Positions 1 through 64,000 of a stretch of DNA of 64,000 nucleotides are shown one piece after another. The stretch spans positions 960,001-1,024,000 of the forward strand of contig CP186953.1 of assembly GCA_049570475.1 (NCBI GenBank), in the 5' to 3' direction. The stretch is from Candidatus Methanosuratincola verstraetei (GTDB lineage Archaea > Thermoproteota > Methanomethylicia > Methanomethylicales > Methanomethylicaceae). Under the pieces are notes generated by a model. The model was not told the origin of the DNA and searched no databases. It worked only from the letters and a program-made list of their open reading frames with translations. Both the position numbers and the translations under genes were made by a program. Numbering within the stretch: position 1 is the first letter of the stretch; every line of letters starts with the position of its first letter.

Positions 1-873
1 GAACCTCGGCGGGCTGAAAGGCTCGATCTCTTCTATCCCCTCACCAGTCCCAATGAACCTTATTGGAGCCCTTGTTGCCGCGACCGCCGAGAGGGCTCCT
101 CCCCCCCTGGCTGATCCGTCCAGCTTGGTCAGGAAGATTGTACCTATCTTGGTCGCCTGGTTGAACGCCTCAGCCTGCTGCATCGCCTGCTGCCCTATGG
201 TGCCGTCCAAGACAAGTATTATCTCGTCCGGAGAGATGGCCTCGGCTATCTCCTTCATCTCGTTTATGAGATCGCCCTCATTCTTGTGCCTCCCCGCGGT
301 GTCAACAATTATCAGCTCGATCCCCTTTTCCTTCATCTTCTGTACGCCATTCTTTGCGATCTCCACCGCGCTTGGGTTCCCCTTCTCACCATAGAACTCA
401 GCTCCTGCCCTGTCCGCAAGCTGCTTGAGCTGGTCATATGCCCCGGCCCTGAAGTTGTCAGCGCAGACCACCCCAACAGAGAGGCCTTGCTTCTTGTGGT
501 ACCATGTAAGCTTGGACGCTGTTGTGGTCTTGCCTGAGCCTTGGATCCCGACTAGCAGGACCACGGTAGACTTGCCCTTCTGGTACTTGGGGAGCTGCGC
601 CCTCTCGCCGCCAAGGAGACCTGTAAGCTCGTCATACACGACCTTAACCGCAAGCTCCCTCCTCGTGATCCCGGGCGGTAGCTCCTCCTCGAGTATCCTC
701 TTCTCGATCCTCTTGGATAGTTCTGAGACAAGCCTCACGTTGACATCGGACTGTATGAGCGCGCGCTGTATGTCCCTGACCAGTTCCTTCACAGCCTTCT
801 CGTCCACGACCGGCGTCCTAAGTATCTTTTTTATGGCATTGCCGAGCGAGCTGCTGAGGCTATCCAATACCAT
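1..873 (-). CDS. srp54: Signal recognition particle protein SRP54 (N-terminal NG domains; runs off the window edge)
   Basis: Manual translation from ATG 873: [18 protein letters not shown]...[10 protein letters not shown]...[10 protein letters not shown]...DTAGRH...[14 protein letters not shown]; SRP GTPase G1/G3/G4 motifs. Confidence 0.96.
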
Positions 874-952
874 CTGGGCGCACCTTGCTTTATAGATGAT
901 GAATTGGCGGTGTTCCCTAAAATGCTTTGGGCGTCCAAAAAAGGAACAGGGT

Positions 953-1348
953 TTACTTGACCCTCATTATGTGCTTCTCATTCAGTATGTCCCAATACTC
1001 GACCTCGGCACCTGGGGCTATCTTCGCCATTATCTCCTCATCTTTCGGTTTCTTTACTTCAAATGTCTCGTAGCTCTCCAAATCCATCAGCTGGACCGAG
1101 TCTGGCATAATCGATATGACTTGGGCAGCCCTCTTCTCCACTATCGGGACATCTACCCTCTGGTCTGCTGGGGCGACGATGTTTCTCTTGATTCCGTCGA
1201 AGATTCCGACCGCGACGACCCTCCCTTTCGCTGAGCCGTGCTTTCCTGTCTTCGACTTCTCCATCGAGACGACCCTGCAGGGCACTCCGTCTATGACCAC
1301 GAAGCTGCCCTCTTTCAGTGAGCCAATTTCAACAGGTTTCGTTGACAT
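953..1348 (-). CDS. eif5a: Translation factor aIF5A/eIF5A
   Basis: Hypusine motif [10 protein letters not shown]; 131 aa. Confidence 0.97.
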
Positions 1349-1672
1349 CAGTCTCTACCATCCGCTTGTTTTTGAGTAAATGGAATAAGTAAATAAATCT
1401 TATCATACTCTCCCGCCAGTCCATTTAAGATATGCCTTGACAGTCTAACTGCCAGAACCGACGCATCTTTAATGGCCGCCTTCAGGAAATGCATTATATC
1501 AATTTAGCGGCAATTGAATCATCTTATCGGAAACTTATTTCAAGGACCCGGTGGCATTCCTATCGCCTCCATGCAGTTTACAATTATATTTATAAAAAAA
1601 AATTAAAAAATGAGTAATAATTGTAAAAATATATTAAATGCCAACGGGTTTCTATATACAGGGGAATAATCT

Positions 1673-2497
1673 ATGGACAATGATTTGAGAAGGGAGCTGA
1701 TCCAGAAATCTCCAATAACCATGGAAAGCCTCAGGAAATTGAACATTGGTGCGGGGATCCTCCACTTGGTGCAGGGGATGCTCATGCTTACTTTGGGGAC
1801 ACTTTTGACATGGGAGCGGGACATTTACACCTTTTACCTCAAGTTCGAAGTAATGCCTTCTACCCCTCCAGTCTTCAAGGTTGTGCCGAATCCTCAGGTC
1901 GCTTTCACAATCACGTATCTGGGGGCATTGCTGGCGTCGTTCTTGCTGATCTCTGCAGCGGCCCACATGATTATCGCATTCGCAAAGAAAAATCAATACG
2001 CTGAATACCTAAAACGAGGGATGAACCCATATCGTTGGTATGAGTATGCCTTCTCAAGCTCGATCATGCTTGTGATCTTGGCGACATTCGTCGGGGTTTG
2101 GGAGTTGTGGTCACTCGTCATGATCTTCGTACTGAACGCAATGATGATAATGTTCGGTTACCTGATGGAGAAGATCAACCAGTTTACGAAGAAGATTGAC
2201 TGGTCTCCATATCTGTTGGGCTGCATCTCTGGCTTCACCCCGTGGGTGGTCATAGCTGCTTACTTTGTCGCCGCCCTGAACTCAACTGGCACAAGCCCGC
2301 CGACATTTGTCTATTTAGTTCTCGTACTGTATTTCGTGATGTTCAACACATTCTCCATCAACATGATCCTCCAATACAAGGGGATCGGCAAGTGGAAAGA
2401 CTACCTCCACGGCGAGAGAGTCTACATTTTACTGAGCCTGGTAGCAAAAACAATCTTGGCTTGGCTGGTTTTCATCGGCATATTTGCGCCATTCTAA
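1673..2497 (+). CDS. heR: Heliorhodopsin
   Basis: 7 TM; LNIGAGILHLVQG, SAAAH, NPYRWYEYAFSSSIM, NMILQYKGIGKWKDYLHGERVYILLSLVAK (retinal-binding Lys in SLVAK). Confidence 0.95.
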   Translation: MDNDLRRELIQKSPITMESLRKLNIGAGILHLVQGMLMLTLGTLLTWERDIYTFYLKFEVMPSTPPVFKVVPNPQVAFTITYLGALLASFLLISAAAHMIIAFAKKNQYAEYLKRGMNPYRWYEYAFSSSIMLVILATFVGVWELWSLVMIFVLNAMMIMFGYLMEKINQFTKKIDWSPYLLGCISGFTPWVVIAAYFVAALNSTGTSPPTFVYLVLVLYFVMFNTFSINMILQYKGIGKWKDYLHGERVYILLSLVAKTILAWLVFIGIFAPF

Positions 2498-2599
2498 ACA
2501 CCCCCTTTTTCTTAATTCTATACGATCCGGTATGGGGACAGTTGCTGATCGGGAAATGTAATTAACCAGCTTCTCATTCACGATCTTAGGTGGCTCTAA

Positions 2600-2944
2600 T
2601 TGACGACCACGTTCTCGGTAAACTCGCCCCGATGCGATCAAAGGACCCAGATCATCGCAGAGAAAGTCGGTTCTGCGATCAAAATAAGTCTGAACACGAC
2701 CTGCCCGAGAGTCAAAGCGTATGGGGAGTCCCTTTGCGAAATCGGGATAAATGAGTTGGCACAACCAATACTTAAGAACCCGATTTATGTAGTGGCCTCC
2801 TCGAAACTCGGCCCTGAGTGCGTCGTTCCATGCGCAGTTGTATCTGCTGCCTGGACCGAGGCTGGCATGGTCGCAAGGAGCATCCTCAACCGCTTCCCAA
2901 GCACCTGCTTCACCTACGAAGGATCATCGAGCAACAAATTGTGA
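2600..2944 (+). CDS. Small Cys-containing conserved protein (DUF6951-like)
   Basis: Pattern C...TTCPRV...NPIY...CVVPCAVVSAAWTEAGM resembles DUF6951 proteins of anaerobes; TTG start. Confidence 0.6.
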   Translation: MTTTFSVNSPRCDQRTQIIAEKVGSAIKISLNTTCPRVKAYGESLCEIGINELAQPILKNPIYVVASSKLGPECVVPCAVVSAAWTEAGMVARSILNRFPSTCFTYEGSSSNKL

Positions 2945-3049
2945 AAGTGCATTGAAAGCACTTTCGAATTTTAGCCCGTTTTTATTAAAAGAATGCCCTC
3001 ACGCGAAAAGTAAAATAGAAACGCTCAGCAATAATTAATGGGTATAAAA

Positions 3050-3397
3050 ATGGTAAACTTAGTTTCCGTAATAATCAACCTAGTCGTGAGCATAATTATC
3101 CTGTCTCCGGTGCTCTGGCTTGTAGGCAGGTGGCTTGCCGGAAAAGACAAGGCCAAGTTCACCGATGCTATTTGGATCGTAGTGATTGGGACCATTGTAG
3201 ACGCGGTATTCGGCTACTTCGATTTAGGGCTGATTGGCGCCATAATTATGATAATAATATGGCTTGCGCTGATCAAGCACTTCTTCGACTGCGGGTGGCT
3301 CAGGGCACTACTGGTCGCTATAGTGACCGTTGTGGTCTTTATAATCATCGGCATAGTATTGGCTTTACTCGGCTTTGCGCTTTTGGCAATAATTTAA
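3050..3397 (+). CDS. Small integral membrane protein (about 4 TM), unknown function
   Basis: Very hydrophobic ORF with KAKFTDA and KHFFDCGWLRAL loops. Confidence 0.75.
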   Translation: MVNLVSVIINLVVSIIILSPVLWLVGRWLAGKDKAKFTDAIWIVVIGTIVDAVFGYFDLGLIGAIIMIIIWLALIKHFFDCGWLRALLVAIVTVVVFIIIGIVLALLGFALLAII

Positions 3398-3623
3398 ACA
3401 TTTTTTATTTCTTCCTTTGAACCTCAAGCACTTCGTGAATGCTTGTCGGGACTAACATGACACCATTAATAAAAGGGTAAGCAAGTTCGGTCACGTCAGT
3501 GAGAACCATTAACTAAGAAATTATTGGTTTACCGTTTTAAAATGTTTGAGAAAAATCTCTTTATGCACGCTGCCTCTTTCAGGGCAGTCAATCCATGATG
3601 AAAAATGAAAAATATTGTTTTTG

Positions 3624-5198
3624 CTATCTGTGGTGGTGCTCTGGAATGCAATATCTGCATCCATCAAAGCCTGCAGTAAGGGCCTCTTCGAGGTCACAGA
3701 AATAGACCCTGTTCCTGATTGCAATCCTATGGGCCCACTCGCAATCCTTCTTATGGACCTCCATGTGCTCGGGAGACTTGTTTGCAATATATGGCGCATA
3801 TGCCCCTATTCCTGAAGTCTCTATGTTTGCGGCGACCAGGGCTTCTGGCTCATCGATGAATAGCTTGGTAAATGCAGCCTTGACTTTCACCGTGGTCCCC
3901 GGCAGGCTCTCTTCAATGACCGCAGGGAGGAGCACGATCGGCGGCAAGTTCTCGACTATCCTGTCTATGAGCCAGTTGACAAAATAGTTAAGCAGGAACT
4001 CGGGTATTTCCCAGTCGAGCGGTATGGAGAGGTCCAGATCAAGTATGTCAACGGCTAGCTGATTCTTGTCGTCCAAGTAAACTTTTGCAGAAGCCGAGTC
4101 GATGTTGATGACTAGGTTGTTTACAGATAGGCTGAATATCTCCCCTGTGTAGGTCTCTGTGTCGACGTCCCAGATCCCCCAGAAAAGGGAGGTGGTGGTC
4201 TGTATCGTGACTAGCGCCCTCATCCAAGCATCGATTGAGACGCTCCCTGCGATCTCGACAACATTGCCAGGCTTCAGGTCAAAGTCAAACTTGCTGAACC
4301 TTATTGTTGCCCCGAACTCCGCCCAGACCCGCTTAATGTCTATCTCAGTGCTGACCAAACCAAGCGTGCAGGCAGCCACCACCCAGTCGGCTAGCTCGTC
4401 CAGCCAGTCAACAATCGAGGGCATGTCAAAGTCGTGGCTACCCGTTTTCGTGATTGACTTTGGATGCGTTGTCCTGTCCCACCAGAAATCATATACTTTG
4501 TGCATTGCCCCTTCGTTGACGCCTATGCCGATATGGCTCCCGTCCGTGAAGTCCAAGACCGAGTTGATGTCGCCGCCATTGTATCCAAGCAGGTTGACTG
4601 CGACACACAGTGTGGAAGGGTTCAAGACGCGGAAATTCCCCAGTCCAATGGTGAGCTTGTTCTCCTCCCCTGGCGGCATGTTCGGGAGCTCCGTGGCGAA
4701 TAAGACCGGGCTCAACTCCAGGGTGGTGAGATCTTCCGTCAAGTACTCGTGCATTGCTATAGTCAATATCTCGTTCAGCCTAGCGATCACATTGGTTGGT
4801 AGGTGATAGGTGTCATTCAACTCTACGTCGTCAATGCTGGCTGTCAATAGATCTATCTTAAGCCTGCGTGTTGCCTGATCGAATGACGGGGCGACCCCAA
4901 CGGTGAATTCGACTTCGATCTCAAACTTGATGCCCCCGAGCACAGTGAACTTCGCCTGCCCCCTCACATTCATGCGCAAGTGCAAATCGGCCGTGGCCTC
5001 GATAGTCGGGGGCTTTGGGAGGGACACCTCATAGCCTATCACTGTAAACTCCTTCAGGCTTTCTGGCACGTTCGGTATGGGGAGCGTGTAGGTCCCCTTT
5101 AGAACAGGGAAGGCGCCGATGCAATGGCCAATCTTCATGAACTTGTTCAGGAGCTCTTCCCTTACCTCCAAAACAACGTCGTATCCTCCCGTCTGCAT
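3624..5198 (-). CDS. Two-domain TULIP/BPI-like protein with C-terminal Ada-type metal-binding domain
   Basis: Likely start ATG 5198 overlapping the upstream stop (TAATG); internal duplication GYDVVLEVREELLNKF / GSHIGIGVNEGAMHKV; C-terminus YIANK..EVHKKDCEWAHRI...EEALTAGFDGCRYCIP. Confidence 0.65.
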   Translation of the reverse strand: MQTGGYDVVLEVREELLNKFMKIGHCIGAFPVLKGTYTLPIPNVPESLKEFTVIGYEVSLPKPPTIEATADLHLRMNVRGQAKFTVLGGIKFEIEVEFTVGVAPSFDQATRRLKIDLLTASIDDVELNDTYHLPTNVIARLNEILTIAMHEYLTEDLTTLELSPVLFATELPNMPPGEENKLTIGLGNFRVLNPSTLCVAVNLLGYNGGDINSVLDFTDGSHIGIGVNEGAMHKVYDFWWDRTTHPKSITKTGSHDFDMPSIVDWLDELADWVVAACTLGLVSTEIDIKRVWAEFGATIRFSKFDFDLKPGNVVEIAGSVSIDAWMRALVTIQTTTSLFWGIWDVDTETYTGEIFSLSVNNLVINIDSASAKVYLDDKNQLAVDILDLDLSIPLDWEIPEFLLNYFVNWLIDRIVENLPPIVLLPAVIEESLPGTTVKVKAAFTKLFIDEPEALVAANIETSGIGAYAPYIANKSPEHMEVHKKDCEWAHRIAIRNRVYFCDLEEALTAGFDGCRYCIPEHHHR

Positions 5199-5563
5199 TA
5201 GCCCCCGCCCCCGAGCGACTTTTCGCACTTTCCCGTCTCCTTGTTTATGTGAACATGTATCTTCAATGGCTTGCCTTCCAAAACCCGTTTCAAGTACCAA
5301 TTCTTGGCCTCTGGTCTTTTCTTGACGATCTCCCTCAGGTCCGCCCTCACCTTAGAGTTCAGCCTCTCCATCACCCTGTCTATAAAAGCGCTGTCTACCT
5401 TGATCCCCACCTCTTTTATGGTGCCCTGGAAATCCTCTTTCAGACGTTCCTCCAGCGAAGGGTCAACAGCCATACGCTTCCTTATTTGTTCCAGCTCTGG
5501 CAAATCTAATCCATGTAAAGCATTTTTATCTATCCTCTTTTTTTTCAATAATGGCACTACCAA
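5198..5563 (-). CDS. Small helical protein with an NHLP-leader-like segment
   Basis: LEQIRKRMAVDPSLEERLKEDFQGTIKEVGIKV resembles the ..RA..DP.F..RL..DP...L.E.G motif; translationally coupled to the downstream gene. Confidence 0.55.
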   Translation of the reverse strand: MVVPLLKKKRIDKNALHGLDLPELEQIRKRMAVDPSLEERLKEDFQGTIKEVGIKVDSAFIDRVMERLNSKVRADLREIVKKRPEAKNWYLKRVLEGKPLKIHVHINKETGKCEKSLGGGG

Positions 5564-5798
5564 AAAGTTCTAACTATTAACTAACGGGAATGTTATTTAA
5601 GTGTTCCCGTTCTACAGATGAACAAAATATGCCGTGAACGACTAGATCCTGAATGGCTTTTACCGAGCGGACCTGATCCTTGGATTTGGTCTCTTGGTGC
5701 CCTTCCCTAGAACCGGGGCCTATTTCGCTCGTTTTCTGTTGGAACCTTCCGGAAAGATCCTATAAACAAAAGAAATGGAATAAATAAAAAGGGTGCCT

Positions 5799-6473
5799 TT
5801 ACCAGGCACTCGACGGATCCTGCTTCAGCTTCGCCACTAGATCTTTCGTTACGCCAACTGCTGCTGAGGCATCGTGAGGCCTTGCGTCTGCGCCTATCGA
5901 TAGTGCCCACTCCTCAGTAACTGGGCCGCCTCCGACGATTATCTTGACCTTGTTCCTGACCCCTGCTTGGGCGAACATGTCGATTACTTTCTTCATCGCC
6001 GGCATTGTTGTGCTCATCAGTGCAGACATCCCTACTACTTCTGCCTTGTTGTCCTTTGCAGTCTCCAGGAACTTAGCCAGTGGCACATCCTTGCCTAGGT
6101 CGATCACGTTGAACCCAGCAGCGCTGAGCATTATCTTGACCAAGTTCTTGCCTATGTCATGGATGTCTCCTTCTACCACTCCGAGGACGACTTTCGCAGG
6201 CACAGTGGTCTTGTCAGCCTTCATGTGTGGCGTAAGCACTTCCACAGCCGCGTTAAGCGCATTTGCAGAGCATAGGACCTCAGGGACGAAGTACTCCTTC
6301 TTCTCATACTTCTGGTTCACTACACTCATTGCATCGCCGCCGTACTTGGTCACGAGTTCATATGCGTCCAGTTTCGCCGCGACCGCTTCGTTCGCCCACT
6401 TGGCAGCTGCCGCTTCGTCACCATCGACTATGGCCTTTACAAATCCATTTATGATTTCCTCTTTAGTTGCCAT
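5799..6473 (-). CDS. Methyltransferase cognate corrinoid protein (MtsB/MtaC/MtbC family)
   Basis: B12 motif EGDIHDIGKNLV...SALMSTT...IIVGGGP; cap domain EYFVPEVL; GAGGTG RBS before ATG 6473. Confidence 0.93.
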   Translation of the reverse strand: MATKEEIINGFVKAIVDGDEAAAAKWANEAVAAKLDAYELVTKYGGDAMSVVNQKYEKKEYFVPEVLCSANALNAAVEVLTPHMKADKTTVPAKVVLGVVEGDIHDIGKNLVKIMLSAAGFNVIDLGKDVPLAKFLETAKDNKAEVVGMSALMSTTMPAMKKVIDMFAQAGVRNKVKIIVGGGPVTEEWALSIGADARPHDASAAVGVTKDLVAKLKQDPSSAW

Positions 6474-6483
6474 CTCTAACACC

Positions 6484-7509
6484 TCACACATAAACCATGC
6501 ATCTAGCTACTTCGACCAACGCCTTGAAGTTCGCAGTTGGAGTCCTCGGAGGTATTCCGCAGGAGGGCATCAGCACATCAACGCCCTTCTTTATCGCGTC
6601 GATCGCCGCCTCCCTAACCTTCTGAGGCGTGCCGAATAGGAGCGCAGTAATCGTTGGCACTCCTCCGACTATGGCTATCTTGTCGCCAACTATGGCCTTT
6701 GCGAATGCGGGATCAACTTGCGCGTCAATCGAGAATGCGTCAAATCCGGTGTCAGCTATATACGGCAGATAAGCTGAAGTGTTGCCGCATATGTGAAGCA
6801 CGACTGGCGCCCCGATCTTCTTGGCCATGTTCTGGTAGACTGGGATCATCACGTCCCTGAAGAACTGTGGCGACAGGATGTCCGAAGTCGCCGAGGGATC
6901 TGCGATGCAGATCACATCCGCTCCGCTCTGTAGTGCCTTCTTGCAGTCATCAATGTTCATCTCGGATATCTGCATCAGCGCCTCCTTGACCTCCTCCTGT
7001 GGTCTCTTCTTGGTCCATATGCAGAACTTCTCGATCCCGAAGATGTGCCCGGCAATAGTGAAAGGTCCCGTAACTTGGTTGATAATTGGCAGGTAGTCGC
7101 CATACTCCTTCCTGAGCATCTCCTCGACCCTGTGCTTCAGCGGGAATCTTCCGGTCTCAGTGATGTTCTCTGGAATCTTGAGGTCCTTCAGGTCGTTGAA
7201 AGCATGCGTCTCTACGCTTGGGTGCCTGTCTATCCTTCCCCAGTTGATCTTGCATCCAAATGCCTCTGCTTCAACACAGAGATCGAAAGGCAGTTTGAAA
7301 CCCTCTAGCCCTATTACTTCCCAGGCGGCGGCTGCGAGCTTGAAAGCAAGCTGCGGATCCCTGTTTGCCTCAGGGAACGGCGCATTCACCGCATTCATCT
7401 GATCGACTGTTGCAGTGGTCAGTGTATCCATGCAGCTTATCCTGTCTGCTCGCCTTTTGTTGCCTGTGACACAAAGAAGGGCTCGTTTTCGCGGCGTCAT
7501 TTCAGCCAT
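6484..7509 (-). CDS. Methylcobamide:CoM methyltransferase (MtaA/MtsA, UroD fold)
   Basis: MTPRKR start, PFDLCVEAEAFG, GPFTIAGH, ADPSATSD, Zn ligands HICG and PSCG. Confidence 0.9.
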   Translation of the reverse strand: MAEMTPRKRALLCVTGNKRRADRISCMDTLTTATVDQMNAVNAPFPEANRDPQLAFKLAAAAWEVIGLEGFKLPFDLCVEAEAFGCKINWGRIDRHPSVETHAFNDLKDLKIPENITETGRFPLKHRVEEMLRKEYGDYLPIINQVTGPFTIAGHIFGIEKFCIWTKKRPQEEVKEALMQISEMNIDDCKKALQSGADVICIADPSATSDILSPQFFRDVMIPVYQNMAKKIGAPVVLHICGNTSAYLPYIADTGFDAFSIDAQVDPAFAKAIVGDKIAIVGGVPTITALLFGTPQKVREAAIDAIKKGVDVLMPSCGIPPRTPTANFKALVEVARCMVYV

Positions 7510-7668
7510 ATAATCACCTTCGTTTTTTATCTTGATGCTTTTATATAAAGAATTTCAAGGATGGAATATCCATCCAATATTTATGAACTGTCCGCCTGAC
7601 CCTTTGATTCCGATCATTCAACTCGAATAAGTTATAAAACAGCCTTGATTGCACAATACTAACGGAGT

Positions 7669-8505
7669 ATGAAAATTTTGAGGATCTCAAGAGTGGGGAT
7701 TGTCGCCAAGCCGAATTCTGAGGAGGCCGCGAGGGTAGCCTTGGACGCGGGGCGTTTTCTCTCCTCGAGAGGGATCGAGGTGATCCGCCCTGCAGAGTTG
7801 GCGAAAGCGGATGGTTGCGGACCGAATCCCCCTCCAGCCGACCTTGTCGTTGTTGTGGGCGGTGACGGCACAATAATGCGGACTGCCCAAATGGTGGGAT
7901 CGACGCCATTGCTCGGCATAAAGGTTGGTGCTCGGGGCTTCCTCTGCGAGACTATCCCTGAAGAGGCGATCGCCACACTAACCCGCGTCTTAGAGGGCAA
8001 GACCTACCTCGAATATAAGACCAAGCTTTCGGTAGCCCTAAAGGGGCGCCAGCTCCCTGATGCGTTGAACGAGGCACTTGTGACCTCCGCGAGGCCTTCG
8101 AAGATAATCCGTTTTTCAGTCTCTGCAGACGGGAAGACCATTCATCGCGGGATGGCTGATGGCGTCATTGTATCCACGACTACAGGGGCGACAGCATACG
8201 CCCTCTCTGCCGGAGGCCCGATCATCGATCCTGGCTTAGATGTCATTGAGGTGGTATTCGTATGCCCGCTCCATCACGGGGTGCGCCCAGTAATCCTGCC
8301 CCCGTCTGCAAGGGTCGAGGTCACTTTGTTGCCCGGTTCATCCGGAGGTCTGCTGATGTTGGATGGACAAGTCTCTGTCGACCTAGAAGATGGTGAAAAA
8401 ATCCTCGTTGAGAAGTCTAGGTCGCCGGCTGTCTTCCTTAGAACTGCTCCCGTGGACTTTTATGATAAGGTTAGGAAATCTCTGAATATGGGGTTTGAGG
8501 GATAG
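7669..8505 (+). CDS. nadK: NAD(+) kinase
   Basis: GGDGT, ALNE, ADGVIVSTTTGATAYALSAGGP. Confidence 0.93.
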   Translation: MKILRISRVGIVAKPNSEEAARVALDAGRFLSSRGIEVIRPAELAKADGCGPNPPPADLVVVVGGDGTIMRTAQMVGSTPLLGIKVGARGFLCETIPEEAIATLTRVLEGKTYLEYKTKLSVALKGRQLPDALNEALVTSARPSKIIRFSVSADGKTIHRGMADGVIVSTTTGATAYALSAGGPIIDPGLDVIEVVFVCPLHHGVRPVILPPSARVEVTLLPGSSGGLLMLDGQVSVDLEDGEKILVEKSRSPAVFLRTAPVDFYDKVRKSLNMGFEG

Positions 8506-9035
8506 TGGTCTCCAAGACTTATGTGCTCGACACGTCGGCAATAATTTACGGCTTCAACCCGCGGCTAGTCGAGGGGACCCATTACATAACCCCTGGCGTC
8601 GAGGCCGAGCTTTACGCTGGAAGGACGCGGTCTGTGACAGAGGTCTCAATCGCCAGCGGGCGCCTTAGAGTCAGGGCACCGCGACCCGAGTATGTGGCGG
8701 TGGTGAAAACCCGCGCCTCCTCGACTGGGGACCTCACCGTGCTTTCTGAGACCGATCTCGAGGTAGTTGCACTCGCGCTCGAGCTGGAAGGCGAGGGGGA
8801 GAATGTCCTTGTCGTGAGCGACGACTATAGCCTTCAGAACCTATGCACCCTTCTTTCGATAAACTTCAAGCCGATGGTAACAAAGGGGATATCCGAGGAG
8901 TTCTGGTGGTTCCTTTACTGCCCTGCATGCGGGGCTACGTACGACCAGTCGAAGAAGCTAACCGCTTGCCAAGTGTGCGGGCATTCGCTCAAAAGGAAGG
9001 TCTACAGCAAGAGGAAGATCACCGGGTCCTTCTGA
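8505..9035 (+). CDS. nob1: NOB1-family PIN endonuclease with Zn ribbon
   Basis: VLDTSA, GDLTVLSETD, SDDYSLQN, CPACG...CQVCG. Confidence 0.92.
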   Translation: MVSKTYVLDTSAIIYGFNPRLVEGTHYITPGVEAELYAGRTRSVTEVSIASGRLRVRAPRPEYVAVVKTRASSTGDLTVLSETDLEVVALALELEGEGENVLVVSDDYSLQNLCTLLSINFKPMVTKGISEEFWWFLYCPACGATYDQSKKLTACQVCGHSLKRKVYSKRKITGSF

Positions 9036-10179
9036 ACCTGGCAATGAAATACCCTGGCGTTTCGCTAACATCTGGGTCAAACCTGATGCACTCCTTGAGC
9101 CCTATCCCTTCCCCAGCCGCGTTCAGCTTGATTGGGGGCTCCTCAAGCTCAAGCCCGAGCTCCTCGACAGCGAACCTGACCGCCCCCTCATTTTCCTGGA
9201 TCGTCAGCGTGCACGTCGAGTACACAATTACGCCCCCGGGCTTCACGATCCTTGCGGCAGCCCTCAGGAACTGCTTTTGAAATACTGCTGATGAGAAGAC
9301 CTCCGCAGCAGTGGCCTCCTCGTAGAGTTTCGGCCGGACGCCGAGGGCGGTGCACGGGGGGTCGACGAGCACCCTGTCCGCCATCAGCGTTGGGCGGTCC
9401 CTGTCCAGATATCTTGAATCAGCCCTCTCGACCAAAATGGACCTGATCCCGAGGCGCTTGATCTCCTCGATCATCCTCGCTGCCCTCCTGGGGGAATGCT
9501 CGAAAGCGAAAACCCTCCCTCTTTCACGCTGTAGCTGCGCGATGTGAGTAGCCTTCCCTCCTGGCGCTGCACACATGTCAACAATTGTTTCCCCTGGCTG
9601 GGGATCCAGCACTCTCGAGGTGATTATCGCGGGGAGGCTCTGTTCCTGGATCTTCCCTTCTGAGAATAAAGTGGTCTCCCGTATCGGCGGCAGCCTGTAT
9701 ATGCTCTGGGACGTGGAAACGGCGATCCCATTGACGCCCCGCAATCCTGAATGTATATTGGAAATGCCTGACCCGACCAGGTGCCCGCGGGGGTCTTCGA
9801 TCCTTACGGTGTCGCCAACCTTGACCCTCTGCATCCTCATGATGCCAGGCATGTAGAGATTGCTTCCGAGCATGACGCTCTCAGCGGCGTGTTTCTTCGC
9901 GGTGATCGAATTCCCTGAGGGATCGATCTTGAACGGACCCTCGACAGATATCATTGCTGCCTCCCCGATCTGTTCATGGGCCATGCAGTCGACACCAATT
10001 GCCCTGAAGTAACTTACGACTTCATCCACGCTCCCCCTGAGGGTGTTGACCCTGACCGCATACCTGCTCGGCGGGGCGCTGAGCCTCTCCAGCACCCCCT
10101 GGAGCCTCGGACCATAAACCTCGGAAAGCAGTTCCAGAAGCCCCTCTGAATAGTGCTTCCCGCAAATCTTGCATTCCAA
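9019..10179 (-). CDS. RsmB/NOP2/NSUN6-type RNA m5C methyltransferase with PUA domain
   Basis: DMCAAPGGK, VLVDPPC, YSTCT; PUA segment AAESVMLGSNLYMPG. Confidence 0.92.
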   Translation of the reverse strand: MECKICGKHYSEGLLELLSEVYGPRLQGVLERLSAPPSRYAVRVNTLRGSVDEVVSYFRAIGVDCMAHEQIGEAAMISVEGPFKIDPSGNSITAKKHAAESVMLGSNLYMPGIMRMQRVKVGDTVRIEDPRGHLVGSGISNIHSGLRGVNGIAVSTSQSIYRLPPIRETTLFSEGKIQEQSLPAIITSRVLDPQPGETIVDMCAAPGGKATHIAQLQRERGRVFAFEHSPRRAARMIEEIKRLGIRSILVERADSRYLDRDRPTLMADRVLVDPPCTALGVRPKLYEEATAAEVFSSAVFQKQFLRAAARIVKPGGVIVYSTCTLTIQENEGAVRFAVEELGLELEEPPIKLNAAGEGIGLKECIRFDPDVSETPGYFIARFRRTR

Positions 10180-10248
10180 GGCCCTTCCCCGGCTATCCAG
10201 AGGAGAACAGTTATTTTAGTGTGCCTTCGATAAATCCCTGTGCAGCCT

Positions 10249-10689
10249 ATGCCGTTAGGAATCTTGTCAAGAAAAGAGGAAGGGTTCAGCGTAGAAAGGC
10301 TAATCTCGCTTGCAAAGTCGAGCCTGGGGGTAGGATCCTATGGTGCCCTAATTACCTTCATCGGGACAGTTAGAGGATCTACCCGCGGAGGATCGAGGGT
10401 GGTTCGACTGGAGTACGAGGCATACGAGGAGTCGGCAAAGGAATTGCTCCAGAGTATAGCCGAAGACATTTCAAAGATCGACGGGGTCAGGGACGTTTTC
10501 ATATGCCACAGGTATGGCACATTTGTACCGGGCGAAGAAGTTCTCTTTGTCGCGGTAGCCTCTGAGAGGAGCGACTCTGGTTTCGAGGCTGTGCGCCAGG
10601 CTGTCTACAGGGTTAAACATGAGGTGCCCATCTGGAAGAAGGAGATAACGGAAGACGGGGGATATTGGGTTGGGGCAGAGGGGGCTTAA
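10249..10689 (+). CDS. moaE: Molybdopterin synthase catalytic subunit
   Basis: GALITFIGTVR, LEYEAY, HRYG, KHEVPIWKKE. Confidence 0.93.
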   Translation: MPLGILSRKEEGFSVERLISLAKSSLGVGSYGALITFIGTVRGSTRGGSRVVRLEYEAYEESAKELLQSIAEDISKIDGVRDVFICHRYGTFVPGEEVLFVAVASERSDSGFEAVRQAVYRVKHEVPIWKKEITEDGGYWVGAEGA

Positions 10690-10760
10690 GCCCGGCGCAG
10701 CCAAGATGTTCCGATTCCCAACAGCATCTTTTTGAAGGTAGCCAGCGCCTATCTAGGCGC

Positions 10761-11936
10761 CTAAATCCTGATCCCAAGGATCCCTTCAACAGCGTCGAAA
10801 ACCCTCCAAGCCCCGGTGAAATCCTTCTCTTTCCCTTCCGCAATCTCCCAGGCCAGCCTCTCCGCGATAGTCAGAGCATCTCCAGTCCTCAGGTCATCGT
10901 CGAGGCTGCCGAAAAACATGTCTGCATAGTCCTTGACACATACGCTCATGCCTCCCTCGCCCCTGCCATTTCTGGCAATTTTTGCACCTTCTCTGAGTGT
11001 CTGCAGCCTCCTCTCGGCACCTTCCAGGCCATCTTCAGAGTACTCGATCTTCTCACGGTAGTGCCTTTGCAGGAGGAATGCCCTAAGCGTATCTCCGGAA
11101 AACTTTTCCAAGACGTCTCTTATGTATACGGGGCGCCCTGATGACTTTGACATCTTGTCACCGCCCATAAGGACGAAGTTGTTGTGAATCCAATACTTCA
11201 CGAAAACTTTCCCGAAAATCGCCTTTGAGAGCAGCGCTTCGCATTCATGATGCGGGTAGATGAGATCCATCCCTCCCCAATGGACGTCGAACTGGGATCC
11301 TAGCGAATCCGTGGACATCACCACGCACTGTATGTGCCAGCCGGGCCTCCCCCTGCCTAAGGGGGAATCCCATGTCTCCTCACCCTCCTTCCCCTGCCTC
11401 CAAAGCGTGAAGTCAAAAGGCCCCTTCTTCGACCCAGCCTCGATCTTGTCTGTGACTGCTTCCTCAACGTTCGAGATGAGCTCTCCGAAACCTCCTGCCT
11501 TCTGGACGTCGAAGTATATCGCGTTACCCGACCTGTATGCTAAACCTCGCTCAAGCAACCTCTCTATTGCCTCTGCAATCCTCGGGATAAACTCCGACAC
11601 CCTTGTGTAAACCGTTGCCCTCTTCACTCCGAGAGCGTCCATATCCTTGAAGTATTCTTGGATAAAGTAATCCGCGATCTCGCTCGGGGTCTTCCCTCGT
11701 GCAACTGCGCGCTCGGTTATCTTGTCGTCTATGTCCGTGAAATTCTGGACATGAATGAACTCGTAGCCGAGGGCTTCGAGGTATCTCCTGAAAACGTCGA
11801 AGTTTATGTATGTCCTGGCGTGCCCAATGTGGCAATAGTCGTATACCGTAGGTCCGCATATGTATGCCTTCACCTTTCCCGGCTCAGATGTGATCAATTC
11901 CTCTTTGTTTCCGCTCTTGGTATTGAATACCTGCAA
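10761..11936 (-). CDS. Cysteinyl-tRNA synthetase-like protein lacking the C-terminal anticodon-binding domain (391 aa)
   Basis: YICGPTVYDYCHIGHAR, QNFTDIDDKI, GRPGWHIQC, YPHHECE, KMSKS; ends DAVEGILGIRI*; TTG start after GGGGTGA RBS. Confidence 0.9.
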   Translation of the reverse strand: MQVFNTKSGNKEELITSEPGKVKAYICGPTVYDYCHIGHARTYINFDVFRRYLEALGYEFIHVQNFTDIDDKITERAVARGKTPSEIADYFIQEYFKDMDALGVKRATVYTRVSEFIPRIAEAIERLLERGLAYRSGNAIYFDVQKAGGFGELISNVEEAVTDKIEAGSKKGPFDFTLWRQGKEGEETWDSPLGRGRPGWHIQCVVMSTDSLGSQFDVHWGGMDLIYPHHECEALLSKAIFGKVFVKYWIHNNFVLMGGDKMSKSSGRPVYIRDVLEKFSGDTLRAFLLQRHYREKIEYSEDGLEGAERRLQTLREGAKIARNGRGEGGMSVCVKDYADMFFGSLDDDLRTGDALTIAERLAWEIAEGKEKDFTGAWRVFDAVEGILGIRI

Positions 11937-11940
11937 GTCA

Positions 11941-12726
11941 TCACCCCAACTCAAGTCCAGCGAAAGCGACTGCCCTGCAGCGATCTATCTTCAGCGGGGC
12001 GCCCAGATATAGCCTGCTGATCCTCTCCTCGTATTTCAGGGGCTTGATCCCTTCCTCCAGAACCACTGCCTTGGCATTCGGTCCAGCCAACACCAGCGCG
12101 CCGATAAGGAGCTCATTTCCAGTCCCGGTCTTGCCTGAGATCACAGGTCCGACTGATGGCTCAACAGGATCCCTCCTGACTATGGCGAATCCATCGCCCC
12201 CTTCAGGCTTCAGGACCATCCCTCTCTTCGCCAGCTCTTTGATAACCTTGCGCCTCTCATAGCCGAAGCATTCTTGATCCATCCGAATCATCGATTCGTC
12301 CAATTCAGTCCCAATGACAGATCCCGTTCTCCCCTGGATCCTGTCCCGATCCTTCAGTGAAACAAGATAAGCCTCAATGTCGATCTTGAACTCGTTTGCT
12401 TCATAGAAGCCTGTCGATCGTTCGTAGGAAAATAGTGCAACCGTTTTTTTTCCTTTGAGCAGCCTTTTGCATTCTGAGAGTATCTCCCCGCCAATGCCGT
12501 GCCCCCTCTCCTTGGGCCTTACAAGCAGGTTTGAGATCCATCCTGTGTCCCCATAGTCAAATACCGTGACCATTCCTATCATTTCGCCCTGATTGGCTGC
12601 AACAAATGTCTTCCCGCCAACTAGGCTGAACCAATGGAAGTCGTCCTCGGTGTAATTCCACCCCTCCTTTTCCGTCATTAGGACGAGCTCCGGGAAATCC
12701 TTCGGCTCAGCTTCCCTGATCTCCAT
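11941..12726 (-). CDS. Tandem GNAT N-acetyltransferase (YitH-like)
   Basis: EGWN, ISNLLVRPKERGHGIG acetyl-CoA loop, GFYE; second domain MDQECFGYERR...SVGPVIS. Confidence 0.85.
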   Translation of the reverse strand: MEIREAEPKDFPELVLMTEKEGWNYTEDDFHWFSLVGGKTFVAANQGEMIGMVTVFDYGDTGWISNLLVRPKERGHGIGGEILSECKRLLKGKKTVALFSYERSTGFYEANEFKIDIEAYLVSLKDRDRIQGRTGSVIGTELDESMIRMDQECFGYERRKVIKELAKRGMVLKPEGGDGFAIVRRDPVEPSVGPVISGKTGTGNELLIGALVLAGPNAKAVVLEEGIKPLKYEERISRLYLGAPLKIDRCRAVAFAGLELG

Positions 12727-12877
12727 CGTTGTCAGATCCCTTGCCCTTGTAGATCTCGTCGCAAATGTGCTCCCCGTGCGTGATGAACTTTTTGTCTCCA
12801 CGCGCGTGCTTTACACTGCATGGGCCATAGTCATCGTCCTCTGCGCCGTACCACTTCTCGCACGACTTGCAACGCAT
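12707..12877 (-). CDS. Small Cys4 (putative Zn-binding) protein, 56 aa, absent from the ORF track
   Basis: Manual translation MRCKSCEKWYGAEDDDYGPCSVKHARGDKKFITHGEHICDEIYKGKGSDNDGDQGS*; fills the gap between the glutaredoxin and GNAT genes. Confidence 0.7.
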   Translation of the reverse strand: MRCKSCEKWYGAEDDDYGPCSVKHARGDKKFITHGEHICDEIYKGKGSDNDGDQGS

Positions 12878-12895
12878 GGCTATTTACGCTCTCCT

Positions 12896-13183
12896 TTACT
12901 CCGGCCTCCCCGCAGCAATCCAATTTTCAATTCCTTCCCTCACTATCCTTTCAACCAGGGTCTCCTCCTCCTTTATGAGGACATCCCCGAGCTTGATTAC
13001 AGGGGTCTTATCGCAGTCGAGCATGAGAAGCTCTGCCATCGCCTCAGAGTCTTTTTCTGTGTCCTTCTCCTCGACGAGGTCTTCATACTCGAGACCCATC
13101 GTGACTAAAACCCGGCTCAGGATGAACTTGGCGATCGGGCATCTCGTGCAAGAAGGAGACTTGTAGAGCTTGATCTTGCCCAT
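12896..13183 (-). CDS. Glutaredoxin/thioredoxin-fold protein
   Basis: IKLYKSPSCTRCP (CxxC) and cis-Pro loop KTPVI; 95 aa. Confidence 0.85.
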   Translation of the reverse strand: MGKIKLYKSPSCTRCPIAKFILSRVLVTMGLEYEDLVEEKDTEKDSEAMAELLMLDCDKTPVIKLGDVLIKEEETLVERIVREGIENWIAAGRPE

Positions 13184-13249
13184 CTTCTCACCGCATTTTC
13201 CATCTTGCATAAGTGGTTTATCTAGGCTGCGCAAGAAATCCATTGCATA

Positions 13250-13906
13250 CTACCTGTAAATCGATGCCCTCATCGGGCACCTCCTTATAAACTCCTTCTC
13301 AACCTCGATCCTAAGCTTCTCGTCCAGCTCCTGCTGTGCTTTGGATATACCCCTCAGATCGGGGTGCTGCAGGAAGGGCCCTCCCAAGATCCCTCCTGCC
13401 TCAGAATCTATCCTTTCTAAAGGTACGGGGTCGCTCTCTAGGATCTTTCCGATGATCCTCTGCACGCCCTCGGTAACGAAGTTTTCCTTTGATATCTTCT
13501 CGAACAGTTCTGGCGGGACAGGTCTAAAGCCAAAATGGTAGCCTGATCCGATTGACGCGCCTAGGTTACCCGGCTCAAATCGGGTCCCAAAGCCAATGTT
13601 CTCAGAAGGGCTAATCATCATAGTCTTGATCCTATACCCAATATCCGGACCGATGACTATTGCATTCCCTCTCAGGTCTGAGGCCATGTGCCATCCAATC
13701 GGCTTCTTGTTGTACTTCTCAATGATCTCCCTGAGAATCTCTTCAGCTGCGAGCATCTCTGGCATATTGCCCCAACAGGGTATCGCAGAATCGGGATAAT
13801 AACATTTTTGCATCATTTTAACATTAGGCTTGAATGCCAATGGATCGCATCTGGGATTTTGGGATGGGTCGTTGGTGTCGCCTTTCCAATAGAATTTAAT
13901 GTACAT
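13250..13906 (-). CDS. Hypothetical protein (218 aa)
   Basis: Long ATG-initiated ORF filling an intergenic gap; no family recognised. Confidence 0.65.
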   Translation of the reverse strand: MYIKFYWKGDTNDPSQNPRCDPLAFKPNVKMMQKCYYPDSAIPCWGNMPEMLAAEEILREIIEKYNKKPIGWHMASDLRGNAIVIGPDIGYRIKTMMISPSENIGFGTRFEPGNLGASIGSGYHFGFRPVPPELFEKISKENFVTEGVQRIIGKILESDPVPLERIDSEAGGILGGPFLQHPDLRGISKAQQELDEKLRIEVEKEFIRRCPMRASIYR

Positions 13907-13977
13907 TTTAGTACAATTATGTTTATATATTTCTATAAAAAACCATTTCGGTACATATTGATGTGGTGAAGCGGCCC

Positions 13978-14061
13978 TTGGATGGTGTGCTCATAATACT
14001 CACAGTTGGCGGGGCGGTCTTGGCAGCAGTGAATTTCTTTTTCAGCATAAGGGAGAGGTGA
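13978..14061 (+). CDS. Putative single-TM accessory peptide of the symporter (27 aa)
   Basis: MDGVLIILTVGGAVLAAVNFFFSIRER*; stop overlaps the symporter start (GTGA). Confidence 0.55.
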   Translation: MDGVLIILTVGGAVLAAVNFFFSIRER

Positions 14062-15533
14062 CTAGTACGGATCTCTTGCCGATAGCAGTCATCTTTGCAT
14101 ACGTCACATTGATCCTTGTTATCGCGGCTATTGGGGGTAGGAAGAACAAGGCTGTAGTGGATTTCCTTCTTTCCAACAGAAGCCTTGGGCCCGTACTGCT
14201 GGCTTTCTCCTACACAACGACTTATTTCAGCTCTGCCGCTTTCCTGGGGGGCGGAGGGATGGGCTTTCTCCTTGGGTTCCAGTGGAGCGCCTTTCTCTTC
14301 TTTTTCCATGTCCTCTTTGCGGTATTGGCATGGGCGATCATTGCACCTAAAATAAAGCAATTTGCCGATCTCTCCGGATCGATGACCGTATCAGAGTTCT
14401 TGGGCAGAAGGTACTCCTCGAGGGCTCTTCAGCTCGTCTCTGCTCTGGTGTTTATTTTTTTCATGGAGTTTTATTTGATATCGATATTCAAGGGCGCAGG
14501 CAACATTCTCCAGGTGCTTCTCGAGATTCCCTACTCCCAAGCCCTTCTGATAGTAGCGGTTCCTGCGCTCCTTTACGCGAGTATCGGGGGTTTCAGGGGG
14601 AATGTAGCGGTCAGCCTTCTCCAGGGCGTCTTGATGATTTCGTCGGCCCTTGTCCTGATTGGCGGGATCCTTCTTCGGACTGGCGGCTGGGATGCGGCTC
14701 TCTCGCTTTTGAATGAGGTCCGTCTCAGTGGGTGGGGGAATGGGATCTCTCTGCTCTCTTTCCCAGGACCGGCGCCTTCTGCAGTTTCCGCAGCGGGGGC
14801 CACAATCCCATACATACTCTCGCTTACATTTGCGATAAGTTTCGCTCAGATGACCAGCCCGCACATGGTCGTGCAGTTTTACAGCGCGCGGGGCGCCTCT
14901 GTCATCAGGTTGGGGAGGGCGATAGCCCCGATCCTGATCGCAGTCTTCGCCTTTGCCGTGTTCTTCTCCGGTCCCTTTGGGTGGGCAGTCATCTCTGACC
15001 CAGCCGTGCTCCGACAGTGTCTTTCTAACCCAGACCTTGTCGTACCCTCCATCGCAGTTTCAATATTCGGCACCGGGTTCGGGTCGTTCCTGCTAGTGTC
15101 AATACTCGCCGCCGCGATGTCCACTCTTGCACCCATATGCATAATGCTCTCCGGATCGTTGCTAAGGGATGTGGTATCCGCAGCAAGTCCGAAAGCAAGC
15201 GAACGCGTGCTCGCCCTCAGGCTGGCGACCATCCTGTTCGGGGTCGTTCCGCTTCTGCTCGCTCTCAATCCCCCTGACGTTATCGTCGGGATTGTAGGCG
15301 TGGCATTCTCAGCAATCTCCTCTGCCTTCTTTGCCCCGCTGATCGGGGGGCTGTACTTGAAAAGGATCTCGCGGCTAGGCGCAACAGCCTCCGTTATCTC
15401 GGCTGCATTGACATGCGTGATCTGGCAGCTATGCTTCTATTCCAACTCATTCGTGTACCCTATAATCCCGGGGATCTTGATCGGCACATTAGTGTATTTG
15501 GCTTTCATTGTGAAGGTGATTAGGAATGGATGA
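14058..15533 (+). CDS. Sodium:solute symporter (SSS/PutP-PanF family)
   Basis: DFLLSNRSLGP, TTYFSSAAFLGGGG, EFLGRRY, ILAAAMST; about 13 TM. Confidence 0.92.
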   Translation: MTSTDLLPIAVIFAYVTLILVIAAIGGRKNKAVVDFLLSNRSLGPVLLAFSYTTTYFSSAAFLGGGGMGFLLGFQWSAFLFFFHVLFAVLAWAIIAPKIKQFADLSGSMTVSEFLGRRYSSRALQLVSALVFIFFMEFYLISIFKGAGNILQVLLEIPYSQALLIVAVPALLYASIGGFRGNVAVSLLQGVLMISSALVLIGGILLRTGGWDAALSLLNEVRLSGWGNGISLLSFPGPAPSAVSAAGATIPYILSLTFAISFAQMTSPHMVVQFYSARGASVIRLGRAIAPILIAVFAFAVFFSGPFGWAVISDPAVLRQCLSNPDLVVPSIAVSIFGTGFGSFLLVSILAAAMSTLAPICIMLSGSLLRDVVSAASPKASERVLALRLATILFGVVPLLLALNPPDVIVGIVGVAFSAISSAFFAPLIGGLYLKRISRLGATASVISAALTCVIWQLCFYSNSFVYPIIPGILIGTLVYLAFIVKVIRNG

Positions 15534-16830
15534 AATGTGGAACCGTCGCTTGGAGTCGCTTGACAGAGAATCCATCAAAAAGATCCAGCTGGAGAGGCTG
15601 AAGCTGACAGTTAGGCGTCTGTACGAAAATGTTCCCTTCTACCGCTCTGCATTCAAGAGTAGGGGGGTGTCCCCAGATGATATAAGATCTCTTGACGATC
15701 TGAAGAGGCTCCCCATGGTCTCGAAGCATGATCTGCGGGAGAACTACCCTTTTGGCCTCCTCGCAGTGCCTAGGGAGGAATGCGTCAGGGTACACGCCTC
15801 TTCAGGGACGACAGGAAAGCCAACCCTCGTGCTATACACCCGCGAGGACTTGCAGAACTGGACTGAGATTATGTGCAGGTGCCTTTACATGAGCGGTCTG
15901 AGGCGAGGTGATGTATTCCAGGTTACGCCCGGTTATGGGCTATTTACGGGAGGCCTCGGTTTCCATTATGGGGGAGAGGCGATAGGGGCGACTGTCGTCC
16001 CAACAGGTACAGGGAACACCGAGAGGCAGATAAACCTCATGCGGGACCTCGGCACAACGATGATCGCCGGAATCGCGAGCTACGCCCTCCACATCGCAGA
16101 GGTCGCGTCAGAGATGGGGGTCGATGTAAAGAAGGATCTTCAGGTCAGGAAAGGGATATTCGGCGCCGAGGCCTGGAGCGACTCGATGATGAAGAAGATC
16201 TCGGATGTCTGGGACATGGACTGCCACGACATATACGGGATGTCCGAGATGTACGGCCCAGGGGTGGGGTGCAACTGCTCTCACGGCGAGGGGCTGCACA
16301 TATGGGAAGATCACTTCATCGTCGAGATCATAGATCCCTCCACCGGAGAGCCTCTGGGCCCAGAGGAGGAGGGGGAAGTTGTCCTGACCTCGCTGACCAA
16401 GACCGCAATGCCAATGCTGAGGTTTAGGACCCGGGACATGTCCAAGCTGTTGGATACAAACGGGTGCGAATGCGGGAGGACCCACCAGCGGATAGCGCGC
16501 ATCAAAGGGAGGTGCGATGACGCGTTCTCGATCAACGGGGTGAAGGTATTCCCGGGCCAGGTCGAATACGTCTTGATGAAATACCCCGAGGTGGGGATGA
16601 ACTACCAGCTCGTCGTAGAGAAGGCAGGCGCGCTAGATCAGCTGACAGTCCTTGTTGAGGCAAACTGCAAAAGCCCGCAAGACGATTCCGCAAAGTCGCT
16701 GGAAAAGGTGCTATTCAGGGATCTCAGAACGATCTTGGGCTTCCAGCCCACGGTGAGGGTCCTGCCGCCTATGTCGATCGAAAGGCGAGATGGCAAGGCC
16801 AGGCGTGTCTTGGACCTGAGGATGAAGTGA
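15526..16830 (+). CDS. paaK: Phenylacetate--CoA ligase family protein
   Basis: HASSGTTGKP, YGLFTGGLG, DIYGMSEMYGPG, GRCDD. Confidence 0.92.
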   Translation: MDEMWNRRLESLDRESIKKIQLERLKLTVRRLYENVPFYRSAFKSRGVSPDDIRSLDDLKRLPMVSKHDLRENYPFGLLAVPREECVRVHASSGTTGKPTLVLYTREDLQNWTEIMCRCLYMSGLRRGDVFQVTPGYGLFTGGLGFHYGGEAIGATVVPTGTGNTERQINLMRDLGTTMIAGIASYALHIAEVASEMGVDVKKDLQVRKGIFGAEAWSDSMMKKISDVWDMDCHDIYGMSEMYGPGVGCNCSHGEGLHIWEDHFIVEIIDPSTGEPLGPEEEGEVVLTSLTKTAMPMLRFRTRDMSKLLDTNGCECGRTHQRIARIKGRCDDAFSINGVKVFPGQVEYVLMKYPEVGMNYQLVVEKAGALDQLTVLVEANCKSPQDDSAKSLEKVLFRDLRTILGFQPTVRVLPPMSIERRDGKARRVLDLRMK

Positions 16831-16853
16831 TCAGGCGCCCTGGTTTCTTAGTT

Positions 16854-17370
16854 TTAAACCCCTTTCGTGAGAGCTGCACTAGAGGCAAATACACTCCACC
16901 TCTGCTGCAGACCCTCTAGCGCATACCCACTCCAGCCGACCTCCTTCCGCAACGGCCCGCCGAGGAAAAAGATATAGGCGAATGCGAAGGGAATCATCAA
17001 AAGGTTTGAGGGTGCCGCAAGCTCCGGCGTAGGGTCCCCTGTAATCACCGCCATCAGCAGCACACCACCAATGATCGCAGGCGCAATGATGAATGCTGGA
17101 ATATACCAGAGCCCTATCCTGTATCTCGAAATCTTCCTTAGAAGTGACGCAACCCTCTCCTTCCCACCTTCCACATATGTCAAAACTGAGGCAGCAACCA
17201 AAGGTCCGAATGTAGCCTGGTTGTAGGGGCTGAAGAGGGAATCGTTCAACCAGGTTACCACCTCAAATATTCCTGTCGAGATTAGCGCTTGGGAGATCCA
17301 AAACAACCAGGAAAACGCGAAAGCATCAGGAAATAGATTGTTAGGTTCCGCCGACTTATCGAATAACTTT
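16854..17370 (-). pseudogene. Degraded CPBP (CAAX/Abi) intramembrane protease
   Basis: GGPLRKEVGWSGYAL is a degenerate GPLxEExGWRGYAL; truncated shortly after; N-terminal frameshift near 17320. Confidence 0.7.
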
Positions 17371-17521
17371 GCAAAGCAACCAGCTCAAAAATACTTTCCT
17401 TTGATTTTGATTTAAAATTTTCCTTCGCTCAGGAAAGCAGCAACACTCGAGGAAGGAGAGATCGAAAGCATGAATGAAAAATTGCAGAGGCATCCGATTA
17501 TTATGGACTCAGATGTTATGT

Positions 17522-17642
17522 TGGTGCGGGGAGTGGGATTCGAACCCACGAAGGCCTTCGCCATAGGAGCTTCCTGGGCGATCGGGACGGACCCGCCCCG
17601 CCACTCAGTCCTACCCCTTTGACCTGGCTTGGGAATCCCCGC
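17522..17642 (-). tRNA. tRNA-Leu(GAG) with 33-nt intron (17571-17603)
   Basis: Cloverleaf with long variable arm; 3' half identical to tRNA-Leu(TAG) at 31751; CCA encoded. Confidence 0.9.
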
Positions 17643-17775
17643 TCGTCAAGATTAAGGCGCAAACACTTTTTTAACCTTATCGGAACTGCCTGTGCGAACC
17701 ACACCTTGGAGGGGTGCCCCTTCCAATTCTAAATTTAAATACCTCTTCGCCCCCCTTATGAAGCGTGCCGTTGTG

Positions 17776-18459
17776 ATGAAAGAAGAAGATCTCATCAATC
17801 TCGCCGAGAAGATAGGCGACCAATCGCTGAGGGACAAGGTAATCGAGATGATAAGGAATCCCCGGCTTTCCTTCCTGGAGATGCCAAACTCGACCACTTT
17901 CTCGAAGTCCCCTGCGAGCAAGCGGCGGCACCACTCATACGAGAGCGGGCTACTGGTCCATACCTATTCTACGACAAAGGTAGCGATCGCATTGGCGGAC
18001 ATTGTGGAAGAGGTCTACGGCGTTAAAGTCAACAGGGATGTAGTGATAGCCGCAAGCTTGCTACACGATCTGTTCAAATTCGCCACTTATAGCCAAACTT
18101 ATCCCGGCAAGTACAACCGATCAAAACTTGGGGAGATGATCGATCACCTCTCGCTAATCACTGGGGAGCTCTATGCCCGGCGCTTCCCAATAGAGGTGAT
18201 CCACGCAGTGGCGTCCCACCATGGCGATGCAAGCCCAATAGAGCCTAGGACAATCGAGGCTCTCATACTGCACATTGCGGACAACGCGGACGCTGAGATG
18301 AACGACAAAGTGTTCTGGGCTGCGAAGGACATTATAAGGGAATGCCTAGGGCTGGACGTCCAAACGCTCCCGAAGGAGGTCTCTCCTTTCAAGGTAGTCC
18401 TGGCGAAGAAGGAAGGGGGCTGCGAAGAGGTGCGCAGGAGGTTCTCAAGCCTGCTTTGA
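17776..18459 (+). CDS. HD-domain phosphohydrolase (YhaM/HDIG-like)
   Basis: PASKRRHHSYESGLLVHT, LLHDLFK, SHHG, ILHIADNAD. Confidence 0.88.
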   Translation: MKEEDLINLAEKIGDQSLRDKVIEMIRNPRLSFLEMPNSTTFSKSPASKRRHHSYESGLLVHTYSTTKVAIALADIVEEVYGVKVNRDVVIAASLLHDLFKFATYSQTYPGKYNRSKLGEMIDHLSLITGELYARRFPIEVIHAVASHHGDASPIEPRTIEALILHIADNADAEMNDKVFWAAKDIIRECLGLDVQTLPKEVSPFKVVLAKKEGGCEEVRRRFSSLL

Positions 18460-18469
18460 GGTGTACACA

Positions 18470-20092
18470 ATGGTTGGCGGCCACTGGATAAGAGGGATCG
18501 TAGACGAGATAATCAGGAGGGGCGACGAGAGGATAGTGATCCATACGGGCAAGACTCCCTCTGGCCCAATACATATCGGGGCAGAGCGTGAGCAGTTCAT
18601 CTGCAGTGCCATCCAGCGAGAGCTGGAGAGGCGGGGGGTCGAATCCACATTCAATTTCATAATTGACTCGTACGATCCAATCAAGTCGATACCTGCAGGA
18701 TTAGCGGTCCCGAAGGGCTTCGAGGAGGAGCTCGGGAAGCCTTTGTCCTCCGTCCCTGATCCGTTCGGCTGCCACAGCAGTTATGCCCACCACTTCGCAG
18801 ACGAGTTCATAAAGTGCCAGCCCGAGTTTGGCCTCTCGCCGAACATCGTCTATTCCCACGAGCTCTATAAGAAGCCTGAGATGAAGGATGCTATTAGGAC
18901 CGTTCTGATGAAGCTTGATAAGCTCAAGGCAATCAGGAGGAAGTACTTGCATCTCCCGGAGGAGGACGGGACCGCGGATGACTGGAACCCCGTGATGGCT
19001 GTCTGCGAGAAGTGTGGCAGGATCGCATTCATGAAGAAAGAGGTGATCCCGAACAAGATCGACTCTTGGGACCTCGAGAAGGATGCGCTCACCTACACCT
19101 GCTCTGCCTGCGGGCACAAGGGTCAGGGGAAGATTAGGGACCTCTCACTCAAGCTCAGCTGGCGTGTGGACTGGTCAGCGAAATGGGCAGTATTCAGGGT
19201 GTCATGCGAGCCCGCCGGCAAGGATCACTGCGTCAAGGATGGCGCATACGACATGGGGCTTGAGGTCTGCCAAGAGATCTTCGGATACCGTGGCCCTCTG
19301 CGCGTCTCCTACGAATGGCTCACCCTCGGCGAGCACGCGATGAAGACACACAAGGGGATAACTTTCACTCCTCTTGAGTGGCTCAAGATAGCGCCCCCGG
19401 AGGCCCTTAGGCACCTGATACTTGGCGCCGACCCGATGCGCCACATATCCTTCCTCCCGGAGCGCATCCCCGATATCGTCGACAACTTCGACCGGCTCGA
19501 GCGCATCTACTACGGGATCGAGGCGCCACCCCCCGGCGAGGATCACGAGTACCTGAGGGACTTGTACGCTCTCTGCGTCAGGGAAAAGCCTCGCGAGTCC
19601 GCGCCCGCAAGGCTGCCATACCGTTTCGCAGCAACGATCGTCCAGCTTGAACCTATATTGGGGAGCGACAAGGTCATCGCAAAGTCTGTCGATTACGCCG
19701 CCCGCCTGCACAGGAAGCCTGCGCTCTCTGAGCACGAGGTCTCCGATGCGAAACGGCGCCTTTCTATGGCATCTAACTGGATTAGCCTTTATGCGCCGCC
19801 GCAGGCAAAATTCAGGATCTCGACGGGGGCGTTGGCTTTCCAGATCTCCGACGAAGCAGAGCGTAAATTCATAGACTCCGTGGCTGGCTTGCTGGAGCGG
19901 GACCTCCCAGAGTCCGATCTCCAGAACGGGATATTCGAGGCTGCAAGATCTCTCGGCATGGAGACTGGAAAGGCATTCGCCTTGCTCTACAGGATATTGA
20001 TAGGCTCAGAGAGGGGTCCGCGATTGGCCCCGCTACTCCTAGCACTGGACAGGGACTGGGTCGTGAAGCGGCTAAGGTCCACGATCCAATAG
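18470..20092 (+). CDS. lysS: Lysyl-tRNA synthetase, class I
   Basis: TPSGPIHIG, PDPFGCH, CEKCG/CSACG, KLSWRVDW, EPAGKDH, GPRLAP. Confidence 0.95.
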   Translation: MVGGHWIRGIVDEIIRRGDERIVIHTGKTPSGPIHIGAEREQFICSAIQRELERRGVESTFNFIIDSYDPIKSIPAGLAVPKGFEEELGKPLSSVPDPFGCHSSYAHHFADEFIKCQPEFGLSPNIVYSHELYKKPEMKDAIRTVLMKLDKLKAIRRKYLHLPEEDGTADDWNPVMAVCEKCGRIAFMKKEVIPNKIDSWDLEKDALTYTCSACGHKGQGKIRDLSLKLSWRVDWSAKWAVFRVSCEPAGKDHCVKDGAYDMGLEVCQEIFGYRGPLRVSYEWLTLGEHAMKTHKGITFTPLEWLKIAPPEALRHLILGADPMRHISFLPERIPDIVDNFDRLERIYYGIEAPPPGEDHEYLRDLYALCVREKPRESAPARLPYRFAATIVQLEPILGSDKVIAKSVDYAARLHRKPALSEHEVSDAKRRLSMASNWISLYAPPQAKFRISTGALAFQISDEAERKFIDSVAGLLERDLPESDLQNGIFEAARSLGMETGKAFALLYRILIGSERGPRLAPLLLALDRDWVVKRLRSTIQ

Positions 20093-20314
20093 TGCCAAAA
20101 TTTCGCTAGCAGCCCATCTGACCAAAAATTCAGCTATTAAAACACGCCTGTGCACAGCTCGGTTTGTGGCACAAAATCCTGTGATTCGCCCCGAAAATCA
20201 TGCCGAATACGCAATGCCGACCTCTTCTGATATCGACAGTAAGGTTTTTCAGTACTGATTTAAAAACCAAAAATGTTAAAAATATTTGGTTTTAAAGAAA
20301 CGTGATGGACATTT

Positions 20315-20521
20315 ATGCAATTGCTAGACGAAATATTGAAGCTGCTGAGCGACGGAAAAGAGCGCAAACCAACTGACATATCCAAAGATTTGAAAGTAGA
20401 TATCGCTTTAGTTAACGAGGCGCTCGCCTTCCTCGCGGAGTATAATTTCGTGCGTAGGGGGCACAACGGCTCATACATGCTGGATGATGAAGTAAAGCGC
20501 GTATTAGAGATTTACTCTTAG
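20315..20521 (+). CDS. Small winged-helix DNA-binding protein
   Basis: LDEILKLLSDG...DISKDL...VNEALAFLAEYNFV. Confidence 0.7.
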   Translation: MQLLDEILKLLSDGKERKPTDISKDLKVDIALVNEALAFLAEYNFVRRGHNGSYMLDDEVKRVLEIYS

Positions 20522-20782
20522 GGCACCGAAGCGCCTTCTGTATAGATCGAATTCTGTATAATTCCTCAAAAATTCCGAGCCCTTGTCTGTTATCTTGTAG
20601 ATTGGCTCGCCTTGTGTGAAGTCTATCTTCAAGAGCCCTTTGTGAAGAAGCAGCTTTATTGCCGCTTTTCTTTTCCTCAGATCTTTTGCCGAAGCCTTTT
20701 CCATATCGCTCTGGTCGATACCGTACATCGCACGCTCCAACAGCTGGCATATATCCTTAAAAAAAGGCTTCGACAGAGACAA
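20504..20782 (-). CDS. Small winged-helix protein
   Basis: IKLLLHKGLL...YKITDKGSEFL wing motif. Confidence 0.65.
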   Translation of the reverse strand: MSLSKPFFKDICQLLERAMYGIDQSDMEKASAKDLRKRKAAIKLLLHKGLLKIDFTQGEPIYKITDKGSEFLRNYTEFDLYRRRFGALRVNL

Positions 20783-20956
20783 ATGCCTTACCCCAAATTC
20801 AAAGTATTCTGATTTTTATTTACCAGGGATGACATATAAACATTTATTTGAAAAATTGTTTTTCTGTTAAAATAAAAAACAATTTTATTTATCCCCCACA
20901 ACAGAACCCTCTAAAGCTGATGGTCTAGTCCGCAGAGTCTTTTCGAGCATAAGGAT

Positions 20957-21065
20957 TGGCGCCGGGGAAGGGATTCGAACCCTTGCTCCCCCGAGAGGGA
21001 ACCGGCTTGCCTGTCCCATTGATAAGATCTCGAGGCCGGCGCCTTAACCGCTCAGCCACCCCGGC
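20957..21065 (-). tRNA. tRNA-Ser(CGA) with 21-nt intron at 37/38
   Basis: CCGGC-CTCGAG|intron|A-GCCGG anticodon arm, long variable arm, BHB-like pairing, CCA. Confidence 0.92.
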
Positions 21066-21138
21066 TCACTCTTCGATACGCAAAGTTATTTCTAAATCTT
21101 TCTCTTCTCCTTCTTTTTTTTGCCTTTGTCTCATTCGT

Positions 21139-22047
21139 TCAGACTGGCATGAAAGTCGGCTTCTCGTCCGTAGCCACTAATCCCCACTTCCTGATCTTCT
21201 CAACCAGATCCTTTGGCAGGGCAAATAGTGCTTGGTACGTCTTTTCATCGAGGTACCTGAGGCCCTTCACCCCTTTTCCCGCCGCCGCTCCTTCGAATTT
21301 ACCGATCAGCCCACAGGGATCTGGTCCTTTCGACCCGTAGACGATCCCCCAAGTTGAATCATAAGAAGGAACCCAAACATGGTACCCGCCCGTCAACTGG
21401 AATGCGCTTCCAACGGTCTTTAGAATCGTCGCGAAGCAGTAGTCGCTGTAGTAAGTGGAAGTTGCCTGAGTGACCATTATGCCATCCTCTTTCAATATCC
21501 CCGATAGGAGCGAATAGAATTCCTTCGTGTATAGCCTCGCCCCTGGTCCGCCCTCAAGCGGGTCGGTCAAATCGACTATTGCTACGTCGAAAATGTCCTT
21601 GCACCCCTCAATGTACCTCCTGCCGTCACCGAAAACCAGTTCTGCCCTCGGGTCCTCAAAGGCTCCGCCCGAGAGCTCTGGCATGTGCTCCTTGGAAACC
21701 TCTACAACCCTCCTGTCGATGTCTACCATCACCGCCCTCTCGACCGAGGGATGCCTCAGCACCTCCCGGAGCGTACCTCCCTCGCCTCCGCCCAGGATGA
21801 GCACCTCTTTCGGCGAGGCATGGGCAACCATAGCCGGGTGTACAAGAGACTCGTGGTAGATGTATTCATCTCTTACAGTCGACTGGACCTTACCGTCGAG
21901 TATAAGCATCCTCCCATAGTCCTCGCTCTCGACGACATCTATCTCCTGGAACTCGCTCCTCTCGCTGTGGAGTGTCCGCCTAATCCCGTGCATGTGCGCG
22001 CTTCCATGGGTCTGGTACTCGATGAACCATTTCCAGGCGAGGCTCAC
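21139..22047 (-). CDS. speE: Polyamine aminopropyltransferase (spermidine synthase)
   Basis: LILDGKVQ, YHESLVHP, ILGGGEGGTLRE, IVDLTDP. Confidence 0.95.
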   Translation of the reverse strand: MSLAWKWFIEYQTHGSAHMHGIRRTLHSERSEFQEIDVVESEDYGRMLILDGKVQSTVRDEYIYHESLVHPAMVAHASPKEVLILGGGEGGTLREVLRHPSVERAVMVDIDRRVVEVSKEHMPELSGGAFEDPRAELVFGDGRRYIEGCKDIFDVAIVDLTDPLEGGPGARLYTKEFYSLLSGILKEDGIMVTQATSTYYSDYCFATILKTVGSAFQLTGGYHVWVPSYDSTWGIVYGSKGPDPCGLIGKFEGAAAGKGVKGLRYLDEKTYQALFALPKDLVEKIRKWGLVATDEKPTFMPV

Positions 22048-22412
22048 TTTGCAGTCTCCCCCACACAGATCACTCCGCGCTTCATCTCGACCACCGAGTT
22101 AGAGGCAGGCTTGAGCAATCCAGCGATCCTGCTGAAGACCTTCATTGGATCCGTGTTCTTACTGCATGTGAAGACGTCAAGAGCGGCGTACCCAAGCTCA
22201 GGCCAAGTATGTATCGAGATGTGGGACTCGGCAACCACTAGGACGCCTGTCACACCCTGGGGGGAGAATTGGTGGAATACTCTGCCCAATATTGTCAGTC
22301 CGGACTCGATCGCCCCTCTCTCCATTGCCTCCTCGATGCCCCTGATATCGTCAAGCGCTTTTGGGTCACAACCGAACAACTCAAAAATGAAGTGCCTACC
22401 GAGTTCCTTCAT
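22044..22412 (-). CDS. speH: S-adenosylmethionine decarboxylase proenzyme
   Basis: FSPQGVT, AESHISIHTWPE, DVFTC. Confidence 0.93.
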   Translation of the reverse strand: MKELGRHFIFELFGCDPKALDDIRGIEEAMERGAIESGLTILGRVFHQFSPQGVTGVLVVAESHISIHTWPELGYAALDVFTCSKNTDPMKVFSRIAGLLKPASNSVVEMKRGVICVGETAK

Positions 22413-22465
22413 CCCGATCACCGGATAGAAGGATCGGTCACCCTTCTCTTAAATTTCTTTTTCGT

Positions 22466-23446
22466 TCATTCGGCAGGCGCCCCGCTCACCAGCTCCGCAA
22501 GGTCGATCCCGTGTGCGCCGATCTGGTAGAAGTATATGGCTATCGAATCCAGCAGCGCCGCTATCCTAGGCTGCTTTGTCATGAGTAGCTCATTTACTGA
22601 GAGCAGCGACTGCGAGAGCGCCTTGCCCTCCTCAAGTACCGAGTCCGCAAGCGCGAGATCTTTTTTGAAAAGGGCGCTCGCAGCCTTCTCATGTATCTTG
22701 TACGCTTGCTTGCTTAGCGAGACTAGCGCGCTCACCAGATCGCTGTCAACTCCTCCGCCCAACTTTGGGACTGATGAGGCAACTGCGCCTGCGTAATCCG
22801 CAATCGTCTCCACGTATTTGGCGGCCATCCTCATGTCCAGGCACTCTGCAGGCCTGATGCCGAGCTTCTCAGCAACAGCCGGGCTCCTGATGGCGAGCCT
22901 GAGCTGCCTAACTATCAGGAAATAAAGCCTGTCGACCTCGTCGTCCCTCCTCACAACAGAGGATGCCAGCTCTGAGTCTTGGCTCGATAGCGCCTCCTCG
23001 GCGTCTCTGTGCATGCTTGCCGCGAGCGAATATGCCCTCCTGATCGTACTTAGGACTGGCATCGATGTCGGCTGCAGCAGGCACTGGATGGTGACCGTGT
23101 CCCTGTCTTCCTCAACAATCTCGAGCCCAATGAGCTTCTGGATCGCTCCCTTGATCTCCTCCCTGACAGCAGGGGTGAGCCTCTTTCCCAGCTCTACCAC
23201 GATTGTGTCCGCACCGAAAAGGTAATTGGATCTGATCTGCCTCTCCAACCCCTCAGCCTGCCTGATATATGCAACCACTCCCTTCTCCAGCTCGCCCGTC
23301 GCATCGGAACTTATCCTTAACTCACCTTCCGAGACCGTGAGCTTCAGGATAGATCCGCCATGAAGACCGTTTGACTTGACCCAGTCCTTCGGAAGAGAGA
23401 TGAGAAAGGAGCCCCCCTTGCTCATCTGCAGCCTTCTGTACTCCAC
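22466..23446 (-). CDS. phoU: Archaeal PhoU-family regulator with N-terminal AbrB domain
   Basis: RRLQMSKGGSFLISLPKDWV; LIGLEIVEE; RDDEVDRLYFL. Confidence 0.9.
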   Translation of the reverse strand: MEYRRLQMSKGGSFLISLPKDWVKSNGLHGGSILKLTVSEGELRISSDATGELEKGVVAYIRQAEGLERQIRSNYLFGADTIVVELGKRLTPAVREEIKGAIQKLIGLEIVEEDRDTVTIQCLLQPTSMPVLSTIRRAYSLAASMHRDAEEALSSQDSELASSVVRRDDEVDRLYFLIVRQLRLAIRSPAVAEKLGIRPAECLDMRMAAKYVETIADYAGAVASSVPKLGGGVDSDLVSALVSLSKQAYKIHEKAASALFKKDLALADSVLEEGKALSQSLLSVNELLMTKQPRIAALLDSIAIYFYQIGAHGIDLAELVSGAPAE

Positions 23447-23584
23447 ATTCTTCCCTCACAATCAACTCGAGCCCCAATCAATAAAACCTTTTCAACTTTC
23501 AATCGCTCGGCAGTCGGTTCGGCCCATTCCAATCACGAATAAAAATTAAGAGATGGGGCGCATACATCCGATTGGGGGGTTTGT

Positions 23585-25207
23585 TTGGCTGGGAATATGA
23601 AGGCTGCTGTGGAGATGGTGCTCAATTCTGGATTCCAGCTATCCCCAGATGCCTTCGAATACCTTGCCTCGAGGCATGATCCCGATCGCCTAGTCGAGGC
23701 AGCCCTCAAAACCATCAAAGGCGCAGGATCTGCCCCCCTGGTATTGGACCGATCTTATTTTGAGTCAATCGAGTCTGCTTCAAAAACAGTTGTTCCGCAT
23801 GATTGCGGGCACATCTCCGCGCCTAGACCAATAAGCTCCCCTGATTTAGTGATTGGTGCAGAATCTGAGCGCCCCATGAAGAGCATAACTAGCTCACGGG
23901 CACTAACCAGTGGGTTACCGTCTTCCAGAAACGGGCAGAATGTTAAGCCCCCTCCCGACTCAAAGCTTTTCGAGGAAGATGGAATCAGGCTCATCTCGGG
24001 TCTTGAGCGAATAACCATAAAGGGGAAGGCGAGCGACTTCAGGGATTACTTCAGGGATCGGCTTGCGTCACTCTCATCGATTCTGCGCTCTAGGGCAGAT
24101 GTCAGCGGAGCGACTACCGCTTCGCATGTACCCGAAGGTCTCAAGTGGCACAAAGTCAAGTTCATCGGAATGGTCAATTCGAAGAAAGAGTTCAGGGACG
24201 GCACTGTGGTGGTCGAGCTTGAGGACGAGGACGGGCTTGTGAAGGTAACCTTCAGGGGAGACGATGCAATAAAGAAGAAGGCTGCCCGGCTACTTGTTGA
24301 TGAAGTCGTGTGCGTTCTCGGCGCGACCAGGAACGGCAGCTCGGTCATAGCAGAGGACGTGATCTGGCCGGACATACCCTACAAGTCAAGAAGCATCCCT
24401 CCCTCTCCTGACCACGCCTATGCAGTGCTTACATCCGATGTCCACATCGGCAGCAAGACTTTCCTGAGGGACGACTTCGAGCGGTTCTTGGGCTGGCTGA
24501 GGGGAGAAACCGATGAACCCAGGCTCAATGAGATCGCGAGCAGGACGAAGTACCTTGTTATTGCCGGAGACCTCGTCGACGGGGTTGGGATATACCCTAA
24601 CCAGGAGGAAGAATTGGATGTCGCAGACCTGTACGATCAGTACAAGATCGCAGCGGAGTACCTGTCCACGCTGCCTGACCGGATCAAGATAATAATAATA
24701 CCAGGGAACCACGACGCCTGTAGACCCACCCTGCCAACCCCCCCAATTTACAGCGACTACGCTGCGCCCCTCTACTCGATGAGGAACGTCCTCATGCTGG
24801 GAGACCCGTCTTTCGTGAACCTCAGCGGTCAGACTTTTCTCCTTACGCATGGCAGGAGCCTCGACGACGTGATCCCATTCCTCCCCGATTGCAACTTCAG
24901 GGAGCCGCAGAGGGCAATGGTCGAGCTCCTCAAGTCCAGGCACATCGCCCCAATATACGGGGAGAAGACCCCCCTTGCACCTGAGCCAAAGGACCGGCTC
25001 GTGATTGACCCCGTCCCAGACATATTCCATGCGGGGCACGTCCATGTGGAGGGGATCGCCGAATACAGGGGAGTGCTGGTGGTCAACTCGGGCACATGGC
25101 AGTCGCAGACCAAGTACCAGCTCTCGGCTGGGATAGTCCCCAAGCCCTCCATAGTGCCAGTAGTCGACCTCGCCACAACGAAAGCTTATGAGTTGAACTT
25201 CACCTAG
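23585..25207 (+). CDS. DNA polymerase D small (exonuclease) subunit DP1
   Basis: SDVHIGS, AGDLVDGVGIYPNQ, PGNHDA, THGRSLDD, HAGHVH, NSGTWQSQT. Confidence 0.95.
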   Translation: MAGNMKAAVEMVLNSGFQLSPDAFEYLASRHDPDRLVEAALKTIKGAGSAPLVLDRSYFESIESASKTVVPHDCGHISAPRPISSPDLVIGAESERPMKSITSSRALTSGLPSSRNGQNVKPPPDSKLFEEDGIRLISGLERITIKGKASDFRDYFRDRLASLSSILRSRADVSGATTASHVPEGLKWHKVKFIGMVNSKKEFRDGTVVVELEDEDGLVKVTFRGDDAIKKKAARLLVDEVVCVLGATRNGSSVIAEDVIWPDIPYKSRSIPPSPDHAYAVLTSDVHIGSKTFLRDDFERFLGWLRGETDEPRLNEIASRTKYLVIAGDLVDGVGIYPNQEEELDVADLYDQYKIAAEYLSTLPDRIKIIIIPGNHDACRPTLPTPPIYSDYAAPLYSMRNVLMLGDPSFVNLSGQTFLLTHGRSLDDVIPFLPDCNFREPQRAMVELLKSRHIAPIYGEKTPLAPEPKDRLVIDPVPDIFHAGHVHVEGIAEYRGVLVVNSGTWQSQTKYQLSAGIVPKPSIVPVVDLATTKAYELNFT

Positions 25208-25257
25208 TCCATGGCTCCTCTTCGAAAGGCCTGTATCCTGCTCTTGGGGCGCGGTCT

Positions 25258-25800
25258 TTACGAGATCGCTTTCGAGAGCATGCAACACACGCGGAGCGGC
25301 TCCGGGATCTTCCCGAATACCGAAAGGCGTCTCATGGTTCTGAATGCCAACTTGGGGCTGATCCCGTAGCACGCCAGGAAGACCCCCCCAGTGCCTGGAA
25401 TCTCAAATCTCTGCGGTCCCAGCGGTCTACTAAGAACCTCGAGCCTCCTCCTCCAGTCGGGGAAGTGCTTTCTCAATGCCCTCTCGACTGCCACGCTGTC
25501 CGGCTCCTCCTCGAGCACGAATACCGATGGCACTCCCGTGGTCTTTAAAATTTCCTCGGGGTCTATCAGGTTGAATCCGGCAACCGGGACGCTCCTCGAG
25601 AGGAGTACCTCGATCTCCCACTTGCTGCTTACTATGGCTCCGACTATCTTTTCGGTGGCGTCCATCCCGTCAATTTCGACGTCTGAAACTCTGACTTCTA
25701 CAGGCCTGATCCCTGCTGCAGTGAGGAGCACGAGCGGGGTCGTGCCCTTTTTGAAAGGGGGGATCTTACCGCCGCAGACCGAGATCGAGATGTCCCCCAC
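25258..25800 (-). CDS. DUF99 (EndoV-superfamily) protein
   Basis: IDGMDATEKI, AGFNLIDP, ALRKHFPD, GKIPEPLR. Confidence 0.85.
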   Translation of the reverse strand: MGDISISVCGGKIPPFKKGTTPLVLLTAAGIRPVEVRVSDVEIDGMDATEKIVGAIVSSKWEIEVLLSRSVPVAGFNLIDPEEILKTTGVPSVFVLEEEPDSVAVERALRKHFPDWRRRLEVLSRPLGPQRFEIPGTGGVFLACYGISPKLAFRTMRRLSVFGKIPEPLRVCCMLSKAIS

Positions 25801-25916
25801 CGTAAACCCCCCTTCAGACTCTCTTGGGATAACCAGCCAATTATGAAGTGATCTTTTTCGATAATCAGCCTTTCGGACCAGGGCGATTCCGTCGATGGCG
25901 ACCTAGCCCATTCCAC

Positions 25917-27119
25917 TTACTTGCTAACAAGGTCGCCGAGCCGCGGGTCGTCCTGGAGCGCTTCCTTCAAGTTCTTCGCGGAGATGCTGAGGCTTACAAC
26001 CTTCGTTCTGCCGTACCTGCCCTTGCTCACGACCTTGGCGTTAGCTATCCCCAGCATGTCCAGCTCGTTGATCAGGTCACTAATCCTCCTCTGCGTGAGC
26101 GGCTCGAGGCCCATGCTCTTTGCTACTTTGCTGTATAGGTCGTAGAGCTCCCCTGTCGATCCGCCCTTCGACGCTCCATTGCCCAGGAGGTTCAGGCTCA
26201 GGATTAATATCTTAGAGTGGAGGGGCATCGTCCTGATCACCTCGACCACCCTGTCCTTCTCAATCTCTTTTTGGGCCATCCTGACGTGGTCTTCAGTAAC
26301 CTTTGTATCCCCGTTTCTCTCTGCTATCTCGCCCGAGATTCTGAGAAGATCGAGAGCCCTCCTGGCGTCGCCGTGCTCCTTCGCAGCCAGAGCGGAGCAG
26401 AGCTTGATCACGCTCCCCTCTATGACGTTTTTGTTGAATGCGAGGCTAGCCCTCCTGCTGAGTATGTCCTCCAGCTCTGAGGCGTCGTAGGGGGGGAAGA
26501 CGAGCTCCTCCTCTCCCAGGCTGCTCCTTACCCTTGGGTCCAGGTACTCCATGAACTTGAGATCATTCGTTATCCCGACTATCGAGATCCTGGTCCTGCT
26601 CAGCCTCTGGTTTATCCTCGTGAGGTCGTATAGCGCTTTGTCCCCCGTCTTCTTGACAAGCGCGTCCACCTCGTCCAGGACTGCGAAGATCATCCTTTCG
26701 GACGAATCGACGATTTTAACGAACCTTCTGAAGACCTCTGAGGTCGAGAGCCCCGTAAAAGGGATCCTCTCCCCCACGGACTCGCAAAGGTCAGCCAAGA
26801 CCCTGTAATTCGTGTCGTCATGCTTGCAATTTATGTAGGCAACCCCAAGATTGACCCCAATCTTCATGCCCTCGTCCTCGATCTTCTTCAGCACATACTT
26901 CGTGACTGCGGTCTTCCCAGTCCCTGGGACTCCATAGATGAAGATGTTTGAGGGCCTGGAACCCTTCAGAGAGGGCGCAAGGATCTCCGCGAGCTTGAGT
27001 ATCTGCTCCTCCCTGTGCGGCAAGTCGTTCGGTATGTAGTCCGGCCTCATCATCTCCCTGTTGGCAAAGATCTTTGCGCTCAGCACTCTGCTGAAAAGGC
27101 TGTCTAAGGGGTCCGTCAT
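25917..27119 (-). CDS. cdc6: Orc1/Cdc6 replication initiator
   Basis: PDYIPNDLPHRE, YGVPGTGKT, VLDEVD, GDARRALD, KGRYGRT. Confidence 0.96.
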   Translation of the reverse strand: MTDPLDSLFSRVLSAKIFANREMMRPDYIPNDLPHREEQILKLAEILAPSLKGSRPSNIFIYGVPGTGKTAVTKYVLKKIEDEGMKIGVNLGVAYINCKHDDTNYRVLADLCESVGERIPFTGLSTSEVFRRFVKIVDSSERMIFAVLDEVDALVKKTGDKALYDLTRINQRLSRTRISIVGITNDLKFMEYLDPRVRSSLGEEELVFPPYDASELEDILSRRASLAFNKNVIEGSVIKLCSALAAKEHGDARRALDLLRISGEIAERNGDTKVTEDHVRMAQKEIEKDRVVEVIRTMPLHSKILILSLNLLGNGASKGGSTGELYDLYSKVAKSMGLEPLTQRRISDLINELDMLGIANAKVVSKGRYGRTKVVSLSISAKNLKEALQDDPRLGDLVSK

Positions 27120-27127
27120 GGTGGTCT

Positions 27128-27200
27128 CTCCAGGGGATGCATTTGAATTAGTGGATCCAGTAGAAATATAAGCTCTTTCCAGATCTGTTCCATGGACCAA
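27128..27200 (+). promoter_or_regulatory. ORB/mini-ORB-like motifs upstream of cdc6
   Basis: TCCAGTAGAAAT at 27156-27167 plus nearby CTCCAGGGGA, TTCCAGA and TTCCATGGA. Confidence 0.4.
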
Positions 27201-27465
27201 AGTGCCCTTTTTGTTGCAAATCCTGCTCCCCCATGGCACTTGGTTGGGCGGGGCTTTTACATCCTGGTTTAAATTTTGCGCCAGCCAAAATTCCTTTTTC
27301 GCCCCGATCAAGATCGATCCTTCAGTGCGGCTAGTGCTGACTCATGCAACGACTCGCCCGCAATTCCAGACCGCCCGATCCACGAGGGATAACGGAAGTC
27401 GGCAGCAGGGTTTTTAATAACCTAGGGGTCTACCCGTAATCATCTATTCTGCCTCGGGCTGGTGA

Positions 27466-28614
27466 ATGCGTACCTTGATCTCTCAGGTGTGGCGTGTCAA
27501 CCTTGCGACAATGCTCTTCTTCACCATGATCCAGGTGGTCGTCCCGCTCATACCCCGGTACGCGCTGACCGTCTCCGCATCGCCTTTCCTGATAGGTTTA
27601 GCCGTGTCCGCAATCTCCATCACTGCGATCTTTCTCCGTCCGATCTCCGGTTTCCTGAGCGACTCTTGGGCAAGGTCAAAACTGATGGCGATTGGGCTTG
27701 CCTTTGGATCAGCCGCCTACCTTGTGCTGTTCCTCTCTGCCGATATCTACCAAATAATGATCGGAAGGATCCTCGAGGGGGCGGGTGTTGCCCTATTTGT
27801 GCCTTCGTCGATGGCGAGTGCGGTGGACCAGGCTCCAGAGGGCAAGGTAGGGGAGACCCTAGGGTGGAGGAGCCTGATGATCGGTCTTGGTTTCACAATT
27901 GGCCCAGCACTTGGCGGTCTTCTTGCCGAAGCCTTCGGCTACACAACGACATTCGGGATAACTTCTGTGTTGATCCTATTCCTGTTGCCCCTAGTCCTCT
28001 ACAGGGAGCCCAGGAAGGAGCGGGCAGCTTTCTCGGTCTCGATCAGGGGTCTTTTGGAGAGGCACTTTGTTGTAGCTTTCGTGAGCCTTGTCGTCTACGC
28101 AATAGCTTGGATGGGCCTACTCACCTTCCTGTCGGCTTACCTCAAGATAATTGGATATGGCGATCTCCAGATCGGGCTCTTCGTCAGCATCCAGGCGGTC
28201 TCGAGCCTCGCCCTGAGGATATTTGCGGGGCGGGCTGCCGACAAGAACCCCGCACTAATGACATACGTCGGGCTCTTCCTGATCTCATTTGCCTTCCTGC
28301 TCATAGCGCTGAATCAGGAGGCGATCCAGCTCTACATCGACGCAGTGATCTTCGGTCTTGGAATAGGCATCTTCGTGCCAGGATCGCAGACCCTCGCTCT
28401 CGCACATGCGCACGCAGGCAGCAGGGGTTTTCTCTCGAGCATATATACGATGGGGATGGATGTTGGGAACATGGTGGGCCCGCTGATGTTCGGGGCTGTG
28501 ATCCAGGCATCCGGCAGCTACCCTGATTCATTCCTAATCTCTCCCGTTCTTACTTTTGCTGCGGCGCTTGTGGTTCTGGTCCCGGAACGGATGGGTAGGC
28601 TGAAGGATAATTAG
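27466..28614 (+). CDS. MFS transporter
   Basis: Motif A GFLSDSWARSK; GRILEG; IGPALGG; 12 TM. Confidence 0.9.
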   Translation: MRTLISQVWRVNLATMLFFTMIQVVVPLIPRYALTVSASPFLIGLAVSAISITAIFLRPISGFLSDSWARSKLMAIGLAFGSAAYLVLFLSADIYQIMIGRILEGAGVALFVPSSMASAVDQAPEGKVGETLGWRSLMIGLGFTIGPALGGLLAEAFGYTTTFGITSVLILFLLPLVLYREPRKERAAFSVSIRGLLERHFVVAFVSLVVYAIAWMGLLTFLSAYLKIIGYGDLQIGLFVSIQAVSSLALRIFAGRAADKNPALMTYVGLFLISFAFLLIALNQEAIQLYIDAVIFGLGIGIFVPGSQTLALAHAHAGSRGFLSSIYTMGMDVGNMVGPLMFGAVIQASGSYPDSFLISPVLTFAAALVVLVPERMGRLKDN

Positions 28615-28653
28615 ATTTATACCACCTGCCCCTCCTGATAAACAGGGCTCCAG

Positions 28654-29988
28654 ATGCTGACACTCCATTACGGAAAAGGCACAATTCTATCAGGGAATAT
28701 CCGGGTGCCGCACTCGAGTTGGGATCCCGCTGCAAAATCATACCGTTGCCTGGCCATTCACTACCCAGAAATCACTAGATACCTGCGTGAAAGCGGAATC
28801 CGCTTTCAGGACAGTGTTATGGATCCGCTGCCCCACCCTGATTTCAGGACCGAAATCATCCCGAAGAGCTACCAACTTGAGGCACTAGACGCCTGGCTGG
28901 AGGCGGGTATGCGCGGCGTGGTGGTCCTACCCACCGGGTCTGGTAAGACCGTTCTTGGATTGCTGGCGATCCAGGAGGCAAACTGCCCTTCGATGGTGGT
29001 GGTCCCCACGATCGACCTAATGGACCAGTGGAGGACCAGGCTCTCCGAAGCTTTCCGATCGGAGGTGGGCGCATACGGCGGGGGAGAGGCAGACCTCAGG
29101 CCACTTACGGTGGCTACATATGACACAGCCTACCTCCGAGCCGAGGAACTCGGAAACAGGTTCCCTCTTATCATATTCGATGAAGTCCACCACCTCGCAT
29201 CGCCAGGTTACTCCCAGATAGCCGAGCTCTACGCCTCCCCATACAGGATGGGGCTGACCGCGACCTATGAGCGGGAGGACGGTCTGCACAGCAGGCTCCC
29301 TGACCTTGTCGGCCCGAAGGTCTACGAGAAGAGAGTATCGGACATGGCTGGAATCCACCTCGCCAACTTCCGGATCGAGCGGATCCATGTCGACCTCCCC
29401 TGCGATGAGGCCGAGGAATATGCGCGTGCGATGGGCGTCTACAGGGGATTCTTGAGGAGTAGGGGATTGAGGATGCGCTCGCCCGAGGACTTCAGGCGCC
29501 TGGTGATGATGAGCGGGCGGGATCCGGAGGCAAGAGAAGCGATGCTCTCGAGGATGAAAGCAATGGAAATTGCCCTCAACTCCAACTCTAAGATAAATGC
29601 ACTAAGGGAAATCCTTGAAAAGAACCGAGGCGAGCGGACCCTCATCTTCACCCACCACAACTCGCTCGTTTATGAGATTAGCAAAGCCTTCCTCATCCCT
29701 GCAATAACGCACGAGACGCCTAAGGAAGAGAGGGCGAGGATCCTCAGGAAGTTTAGGGAGGGCGCCTACAGCACCATAGTAACCTCCCGGGTCTTGGACG
29801 AGGGCATCGACGTGCCGGAGGCGTCCCTGGGGATAATACTGAGCGGGACAGGTTCGAAGAGGGAGTTCGTCCAGCGTCTGGGCAGGCTCTTGAGGAAGAG
29901 CGGCGACAAGGAGGCGAGGCTGATCGAGGTTGTTTCAAGGCTCACCGACGAGTCTAGGATAAGCAGCAGGCGGAGGCACGGCGTCTGA
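28654..29988 (+). CDS. xpb: XPB/Rad25 SF2 helicase
   Basis: LPTGSGKT, FDEVHH, GLTATYERED (RED motif), QRLGRLLR. Confidence 0.92.
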   Translation: MLTLHYGKGTILSGNIRVPHSSWDPAAKSYRCLAIHYPEITRYLRESGIRFQDSVMDPLPHPDFRTEIIPKSYQLEALDAWLEAGMRGVVVLPTGSGKTVLGLLAIQEANCPSMVVVPTIDLMDQWRTRLSEAFRSEVGAYGGGEADLRPLTVATYDTAYLRAEELGNRFPLIIFDEVHHLASPGYSQIAELYASPYRMGLTATYEREDGLHSRLPDLVGPKVYEKRVSDMAGIHLANFRIERIHVDLPCDEAEEYARAMGVYRGFLRSRGLRMRSPEDFRRLVMMSGRDPEAREAMLSRMKAMEIALNSNSKINALREILEKNRGERTLIFTHHNSLVYEISKAFLIPAITHETPKEERARILRKFREGAYSTIVTSRVLDEGIDVPEASLGIILSGTGSKREFVQRLGRLLRKSGDKEARLIEVVSRLTDESRISSRRRHGV

Positions 29989-31520
29989 TGCTCCCTTCCG
30001 AATTGCTGGTGGCGAGGATCAAGGGAGGGGTGATTTGCCCTGGATACCTCAGCCCTGATGGAGCGGACGGGGCTCTCGCAGCACGCCTCATCTCGATCTA
30101 CTCGAAGAGCCTGGGAAAGAAGAAAGCCGAGATCTCAGGCGCAGCCAAAAAGATCGAGTCCGAGGGTAACGATTTCAGAGTGGTAAGGGGGCTCTGCGCC
30201 CTCCTAGACAGGCTCTCAGTCTTCGAGGTCAGGAGCCCAGTCGACCCCCAGGCACTCAGGGAAAGCCTGTTCGCCCGCGGGGCGCCGGTCCTTGACGAGG
30301 TGGGGCGCCGAGAGGTGCTGGGGGATGCTGCTGCGAGGTTCAGGATTAAACCAGATGAGATACTGCGTTACATCTGGGCAGACCTGCCCGACGAGAGGGT
30401 CTTGGCCTCTTTCTCTGCGCCTTCGCCCGATGAGCTGATCGCCTCGTACAACCTCTCTCTGACCCAGACGCTATTGTTTCGGGCCACCTTTCTCGAGGTC
30501 TCGGCGAAAGGAAATCTGCGTCCGATATTCGGAGGAGTCAAGCGCCTTGGACTGATGTATTCGATCAGGGCGGCGGACGGGAACTCGGCATCAATATCAA
30601 TAGAGGGTCCAGCCTCGATGCTTAAGCTGACCGAGAGGTATGGGACATCACTCGCAAAGTTACTCCCGAAGGTCTTGGAATCGGAAGAATGGGAGATCCA
30701 TGCGCAGATCTCTAGGGGATCATTCGGAAAGAAACGGCTGCTCGACTTCCGCCTGAGCTCATCAGACGGGATCCCCTTCCCGGAGGTCCCAAGACAGGAC
30801 GAGGGGTACGACAGCTCTGTGGAGGAATCTTTCGCGAGGCGTTTCAGGGCATTGGAGACCCGGTGGGTCCTCCTTCGTGAACCAGGACTGATATCAACGC
30901 CGGCTGGGATCCTGATACCGGACTTTGCGTTCGAACTGGGCGGGCGGAGGATCTACCTTGAGATTGTCGGCTTTTGGACTCCGGAGTATCTCGAGAAGAA
31001 GATCTCGAAGCTGAACTCCCTGCCTCCTGGGATCGAATTCATAATCGCGGTGAACCGGTCGCTGGCTTCTGCCGACCGTTTCCGGAGATCGGGGAAGAAC
31101 ATCGTGGAGTTCGATGACGAAGTCCCGCTCAGGCCTATTCTTGGCATCCTCGAGGAGGTCGAGAGGTCTGCCTCAAAGGATAGTGAAAAAAAGCTGCGGG
31201 GCCTAAAGATCGAGCCAAAATCTGACGTGGTCGATCTGGCTGAAATTGCTGCGAGGCTGGGGGTCCCCTGCGATGCATTGGTGGGGGCGATTGCAGAATC
31301 GCCTCCCAAGGGATACTCGCTAGCAGGGGAGTACCTGATCTCGGAGCGGACGGTCAGCGAGTTGCACAGAACACTGTCGACAGAGAGAAACCTTGGTGCG
31401 ATCGAAGAGAGATTCAGGGCATTCGGGATCAAGAATGCGATTCCTGTATTGACCAAGCTCGGATATTACGTCAGGTGGACTGGCTTGTCGCCTGGATCAG
31501 CCGAAGTCCAGAAAAAGTGA
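29988..31520 (+). CDS. bax1: Bax1 nuclease (DUF790), partner of XPB
   Basis: MLPSELL, YNLSLTQTLLF, TERYGTSLAKLLP, YDSSVEESF, IPDF, EIVGFWTPEYL; coupled to xpb. Confidence 0.9.
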   Translation: MLPSELLVARIKGGVICPGYLSPDGADGALAARLISIYSKSLGKKKAEISGAAKKIESEGNDFRVVRGLCALLDRLSVFEVRSPVDPQALRESLFARGAPVLDEVGRREVLGDAAARFRIKPDEILRYIWADLPDERVLASFSAPSPDELIASYNLSLTQTLLFRATFLEVSAKGNLRPIFGGVKRLGLMYSIRAADGNSASISIEGPASMLKLTERYGTSLAKLLPKVLESEEWEIHAQISRGSFGKKRLLDFRLSSSDGIPFPEVPRQDEGYDSSVEESFARRFRALETRWVLLREPGLISTPAGILIPDFAFELGGRRIYLEIVGFWTPEYLEKKISKLNSLPPGIEFIIAVNRSLASADRFRRSGKNIVEFDDEVPLRPILGILEEVERSASKDSEKKLRGLKIEPKSDVVDLAEIAARLGVPCDALVGAIAESPPKGYSLAGEYLISERTVSELHRTLSTERNLGAIEERFRAFGIKNAIPVLTKLGYYVRWTGLSPGSAEVQKK

Positions 31521-31536
31521 TTCCACTCCGAGAGAC

Positions 31537-31631
31537 TGGTGCTCTGGCCGGGATTTGAACCCGGGTCACTGGCTCTCTTCGCCAAAAGGCACGAAAGGCC
31601 AGTATACTTGACCGGACTATACGACCAGAGC
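31537..31631 (-). tRNA. tRNA-Glu(TTC) with 17-nt intron at 37/38
   Basis: CTGGC-CTTTCG|TGCCTTTTGGCGAAGAG|A-GCCAG; clean BHB; CCA. Confidence 0.93.
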
Positions 31632-31750
31632 ATCGTCGCACTAAATTCTCTGTAGCCTTTAATAATTTTTCCTCCCCCGCCTTCAGGTGCCGAAAACTTA
31701 TCAGGTCCAGAAAAAAGTTAATAGTGTAGTCAGGAATGAAATCAATAGTT

Positions 31751-31838
31751 GCGGGGGTCGCCAAGTCAGGTTAAAGGCGCAGGGCTTAGGACCCTGTGGC
31801 GAAGGCCTTCGTGGGTTCGAATCCCACTCCCCGCACCA
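31751..31838 (+). tRNA. tRNA-Leu(TAG)
   Basis: CAGGG-CTTAGGA-CCCTG arm, long variable arm, GTTCGAATC, CCA. Confidence 0.95.
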
Positions 31839-31945
31839 AAAACACAGAATCTGCAAATACAGCCTGAGCCGAGGCAGTCTTTTGGGGGCTCAGGAGAGTA
31901 GGCTCCAATGCAAGAAATGTTGATCTTGGTAAGCGCTAATTATTC

Positions 31946-32314
31946 TCAGGGAGAGCTTTTTCCTTCAGATATTCTGGCGCCCTTCTCTAGAAACTTCCCG
32001 TATTCAGCCAATATCTCGCCAAAGGCACTGATGAAGTACCTGCACGCCTTGTCGAGCCCTTCCCTTCCGCGCTCGGAGAGTGAGTACCTTGTCTCCCTCC
32101 CGGCCCTTTCCATTCGGACGAGCCCCCTCTTCCGCAGCTCCTTGAGCGCCGGGTATATTGTGCCTGGCGTCGGCCCCCTCCCTTTTCTCCGCGCGATCTC
32201 CCTGCAGATCTCCTGGCCGTTCATCGGGCGCTTCGAGAGCAGCCATAGTATCTGGAACGAGAGCATGCCCCTCATGTCGCAGCAGAATGGCATCTCAGGA
32301 CAACACTCGCTCAT
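31946..32314 (-). CDS. PadR-family regulator with N-terminal Cys pairs
   Basis: RGMLSFQILWLL, PTPGTIYPALKEL, YSLSERG; N-terminus MSECCPEMPFCCD. Confidence 0.88.
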   Translation of the reverse strand: MSECCPEMPFCCDMRGMLSFQILWLLSKRPMNGQEICREIARRKGRGPTPGTIYPALKELRKRGLVRMERAGRETRYSLSERGREGLDKACRYFISAFGEILAEYGKFLEKGARISEGKSSP

Positions 32315-32370
32315 AAAATTATATTGTACGCCCAATATATTTAATAGTTCCCTGAGACATTTGGTGCCTA

Positions 32371-33141
32371 ATGCTGGTGGCTGAAGTGCGAAGAGATGTT
32401 AAGCATCTTGTCAAGAAGAGGTACGCCAAGATAGCGGCCTCCGGGGGTTCCTGCTGCCCTTCGTGCGGCTGCGGAGGCGGCAATACGAGCGTGCATATTG
32501 GGGGGTACTCTGAAGGCGATCTGGCAAAGGCACCTCCAGAATCAAGGATGGGGCTTGGGTGCGGCAACCCAGTCTCCTACGCGGATATCAAGCCAGGCGA
32601 GGCGGTACTGGATCTAGGGTCCGGCGGCGGAATGGACGTTTTCTTGGCAGCGCAAAAAGCAGGCCCGGATGGGCGGGTCATAGGCATTGACATGACCGAT
32701 GAGATGCTGGATCGGGCAAGAGGGGCTGCAGTAAGGCACGGGTTCAATAATGTTGAATTCAGGAAGGGGGAGATCGAGGTTGTCCCCCTCGAGGATTCGT
32801 CGGTCGATGTCGTCATCAGCAACTGCGTGATCAACCTCTCGACGGACAAGGCTCGCGTCTTCAGGGAGATCAAAAGGATCCTGAAGCCAGGGGGCAGGAT
32901 GGTGGTTTCCGACGTCGTCACAAACGGGGGTCTGCCCGAGCACGTCAAGAGCAACCCTGAAGCCTGGGCTGCCTGCGTCGCTGGAGCGCTTGATAAAGAC
33001 GAATACCTTCGTTTAATAAATGAATCAGGTTTGGAATGCGCAAGAATTCTTGCTGAATCAGGATACTCGGAGGGATTGCCCGAAGAGATCGCTGGAAAGC
33101 TCAGCAGCATAACTGTTTATGCTGAGAAACCGAGAGCCTGA
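32371..33141 (+). CDS. arsM: Arsenite S-adenosylmethyltransferase
   Basis: VKKRYAKIA..SCC, LGCGNP, LDLGSGGG, ISNCVINL, WAACVAGA. Confidence 0.92.
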   Translation: MLVAEVRRDVKHLVKKRYAKIAASGGSCCPSCGCGGGNTSVHIGGYSEGDLAKAPPESRMGLGCGNPVSYADIKPGEAVLDLGSGGGMDVFLAAQKAGPDGRVIGIDMTDEMLDRARGAAVRHGFNNVEFRKGEIEVVPLEDSSVDVVISNCVINLSTDKARVFREIKRILKPGGRMVVSDVVTNGGLPEHVKSNPEAWAACVAGALDKDEYLRLINESGLECARILAESGYSEGLPEEIAGKLSSITVYAEKPRA

Positions 33142-33207
33142 TCTGAGCACATCACGCCCCCTTCTCTCCTCCCCTCTTTTCTTCCAGTTTTTTACGGAGA
33201 GGTCTGC

Positions 33208-33244
33208 GAAAGCTCCGATGCTTTAGCGGGAGAAGCGCGAGTCA
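33208..33244 (+). repeat. Solitary IS200/IS605 right-end-like motif
   Basis: GAAAGCTCCGATGCTTTAGCGGGAGAAGCGCGAGTCA resembles 42827-42860. Confidence 0.4.
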
Positions 33245-33361
33245 GCCCCCAGGTCACGGCACATGCGGAAAAGCAACTTATTTTGCGAGAAACATTTAAA
33301 CGGAGGATGGTTCAAGCGACTAATGACGTAGGAGGATGTGCTTTGGGGGGCGAAACATCCG

Positions 33362-35953
33362 ATGGCGAATCAAGCAAACACGATAGAATTGACATGCATG
33401 CCGCCCTCCATAAAGACAGAAGAGCTTGCATCCCTCCCTCTCGAAGAGGTCTTTTCAAGACTGCGTACGGACGAATCAGGTCTCACTTCTAAAGAGGCCA
33501 AGTCAAGGCTGCAGGTCTGCGGAAGGAACGAGATTGCAAGGAGGAAGAAGCGATCTGCGGTTGCAGATTTTCTGCTTCACTTCAAGAGCCCGCTTCTGGT
33601 GATCCTGATTTTCGCCGCAATCCTCTCAGGCATCCTCGGCGAGCTCATCAACACGGGCATAGTGTTCTCAATAGTCCTGATCAGCGTCATGCTGGACTAC
33701 TTCCAGGAAGCGAAGGCTGAGAGGGCAGCCCAGCTGCTGAAGGAGAAAGTGAGCACGACCGCCACGGTGCTAAGGGACTTGAAGAAGCAGGAAGTTGGTC
33801 TTGCCGAGATAGTCCCTGGCGATGTGATCTACCTCTCGGCTGGGGACATCGTGCCCGCGGACGCGAGGTTAATCGCCGCCAAGGATCTCTTCGTAAACCA
33901 GTCTGCGCTGACAGGTGAGTCGATCCCAGTCGAGAAGATGCCCGTAGATGCGATCTCGAAGGGTGCCCCGATGGAGGAGTGGCGGAACCTGCTTTTCATG
34001 GGTACCTCAGTGGTAAGCGGAACTGGCAAGGCTGTCGTGGTCAGGACCGGCGCCAACACCGAGTTTGGGAAGATAGCGAGGAAGCTCGTAGGAAGGGCAC
34101 CCGAGACCGACTTCGAGAGGGGCCTGAAGGGATTCGGTTATATGATCATGCAGGTCACCTTCGTGCTCGTGATCTTCGTATTCTTTGTCAACGCACTCTT
34201 CAAGCGCGACCTACTCGAGTCGCTGCTCTTCTCAGTCGCGTTAGCCGTCGGCCTCACGCCTGAGCTGCTACCGATGATACTGTCGATCAACCTCTCGAAC
34301 GGCGCTCTTGCGATGTCTAAGAAGGGGGTCATTGTGAAGCGCCTTTCGTCCATCCAGAACTTCGGGACGATGGACGTGCTGTGCACCGACAAGACCGGGA
34401 CGCTCACGGAGAATAAGATCAAGCTGGTGCTCCACGTCGATCTCGATGACAGGGAGGATGAGAGGGTCCTGCTCTTCTCATACCTGAACAGCTATTTCCA
34501 GACCGGGCTCAAGAGCCCCCTTGACGAAGCGATCCTTGCATACAGGAACTTGGAGATATGCCGCTACAGCAAAGTGGACGAGGTCCCATTTGACTTCGTG
34601 AGGCGAAGGGTTTCCGTGGTCGTGGACTATGAGGATCAGCGCCTGATGGTGACCAAGGGAGCTCCCGAGTCTATCCTTGAGGTCTGCTCGTACTGCGAAT
34701 ACGAAGGCAGGACCGTAGACATGACCCCAGAACTGGCAGCGAGGGTTGAGGCTCAGTACAGGAGGCTTAGCGCCGAAGGCTTCAGGGTGCTCGCGGTTGC
34801 CTACAGCAAGCTGAAGGAGCGCAAGCCCTCCTATTCGATTGGCGACGAGGTCCACATGGTCTTCTTGGGCCTTGTTGCATTCCTAGATCCTCCGAAGGAG
34901 GATGCGCGAGAGTCGCTGAAGCTCCTCAAGGGCGCCGGGATAGAGCTGAAGATCCTGACCGGAGACAACGAGCTCGTGACCAAGAAGGTCTGCGACGATC
35001 TTGATTTTGAGATAAAAGGGCTCGTCCTGGGGAGCGAGATCGCCCAGATGCATGACGATGCCCTCTCCAGGGTAGTGGAGGAGGCTAACGTCTTCGCCAG
35101 GCTCACGCCTGCCCAGAAGGACAGGATCATAGCCGCGCTGAGGCAAAACGGGCACGTTGTCGGCTTCCTCGGCGACGGCATAAACGACGCCCCGTCCATG
35201 CGGACTGCGGACGTCGGGATATCTGTCGACAATGCGGTCGACGTAGCGAAGGAGGCCGCAGACATTATCCTCCTCAGGAAGAGCCTCACCGTGCTCGAGG
35301 AGGGTGTCATCGAGGGGAGGCAGACCTTCGGAAACACAATGAAGTACATAATGATGAACGTCAGCTCTAACTTCGGCAACATGTTCAGCGTCGCGGGGGC
35401 ATCGCTCTTCCTGCCCTTCCTGCCCATGCTCCCCACCCAGATACTGCTCAACAACCTCCTCTACGACTTCTCCCAGTTCACGATAACGACAGATCACGTC
35501 GACAGAGACTACCTCGAAAAGCCGAAGCGATGGGACATTTCTTTCATAAAGAGGTTCATGGTCGTTTTCGGGCCAATCAGCTCCCTCTTCGACTTTATAA
35601 CCTTCTTTGTTATGCTGTACGTCTTCAGTGCTGATGAGCCTCTGTTCCAGACTGCTTGGTTCACCGTATCCCTTTGCACCCAGACCATGATCGTATTCGC
35701 GATCAGGACGCGTGCAGTCCCATTCTTCAGGAGCCGCCCAAGCAGGACGCTTGCAGCAGGTAGCTTAGCCATCGTAGCAGCGGCGCTGCTCGTTCCTTTT
35801 TCCCCAATTGGCCCCCTCTTCTCGTTCGTAGTTCCCCCTGCAGGCTTCTACGTCTTTCTGGCTCTGGTACTTGGTGCCTATTTCCTCATCACCGAGTCCG
35901 TTAAGAGATGGTTCTACAGGCGATACAACTTTGCCATGACCAGATCCAGATGA
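33362..35953 (+). CDS. mgtA: Mg2+-transporting P-type ATPase (P3B)
   Basis: LTGES, GLTPELLP, DKTGTLT, GDGINDAP, SSNFGNMFS, QILLNNLLYD. Confidence 0.93.
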   Translation: MANQANTIELTCMPPSIKTEELASLPLEEVFSRLRTDESGLTSKEAKSRLQVCGRNEIARRKKRSAVADFLLHFKSPLLVILIFAAILSGILGELINTGIVFSIVLISVMLDYFQEAKAERAAQLLKEKVSTTATVLRDLKKQEVGLAEIVPGDVIYLSAGDIVPADARLIAAKDLFVNQSALTGESIPVEKMPVDAISKGAPMEEWRNLLFMGTSVVSGTGKAVVVRTGANTEFGKIARKLVGRAPETDFERGLKGFGYMIMQVTFVLVIFVFFVNALFKRDLLESLLFSVALAVGLTPELLPMILSINLSNGALAMSKKGVIVKRLSSIQNFGTMDVLCTDKTGTLTENKIKLVLHVDLDDREDERVLLFSYLNSYFQTGLKSPLDEAILAYRNLEICRYSKVDEVPFDFVRRRVSVVVDYEDQRLMVTKGAPESILEVCSYCEYEGRTVDMTPELAARVEAQYRRLSAEGFRVLAVAYSKLKERKPSYSIGDEVHMVFLGLVAFLDPPKEDARESLKLLKGAGIELKILTGDNELVTKKVCDDLDFEIKGLVLGSEIAQMHDDALSRVVEEANVFARLTPAQKDRIIAALRQNGHVVGFLGDGINDAPSMRTADVGISVDNAVDVAKEAADIILLRKSLTVLEEGVIEGRQTFGNTMKYIMMNVSSNFGNMFSVAGASLFLPFLPMLPTQILLNNLLYDFSQFTITTDHVDRDYLEKPKRWDISFIKRFMVVFGPISSLFDFITFFVMLYVFSADEPLFQTAWFTVSLCTQTMIVFAIRTRAVPFFRSRPSRTLAAGSLAIVAAALLVPFSPIGPLFSFVVPPAGFYVFLALVLGAYFLITESVKRWFYRRYNFAMTRSR

Positions 35954-36111
35954 ATGAAGGGCGCCCTGCATGAACCTCTCATGACTGCTTTATGGATTTC
36001 CTGCGCCAATGACCTAATCATGACCGGATCTGCGCCAAAAATCCCCAAATGTTGCCATCGGGAACGTTAAAATATATTCTCACTGATATAATGATCTGGT
36101 GCATTTATTCT

Positions 36112-36543
36112 ATGAAAGTGCCAGAGAACATACGCGAAGCCTTTTCCAAGGCGCTCAAGTACAGGCGGGCGGTAGTTGGGACAGCCTCGAAAGGCGGCAT
36201 ACCGAATGCAGTACCCATAGGCGTCGGCAGGTTCATCGACGGCGAGACACTCTGCCTTGTGGACAACTACTTCCTCAAGACAAGGAAGAATCTCGAGGAG
36301 AATCCTTATGCGGCCGTGACATTCTGGGTATCCGAGGAAAAGGAAGGCAAGATAGTCACCAACGAGGGCTACCAGCTGAAGGGAAGGGTCGAGATCCAGA
36401 CCAGCGGCGAACTTTACGAGAAGATCAAAGCAGAGACCAAGGCGATAAGGGCAGACTTCCCGGTGAAAGCAATCGCCCTCTTGAGGGTAGACGAGATCTA
36501 CGACGTAAAGGCCGGCCCAACCGCAGGTAGAAGAATCATATAA
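36112..36543 (+). CDS. Pyridoxamine 5'-phosphate oxidase-like FMN-binding protein
   Basis: GTASKGGIPNAVP, DNYFLKTRKNLEENP, GYQLKG. Confidence 0.88.
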   Translation: MKVPENIREAFSKALKYRRAVVGTASKGGIPNAVPIGVGRFIDGETLCLVDNYFLKTRKNLEENPYAAVTFWVSEEKEGKIVTNEGYQLKGRVEIQTSGELYEKIKAETKAIRADFPVKAIALLRVDEIYDVKAGPTAGRRII

Positions 36544-36564
36544 GTTGCAAGAGGGCTCCCATCA

Positions 36565-36939
36565 ATGCCTCCCCCATTTTCTGACCCCCAGAGCTTTTCC
36601 GGAAGGACAGGACACAGGTTCAATCACATAATAAAGAGCCTTCCTGACGATCCTTCGCAGGGGCTGACGATTGAGGAACTCCTCCTTAAACTGAGGGCTA
36701 CCGGGTACAGGGGAGGCATCGAAGGTCTAAGGGTGGATCTACAGGAGCTTATAAGGCGGGGCGAGGTTGGGCAGTCCGAACAGGAAGGGAAGAATGTTTA
36801 CTGGTGCCTCCCCCGGGGGAGGTTGGAGCTCAGGAAGAGGTCTGCCCTGATCAGGCTACACAACATGGAGCTCGGCGAGGACGAGATCAGAAAGCTAGAG
36901 GAGATCGTCGAGAAGCGCGGATCGAAGAATCAGGCATAG
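36565..36939 (+). CDS. Hypothetical winged-helix-like protein
   Basis: GLTIEELL...LRVDLQELIRRGEV...VYW pattern. Confidence 0.55.
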   Translation: MPPPFSDPQSFSGRTGHRFNHIIKSLPDDPSQGLTIEELLLKLRATGYRGGIEGLRVDLQELIRRGEVGQSEQEGKNVYWCLPRGRLELRKRSALIRLHNMELGEDEIRKLEEIVEKRGSKNQA

Positions 36940-36993
36940 CAAAACTTATTTGCCAATCCTTGTTATGCCTCAAATCACGTGAGGTTAATTGAA

Positions 36994-37176
36994 ATGGTGT
37001 CCGTAAAAGTCGATCCGGAAAAGTGCAACGGCGATGCGATCTGCATCTCTATCTGCCCTGTGAGCGTCTTCGAGCTCAACAACAACAAGGCCGTTCCTGT
37101 AAGGGAGCAGGACTGCATCCTCTGCATGGCATGCGTTGCGCAGTGTCCCACCCAGGCGATTGAGGTAAAAGAGTAG
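36994..37176 (+). CDS. Dicluster ferredoxin
   Basis: CNGDAICISICP and CILCMACVAQCP. Confidence 0.92.
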   Translation: MVSVKVDPEKCNGDAICISICPVSVFELNNNKAVPVREQDCILCMACVAQCPTQAIEVKE

Positions 37177-37209
37177 AGTGACAATCACTCACCCCTCTTA
37201 TCTTTTCCA

Positions 37210-37944
37210 TCACTTTTTGGTATCTGATTGTCTACCTTCCTCACTGCCCTTCTCTTTTCTTTTCTTTTTTCCTCTTCTCTCTCGCTTTGTGCCCTCGCTC
37301 CTTCCCAATCCCACCTTGTAATATTCGCAGAATCCTGTAAGCGGGCAGATCCAGCACCTCGGCCCGATTGGCTTGCAGATCTTCTTCCCGAACATCACGA
37401 ATGTGTCATTGACCTCAGCCCAAGTTCTCTTGGGGAAAATCCCCATCAGCTCGCCCTCCGTTTCTTCGGGGGTCCTCGTTGCGACCAGCCCAATCCGGTT
37501 CGCAATCCTGTGGACATGGGTATCGACAGGTATGGCCTCTAACCCGAAGCCGTAGACCAGGACGCAGTTTGCAGTCTTCCTGCCGACCGATGGGAGCTCA
37601 AGTAACCCTTCGAGATCCCTCGGGACTTCCCCGCCGTGCTTTTCGGTTATCTCCCTAGCGATCTTGATGATGGCCCGGGCCTTGTTCCTGTAGAAGCCGA
37701 CCCCGCGTATTAGATCCGCAACCTCGCTCTCTGCAGCGGCGGCGAGTTCCTGCGGCGTCCTGAACCGTTCGAAAAGCCTCATTGCCGCCTCAGACGTCCT
37801 CTCGTCCCTTGTCCTGTGGGAGAGGACAGTGGCTATGAGGACCGCAAACGGGTCCTTTAGCCTGTCCTCCACCGCCGCCAGGGCTGTCTCCCCCTTGCCC
37901 CCAAGCGCAGCCTTCATTGCGCGCAGGATGTCAACTGGATCCAA
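37210..37944 (-). CDS. nth: Endonuclease III
   Basis: HhH LPSVGRKTAN, PVDTHVHR, CKPIGPRCWICPLTGFC. Confidence 0.95.
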   Translation of the reverse strand: MDPVDILRAMKAALGGKGETALAAVEDRLKDPFAVLIATVLSHRTRDERTSEAAMRLFERFRTPQELAAAAESEVADLIRGVGFYRNKARAIIKIAREITEKHGGEVPRDLEGLLELPSVGRKTANCVLVYGFGLEAIPVDTHVHRIANRIGLVATRTPEETEGELMGIFPKRTWAEVNDTFVMFGKKICKPIGPRCWICPLTGFCEYYKVGLGRSEGTKRERRGKKKRKEKGSEEGRQSDTKK

Positions 37945-38001
37945 TCTACCACCAGCAGCTTTAATATCCCTCTTAAGTCAGCTATAAATAGTGAATCTGC
38001 G

Positions 38002-38637
38002 ATGCCAGACAGCATTTCCGATAAATGGCAGAGACAGGAGAAGGAGTCTGCAGCAGAGAAGGTAAAGGAGCAGATATTGCCGCAGCCCCCGATGAGTGAA
38101 CGCCTCAACCTGGCAAAGAGGAAGCTCCAGGAGCAGATCCAGCACCTCGACAGGGTCTCGCAGAGGCTGAGCGCCAAGGACAAGGACCTCTACGAGAGGA
38201 TGGTGAAGGCATACGGAGAGCACGACACCCAGCGGGCCCAGCTGATAGCGAACGAGCTTGCAGAGCTGAGGAAGATCGAGCAGAAGACCCAGTACGGGAA
38301 GTACGCCCTAGAGAGGGCATACACGCGCATCGAGATGGCCAAGGACTTCGGCGACATGGTGGCAGCGCTAGTGCCTGTCGGGCAGGTCGTGAAGAGCGTA
38401 AAGGGTACGCTAGGCGAATTCCTTCCCTCCTCAGAGACCGCCTTGAACGAGCTCTCCGGGATAATGAACGACACGCTGGTGTCTTTCTCGAACATAACCG
38501 GCGAGTCGCTTATAGCCGGGCCTATCAGCGAGGACGCTGATAAGATACTGAAGGAGGCTGCCGCCGTCGCGGAGAGCAGGCTCAAGGACAAGCTGCCGGG
38601 CGCGGGGACGGACCTTCCGCTGACCGACAGCCAGTAA
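38002..38637 (+). CDS. ESCRT-III/Snf7 (CdvB-like) protein
   Basis: Helical; RAQLIANELAELRK, ALERAYTRIE, GDMVAALVP, EDADKILKEAAAVAE. Confidence 0.85.
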   Translation: MPDSISDKWQRQEKESAAEKVKEQILPQPPMSERLNLAKRKLQEQIQHLDRVSQRLSAKDKDLYERMVKAYGEHDTQRAQLIANELAELRKIEQKTQYGKYALERAYTRIEMAKDFGDMVAALVPVGQVVKSVKGTLGEFLPSSETALNELSGIMNDTLVSFSNITGESLIAGPISEDADKILKEAAAVAESRLKDKLPGAGTDLPLTDSQ

Positions 38638-38680
38638 ATCCCCAGTTTTTTCTGCAGCGCTCATTCTTTCTTGTTCAAAT

Positions 38681-39565
38681 CTAAGTGGTCACGATAGATT
38701 CCCTATCCGTCGTGATCACCGTGTGCTCGGCCTGGGCTATCGGCATCCCGGATGCCTCGACCAGAACCGGGTACTCGTAGAGGGCCTTCTCAGCTAGCAG
38801 CCCCCTCACGCCTTCTCCTATGCTGGCGACCCACCTCCTCGCGAAAGGCAGCGTCCTGAACCTCCTGTATATCTCGTCGTATGCCCCCCTCTGCGGCTCA
38901 GACTTAGGGCGCTTGAGCTTCATAAGGTGGAGGATGTTCCCAGGCTCCCTCTCAATCACCTCGCCTTCTGCCCTTGGGAGCGTGGCGAACGGCTCGATCG
39001 CATAGACCGACCAAGGCTGGAACTTGCCTGTCGTCTCGGCGCCGGAAACGTTCGGTATGCTCAGACCGCTGTGGATCGTGTACTGCTCTATCTGGTGCCC
39101 GGTCAGGTTCCTTATCGGCTTGTAGCCCATCGACCTTATTGTCTTCTCGACGATAGGGCCAACCTCACCTATCTTCCCGCCGACCCTCACCGCCTGCACC
39201 CCCCTCTCCAGTGCGATCTCGACAGCCCTTACCATGTCCTCGTACTCTGATCCGACCGAGACGGTCACCGCGGTGTCCGCTATGAAGCCGTCTATGTGTA
39301 CGCCGAGGTCAACCTTGACCAGCGCCCCATCCGGGACGACTGTCGCGTCTGAGGGAGGGGACGTGTAGTGAGCTCCCACCTCGTTTATGCTGACGTTGCA
39401 CGGGAAAGCTGGTTTCCCGCCCATCCTGGCTATCTCTGACTCGACCCATTCGCATATCCCTAACACACTGGCCCCCTGGACCACCATCCGCGGGACGGCC
39501 TGCCTCACAGTCCTTGCTATCCTCCCGGCAAGCAGCAGCTTATCCATGTCCTCCTCATTGAACAA
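38681..39565 (-). CDS. map: Methionine aminopeptidase type II
   Basis: AFPCN, AHYT, KVDLGVHIDGFIADTA, NLTGH, IEPFAT, QAEHT. Confidence 0.95.
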   Translation of the reverse strand: MFNEEDMDKLLLAGRIARTVRQAVPRMVVQGASVLGICEWVESEIARMGGKPAFPCNVSINEVGAHYTSPPSDATVVPDGALVKVDLGVHIDGFIADTAVTVSVGSEYEDMVRAVEIALERGVQAVRVGGKIGEVGPIVEKTIRSMGYKPIRNLTGHQIEQYTIHSGLSIPNVSGAETTGKFQPWSVYAIEPFATLPRAEGEVIEREPGNILHLMKLKRPKSEPQRGAYDEIYRRFRTLPFARRWVASIGEGVRGLLAEKALYEYPVLVEASGMPIAQAEHTVITTDRESIVTT

Positions 39566-39744
39566 AATTAACCACGACTCCCGTTGGCGCAAATGGCGCG
39601 AGACGAAACCTCTATCACATAGGGGACAAAAAAGGATATCCTTCAAGAACCCCGTCGATGAATAGGTCCGGGGATGGGGAAGGGCACTCGCTTGTGCCGT
39701 TAGAGTTAAAAACACCGCGTACCCAAGAGGTAAGAGTGGTTCTT

Positions 39745-40272
39745 ATGTGCGTGCTAGGCAGAGATCGCCTCATAGAATTGAACAAGAAGTACCGGATCCT
39801 CGATCCATTCGTCGAGTCCCAGCTTGACGGCGACGGGTACATACTCACGGTCGGGGAGGACACGACCCTCCAGTACCTGGAGCACCAGAATGTCATATCG
39901 AAGGAGATCGTGTTCACCCCCCCTGACTGCGTCGCGTACCTAACCGCGAAGAGCAGGTACGGTAGGATGGGGCTCTCATTCCTAAACGCCGCGAAGGTCC
40001 ACAGCGGCTTCGTGGGGAGGCTCGCCCTCGAGATAGTGAACCTGAGCAACGACCGGAGGCCCATCACCATAAAGGCTGGGGACCACTTCATGCACATCGA
40101 GTTCATCAGGAGGGAGGGCGCCCCCTCTCCGTACGTGGGCGAGTACCAGTTCCAGTACATGAATGAGGATGAGATAAAGTCTTACCTCCCAGTCCTGAAG
40201 CAGGTCTTCCCCAACTTCGACGAGCTCTCGAAGATCTGGCTGAGGAAGAAGCTCAACCACGGAAACTACTGA
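39745..40272 (+). CDS. dcd: dCTP deaminase/dUTPase-family protein
   Basis: AKSRYGRMGL, VHSGFVGRLALEIVN, PYVGEYQFQ. Confidence 0.8.
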   Translation: MCVLGRDRLIELNKKYRILDPFVESQLDGDGYILTVGEDTTLQYLEHQNVISKEIVFTPPDCVAYLTAKSRYGRMGLSFLNAAKVHSGFVGRLALEIVNLSNDRRPITIKAGDHFMHIEFIRREGAPSPYVGEYQFQYMNEDEIKSYLPVLKQVFPNFDELSKIWLRKKLNHGNY

Positions 40273-40302
40273 ACTCAATTGAACCCTTTTTCGGCTCTTG
40301 CT

Positions 40303-40821
40303 TCAGAGCCTAATTTTTTTGGCTACTGTCAGTGCAACACCCGCCTTGAGGAAGTCGCCAGGAAGGAAGGGTATGACGCCCGCCCATAGCGCAGCCGAGA
40401 AATTCCAGCCCATCCACCCCGCGAGCCAGACCCAACCCAGCAGGAAGACTATCGCCATGCATATGCCAATCGCTGCAACCTCAGCGAACCTCCTGCCACC
40501 AGAATTGCTCAGCATCAATCCGGAAACCAGCGATGCCAGCAGGAAGCCGAGGAGGAATCCGCCCGTAGGTCCGATCAGCACGGAATACCCCGCCATCCCC
40601 CTCGCAAATACTGGAAGCCCGGCTGCCCCCATCGCCAGGTATATGCCTTGGCTGAGCGGGGCCCTCTCCTTCAGGATCAGCACGCAAAGGTAAAGGAAGA
40701 GCGTCTGCAGGCTGAGGGGGACAGGGTAGAATGGTATGGAGATTAGTGCGCCTACTGCAGTCAGCGCCGCGAATACGGCTGCCAAGGAGAGCTGTTTTGC
40801 GCGCGGCATGCTTCTTTTCAT
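40303..40821 (-). CDS. bioY: Biotin transporter S-component
   Basis: PVPLSLQT, GLPVFA, GPTGGFLLGF, PFLPGDFLK. Confidence 0.93.
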   Translation of the reverse strand: MKRSMPRAKQLSLAAVFAALTAVGALISIPFYPVPLSLQTLFLYLCVLILKERAPLSQGIYLAMGAAGLPVFARGMAGYSVLIGPTGGFLLGFLLASLVSGLMLSNSGGRRFAEVAAIGICMAIVFLLGWVWLAGWMGWNFSAALWAGVIPFLPGDFLKAGVALTVAKKIRL

Positions 40822-41052
40822 ATTTGGTCACTCTCGGTATTGAATGACTAAACCAGCGATTTTTGTAAACCGTATTTATGTTTTTAGTTTACATTCGCTA
40901 AAGAATATTTAATGCGCCCAGAAGGTAAATGCAATGCGGATGCGAGTTATACACTCCACAAAACTCAGTCGGCAGTTTCTGACCTCGACATCAGACTGTT
41001 AAACAATTACGCTTAAAATACCCTGCGGCTAAATATAACTAGGTGAATCTAT

Positions 41053-42384
41053 TTGCGAGCAAAACTGTTGTTGATCTTTACTCTAGCGGTTCTGGTGGTT
41101 GCATCTCCTGTGATTGCTGCCCCCAAGGTGCAACTGCAAGCCTATTCAACCTGGGACTACGACATGGTAAACTTGGAAAAAGTGGGTCCGCAATACACCG
41201 GGAAGGGAGTCTACGTTGCAGTGCTTGACACAGGCCTCGCCCCCAACTGGAAGGACTACTTCCCCAAGGACAGGATCGCGACGAGCCTAGGGAAGGGCTT
41301 CAAGGAGGTCCTGACCTGGGATCAGAAAACCGGGGAGTTGATCGAGACAGGGAAGATAATTGAGACTACATACATCGGTTCGACAGGGAGCACCCACGGC
41401 ACCCACGTGGTGAGCACTATCTTGGGATACAACTACTATTCGCCCTTTGACGCTGCCGCCGGTTTCCCGCTGCCCCCGATCTTCATCAAGGGCATCGCGC
41501 CCGATGTGACAATAATCCCGATCAAAGTGCTCTCCGACTACCACATCCCGTACGCCCACAGCGGCGGGGGGGAGTATGGCGACTTAGTCTTCGGGACTGA
41601 CCGGGCAGTTGCTGCTGGGATCGACTATGCGACCAACTTGTACATCGCAGGTTGCCGCCCAATGATAATCACGATGAGCCTCGGCGGTCCGGAGCCTTCG
41701 CCAATAATAAAGGACGCGATAGACCGCGCAATAGAGAACGGCGTGATTGTGGTCGCGGCTGCAGGAAACGAGGGTGAAGAAGGCATGAGCTACCCCGGAG
41801 CATATGACGAGGTCATTTCAGTCGGGTCCTGCGGATGGACGCTGGAATGGCGTGACCCTTCTAATACATCTTACTTCAGGCTATGGTGGCTCCAGAGCCC
41901 TCACTATGCTTTCAGCGATGTTGCTGAGGACGACCCTAGCGTGATCTACATCTCTGACTTCAGCAGCAGACAGCTACAAGGCCAACATCTCGATGTAGTA
42001 GCCCCAGGCAGCTGGGTCAGGGGGCCATACCCCGGCGATCCGGGATACAGCCACCTGCCCTGGTGGAGCAACGGCTACCCGGCCCTGTTCAGGAGCATCA
42101 ACCCTGGCAACTTCTACTACCTCGGCGGCACTAGCATGGCAACACCTCATGTGACAGGCATCGTCGCTCTTATGCTCCAGAAGAACCCGACTTTGACCCA
42201 ATCTGAAGTTGAGAACATACTGAAGTCCACCGCATTAACAATACCGCCTGGCTCAGCCTGGGTATATGATCTGTACGATGCTAGTGGCGCATATGCCCCT
42301 GGCTTCTACCTCAGAACTTGGGGAGCAGATGCGACCGGATCCGGCTTGGTGCAAGCAGATGCTGCATTAGATGCTGTTCCATAG
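41053..42384 (+). CDS. Secreted subtilisin-like S8 protease
   Basis: Signal peptide; triad VAVLDTG / HGTHV / GTSMATPH; AAAGN. Confidence 0.93.
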   Translation: MRAKLLLIFTLAVLVVASPVIAAPKVQLQAYSTWDYDMVNLEKVGPQYTGKGVYVAVLDTGLAPNWKDYFPKDRIATSLGKGFKEVLTWDQKTGELIETGKIIETTYIGSTGSTHGTHVVSTILGYNYYSPFDAAAGFPLPPIFIKGIAPDVTIIPIKVLSDYHIPYAHSGGGEYGDLVFGTDRAVAAGIDYATNLYIAGCRPMIITMSLGGPEPSPIIKDAIDRAIENGVIVVAAAGNEGEEGMSYPGAYDEVISVGSCGWTLEWRDPSNTSYFRLWWLQSPHYAFSDVAEDDPSVIYISDFSSRQLQGQHLDVVAPGSWVRGPYPGDPGYSHLPWWSNGYPALFRSINPGNFYYLGGTSMATPHVTGIVALMLQKNPTLTQSEVENILKSTALTIPPGSAWVYDLYDASGAYAPGFYLRTWGADATGSGLVQADAALDAVP

Positions 42385-42487
42385 CAGCAATAAAATTCTT
42401 TTTTTTATTTTTTTTAAATTTTGATCATTTAATTTATTGCCGCCGCGTTTTATCGTCGAATTGGCTTATTTTTACTGGGAGAATAAG

Positions 42488-42860
42488 CAAGAAAGCTCCG
42501 ACCTTCAGGGAGGAGATGAATTGCAAATATATATATCTAAATGGTATAATAGTATTGATATGGAAGGAATTCCCGTAACCTATGTAGAGCCGAAAAACAC
42601 ATCGAAAGAGTGTTCTCGGTGTGGAAGCATAGGGATTAGGGAAGGAAAGTCATTCAAGTGCCCATATTGTGGGCACGTTGGCCATGCTGGCGTGAATGCT
42701 TCGTTCAATATAGCATCACGCCCTCCTTTGGTGGAAAGCATGAGCCAATCGCATGCAGACAGGGATGCATGCGAAGGGAGCACTGGCACCCCTGAAGGGG
42801 CAACTCTTGGAACGAGGGAGACCCTAGAACCTCCGAAGCTTTAGCGAGGGGAGTATGTCA
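42488..42860 (+). mobile_element. Internally deleted IS200/IS605-family element with 3' tnpB fragment (42560-42844)
   Basis: Left-end-like CAAGAAAGCTCCGACCTTCAGGGAGGAGATGAATTG; TnpB C-terminus TSKECSRCG...FKCPYCG..HAGVNASFNI; right-end-like GAACCTCCGAAGCTTTAGCGAGGGGAGTATGTCA. Confidence 0.8.
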
Positions 42861-42908
42861 GCGCAAGGTTTAAAGCGATTGCATATTTAACAACCTTTGT
42901 AATAGTCT

Positions 42909-43451
42909 ATGATCCCCACAAAGGTATTCTTCGTGAAGGGCGTTGGGGTCCACAGGGAGCGATTGGCTGCCTTCGAGCTCGCGCTCCGCGACGCCGGCAT
43001 AGAGAAGTTCAACCTCGTGAACGTGTCGAGCATATTCCCCCCCAACTGCCAGATAATCTCGAAGGACGAGGGGCTCAGGCGCCTCTCCCCTGGCCAGATA
43101 ATCTACTGCGTCATGGCCAGGAACGAGACGAACGAGCCGAACAGGCTTATCTCCGCCGCGATTGGGCTCGCTGTCCCGCATGACCGCAACAGCTACGGCT
43201 ACCTTGCAGAGCACCACGACTACGGGATGAAGGGCGAGAAGGCGGGGGAGTACGCTGAGGATCTTGCAGCCACGATGCTCGCGACCACCTTGGGCATACC
43301 TTTCGACCCGAACCAGGCATGGGAGGAGAGGGAGCAGCTCTACAAGGCCAGCGGGCTCATCATAAGGACTACCCACGTCGTGCAGTCCGCCGAGGGCCAC
43401 AAGGAAGGCCTCTGGACATGTGTGGTCGCGGCCGCCATATTCGTTGAATAG
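42909..43451 (+). CDS. pdaD: Pyruvoyl-dependent arginine decarboxylase
   Basis: [47 protein letters not shown]. Confidence 0.93.
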
Positions 43452-43622
43452 GCTCAGACTCTGGCCGAAAAACGCGCGCTTACGAGAGGCTGGGAGAGGC
43501 ACCGCCCCGTCATTCTCGGGCGAGCTGCGTTGTCTTCTCCGGTCTTTGAATGGTCAATTAGCCCAAATGCAACCCCTCGAAGGCAGAACAAAAAATTACT
43601 TTTTGACCGAACTCTATCAGTC

Positions 43623-43905
43623 CTACAAAGCTGATCCGCAGTCCCCGCAATATCCCCCATCTCATTTCAATCGGTTTACCGCAGGCTTTGCAGAACCGGA
43701 GGGGGTACGACCGCCTGCCGAATTCCCCGCAGAAACCGTTCGTTTCAGGGTTCTTAGCAGAGCATTCCGGGCAAACGATGCATGTCATTTTCTGCGCATG
43801 GGCTTTAAGCGCCAATAAGAATGGGCTTGGAGAGAACAGTAGGAACCCTGCGCCCAGCCCCAAGCCGAAAAGCAGGCAGAAGCCAGAGCCGCCTCCGCCA
43901 GCCAA
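43623..43905 (-). pseudogene. Degenerate double-zinc-ribbon gene fragment
   Basis: GLGLGAG...CPECSAKN..NGFCGEFG...CKACG then frameshift to YCGDCGSAL*; parallels the C-terminus of 46094-47170. Confidence 0.55.
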
Positions 43906-44031
43906 CTTCTGTTGCAGCCTCGTGCCAATCTCGGGCTTTGGGCTAATAAGTGCGCCGTGCCTCCTTTCCCCGACAACCCTTAATATCCCTCAACCCCATT
44001 ATCCACATGTAGTTGTCCGGAGGAGAATAAT

Positions 44032-45495
44032 TTGCCCCTCTTCAAGTCACTATCACCTCCAAGGGCAGAAATACAGATCGAGCTAGGAAAGGAGGAATTT
44101 GCCCTCGGAGAGACGTTGGAAGGGAGCGTACTGTTGAAATGCCTCGAGGACTTCGAGGTCCAGTCCGTCAGCGTAGATCTGGTCGGAAAGGAAATGGTGA
44201 AGGGCAACCTTCTGGACTACTCGGGGGACGACCAGACTCGGATCTACAGCCCCGTGACATCGCTGGCTCGCACCGCACGTCCCGCTGAGATCAACCTGCT
44301 GATGCACAGCAATCCCGCGCCTGTATCAGGCCCCTTCAAGGCATCCAAAGATTACATCGGGAGGTTCATGTTCAGGTTCTTCATACCGTCCCACCTCGGG
44401 CCAACTTACCAGGGGGGAAGGCAGGACGGCTCCTGGCTTCAGAGGACCTGGTTTGTCAAGGTCAATGTCGCGGTCGCAGGGAGGCCGGATCTTGAGGCTG
44501 CCAAGGAGATACGGGTCTCCATCCCGGCGCCCAAAATGCAGGCCGCAGCCGGGTCCGCAGCGTTCTCACCCGGGTCCAGCGCCGCGCCTTCGGATGTCCA
44601 AGGGGCTGCCGCAAAAGCGGGTCCCTCGGAGGAGCAGGTCCCCACAAACTGCCCAAGGTGCGGTGCCCCCTTCGCAGTGTCCCAGGAGGACATATTCGTT
44701 ACCTGCCGGTACTGCGGCTATTCAATGACTATCGCCTCCCGCCAGAGGCTGGGTAAGCACAGCATGATCGAGACGCGCCTCTTCAGGCAGCAGGTCGCCG
44801 AGGCTGCAAAAAGGTACATGGACAAAGGCATCTTCCGGATAGGGGTCGCAAAGGAGGCAGTGATCACAAACATCGTGCTGAGGTACCTCCCATTCTGGAT
44901 ATTCCGCGCCAACACGACCACTTCCTTCAGGGGGACGGTCGGAGGGGGCTTGGGGGCGCCTGTCGGGGGGTCCGAAGCCCAGGCAGCCGAGGTTCTCGGA
45001 AGGATCATAATCGCGGGTGCCGATGCCTACATGAGGAGCCGGGGCGGTCCCGGGGCGAGGATCGGCTACAGCCAGAGCGCCCCGAGGCCTGTGGCGCAGA
45101 CCTTCTCGAACAGCTACGTCTGGCCCGTCCTGGCAAGATCCAGCCTCATCAGCGAGGTCAATTTCTACGAAATCCCGGCGGAGAAGAAGATACCCTTCGA
45201 CCAGGGCAAGCTCCCTGCTGAGGCTGAGTTCCTCAAGCCAGAGATGAGCGAGGAGGAGGCCAAGCTCAAAGCCAGGGCTGAGATAGAGGCAAAGGAGCGG
45301 CAGATAGCCAGCCGGAAGGTCAGCGTTCTTGAGACCATCAGCACTACATTGTACCTGAGCGAGGGGGAGCTGATCCACGCGCCAGTGTGGTTCGTCTACT
45401 ACACGATAAAGGGCGACAACTATGTAATCGCCATTGACGGGTGCGAAGGCAGGCCCTTGGGGGGCGGCAGGCCAGCATTCAAGATAAGCCTATGA
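44032..45495 (+). CDS. Arrestin-N/SpoOM-like domain fused to Zn-ribbon YdjG-like domain
   Basis: IELGKEEFALGETLEGSVLL...VSVDLVGKE...FFIPSHLGPTY...WFVKVNVAVAGRPD; CPRCGAP...CRYCG; YLPFW; HAPVW...IAIDG. Confidence 0.7.
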   Translation: MPLFKSLSPPRAEIQIELGKEEFALGETLEGSVLLKCLEDFEVQSVSVDLVGKEMVKGNLLDYSGDDQTRIYSPVTSLARTARPAEINLLMHSNPAPVSGPFKASKDYIGRFMFRFFIPSHLGPTYQGGRQDGSWLQRTWFVKVNVAVAGRPDLEAAKEIRVSIPAPKMQAAAGSAAFSPGSSAAPSDVQGAAAKAGPSEEQVPTNCPRCGAPFAVSQEDIFVTCRYCGYSMTIASRQRLGKHSMIETRLFRQQVAEAAKRYMDKGIFRIGVAKEAVITNIVLRYLPFWIFRANTTTSFRGTVGGGLGAPVGGSEAQAAEVLGRIIIAGADAYMRSRGGPGARIGYSQSAPRPVAQTFSNSYVWPVLARSSLISEVNFYEIPAEKKIPFDQGKLPAEAEFLKPEMSEEEAKLKARAEIEAKERQIASRKVSVLETISTTLYLSEGELIHAPVWFVYYTIKGDNYVIAIDGCEGRPLGGGRPAFKISL

Positions 45496-45562
45496 CCGAG
45501 ATCCAAATCGCCTTTAAATGCAACGGCGGCGTGTATTACTGTATAGGCAATGGGGTTTTGCG

Positions 45563-46087
45563 ATGGGTTCAGACACGCTTGGAAAAATAAGGGAGAGGCA
45601 GGGGATCTGGAGCAAGGTCCAAAACTTCCTGACAATGGGGTACGGCACGAAGGAGGACATACGCGAGGCCGACAAAGCCCTCAGGGAAAGCTACTACCAG
45701 AGCTTCAAGGAGATGCGGCAGAGGTGGTCCGAGATAAATCTCGCCGCGCTCGATGCTGGGCTCAAGGGCGACGACTTCAAGAAAGTCATGCAGGTCATGG
45801 ATCGCCTGATGGAAAAGGTCCACAGGGCTGAATACGGCTACGCCGGTCTATTCGACAGGAAGGGGAAGATAGGCGAGGAGGGCCTGGCTAGGAGCCTCGA
45901 CTTCGACAAGGAGTTCGGGGCAAGCCTCAGCGATCTCGAGTCGGAAATCGCCGAGACCTACAGGGCTTACGAGGCCGGGGACTGGAACTCCGTCTCCGCC
46001 AAAGCCAAGCTGCTCCGATCGAAGATCGTGAGCCTCGACGAGAAGTGGAACGAGAGGGAGAAGGTTTTCAGACCAATCGGGGTGTGA
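45563..46087 (+). CDS. Conserved helical protein in SPFH operon
   Basis: GYGTKEDIREADKALR, AEYGYAGLFD; between Zn-ribbon and SPFH genes. Confidence 0.75.
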   Translation: MGSDTLGKIRERQGIWSKVQNFLTMGYGTKEDIREADKALRESYYQSFKEMRQRWSEINLAALDAGLKGDDFKKVMQVMDRLMEKVHRAEYGYAGLFDRKGKIGEEGLARSLDFDKEFGASLSDLESEIAETYRAYEAGDWNSVSAKAKLLRSKIVSLDEKWNEREKVFRPIGV

Positions 46088-46093
46088 TGAGAA

Positions 46094-47170
46094 ATGCCAG
46101 TTATAGAGAGGGTTGCTTGGGACCATGCGGGACCGGAGGAGATAGCCTACCGCTTCCCGAAACTTACGCTCAAGTTCGGCAGCCAAGTGATAGTGATGGA
46201 GAACCAATGGGCTGTATTCTTCAGGGACGGGAAGGCCTATGATGTGTTCGGCCCGGGTAGGCACACAATAACCAGCGCCAACATACCGCTGCTAACTGCT
46301 GCCCTTAATAAGCTTGGGTTGATGGACAAGATCTTCGACTGCGAGGTGATATTCGTATCGAACAGCCAGATGCGGGCGAACTTCGGAGGGACCGCCTACT
46401 CTGCCCCGAGCGGGGACATAAAGTACCAGGCCGAGCTCGGGTACTTCGGCTACGCGCTCTACAAGGTCGAGGACCCGAAGCTCTTTGTGGTCGAATTCTT
46501 CGGGAACCGGGGCGCGATGACCTCGAGGGATGTCGAGAACTACATAAGGGGGTTTGTGAACGAAAGGATCATCAACGAGTTCGGGCGCCATGACATCTTC
46601 GAGCTGGTCAAGAATGTCGACGCCACGACTGACAAGGTCGCCCTGAAGATCAGCGATGAGGCAGCAAGGATTGGTCTGAGGATAATCGACGCCGTCTTCG
46701 AAGGGGTGAAGATACCTGAGGAGGCGCGGCGCTTCGCCTCAGGGATGGGTCAGCAGGCCATGATGATGCAGTACATGAAGGAGACCGCCTCAGAGCTGAA
46801 GGACAGCCAAGGAGGGGGCGCAGCTGCGGCCGGCCTCGGGGCAGGCGTCGGGCTGGGAATGCCATTCATACTCGCCCAGCAGATGGGGCAGGCCGGTGCC
46901 CAGATGCCCCAGCAAGTGGTCATATGCCCGTCCTGCGGCGCGAAGAACACTGCGAACATGAAGTTCTGCGGAAACTGCGGGAGCAGCCTCCTGCCGCCAT
47001 CGAAGCAGACGTGCCCCAACTGCAAGGCGGAAGTTCCTGAGAACTTCAAGTTCTGCCCGAACTGCGGCACACCCATAAAGAAGCCAGAGCAACCCGTTTG
47101 CCCCAAGTGCGGCGAGAAGAACCCGCCTGGGACAAAATTCTGCGGCAACTGCGGGGAGAAGCTTGCATAG
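46094..47170 (+). CDS. SPFH (band-7, YdjI-like) protein with C-terminal double zinc ribbons
   Basis: GSQVIVMENQWAVFFRDGKAYDVFGPGRHT; three CxxC..FCxxCG units. Confidence 0.88.
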   Translation: MPVIERVAWDHAGPEEIAYRFPKLTLKFGSQVIVMENQWAVFFRDGKAYDVFGPGRHTITSANIPLLTAALNKLGLMDKIFDCEVIFVSNSQMRANFGGTAYSAPSGDIKYQAELGYFGYALYKVEDPKLFVVEFFGNRGAMTSRDVENYIRGFVNERIINEFGRHDIFELVKNVDATTDKVALKISDEAARIGLRIIDAVFEGVKIPEEARRFASGMGQQAMMMQYMKETASELKDSQGGGAAAAGLGAGVGLGMPFILAQQMGQAGAQMPQQVVICPSCGAKNTANMKFCGNCGSSLLPPSKQTCPNCKAEVPENFKFCPNCGTPIKKPEQPVCPKCGEKNPPGTKFCGNCGEKLA

Positions 47171-47275
47171 GGCAATCCCCCATTCAAATATTTTTTCTTG
47201 GAGCAAAACTTGGAACATTGGGAGTTGTTGAAAGATATATCTGTGCGCAAAGTAAATTATATCAGGGTGAACCAT

Positions 47276-47488
47276 TTGGAGGCTTTCATAGTCGGGCACC
47301 TGCTCAATATGGAAGTCGATGTCTACTGCGGATGGAGCGATAAATTCTCTGGGAAGGTCGTTGCGTGCGCCGACGGTGTACTAACGCTCGAGACCGAGAA
47401 AGGCGTCTACACGCATATCGCTGTCGACAAGATAGTCGCAATCTGGAAGAGGCAGCAGCCGTGGATATCTGAAAGTCACCATCGCTGA
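47276..47488 (+). CDS. Small Sm-like fold protein (MM0924-like)
   Basis: EVDVYCG..DKFSGKVVACADGVLTLE...THIAVDKIVAIW. Confidence 0.65.
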   Translation: MEAFIVGHLLNMEVDVYCGWSDKFSGKVVACADGVLTLETEKGVYTHIAVDKIVAIWKRQQPWISESHHR

Positions 47489-47540
47489 TTCCTTGGGCCC
47501 AAGCCCTCTTTTTATCAATTATTCGGTCTTACTAAGAAGA

Positions 47541-47617
47541 TGGAGCCCTAGGGGGGGTTTGAACCCCCGACCAACGGTTTACAAAACCGTCGCTCTGCCG
47601 GGCTGAGCTACTAGGGC
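47541..47617 (-). tRNA. tRNA-Thr(TGT)
   Basis: ACGGT-TTTGTAA-ACCGT arm; CCA. Confidence 0.95.
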
Positions 47618-47756
47618 GAAATCTGGCATCTCGGATTATTCCGGAATATGGTTTAAAAATATTCCTGTGCCTGTTTCCCCGGATCCGCTTTTGGTGCCTG
47701 CTGTTTAGCCAGAATCAGAAGGATTAAAATAGCCGATTGTTGTAAAAAACTCCAAT

Positions 47757-47863
47757 GCCGGGGTGGCTCAGGCTGGCTAGAGCGCCGGACTCATAATCTA
47801 AGACCTGGACAAGGCGCTCGATGGGAGATCCGGAAATCGCGGGTTCGAGTCCCGTCCCCGGCA
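47757..47863 (+). tRNA. Elongator tRNA-Met(CAT) with 32-nt intron at 37/38
   Basis: CCGGA-CTCATA|intron|A-TCCGG; BHB helix CTCA:TGGG; CCA not encoded. Confidence 0.9.
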
Positions 47864-47878
47864 CTACTGCGAATCATT

Positions 47879-48565
47879 TCAGCTCCTGCTGAGGATCCTG
47901 ACCCCCGCGCCGTCCCCAAGGTATGCGCAGTGTGCCAGCCCGACGAAGAGGCCCACCTCGACCACGCCTGGGACCATCTTGATCTCTATCTCGAGCGCTC
48001 TGGGGTCTATGATCTCCTTGAATGAAGCATCGACTATGAAGTTCCCGTTGTCGGTCACTAGCGGGCCGTCTTTCCTGTCCCCGCCGTCCCTTAGCCTTGG
48101 TTCGCCACCCATCACGGCGATGGCGCGCATTACCTTAGCCCTCGCGAACGGCAGGACTTCCACCGGAAGCGGGAACTTCCCTATCCTCTCGACCAGCTTT
48201 GAGCTGTCCGCTATCACCACGAACCTCTTCGCAGATGAGTCGACGACTTTCTCCTTGGTCAGGGCCGCCCCCCCTCCTTTTATCAGGTTCAGATTGGGGT
48301 CGATCTCGTCGGTCCCGTCCACAGCAAGGTCCAGGGTTGGGTGCTCATCGAGCGTGCTCAGGCGAAGCCCATTCTCGACCGCTAGGTACGCCGACTGGTA
48401 GGATGTCGGGACGCAAATCAAATCCAGGCCCTCTTCCTTGACCCTCTTGCCAAGCAGCCCTATGAAGACCGCAACGGTGGATCCCGTCCCGATCCCGAGC
48501 ACCTGCCCGTCCGACACTTCTTTCAAAGCTGCCTCAGCAGCCCTCAATTTGCCAACTGACGCCAT
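47879..48565 (-). CDS. rpiA: Ribose-5-phosphate isomerase A
   Basis: GIGTGST, DGTDE, IKGGGAALTKEK, TDNGN. Confidence 0.95.
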   Translation of the reverse strand: MASVGKLRAAEAALKEVSDGQVLGIGTGSTVAVFIGLLGKRVKEEGLDLICVPTSYQSAYLAVENGLRLSTLDEHPTLDLAVDGTDEIDPNLNLIKGGGAALTKEKVVDSSAKRFVVIADSSKLVERIGKFPLPVEVLPFARAKVMRAIAVMGGEPRLRDGGDRKDGPLVTDNGNFIVDASFKEIIDPRALEIEIKMVPGVVEVGLFVGLAHCAYLGDGAGVRILSRS

Positions 48566-48690
48566 ACGTTGATCAATCCAAAAGTGATCGGTTGGTGTAT
48601 TTAACCCTAAATTGGATTCTCAGCCTTTTTCCAGCAGCGTGGATAGAACTCATTCCAGGGATAAGTTGAAATTAAAAAAAACAATTGAGC

Positions 48691-49074
48691 TTACTCGATT
48701 CCTATCCTCTTGGTTATCTTTACCAACACGAAGATCACGAAGGCAACGATTATGAATGTTATCACCGCAACCAAGAAGTTCCCGACGCGGAATATCTGGC
48801 TGCCCACGGCCACTTCAAGCGTCGCGAGATCGGACATCCCTGGCAGAGCCAGCCCTATCAGTGGCATCAATATGTCCTTGACAAGCGACTGCGTCAATGC
48901 ACCCAAGTACAAGCCGAGGATGAATGCAACTGCCAGCCCCATGACCTTGTAATTCTTTATGAACTCCTTGAACTCGTTGATAAGGCCCTTGGGTGGCGGC
49001 GGCGGTGGCGGTGCAGGCTTGGGTTCAAGAAGCTTCCTTATTTGTCTCAATTCTTCCAGCATTTCATCTGCCAA
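48691..49074 (-). CDS. mscL: Large-conductance mechanosensitive channel
   Basis: EFKEFI...[35 protein letters not shown]. Confidence 0.9.
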
Positions 49075-49141
49075 ACGAATCCCCCCAAATCCTCTAGGTT
49101 TATTATTGTGGCTTCACATTAATAATGCCTGTGCATTGGCT

Positions 49142-49597
49142 ATGGCAATCGAGATCGCAACCTTTGGGATGGGTTGCTTCTGGGGCGCCGAGCACACGTT
49201 CAGGAAGGTCAACGGCGTGGTATCGACGGTCGTGGGCTACATGGGCGGGAGCTTGGAGGACCCGACATACAAGGACGTCTGCACTGGGAAGACCGGGCAC
49301 GCTGAGGTCGTTCAGGTCTTCTACGACCCTGAGAAGGTCTCCTACGAGCAGCTCCTGGAAGTCTTTTGGGAAAACCACGACCCAACGACGCTCAACCGGC
49401 AGGGGCCCGACGTTGGCAGCCAGTACCGTTCAGTGATCTTTTACCACACCCCTCAGCAGAGGGAGGCTGCATTGAAGATGAAAAACCAGCTTGAGCGTTC
49501 TGGCAGGTTCGGAAGGCCCATAGTAACCGAGATCGTGCCCGCAGCCAAGTTCTACAGGGCGGAAGAGTACCACCAGAAGTACTTAGATAGGCACTGA
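49142..49597 (+). CDS. msrA: Peptide methionine sulfoxide reductase A
   Basis: [30 protein letters not shown]. Confidence 0.96.
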
Positions 49598-49945
49598 TCC
49601 AGCAATTATTAATTGTTTTTTTATTTAACAATTAAACAGTAATCCAAAAAATAAAAAAAGTTTTTATCCCTTCTCTTGGAAGTATTAATCGGGGGCTGGT
49701 CAGGAACCTGGCCGGCTAGTGGGTGTGGGGCAGTTTAAAGTGAGGTTCAAATTCATACGTGAGACTGGGACTTATGTTGACATATACTTCATGTCCCAGT
49801 GTGCAACAGGTCAGGATCAACGGACAGCATATGAAATGTCATTCCTCGAGGCGTGAACCTGGGATTTTGCTGGCATTCTGATCCTAACTCAGCACAGTTT
49901 TTATCAGTTGTTACTGCATTCCATTAATCGGACCGGTCGTTTCAT

Positions 49946-50098
49946 ATGGACATTCTGAGGCTCGTGATGATCTCTGCCTTTCTCTTCATACTGTTGCTCT
50001 TTGTGAGCGGGACAATTGAGCGGCCTGAGATCGGGGTGCCGTCTTTCATTGCAGGTTTCGCTTGCGCACTCCTGTTGCTAAAGATCTTGCGGAGATGA
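49946..50098 (+). CDS. Putative small 2-TM protein (50 aa), absent from the ORF track
   Basis: MDILRLVMISAFLFILLLFVSGTIERPEIGVPSFIAGFACALLLLKILRR*. Confidence 0.5.
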   Translation: MDILRLVMISAFLFILLLFVSGTIERPEIGVPSFIAGFACALLLLKILRR

Positions 50099-50302
50099 AT
50101 GCAGGTCTCGGCGCCATTTGGGCGCCTGCATCCAAGTGAGGTTAGTGAACCTGGCTTCGGCCGCACGGCATTTTGCATAGTGGTTCTCAAAAACTCAATC
50201 GCCCAATCTGCCAAATTCCGTTCCACGAAGCTTTTTTTATTGACTTGGCCGAGAGACGCCTGCTAGGCCTGCAGAAAATGTGTTGCCAACCAAAATGCCA
50301 AA

Positions 50303-50379
50303 TGGAGCCTTAGGGGGGATTTGAACCCCCGACCAACGGTTTACGAAACCGTCGCTCTGCCGGGCTGAGCCACTAAGGC
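50303..50379 (-). tRNA. tRNA-Thr(CGT)
   Basis: ACGGT-TTCGTAA-ACCGT arm; CCA. Confidence 0.95.
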
Positions 50380-50461
50380 GTTCCCATCGGTCTAAAGCAA
50401 TGCCAAAAAATAAATCCTTTTCCATACTTCTTGTAAGCGCAGATTCTCTGGAGGCTTCTGG

Positions 50462-51469
50462 ATGGCGCGTCCGCGTGCAGGAGACATCGGGGAGAGGGGT
50501 CTGATCGAGATGATCTGGGATCTGGTCGACCGGGAGCTCCCGGGCTCGAAATCCGGAAGCGCGCTGCCTCACCCCGACGACGCCTCTGCTGTAACCCTGC
50601 CAGACGGCCGTTACCTTGTCCTCAAGACTGACATGTTCGTTAGGAGGACCGATGCCCCTCGGGGGATGCGCCACTCCCAGATGGGGAGGAAGTCGGTCGT
50701 GATGTGCGCGAGCGACCTCGCAGCCAAGGGTGCAAAGCCGCACGCGTTCATGCATTCGATGGGGATCCCGCCGGGCTACCGTCCAGGTAGAGTTATGGAG
50801 CTTATGCGAGGGGTGCTCTCCGCCTGCAAAGATTATGGGATGTCTTTCCTCGGGGGGGACTTGGGCGAGTCCAAAGACCTCATTGTGGCGGGCGTCGCGG
50901 TAGGATTTGCCGACAGAATCGTGAGGAGATCCGGAGCCCTTCCGGGCGACCTCTTGGCAGTGACTGGGCCATTCGGCGATACCGCTTCGGCATTCGAGAT
51001 CCTCCTGAAAGGCAGGTCAGCCCCCGCGCCTCTCAGGAGAAGGCTGCTGAGGAGTGTCTACCATCCGAGGGCAAGGGTTGATCTGGGGGTCGCACTAGCC
51101 GGTACCGGGGCTGTGACCTCTTCGATGGACTCGAGCGACGGGCTTGCCTTCACCCTCCACGAGCTTGCAAGATCCAGCGGGGTCCGCCTCCTGCTCTCCA
51201 AGGTCCCAGTCTCCAGCGCTGCCGAGGAGTTTGCCTCTATCCACCAGATCCCTGCTGAGGATCTTGCGCTCTACGGCGGAGAGGAATACGAGATCGTCCT
51301 CACGATCAAGCCGGAGGCGCTTGACATGGCTCAGTTGGCTGCTGCGAGATGCGGGTCCCGCCTCCTGCTCATAGGCAGGGTTGAGGAGGGGAGAGGAGTC
51401 GCCTTGAGCGACGGATCCGTGGAGCGCCCCATCGAGGCTAAGGGATGGGAACACCTGAGGCATCCGTAG
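50462..51469 (+). CDS. thiL: Thiamine-monophosphate kinase
   Basis: GERGLI, DDA, SDLAAKGA, GGD, DSSDGL, GGEEYE. Confidence 0.93.
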   Translation: MARPRAGDIGERGLIEMIWDLVDRELPGSKSGSALPHPDDASAVTLPDGRYLVLKTDMFVRRTDAPRGMRHSQMGRKSVVMCASDLAAKGAKPHAFMHSMGIPPGYRPGRVMELMRGVLSACKDYGMSFLGGDLGESKDLIVAGVAVGFADRIVRRSGALPGDLLAVTGPFGDTASAFEILLKGRSAPAPLRRRLLRSVYHPRARVDLGVALAGTGAVTSSMDSSDGLAFTLHELARSSGVRLLLSKVPVSSAAEEFASIHQIPAEDLALYGGEEYEIVLTIKPEALDMAQLAAARCGSRLLLIGRVEEGRGVALSDGSVERPIEAKGWEHLRHP

Positions 51470-51484
51470 GGGCTGTCTGGCAAG

Positions 51485-53188
51485 ATGCGCGTCCTCATAA
51501 TTGACGGGTACACCGACGAGCCTGCTGGGCTGGGCGTACCGCCTTTCATAGACATCTACCCCAGGTACGTTGCCGGCGCGGTATGGGCTGCCGAACCCGG
51601 TGCCGAAGTCCTCTACGTGACGATAGATGAGGCCAGGCTGGACCCTGATAAGCTCAAAAGCTTGTCTTTCTCCTCGGATCTCTCTGTCCTCATAGCCGGG
51701 GTGACTGTTCCGGGCAAGTACCTCTCAGGGGCCCCTGCAACCCACAACGACGCGGTCCGGATCCCTGGGCTGCTCGGCTCCAAATATAAAGCGATATGCG
51801 GTCCAGCTGTGCGATTCGGCTTTGGTCGGGGCGGTTGCAGCAGGAGCGTCGCAAGGGACCTCTCCGACCTCTACGACTTTGTGATCACCGGGGATCCCGA
51901 GGTTGTCTTGCATCGCCTTGTAAAGGAGAACTTCAGCGAGCGGGTGGACCTCGACTCAGTCCGAGACAGCGCGGGCAGTTCGGACGCCTTTGCCGAGCGC
52001 GGTGCCAGGATTATCAGGCAGCACCCGTTCTTCCCGGACGGGCTGGTCTGCGAGATTGAGACCTACCGGGGCTGCCCGAGGTCTGTTCTAGGGGGGTGCT
52101 CCTTCTGCACCGAGCCGCTCCACGGCTACCCTGAGTTCAGGACCGTGAGGGGGATCGCCCGCGAGGTGGCTGCCCTCCACTCCGAGGGGGCTGTCAACTT
52201 CAGGATCGGGAGGCAGCCTGACCTTCTCGTTTATGGATCGAGGGACAAGGGTCTCGCATGCCCTGCGCCGAACCCTTCGGCATTACGCCGGCTCTTCTCC
52301 TCGATCCGGCGTGCTGCCCCATCCCTCCGGGTCCTCCACATTGACAATTGCAACCCTGCCACGATAGCAGAGCACCCCGAGCTCTCTGAGGAGGCGCTAA
52401 AGGAGGTCGTGAAGTACCACACGCCCGGTGACACAGCCGCGCTGGGCATAGAGTCTGTTGACGAGGAGGTCATCAGGAGGAACAACCTGAAGGTCGATTA
52501 CGAGGGTGCAATGAGGGCGATCTCTCTGATAAACCGTATCGGGGCGGAGAGGGGTGAGAACGGAATGCCACACCTCCTCCCCGGGCTAAATTTCGTCTAT
52601 GGCCTGCCGGGGGAAACCAAAAAAACATACGAAGAGAACTTCGAGTTCATGAAGGAAGCGCTGGACTCAGGGCTGCTCTTCAGGCGCGTAAACCTGAGGC
52701 AGGTGATGGTCATGCCCTCGACGAGGATGGAGTCAGCTGGCGACTACCTGGTCAGGAGGCACCGCCACCTCTTCCTCTCCCACAAGCTCAAGGTGAGGCA
52801 AGAGATCGACCTCCCCATGATGAAGCGCGTCGTTCCCGCATTCACCGTCCTAAGGTCAGTCCGGACAGAGCTCGTCCAGGGCGGCATGACTTGGGGGCGC
52901 CAGGTAGGGTCATACCCCGTGCTCGTAGGGATACCGCGGCAGCTCGAGGTGGGGCGATTCATAGATGTCTTGGTGCTCTCGCATGGTCCGAGGTCAGTCG
53001 GGGGGCTGCGGTCCCCGGTCCGGATAAACGAGCTCGAGCTGAGGGAGCTCGAGGGGATACCTGGGGTGGGCGCGAGGAGGGCTGCATCGATAGTGCTGAG
53101 CCGCCCCTTCAAAGATCTCGAGTCCTTCATGAAAATGTTTGGCGATGTCCCAGAGCTCGCTCGGATTGCGCAATTCATCGAGTTCTGA
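51485..53188 (+). CDS. Radical SAM protein with C-terminal HhH (COG1031-like)
   Basis: IIDGYTDEPAGLGVPP, ETYRGCPRSVLGGCSFC, LEGIPGVGARRA. Confidence 0.88.
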   Translation: MRVLIIDGYTDEPAGLGVPPFIDIYPRYVAGAVWAAEPGAEVLYVTIDEARLDPDKLKSLSFSSDLSVLIAGVTVPGKYLSGAPATHNDAVRIPGLLGSKYKAICGPAVRFGFGRGGCSRSVARDLSDLYDFVITGDPEVVLHRLVKENFSERVDLDSVRDSAGSSDAFAERGARIIRQHPFFPDGLVCEIETYRGCPRSVLGGCSFCTEPLHGYPEFRTVRGIAREVAALHSEGAVNFRIGRQPDLLVYGSRDKGLACPAPNPSALRRLFSSIRRAAPSLRVLHIDNCNPATIAEHPELSEEALKEVVKYHTPGDTAALGIESVDEEVIRRNNLKVDYEGAMRAISLINRIGAERGENGMPHLLPGLNFVYGLPGETKKTYEENFEFMKEALDSGLLFRRVNLRQVMVMPSTRMESAGDYLVRRHRHLFLSHKLKVRQEIDLPMMKRVVPAFTVLRSVRTELVQGGMTWGRQVGSYPVLVGIPRQLEVGRFIDVLVLSHGPRSVGGLRSPVRINELELRELEGIPGVGARRAASIVLSRPFKDLESFMKMFGDVPELARIAQFIEF

Positions 53189-53227
53189 GACAAAACCCTT
53201 TAATCCGATGCAGTCAACTCATTACCT

Positions 53228-53683
53228 ATGGAGATCAAGAAAATACTCGCGCCTGTGGACGGGTCGCCTGCTACCAGAATGGTTATTGAGTGGGCGTGCC
53301 ACTTCGCGAAGACATTCGGATCCGAGCTGCTACTGCTCCACGTTGTCTCGATCCCGCCGGTCTCGGACGTGGGAGGGATCCAGGTCGCAGCCAAGGAGCT
53401 GGAGGAGGCAGGGCAGTCGATACTCAACAGCGCCGTTAAGGCTGCCGAGGAGAGGTCCGTGGTACCGACCGCAATACTCGATTTCTCAGTCGGGAACGCG
53501 GGGATGCGCATCGTCCAGCTGGCGAAGGAGAAGTCCGCTGACATGATCGTGATAGGCGCACGTGGGCAGAGCAGGATTCGGGCGCTGCTGATGGGGAGCG
53601 TCGCCAACAGCGTGGTGAACAACGCCCCATGCCCCGTCTTCGTCGTGAGGCCATGCGTAGATCAGGAGACATCCGGGCAATAG
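53228..53683 (+). CDS. Universal stress protein
   Basis: KKILAPVDGS, ADMIVIGARG, LMGSVA, APCPV. Confidence 0.93.
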   Translation: MEIKKILAPVDGSPATRMVIEWACHFAKTFGSELLLLHVVSIPPVSDVGGIQVAAKELEEAGQSILNSAVKAAEERSVVPTAILDFSVGNAGMRIVQLAKEKSADMIVIGARGQSRIRALLMGSVANSVVNNAPCPVFVVRPCVDQETSGQ

Positions 53684-53696
53684 GCGGGTTTTCTGC

Positions 53697-54464
53697 TTGG
53701 ATCTCGCGCAAGCTGCCTTGTTGGGCATAGTCCAGGGAATAACTGAGTGGCTCCCGATCTCAAGCTCCGGGCACCTCGTGCTCCTCCAGGAGATGATGGG
53801 GGTTAGGGCACCGCTCTCCTTCGATCTCGTCCTCCACCTCGGGACGCTGGTGGCAGTCTGCGCATACTTCAGGAAGGAACTGGTCGGGATTGCCCGTCCC
53901 GTCCTGGCATTGGAGACCAAGTCGGAGGGATTCAAAACCGCGGTGCTTATCGCAATAGGCACGGTGCCTGCCTTCTTGGCAGGCTTCCTGCTGAGCGACC
54001 TATTCGAGGGCCTCTTCCAGAGCCTCTTCGCTGTGGGCATAGGCTTCCTCATCACTGCGTCTTTCTTGGCGCTCACGAGGATCGGCAAAGGGAAAAGGGA
54101 AGTGGACGGATCGAGGGCCCTGCTGATAGGTGCTTTCCAGGCTGCTGCGATCGCACCGGGCGTCTCTAGGAGCGGCATGACCATTTCCTCGGCGCTCATT
54201 TCCGGTGTCGAGAAGGGTTCCGCCTTCAGGTTCTCCTTCCTCTTATCGATCCCCGTGATCCTGGGCGCATCCGTATTCGAGCTTCTAGGGAGCCCGATTG
54301 AGTCGTTCGGATTTGAATACATGGTCGGTTTCTCGGTTTCTGCCCTTGTCGGGTTCGCCTCCATTGGGGTGGTGAAGCGGACAGTCCTCTCGGATCGTTT
54401 CTACCTGTTCTCAGTCTACTGCGCAGTGCTAGGCGTCGCTCTTCTGATATATGCGCTGGCTTGA
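53697..54464 (+). CDS. uppP: Polyprenyl-diphosphate phosphatase (BacA/UppP)
   Basis: QGITEWLPISSSGH, PGVSRSG, FSFLLSIP. Confidence 0.93.
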   Translation: MDLAQAALLGIVQGITEWLPISSSGHLVLLQEMMGVRAPLSFDLVLHLGTLVAVCAYFRKELVGIARPVLALETKSEGFKTAVLIAIGTVPAFLAGFLLSDLFEGLFQSLFAVGIGFLITASFLALTRIGKGKREVDGSRALLIGAFQAAAIAPGVSRSGMTISSALISGVEKGSAFRFSFLLSIPVILGASVFELLGSPIESFGFEYMVGFSVSALVGFASIGVVKRTVLSDRFYLFSVYCAVLGVALLIYALA

Positions 54465-54493
54465 ATCATTAAAAATTGAATTGTTGTATGTCC

Positions 54494-54535
54494 GAAAGAG
54501 CTCCACTGCTTTGGCGGGGCTAGGAGAGTATTTCA
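54494..54535 (+). repeat. Solitary IS200/IS605 right-end-like motif
   Basis: GAAAGAGCTCCACTGCTTTGGCGGGGCTAGGAGAGTATTTCA resembles 42827-42860. Confidence 0.35.
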
Positions 54536-54543
54536 GTTGCTGG

Positions 54544-54855
54544 TCAGACCCTGTGCAGCTCGAGCTTCCTTCCCTCGAAGAAAGCTGAGATCATCTTCTC
54601 CTTCCCGCTCTCAACCAGCCGCCAGATCGTGTTCCTGGATACCCCCATAATCATGCCCGCCTCATCATAAGAGAGCTTCTCAAGCTCCACCAGCCGCATA
54701 GCCTCGAGCTCAGCTAGGTCGAGCTCGATCGGGGGCGCCCTCTCGCCTGGAACTGGAACCAGCGCCTCTGCCTCCGGGACCTTGGCGATGTTGACGTTCT
54801 TCGGTCTCCTCCCTACGCAACCCCTCCTGCATCGTTCGCAGAAACCCCGCGGCAT
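54544..54855 (-). CDS. DUF134 sigma4-like HTH protein
   Basis: ELEAMRLVELEKLSYDEAGMIMGVSRNTIWRLVESG. Confidence 0.88.
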   Translation of the reverse strand: MPRGFCERCRRGCVGRRPKNVNIAKVPEAEALVPVPGERAPPIELDLAELEAMRLVELEKLSYDEAGMIMGVSRNTIWRLVESGKEKMISAFFEGRKLELHRV

Positions 54856-54900
54856 GAATATGTGATCTATCACACAACTATAAATCGCTTATGGAAAAAA

Positions 54901-55305
54901 TCATGGGTAGGAGATCTTGTGCTTCACGACCGTGCCCCTGTCAGTCAACAGGTACAGGAAGTAGTCTGCCCCCTCCGGATCTAGGCTGAACCCGACGGGG
55001 ATGTAGGACTGGGAATTGGCTGCGACTTGCCTGAATGGGGAAAATTCTTTCGAGGCGACGGTGATGCCTGACTGTATCTTTACCAGACTGGCCGACTTTA
55101 TGCTTACCTGCTGGTCAAGCGAAGAGGTCACATTGACCCCGACGAGGGTATTGGTTCTCCTGTTCAGCTCAACACCGCTGACGGTGATCCTGGTCTCCTC
55201 CACCAGTGCTGCCTGCTGACCCTTGAGGTAGATCACGGCAGCCGCCGATATGATGACCCCTGCAATCACCACCGCGATTATTGCTGCTGCGCGCCTGGAG
55301 ACCAT
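54901..55305 (-). CDS. N-terminally anchored beta-rich extracellular protein
   Basis: One N-terminal TM/signal followed by Ig-like strands. Confidence 0.65.
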   Translation of the reverse strand: MVSRRAAAIIAVVIAGVIISAAAVIYLKGQQAALVEETRITVSGVELNRRTNTLVGVNVTSSLDQQVSIKSASLVKIQSGITVASKEFSPFRQVAANSQSYIPVGFSLDPEGADYFLYLLTDRGTVVKHKISYP

Positions 55306-55316
55306 TCTAATGCCTC

Positions 55317-56108
55317 CTAGTGGAGGAAGGGGCCCCCTGTCAGCACCTGGATTATCGCCGGTATCAGGGCAACCGTCCCGATTACTGCGAACACTAGGGC
55401 GACCGTCACAAGCTTCTTCATCGCTTCGTTCCCCACAGCCTCCATTTCGCTGACCTTGAGGGTGTAGTGCCTAACCACGAACCCCCAGAGAACGAGCGCG
55501 ATGGAGAGCCCATAGCTGACTATCACGACTAGGAACATCGGGGCGTCGTGGAACACGAAACAGTACGGGCATGGCACTGGCGACGTCTCGGTGAATACAG
55601 TTCTGCAGCATGGCACAGTCACAGGGCTCACCGTGAAGTAGAAAGCAAGGTCGAGGATTGTGTCCAGTAGCAGAAGCGGCACCAGCAGTATGAATATCTT
55701 CGAGAGGGACGGAAGCAGCGGGCTCCCCTTGACCCGCCGGTTGAGGAGGTCCAGCACAAGCCAGATCCCGTATGCGAAGATCACAACGAGCTTGACCCCT
55801 GTGTCTATCCAGGAGTAGGGGCTCCCTGCCTGGCTGACCCCGAACTGGCACATAGCGCCTGGTATGAGCGGTATCAGGCTCTCGTTCGTCGCCCAGAAGA
55901 GCCCGCTCGCGACTATCCTGGAGACGAGTATTACCCAAACAACGGTCGAGAGGAGGTAGTAGTTCTTCTCGAGGATGTACTTCTCCTCGAGCCCAGCCCT
56001 GGAGATCCTCTTGTTGATCGTGTAGGCCTTCCCTGAGGCATAAACGACCAGCGCCAAGCCAAATATGCCCAGCACTGTCATAACCGTCGTTAGTGGAGTC
56101 CAAATCAT
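55317..56108 (-). CDS. Multi-TM protein with IPGAMC and VPCC/CPYC motifs
   Basis: LEEKYILEKNYYL, IPGAMCQFG, VTVPCC..CPYC. Confidence 0.75.
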   Translation of the reverse strand: MIWTPLTTVMTVLGIFGLALVVYASGKAYTINKRISRAGLEEKYILEKNYYLLSTVVWVILVSRIVASGLFWATNESLIPLIPGAMCQFGVSQAGSPYSWIDTGVKLVVIFAYGIWLVLDLLNRRVKGSPLLPSLSKIFILLVPLLLLDTILDLAFYFTVSPVTVPCCRTVFTETSPVPCPYCFVFHDAPMFLVVIVSYGLSIALVLWGFVVRHYTLKVSEMEAVGNEAMKKLVTVALVFAVIGTVALIPAIIQVLTGGPFLH

Positions 56109-56248
56109 ATCTTACTTCGCCTTCCACTTTTATGATGTTGAGCGTCGTATAAAGGTGTAGTGCTGGGTCTCTTGGAATTGAACCCTGAAAACAAAGTAGG
56201 GAGTGGAAGGTTTATTTGTGGTCAAAAGAATCTATATTTGACCGGAAA

Positions 56249-56731
56249 ATGAGACAGGTCTCACAACCCCTCAGGGCAATGTTCGTGGTGCTGACTGTGT
56301 CGACCGTAGGCGTGGTTGCCCTGCTGGCGGTTTTCCTGAGCGCCCACCCTTACTTCAGCCCATTCCAGCCCGTCGTGCTTCCTAGGGGATGGATCGATCA
56401 GCAGACCTACGTCTCGGAGAACTTCACTATTGTCAAGGGGCAGACCGTCAAGGATATCTTCGGCTATGCTGGAGCGGGCGGCCAGTCTATAATGGTTCTC
56501 GGAGTCCAACCCCTCGCGATAAGGCAGGTAGGCAACATCGACGTCAAGTTCAATGGGATATCCCTCGGCGAGACTTACATAAACCAGACGCTAGTAGTTA
56601 ACACTTCGATAGCCTCCTGCTGCTTCGTGACGCTCATACAGGCGGGCGTGGACAATGTCGTCGAGATAACGTCCAAGGGGTTCGAGGGGGACTTCAGGTA
56701 CCTGATAATAATACCGACGGGGGGGCGTTGA
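56249..56731 (+). CDS. Membrane-anchored hypothetical protein with SCC motif
   Basis: N-terminal TM; IASCCFV. Confidence 0.65.
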   Translation: MRQVSQPLRAMFVVLTVSTVGVVALLAVFLSAHPYFSPFQPVVLPRGWIDQQTYVSENFTIVKGQTVKDIFGYAGAGGQSIMVLGVQPLAIRQVGNIDVKFNGISLGETYINQTLVVNTSIASCCFVTLIQAGVDNVVEITSKGFEGDFRYLIIIPTGGR

Positions 56732-57055
56732 GTGAGGAGGGTGCTTTTGCTACCTGTTCTTGCAATCGTCTTGACCGCTGCACTCGTCTCTGTTTCGATC
56801 TACAGCGAGAGCCAGTGGTCGATGCGGGAGTACGATAGGGCGCTCCGGGAGGTGGTGTCTCTCCCGAGCATTGCGATTGGTACGAATTACGAAGGGACGA
56901 GGAACCCGCTGATCGAGGTCTTCGTGAGGTCCATGTATGACGTGCCTGGCGGCTACGACTACATTGTCTCTTCTAGTTTCATAGACACGCCGACGCGGCT
57001 CAGAGATTTCAGGGAGACGATCCCGGGGTTCAATTTCACTGCTGTTAAGGGATGA
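56732..57055 (+). CDS. Small secreted/anchored hypothetical protein
   Basis: Signal/TM; LPSIAIGTNYEGTRNP; abuts both neighbours. Confidence 0.65.
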   Translation: MRRVLLLPVLAIVLTAALVSVSIYSESQWSMREYDRALREVVSLPSIAIGTNYEGTRNPLIEVFVRSMYDVPGGYDYIVSSSFIDTPTRLRDFRETIPGFNFTAVKG

Positions 57056-57060
57056 GATGC

Positions 57061-58251
57061 ATGATTAGGAAACACAAGAACCTGCTGAACTATTCTTTTG
57101 ATTGCCTAAGGAGGTACCGGATGAGGACCGCAGTGATCCTGATCACTTTCCTTGTCGCAACGACTATGATCTCTGCTGTCCTATTCACGAAGGACGGGCT
57201 CGAGAGGGAGGCCGAACTGAGCGTACAGTCCGCCCCTGACTTGACACTCCAGTATCTCAAGGGCGGTAGGGTGGAGCCGATAAACGCCTCCTACATCAGC
57301 TTGATCTCTGAGATACCCGGGGTCGAGAAAGTCCTCAAGCGGACATGGGGGTACGCCGGGATAGGGAAGTATACCTTCGTAGTCGTCGGGCTAGACCCCG
57401 ATGGGCTGGACTACTCGAGGGGCGTGATAACGAGCCTCGAAGATGGTCGTTTCCTGACGCCTGAGGACGAGGGCACCGGTAACATAGTGATCGGGAAGCT
57501 CCTCGCTTACATGCTGAATGTCAAGGTCGGCGACGACATAATACTCCTGAGCGAATCTGTGGAGACCAATAAGTTCCACGTAGTTGGGCTCTTCTCGGAT
57601 GCGTCCTCGATCTACACCGCCGACATGATCCTGATGTCCCTGGGGGACGCGAACAAGTTCTTCAGCATGCCGGAAGGGCAGGTCACGGACCTCTGCGTCT
57701 ACGTCAGCCCGTCCGAGGACCCTGCAACCGTGGCATCCAGGATGAACTCGATACCTAACCTCCGCGTGCTCGACCAGGATCTCCTGCTGAGGGGGTACAA
57801 GGCAGCCTACGGCGCCAGGGGCGGGATCTTCACAACTCTGTGGACGATACTCCTCGTGGCCATTGCCCTGATTGCCTTCAGCCAGGCCATCGTCGTGGGG
57901 CACGAGTCCCAGTTCGAGGTAGGCCTCCTGAAGACATTCGGTTTCTCGACCCTGGACATCATCGAGGTGAGGCTAGCCGAGAGCTTGGTCATCGGCTTCT
58001 TCGCGACCTCGCTCGGGATGCTTCTGGGCTTCTCCTACGCCGCGTTCCTGAATGCGCCTGGTCTCGTTGACATCCTGCTGGGCTGGGCTTACCTCCCCAG
58101 GGAGTTCAGGCTGCCCGTCTACGTGAGCCTCCAGTCGGTCTTCTCGATATACGCAGTGACCGTGATCCCGCTGCTGATAACTACGGTGGTCCCCGCTTGG
58201 CTGAACGCTATCACCGACCCCGAGCTGGCGATGAGGAGGGCTGCCGCATGA
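57061..58251 (+). CDS. ABC permease, LolE/MacB/FtsX family
   Basis: TM1 plus large extracytoplasmic domain (GRFL, VKVGD), EVGLLKTFG, three C-terminal TM. Confidence 0.9.
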   Translation: MIRKHKNLLNYSFDCLRRYRMRTAVILITFLVATTMISAVLFTKDGLEREAELSVQSAPDLTLQYLKGGRVEPINASYISLISEIPGVEKVLKRTWGYAGIGKYTFVVVGLDPDGLDYSRGVITSLEDGRFLTPEDEGTGNIVIGKLLAYMLNVKVGDDIILLSESVETNKFHVVGLFSDASSIYTADMILMSLGDANKFFSMPEGQVTDLCVYVSPSEDPATVASRMNSIPNLRVLDQDLLLRGYKAAYGARGGIFTTLWTILLVAIALIAFSQAIVVGHESQFEVGLLKTFGFSTLDIIEVRLAESLVIGFFATSLGMLLGFSYAAFLNAPGLVDILLGWAYLPREFRLPVYVSLQSVFSIYAVTVIPLLITTVVPAWLNAITDPELAMRRAAA

Positions 58252-58910
58252 TAGAGGTAAGGAACCTTACCAAGATATTCAACAGGGGTAAGTTCAATGA
58301 GACCGCCGCAGTCTTGGATGTCAGCCTAAAGGTGAAGGACAGGTCCATCGTGGCCCTCACAGGCCCGAGCGGCTGCGGAAAGACAACACTCCTAAGCATG
58401 ATCGGTCTGATACTCACGCCGACCTCAGGTGAGATCCTTTACGACGGGGAGAATGTCCTCCTGGCCTCCGACTTCTGGCGGACGATGTTCAGGAGGCAAA
58501 GCTTCGGCTTCATATTCCAGCACATTAACCTGCTGCCGCAGTACACGACCCTGGAGAACATCCTCCTCCCGCTCTACTCTTCTGACGTCGACCCGTGGGA
58601 GTACGAGGGGAAGGCAAGGGAGTGGCTTTCGAGGCTCGGCATAGCGGACAGGGCGGAGCACCTCGTCGAGCAGCTGTCCGGCGGGGAGCAACAGAGGGCA
58701 GCTTTCGTCAGGGCGCTCATCAAGGAGCCGAAATACATCTTCGCAGACGAGCCTACGGTCTTCGTCGACGAGGAGACTTCGCGCATCATCTACAACGTCT
58801 TCTCCTCCCTGAGGGACAGCGGGAAGACCGTCCTGCTGTCGACCCATGACCCGGAGCTAATGAAGATAGCGGATGAGACCTACCGCTTCTGCAAGGGAAG
58901 GTTGGTTTGA
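58248..58910 (+). CDS. ABC ATPase (LolD-like)
   Basis: GPSGCGKTT, LSGGEQQR, ADEPT, STHD. Confidence 0.93.
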   Translation: MIEVRNLTKIFNRGKFNETAAVLDVSLKVKDRSIVALTGPSGCGKTTLLSMIGLILTPTSGEILYDGENVLLASDFWRTMFRRQSFGFIFQHINLLPQYTTLENILLPLYSSDVDPWEYEGKAREWLSRLGIADRAEHLVEQLSGGEQQRAAFVRALIKEPKYIFADEPTVFVDEETSRIIYNVFSSLRDSGKTVLLSTHDPELMKIADETYRFCKGRLV

Positions 58911-59112
58911 CAGACAAGTGGGTGCCTGATCACTGGAGCCTAAGTCGGGCGGGATCAGTAAACGATTCCTGATCCTGCCTCCATCCAGCCCCCAGCTGGC
59001 AAGAAAGGCATTTTGCAGCCACCCTTGCAAATTCATTTGACTAGGCTATCTGGGAAAGGGAAACAGAATCAGTGCTATCGCAGTGCAAGCCCTTTTGAAA
59101 ATGTATGGGTTA

Positions 59113-59189
59113 TGGCGGGCCTGAAGGGATTTGAACCCTTGGCCAATGGGTTAAGAGCCCATCGCTCTACCGTACTGAGCTACAGGCCC
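59113..59189 (-). tRNA. tRNA-Lys(CTT)
   Basis: ATGGG-CTCTTAA-CCCAT arm; CCA. Confidence 0.95.
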
Positions 59190-59259
59190 GTCCGACTTTT
59201 CCATTTAGGAGGTGCAATTTAAAAGTATCGCTTCTTTTATCTTCAGTGAGTGGTTCTGC

Positions 59260-60051
59260 ATGCCTTCCCTAGCATTCATAGGATTGGGTCTGTATGACGA
59301 GAAGGGGATCAGTCTTCACGGTCTGGAAATCGCAAAGTCTGCCGAGATCGTGCTGCTTGAGAGCTACACGAATATAATGCCCGGGCTGAACCTGGAATCC
59401 TTGGGAAAAATGATCGGGAAAGAGATCCGTTTGATCGGCCGAAGGGAGGTCGAGGACGGCAAGTGGATACTTGATGCTGCCGCGAAGAGGGAGGTCGCGC
59501 TCCTCGTAGCGGGAGATCCTTTCGTCGCCACCACTCACGTCGACCTGAGGCTTAGGGCGATAAAGAGGGGCATTAGGGTAGAGGTGGTGAACGCGCCATC
59601 AATAGTATCGGTGGCACCCGGGGCTGTGGGCCTTCAGAACTACAAGTTCGGGAAGTCTGCAACAATAACCTTCCCCGAGCCACTCTCCCTGGTCCCTTAC
59701 GAGACTCTCAGGATCAACAGGAGCCTCGGCCTGCACTCTCTCTTCTTCCTCGACCTCCGCGTGGAGGAGGGCAGGTTCATGAAGGCGGGCGAGGCAATCC
59801 GCCTCCTGCTGGATATGGAGGCAAAGCAGCGGGGCGGCGTGGTCTCTGAAGAGATGCTCATGGTAGTCTTGGCTAGGGCAGGCTCCCCCTCCCAGCTCGT
59901 CAGGGCGGGTAAGGCGGCCGTGCTGGAGGACCTGGATTTCGGCCCTCCCCCACACTCACTGATAGTGCCAGGCCGCCTCCACTTCATGGAGGCAGAGGCG
60001 CTGGTTCTCATAGGCGGGGCAGAGGAGGACCTAGTGAGGGGATGCCTTTGA
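59260..60051 (+). CDS. dph5: Diphthine synthase
   Basis: FIGLGL, ESYT, GDPFVATTH, GLQNYKFG, GLHSLFFLD, FGPPPHSLIVPG. Confidence 0.95.
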   Translation: MPSLAFIGLGLYDEKGISLHGLEIAKSAEIVLLESYTNIMPGLNLESLGKMIGKEIRLIGRREVEDGKWILDAAAKREVALLVAGDPFVATTHVDLRLRAIKRGIRVEVVNAPSIVSVAPGAVGLQNYKFGKSATITFPEPLSLVPYETLRINRSLGLHSLFFLDLRVEEGRFMKAGEAIRLLLDMEAKQRGGVVSEEMLMVVLARAGSPSQLVRAGKAAVLEDLDFGPPPHSLIVPGRLHFMEAEALVLIGGAEEDLVRGCL

Positions 60052-60338
60052 GCTTTGAGGAAGAGGCAAGGAAGAAGCTCGAAAGGTACATCTCGGCGAC
60101 TGAAAGGGTCTTCAAGACCATGGATGTCTCGCTCCCGGAGGATCCGTCTCTTCGGAGGCTGGCTGAGGAGAATGTGCGCCTTTCTAAAATTTACTTCGAG
60201 GACAGCAAGTATTATTTCGGTAAGCAGGACTATATTACAGCGCTCGTGTGCATCGCTTACTGCGAGGGCATAATTGATGCATGCAGGAACTTGGGGTGGC
60301 TCAGATATGAGTGGACCTTCGGGACCTCGCCCGGTTGA
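60042..60338 (+). CDS. DUF357 protein
   Basis: YFEDSKYY...DYITALVCIAYCEGIIDA. Confidence 0.85.
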   Translation: MPLSFEEEARKKLERYISATERVFKTMDVSLPEDPSLRRLAEENVRLSKIYFEDSKYYFGKQDYITALVCIAYCEGIIDACRNLGWLRYEWTFGTSPG

Positions 60339-60369
60339 GCTCCGTTCCGGAGTGATGGGGGTGGGGTGA

Positions 60370-60819
60370 ACGGGGAAGCGCGTTCTTGCCGCAGGGTGCT
60401 TTGACCTGCTCCACTACGGGCACCTCCGCTACCTCGAGGAGGCAAAGAGGCTCGCAGGCCCGGACGGCGAGCTGATAGTAGTCGTGGCAAGGGACGCCAC
60501 GATCCTGAAGAGGAAGGGGAGGACACCCGTAATGAACGAGGAGCATAGGAGGGAGCTGGTGGAGGCGCTGAAGCCGGTGGACCGCGCAGTATTGGGTGGC
60601 GTCGACTTCGACACGAAGGCGATCCTAAAGTCGCTGATGCCTGACATAGTAGCCCTTGGTTACGACCAGGAGGATCTTGCAGAAGTGCTCCGCAGGGAGG
60701 GGTTCCGGGGGGAGATCGTAAAGCTCGGTAAGTACGGCGACATAAGCTCCTCGAAGATAAGGGCACTTCTTAACTCTGCTAAGCCTGCTAACACTGCGCC
60801 TGAGGCTCAACCCAAATGA
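60370..60819 (+). CDS. ribL: Archaeal FAD synthase (cytidylyltransferase fold); start codon unresolved
   Basis: In frame upstream of the listed ORF: KRVLAAGCFDLLHYGHLRYLEEAK...VVARD...ALGYDQ...SSSKI; converges on ribK. Confidence 0.85.
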   Translation, partial: TGKRVLAAGCFDLLHYGHLRYLEEAKRLAGPDGELIVVVARDATILKRKGRTPVMNEEHRRELVEALKPVDRAVLGGVDFDTKAILKSLMPDIVALGYDQEDLAEVLRREGFRGEIVKLGKYGDISSSKIRALLNSAKPANTAPEAQPK

Positions 60820-61508
60820 CTCTGTGCCGCATGGTCGCGGTTCAGGAAGACCTTCAGCTGGACCATGTCCCCGTCCCTGAGCCCGAACTTCTTTCTCAGG
60901 TTCTCTGGCGCAATTATCTCAAGCACTTCCTTGCCGTAGTGTGTGCGGTGTATCATCAGTATTGCCCCGTCCGCGGTGTCGTTCACCTTTGCCAAGAAGC
61001 ACTTGACGTCCCCATAGGTCCTCTCTGAGTTTGTGAAGCCCTTTATGATGATCCCGGGGAGCGCCTCGAGCTCATTCCTCGCCCTTATGTCTGCCGACGA
61101 CCTGAGCTTAAGGTTCAGGGTGCCTGGGAATGGGGCGAAACCAAGCTTCTCGGAGAACTGCTCCCTGTAGCCGCTCTTTGTGACGTAGTACGCCCCTTCC
61201 CCGAAGCCCGAAAAGACGTAGCCATTGAGGAACTTGACATTATCGATGCCCTCAAGCCCCATCTTCAGGGCATTGTAGACCTCCCTTATCGCATCCATCC
61301 CCTTCTCGGTTATCATAACCAGCTGCCCGTCGGGCGTCAGCTCCCGCGTTATGAGCCCACTCTCAACAAGCTCGAGGAGGCGCCTGGATGCCGTCTGCTG
61401 CGAGACCCCGATCATCCTCCCGAAGTCCGAGGTGCCAAGCAGTATCTGCCTTGTGTGCCCCCCCATCTTGAAGATCTGGAGAAGCGCGAACCAGAGATCA
61501 CCTTCCAA
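60807..61508 (-). CDS. ribK: CTP-dependent riboflavin kinase with N-terminal HTH (RbkR-type)
   Basis: SQQTASRRL; SGFGEGAYY, PFPGTLN, RTHY, LEIIAP. Confidence 0.93.
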   Translation of the reverse strand: MEGDLWFALLQIFKMGGHTRQILLGTSDFGRMIGVSQQTASRRLLELVESGLITRELTPDGQLVMITEKGMDAIREVYNALKMGLEGIDNVKFLNGYVFSGFGEGAYYVTKSGYREQFSEKLGFAPFPGTLNLKLRSSADIRARNELEALPGIIIKGFTNSERTYGDVKCFLAKVNDTADGAILMIHRTHYGKEVLEIIAPENLRKKFGLRDGDMVQLKVFLNRDHAAQSHLG

Positions 61509-62190
61509 TTGTGGGTCTGCCCTCCATGGTCCTCTTACTGTATCGATCTGCGAGAAATAAAGGCTCTGGTAACCGGTGCCCCCTCATGCACGCTTTCACA
61601 ATTTCCAGCGCGCGATCTGGGCTCATCCTGTGCCCGGCGCTGATAAGTAGCCTTCCCCCTCCAGGGCCGCGGATTATGCCTCCGACCTCTTTGCCGTAGG
61701 CGATGAGGCGATCCCCATCCACCGATCCGCCTTCGAACGAGAGGGGTGAGAGGCATACGCCGATGGCGGGGACATCGAAGGCGACCCCGAAGTGTGATGC
61801 TGCCCCAAGCCCCTCGGGGTGGAATGCGCCGTGCCCGTTAACTATGTAAGCAGAGGCCCTCGTGGCAAGCCTCCAGAACAGCGGGGCCAAGAACCGCATC
61901 TCCCTGAACCCGAGGAAGCCGGGCATGTATGGCACAGGCGCCTTGCCGTGATAGGTTTTTGCCTCGATCTCCTCCATTTCGGGGTAGCTCAGCACGACTG
62001 CCGCCGCGAACCCATCCTCTCCCCTGTAGGATACGTCCATCCCGCAGATTGAATGGATTTCGTCTGGCGGTGCCAGCGATACCATCTTGGCTAGGATGCA
62101 CTGCGCCTTCCTTGCCTTCCTCATGTCGAAATGGTGTTGGATAGGGATGCCCCGCTGCCCCCTTCCGAATACTGGCTTGTCTTTCAACAC
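61498..62190 (-). CDS. nfi: Endonuclease V
   Basis: GMDVSY, PYMPGFLGFRE, NGHGAFHP..GAASH, SAGH, RLPEP. Confidence 0.88.
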   Translation of the reverse strand: MLKDKPVFGRGQRGIPIQHHFDMRKARKAQCILAKMVSLAPPDEIHSICGMDVSYRGEDGFAAAVVLSYPEMEEIEAKTYHGKAPVPYMPGFLGFREMRFLAPLFWRLATRASAYIVNGHGAFHPEGLGAASHFGVAFDVPAIGVCLSPLSFEGGSVDGDRLIAYGKEVGGIIRGPGGGRLLISAGHRMSPDRALEIVKACMRGHRLPEPLFLADRYSKRTMEGRPTIGR

Positions 62191-62192
62191 CT

Positions 62193-63773
62193 TCAGCTCT
62201 GATCGATCACCAGTTCGGACTTGACACCGATGAACGCGGGTCCTCTTACGTCTATCTTCCCCTGCCTGCTGGATATGTACCTGAGCCCGACCTCCGAAAC
62301 CTTCAGGTTTATGTCGCTCAGTAGCTTGACCATCCTGACCCTTATGTCTGCTTGGCCTCCCCTCTCGATCCTCGACGCCGCCATCTTAGCTACTGCATCG
62401 ACGTACCTTATGCCGGTCCTGACGCCAGCCGACCTTGCTGCCCTCACCAGCTCAACGTTTTCCATCCCCTGCGGCGGGATGCCCAGTATGTTCGCCCTGT
62501 ACACCACCAGCTCGTTGAATGCGGCAGGCCCCACTAGCCTCACCCCGGGATCAGGCTCGTAAACCCTGACTCTAACTTCCCTGCCAGAGACCTTGCCCTC
62601 GTAGGCCATGAACTCGCACGGGCTCTCTGCATCCTTGTGCCCCTCAATTGCCTCCACTATGGCCCTCTCGACTGCCTTGCCCTCCTCGGTGAATGGCTCC
62701 TCGATGAACGAGAGCTGCCTGGCAAGGGAGGCATCCGAGAGCACCCACTCGCCGTAGAACTGCGGGTATGCAAGCTCCCTGACATCCTTGTAGCCGTGGA
62801 GGAGCATCGCCACCCTCTCAACCCCTATCCCTATGTTCAGGACTGGGTACTCAATCCCATAATGCGCCAGCGCAACAGGGCTGTATAGTCCGAAGTCCAT
62901 CAGCTCCACCCAGCCTGTCCCGCCGACCTTGGCGAAGACCTCGTGCTCCGTCCCTGGCGCATAGTACTTTGCGGTGACCTTCTTCCTCTCGACCCTTACC
63001 TCCCCGAAGCCGAGCCTCTTGATCACCTCTTCTGAGACCCGCTTGCCGTCCTCGACCGAGACCTCCTCGTCCATGATTATCGAGGACGCTGCGTGGTGGA
63101 ACCTCAGGTGCGTCGCGTCCTCCTGCTGCTCCCTCCTCGCCCTGAGGCCCACTGAGAAGAGCATCACGGGCATCTCCAGCTTATGCTGGACCGCCGCGCA
63201 AGTGAGGAACCACGCACTAGTCATGTGCGACCTCAACAAGAGCTTGGTGGGCACGGGCTCAAGCATCCTGAGCTCCGGGAAGACGTCGTTGAGTATCCTG
63301 AGTGCAGTGGTGTCCGGGACCCCGAGCCCTTCTGCAACCTTTTCTACCAGATCATCGCCGTCGACCTTCCCTTTCTTGTAGTCGTGGAATAGCTCCTTCA
63401 GCCTCGAAAGTGATGCCTCGTCGGTTGGGCCTCCTGCCTCCCTGATCTTCGCGATCCTCTCCGATCCGATCCCGATGTCCGGCCGGGGCAGCGCTGCCAA
63501 GTAGTAGCACCTGTCGAGTATTGCAGGCGCCTCATGCCCATACTGTTTGTATATGTCCCCCTCATCCACGATCATCGGGTTCACAGCCTCGTCGAACCCG
63601 AGCTCAAGGTAGATCTCCCTCAGCCTGTTTGCCGTCTCGATGAGGACGTGCTTTGTGCCCTTCTTCCCGGGCGCAAAAGCGCCCTTGCCTCCGACAAGGG
63701 ACCCCGTCTCTCTCCATGCCTCTTCGAAGTCCTTCTCAGCCTTCTCCAGCACTTCCTTGATCCTGATCTTCAT
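62193..63773 (-). CDS. sepS: O-phosphoseryl-tRNA(Cys) synthetase
   Basis: YKQYGHEAPAILDRCYYLAALPRPDIG, LRSHMTSAWF, RREQQEDATHL, FGLYSPVAL, IDVRGP. Confidence 0.96.
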   Translation of the reverse strand: MKIRIKEVLEKAEKDFEEAWRETGSLVGGKGAFAPGKKGTKHVLIETANRLREIYLELGFDEAVNPMIVDEGDIYKQYGHEAPAILDRCYYLAALPRPDIGIGSERIAKIREAGGPTDEASLSRLKELFHDYKKGKVDGDDLVEKVAEGLGVPDTTALRILNDVFPELRMLEPVPTKLLLRSHMTSAWFLTCAAVQHKLEMPVMLFSVGLRARREQQEDATHLRFHHAASSIIMDEEVSVEDGKRVSEEVIKRLGFGEVRVERKKVTAKYYAPGTEHEVFAKVGGTGWVELMDFGLYSPVALAHYGIEYPVLNIGIGVERVAMLLHGYKDVRELAYPQFYGEWVLSDASLARQLSFIEEPFTEEGKAVERAIVEAIEGHKDAESPCEFMAYEGKVSGREVRVRVYEPDPGVRLVGPAAFNELVVYRANILGIPPQGMENVELVRAARSAGVRTGIRYVDAVAKMAASRIERGGQADIRVRMVKLLSDINLKVSEVGLRYISSRQGKIDVRGPAFIGVKSELVIDQS

Positions 63774-64000
63774 GCCCCTTCCCCCTTCCCACTTCCGTTT
63801 ACATCCCTTTGCCCTTCCATTCCAGCAGAGGCCTTCTCGATGCTCCTCCTGATCAACAGCCCTTGGTGGGCTAGCGTGACATCCCCCCTAGTCTCCTCAA
63901 CAAGCCTCCTCATCACGTCCACCTTCCTCCTGAGGTTCGGGACCACCGCCCTCGGGTAGTCTATGGCCTTCAGAAGCGTATACGCCTCCTCCATCAGCTC
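63770..64000 (-). CDS. Translin-family protein (C-terminal part)
   Basis: MEEAYTLLKAIDYPRAVVPNLRRKVDVMRRLVEETRGD. Confidence 0.8.
   Translation of the reverse strand, partial: ELMEEAYTLLKAIDYPRAVVPNLRRKVDVMRRLVEETRGDVTLAHQGLLIRRSIEKASAGMEGQRDVNGSGKGEGA

Follow-up and report, generated by a model that had tools for sequence, protein, structure and literature searches.

An operon of two genes in the genome of the archaeon Candidatus Methanosuratincola verstraetei, contained in the 64,000-nt stretch of DNA analysed here (the window; contig CP186953.1, positions 960,001 to 1,024,000), would give rise to a cytoplasmic heterocomplex built around a double TULIP protein, the probable task of which is to bind a lipid or other hydrophobic ligand and to shuttle it, a reading to which we would give somewhat better than an even chance. 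Structure modelling predicts that the larger product is a BPI-type double TULIP whose two domains lie back to back, and co-folding supports the binding of the smaller, basic product to it. The coordinates of both genes, of their putative expression signals and of the predicted domains are collected in Table 1.

Table 1. Features of the two-gene operon (positions are those of the window)
Feature	Position	Strand	Description	Basis
Large gene	3624..5198	-	524 aa plus TAG stop (3624-3626); ATG at 5198; double TULIP and C-terminal zinc domain	ORF and translation
Small basic partner gene	5198..5563	-	Longest ORF, from TTG 5563, 121 aa; TAA stop 5198-5200	
N-terminal TULIP	4545..5198	-	Residues about 1-218; helix, long curved strands, helix	Full-length alignments to BPI, CETP, P47
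C-terminal TULIP	3813..4544	-	Residues about 219-462	AF2 model and structural alignments
Ada-N-like zinc domain	3627..3812	-	Residues 463-524; ligands H482, C486, C514, C517	
Acidic edge strand and loop of large protein	3999..4049	-	Residues 384-400 (AVDILDLDLSIPLDWEI); predicted receiver of partner hairpin	
First strand of partner hairpin	5246..5269	-	PLKIHVHI, residues 97-104 of the 119-aa form; predicted to extend C-terminal TULIP sheet	
Shine-Dalgarno-like site of large gene	5201..5212	-	GGGGGCGGGGGC; also encodes the partner's GGGG tail	Sequence
AT-rich promoter region	5571..5600	-	TATA-like TTAAATAA (5593-5600) and TTAATAGTTA (5571-5580)	Sequence, inference
Likely archaeal oligo-T terminator	3601..3612	-	Two T5 runs, 12-25 nt past the stop codon	Sequence, inference

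The large gene is judged to be real because its homologues form 56 clusters (36-69% identity) of near-constant length, nearly all of them measuring 518-532 aa, with four fragments excepted. An earlier note on this DNA had described its product as an acidic protein without a signal peptide, and the calculated properties agree with this description (pI 4.67, charge -34; highest 19-residue hydropathy 1.46, an N-terminus that is not signal-like and no transmembrane segment). Scans of both proteins against Pfam, NCBIfam, PADLOC and PHROGs returned no significant match. The Pfam models for LBP/BPI/CETP (PF01273 and PF02886) matched none of 28 family members, and DUF1439/YceB matched three members weakly (best E 0.008). 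No model of the Pfam, NCBIfam or InterPro type exists for the family, which is thus invisible to annotation.

The fold became apparent at the level of structure. An AF2 model of the large protein (pLDDT 82.6, pTM 0.73) was matched by Foldseek in the PDB to BPI (E 2.1e-14), LBP (7e-13), CETP (1.6e-12), P47 (8e-10), OrfX3 (2e-9) and OrfX2 (9e-7), with a probability of 1.00 for all of them. VIA-align, an independent search, placed P47 (Z 11.8), BPI (11.2), CETP (10.8), OrfX3 (10.1) and OrfX2 (9.9) on model residues 1 to about 465, the next unrelated structures reaching only about Z 6. The single TULIP of YceB aligned to residues 1-202 (Z 6.8), and single TULIPs of the Der p 7/Der f 7 and JHBP types aligned to residues 225-428. 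Modelling and both searches thus agree on the two-domain TULIP/BPI fold that had been proposed earlier, including its likeness to P47 and OrfX. The accompanying proposal that the protein consists of two similar halves holds for the fold but fails for the sequence, as a profile-profile comparison of the N-terminal and C-terminal halves (hhalign) gave a probability of 3%, which leaves the motif pairs quoted in its favour without statistical support and an internal duplication without evidence from the sequence. The tube architecture is kept across the family down to 20% identity. The best-conserved motif, GVNExAMHxVYDFWWxRTTHPKS (residues 225-248), belongs to the C-terminal TULIP, with W240 present in 98% of distant relatives. 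E229, H233 and D237 were considered as a universal active site and rejected, since their conservation, complete among close relatives, drops to less than 75% across the broad family. A viral structure library yielded a match to the zinc domain alone (a 64-aa phage protein) and no viral relative of the TULIP domains.

Both genes are located on the minus strand and, as the TAATG motif had indicated, the TAA stop of the small gene and the ATG of the large gene have one base in common. The upstream ORF reported earlier stands, but its length of 121 aa, counted from TTG 5563, probably does not. TTG 5548, which gives 116 aa, is the likely start, because orthologues of 116 aa beginning with MKKTKVDKN match it, and GTG 5557 is a further candidate. 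At the place of the Shine-Dalgarno-like site of the large gene, 23 related loci carry a purine-rich GGAGG, GAGGTGA or GGGGG, whereas the encoded tail varies. Inspection of the sequence puts the TATA-like elements TTAAATAA and TTAATAGTTA 25-50 nt upstream of the candidate starts. The AT-rich flanks that had been pointed out exist on both sides (GC 0.42 versus 0.52-0.54 within the genes), and they look like ordinary intergenic promoter and terminator regions instead of the signature of an island. The two genes are read as a translationally coupled operon.

This arrangement is conserved: in keeping with the coupling claimed for the pair, an HMM of the partner found it directly upstream of the large gene in 27 loci, where the two genes overlap by 1 or 4 nt or are separated by a gap of at most 17 nt. 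These 27 loci, one of them from a Clostridiaceae MAG, correspond exactly to clade A of the family tree (97% support), and the partner gene was found in none of the 10 loci of sister clade B. The small protein (44 homologues) is strongly basic, with a pI of 9.8, and in five pairs from different orders large proteins of pI 4.1-4.7 face small proteins of pI 9.7-10.2.

Co-folding of the pair gave an ipSAE of 0.73 (median of three runs) versus 0.00 for the best of three controls; the mark applied to this score is attained by 58 of 80 solved complexes and by 2 of 110 mismatched pairs, a calibration that is only rough for the custom alignments used here. The score expresses the confidence of a model and is not a measured affinity. 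The runs had at least 47% of contacts in common and the pLDDT of the partner was at least 66. Modelled alone, the small protein consists of helices followed by a C-terminal β-hairpin (pLDDT 67), a fold to which Foldseek found no match in the PDB (best E 2.2). In the co-fold its pLDDT rises to 80-81, the sheet of the C-terminal TULIP gains an extra edge strand from the hairpin (at residues 384-394 of the large protein), and the helices are placed over helix 400-415 and over the helix/loop 259-291, a region that lacks order when the large protein is modelled alone. The contacts of lowest predicted error join residues 389-393 of the large protein with residues 97-102 of the partner. The charges at the predicted interface match, the receiving strand being rich in Asp in clade A and bearing Lys in clade B, and conservation in clade A relative to clade B is 0.17 at the interface versus 0.10-0.13 elsewhere in the protein, which is a small difference.

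The apparent folding of the partner on binding, as judged from the models, would suit a scaffold or chaperone in which an elongated acidic platform holds the basic partner, other proteins or hydrophobic peptides and carries no small-molecule cargo, and the motif at 225-248 with W239/W240 may have a structural role and nothing more. That the whole tube is conserved at such low identity nevertheless fits a conserved cavity, and all characterised TULIP families bind lipids or other hydrophobic ligands (PMC5507252, PMC6791001), so that a role without cargo seems decidedly improbable.

The small gene had also been described as resembling an NHLP leader, from which it would follow that it encodes a RiPP precursor or leader of the NHLP type that the large protein matures or exports. 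This description did not survive comparison with the models, as the NHLP-clan model matched 2 of 31 family members, with E 0.03 and 14 bits versus a cut-off of 40. What speaks for it is that faint clan match (E 0.033, 14 bits, residues 21-61) together with the GGGG end of the window copy. The terminal GG is, however, missing from most orthologues, whose last residues are REEE, PEVKK or IKIK; no core peptide follows the GGGG, whose codons form the ribosome-binding site of the large gene; and no radical-SAM enzyme, cyclodehydratase, C39-peptidase transporter or other maturase lies nearby in the window or at five other loci. The sub-threshold score, the variable tail, the double duty of its codons and the lack of maturases effectively refute this interpretation, to which we attach a practically negligible probability.

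The zinc domain that closes the large protein had been assigned to the Ada type, and the model upholds the assignment: VIA-align superposed it on the methylated N-terminal domain of Ada (1u8b) with Z 6.7 and an rmsd of 2.1 Å over 55 residues at 20% identity. The four ligands are invariant in 28 homologues, and the HMM alignment sets C486, C514 and C517 on Ada C42, C69 and C72, and H482 on C38. The Pfam model Ada_Zn_binding (PF02805) remained below threshold (best E 0.1, in 1 of 28 members). Because the family profile also retrieves tandem zinc-domain arrays in other proteins, which Pfam itself recognises as Ada_Zn_binding (1e-33), the domain can be tied to PF02805 transitively. The NCBIfam 'sunset' domain NF051437 and Pfam DUF6233 are further relatives, although the domain of the large protein itself falls below the Pfam and NCBIfam thresholds. 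It has the same small fold as the N-terminal domain of Ada (1adn, 1eyf, 1u8b) and the signature EAxxxGYxxCxxC is common to both, with ligands spaced x3/x27/x2 instead of the x3/x26/x2 of Ada. In Ada the domain belongs to a transcription factor and methyltransferase and its first ligand is the methyl-accepting Cys38, whereas here it forms the C-terminal end of a TULIP protein and the corresponding position is His in all 28 and in all 22 aligned members. Since His replaces Cys38, a role as methyl acceptor is unlikely on sequence grounds. The domain might instead mediate docking, either on a phosphate-bearing surface or on that of a protein.

Among the relatives of the zinc domain, only the Ada N-domains (1u8b, 1adn) have been characterised, and these bind to the backbone of DNA; NCBIfam models show the related 'sunset' domain attached to ribosomal proteins, and the small protein is rich in lysine and arginine. 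These properties would suit a sensor or regulator associated with nucleic acid, in which the zinc domain and the small protein bind DNA or RNA while the tube senses a hydrophobic small molecule, so that the state of the ligand would be linked to gene expression or to the function of the nucleoid. Against it, the charge of the large protein (-27 to -61) is unfavourable near nucleic acid, the basic hairpin of the partner is predicted by the models to be buried on the acidic TULIP strand rather than free, no HTH or other DNA-reading domain appeared in either protein in scans of family libraries, and the zinc domain is absent from about 9 of 48 distant family members. We regard such a function as improbable.

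The distribution of the pair is patchy. Within the class, the large gene was found solely in the genus of the window, some of whose genomes contain a decayed copy, and the relatives closest to it belong to other phyla. The same pattern bears out the suggestion that the pair had been acquired: it is accessory and has probably entered by horizontal transfer, because within the class it is known from this genus alone. Five distant loci have no neighbourhood in common, their neighbours being housekeeping or unknown genes that give no clue to a pathway, and the heliorhodopsin block that adjoins the operon is conserved nowhere outside the genus. Neither toxin, NTNH or phage genes nor a secretion system occurred near the pair in the window or at five other loci.

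Such spread and decay, the tight two-gene layout reminiscent of toxin-immunity pairs, and the position of BPI, P47, OrfX2 and OrfX3 as nearest structural matches are what one would expect of a module that perturbs foreign membranes, attacking or remodelling those of competitors or of archaeal viruses with an envelope, with the small protein as inhibitor or chaperone until release. Yet this neighbourhood of housekeeping genes holds nothing of the toxin or secretion kind, the large protein has no signal peptide, the PADLOC and PHROGs scans were empty, and an intracellular zinc domain with cysteine ligands favours a life in the cytoplasm. A toxin-like nature, which the earlier note had offered, thus lacks both the neighbouring toxin gene and the secretion signal, and we give a conflict function little credence.

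The evidence leans towards an intracellular carrier with an adapter. In this carrier the tube would hold a hydrophobic cargo, candidates being a polyprenol, an isoprenoid ether lipid or some other hydrophobic cofactor found in anaerobes. The part of the adapter would fall to the basic partner, which may gate the C-terminal TULIP or bring about its opening, by comparison with the action of TipB on TipA, and may connect the acidic carrier with the anionic surface of a membrane. Against the carrier it must be said that a fold in common does not prove a function in common. Furthermore, internal membranes are absent from such archaea, and the purpose of a cytoplasmic lipid shuttle is for that reason not obvious. 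A bolder version, which we put forward tentatively and consider doubtful, is that the operon represents the first archaeal intracellular lipid-transfer system on the BPI/CETP fold, a partner-gated, membrane-targeted shuttle anchored by its zinc domain. Such a system would ferry a hydrophobic cofactor or isoprenoid ether lipids, with the cytoplasmic membrane at one end of the route and cytosolic enzymes or assembly sites at the cell surface at the other. Gene transfer would have distributed it over methanogens, Bathyarchaeia, Archaeoglobi and a small number of anaerobic bacteria. If this is true, a cytosolic form of the back-to-back double TULIP of BPI/CETP exists beyond the eukaryotes.

In eukaryotes TULIP proteins have a central place as lipid carriers, and those described from prokaryotes to date are bacterial and either extracytoplasmic or linked to toxins (YceB, P47/OrfX, TipA). 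The statement that no TULIP protein was known from archaea agrees with the literature searched, where none was found. Two surveys of the superfamily make no mention of archaea (PMC5507252, PMC6791001), and a 2025-26 survey of lipid transfer credits archaea with three classes, BPI not being among them (10.1101/2025.05.16.653879). A signal-less, zinc-bearing family of double TULIPs with a dedicated partner therefore fills an archaeal gap in this literature and raises the question of which hydrophobic cargo needs a soluble carrier in cells with a single membrane of ether lipids. The question is directly testable because the family occurs in cultured strains, namely Methanospirillum stamsii, Methanocalculus chunghsingensis and also Methanosuratincola petrocarbonis, provided that the pair is present in the isolate.

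Compared with known systems, the large protein has 8-12% sequence identity to BPI, LBP and CETP (1bp1, 1ewf, 4m4d, 2obd). The BPI family is secreted, whereas the archaeal protein lacks a signal peptide and adds the C-terminal zinc domain and a small partner gene that looks obligate. The clostridial P47 and OrfX2/OrfX3 proteins (6ekt, 5wix, 8fbd, 8bgm, 9arl) are likewise double TULIPs, of bacterial origin, P47 being the top VIA-align match, and in the OrfX1-OrfX3 complex (8fbd, 8bgm) OrfX3 is also bound to a small protein from the same cluster. They have no relation to the large protein at the sequence level and no zinc domain, and they are located by ntnh-bont-like toxin genes, beside which the archaeal pair was never found in the window and the five loci. 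The nearest mechanistic model for the predicted interface is TipA/TipB of Bdellovibrio (bd2538/bd2539). The operon of this pair encodes a double TULIP similar to BPI together with a small adapter, which clamps the edge of the TULIP β-sheet and opens the fold (bioRxiv 10.1101/2025.09.09.675085). No homology to the archaeal pair was detected. TipB is a C2-like β-sandwich and sits on the N-terminal TULIP of a homodimer that is periplasmic or secreted; unlike it, the archaeal partner is basic, combines helices with a β-hairpin and is predicted to dock on the C-terminal TULIP, in a protein that is cytoplasmic.

The larger of two co-oriented, minus-strand genes (Table) encodes a protein for which nothing significant was found in Pfam, NCBIfam, PADLOC or PHROGs. 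Its homologues form a tight family (56 clusters, 36-69% identity), nearly all 518-532 aa when full-length, and no Pfam domain was found in any of the clusters. The AF2 model, built on an alignment of 28 homologues (pLDDT 82.6, pTM 0.73), displayed two units in the order helix, long curved sheet, helix, with a small domain after them at the C-terminus. A Foldseek comparison with the PDB placed BPI at the top (2e-14), followed by LBP, CETP, P47, OrfX3 and OrfX2 (probability 1.00 each), and an independent aligner, with alignments over residues 1 to about 465, returned P47 (Z 11.8), BPI (11.2), CETP (10.8), OrfX3 (10.1) and OrfX2 (9.9), as well as the single TULIP YceB for the N-terminal domain (Z 6.8). 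The TULIP/BPI-like fold that an earlier note had proposed from the sequence thus turned out to be right. The two similar halves described there exist in the fold but not in the sequence, where profile-profile comparison gave a probability of 3%. As had also been read, the protein is acidic and lacks a signal peptide (pI 4.67, charge -34, no hydrophobic stretch of membrane-span or signal-peptide length).

The C-terminal domain (residues 463-520) matches the methylated N-Ada/DNA complex 1u8b (Z 6.7, rmsd 2.1 Å, 20% identity), and H482, C486, C514 and C517 are invariant in the aligned homologues, which bears out the Ada-type zinc finger. In the zinc-domain profile, whose sequence E-value is weak alone (0.09), C486, C514 and C517 fall on Ada C42, C69 and C72, so that H482 takes the place of Cys38, the methyl acceptor of Ada. 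Family members regularly have the domain: among 48 representatives, with identities as low as about 20%, 39 retain it. Judged by its residues, it would be a structural zinc module, and methyl acceptance is unlikely; a rival explanation of the pair is a nucleic-acid-linked sensor. The whole-family profile also matches many proteins with one to six zinc-domain copies, assigned by Pfam to Ada_Zn_binding (1e-33) or DUF6233; the NCBIfam 'sunset' domain is a weak relative. This His-first Ada-like domain is a mobile module: other proteins have arrays of it with 3-6 copies, and in proteins with CarboxypepD_reg or VWA domains it lies at the C-terminus (profile matches P0157, P0171, P0172 and P0181), while a phage protein of 64 aa consists of it alone (BFVD A0A3G8F8S9; 42% identity, TM 0.74).

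The coupling to a small upstream gene was confirmed with an HMM of the small protein. In 27 loci its match lies directly before the TULIP gene, and the two genes overlap by 1 or 4 nt or are no more than 17 nt apart. The loci belong to Methanosuratincola, Bathyarchaeia, Methanoperedens, Methanothrix, Methanosarcinaceae, Methanomicrobiaceae, Methanocalculus, Methanospirillum, Methanocellaceae and one Clostridiaceae MAG. In a tree of 31 large proteins (quick search, unrooted), one clade (SH-aLRT 97) contains all the partner-bearing loci and no others. The HMM found no small gene upstream in any of the 10 members of the sister clade, which comprises Archaeoglobi, a second Methanoperedens paralogue, Nitrososphaerota and Bathyarchaeota MAGs, Dehalococcoidia and Anaerolineae/Chloroflexia. 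Two partner-less loci, from a Nitrososphaerota MAG (L028:3710-4951) and Methanoperedens (L029:2739-3899), carry a 387-414-aa ORF that overlaps the end of the TULIP gene, has no Pfam match and is seemingly conserved between both; it may be an alternative partner. Anaerolineae and Chloroflexia MAGs (L039:262-3586, L041:3950-7442) have two TULIP-zinc genes in tandem with a head-to-tail overlap.

Co-folding of both proteins gave a median ipSAE of 0.73 over three runs, while the highest of three controls scored 0.00; of 80 solved complexes 58 reach the ipSAE mark, as do 2 of 110 mismatched pairs, counts that hold only roughly, since own alignments were used here. The runs had at least 47% of contacts in common, with a partner pLDDT of at least 66. 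The best-defined contacts join partner residues 97-102 (PLKIHV) to large-protein residues 389-393, and the partner is thus predicted to extend the C-terminal TULIP sheet by one strand. The helices of the partner cover large-protein residues 259-291 and 400-415; the sole disordered stretch in the lone AF2 model of the large protein is 271-282. In the partner-bearing clade the receiving strand has many Asp residues, whereas Lys is present in the partner-less one; overall interface conservation displays no clear difference between the two. The basicity of the small protein (pI 9.7-10.2 in four orthologues from different orders) matches the acidity of the adjoining large protein (pI 4.1-4.7 in five homologues). 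Modelled alone, the small protein forms helices and a C-terminal hairpin (pLDDT only 67), with no fold match.

The earlier reading of the small protein as NHLP-leader-like fails. Of 31 members only 2 match an NHLP-clan model, with 14 bits where the cut-off is 40, and the GGGG tail is replaced in orthologues by REEE, PEVKK, IKIK and others. In every locus compared, the tail codons hold a GGAGG, GAGGTGA or GGGGG site 5-12 nt before the start of the large gene, and are thus its ribosome-binding site.

Features of the gene pair and its neighbours in the window
Feature	Position	Strand	Product or match
Heliorhodopsin gene	1673-2497	+	Pfam 1e-91
DUF6951 gene	2600-2944	+	
ORF without family	3038-3397	+	119 aa
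Large gene	ATG 5198 to TAG 3624-3626	-	524 aa
Small gene, longest ORF	start TTG 5563	-	121 aa
Corrinoid (B12-binding) protein and URO-D/MtaA-like methyltransferase genes, directly upstream of the pair	5799-7509	-	

The TAATG overlap is as described, with one base common to the TAA stop of the small ORF and the ATG of the large gene. For the small gene, a product of 116 aa is likelier than 121 aa, because same-genus orthologues have 116 aa and an N-terminus (MKKTKVDKN) that corresponds to TTG 5548. The pair looks like a self-contained operon, given the AT-rich 235-nt upstream spacer with TATA-like elements, two T5 runs downstream of the large gene's stop codon and a hairpin with T-run (5793-5809) at the end of the corrinoid-protein gene. 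The AT-richness noticed earlier holds for the intergenic flanks only, as the genes have the GC of the neighbourhood (0.52-0.54). The corrinoid-protein and methyltransferase genes are typical of methyl-reducing methanogenesis, and their neighbourship with the pair is not conserved elsewhere. The three plus-strand genes, including heliorhodopsin, are convergent to the operon, in a host that is an anaerobic methyl-reducing methanogen.

The genome (single contig, 1.52 Mb, 97% complete) has closest relatives that bear the name Candidatus Methanosuratincola. Among 59 other genomes sampled in the class, the TULIP gene was present in 6 of 7 from the same genus and was not found in 22 others of the family or in 30 outside it. 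One of the six copies is broken into two overlapping frames (G022:C6:38858-40427) and another is a 28-residue remnant containing TGA (G031:C2:305450-305533); the module is decaying in some lineages. Since the gene was found within the class only in this genus and its nearest outside relatives (63-69% identity) are in Bathyarchaeia and Methanosarcinales, the distribution supports the acquisition proposed earlier and an accessory role, with a donor that is not nameable on an unrooted polytomy. In the distant loci examined the flanking genes, housekeeping or unknown, differ each time; therefore the pair travels as a unit of its own. A second rival explanation is a conflict or membrane-attack module.

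The pair probably consists of a carrier for a hydrophobic ligand, located in the cytoplasm, and its adapter. Tool results give the fold, the cytoplasmic location, the pairing and the predicted interface. The large protein would bind hydrophobic cargo, the basic partner would gate the carrier or bridge it to the membrane, and the zinc domain would serve docking, because all studied TULIPs bind lipids or other hydrophobic ligands (PMC5507252, PMC6791001) and TipA/TipB offers a precedent; a scaffold without cargo is the third rival. The double-TULIP family is undescribed within the literature searched, in keeping with the unfamiliarity of an archaeal TULIP remarked on earlier: both TULIP surveys leave archaea unmentioned (PMC5507252, PMC6791001), of the 14 lipid-transfer classes in a recent survey only three are reported from archaea, BPI not among them (10.1101/2025.05.16.653879), and full-text searches that combined TULIP or BPI with archaea gave no relevant result. 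The TULIP fold was already known; what is new against this literature is a cytosolic, zinc-domain-bearing family with its own adapter. In TipA/TipB, a small operonic protein clamps the sheet edge and the tube opens (10.1101/2025.09.09.675085), and a similar placement of a small operonic protein on a TULIP sheet edge is predicted for the pair in the window.
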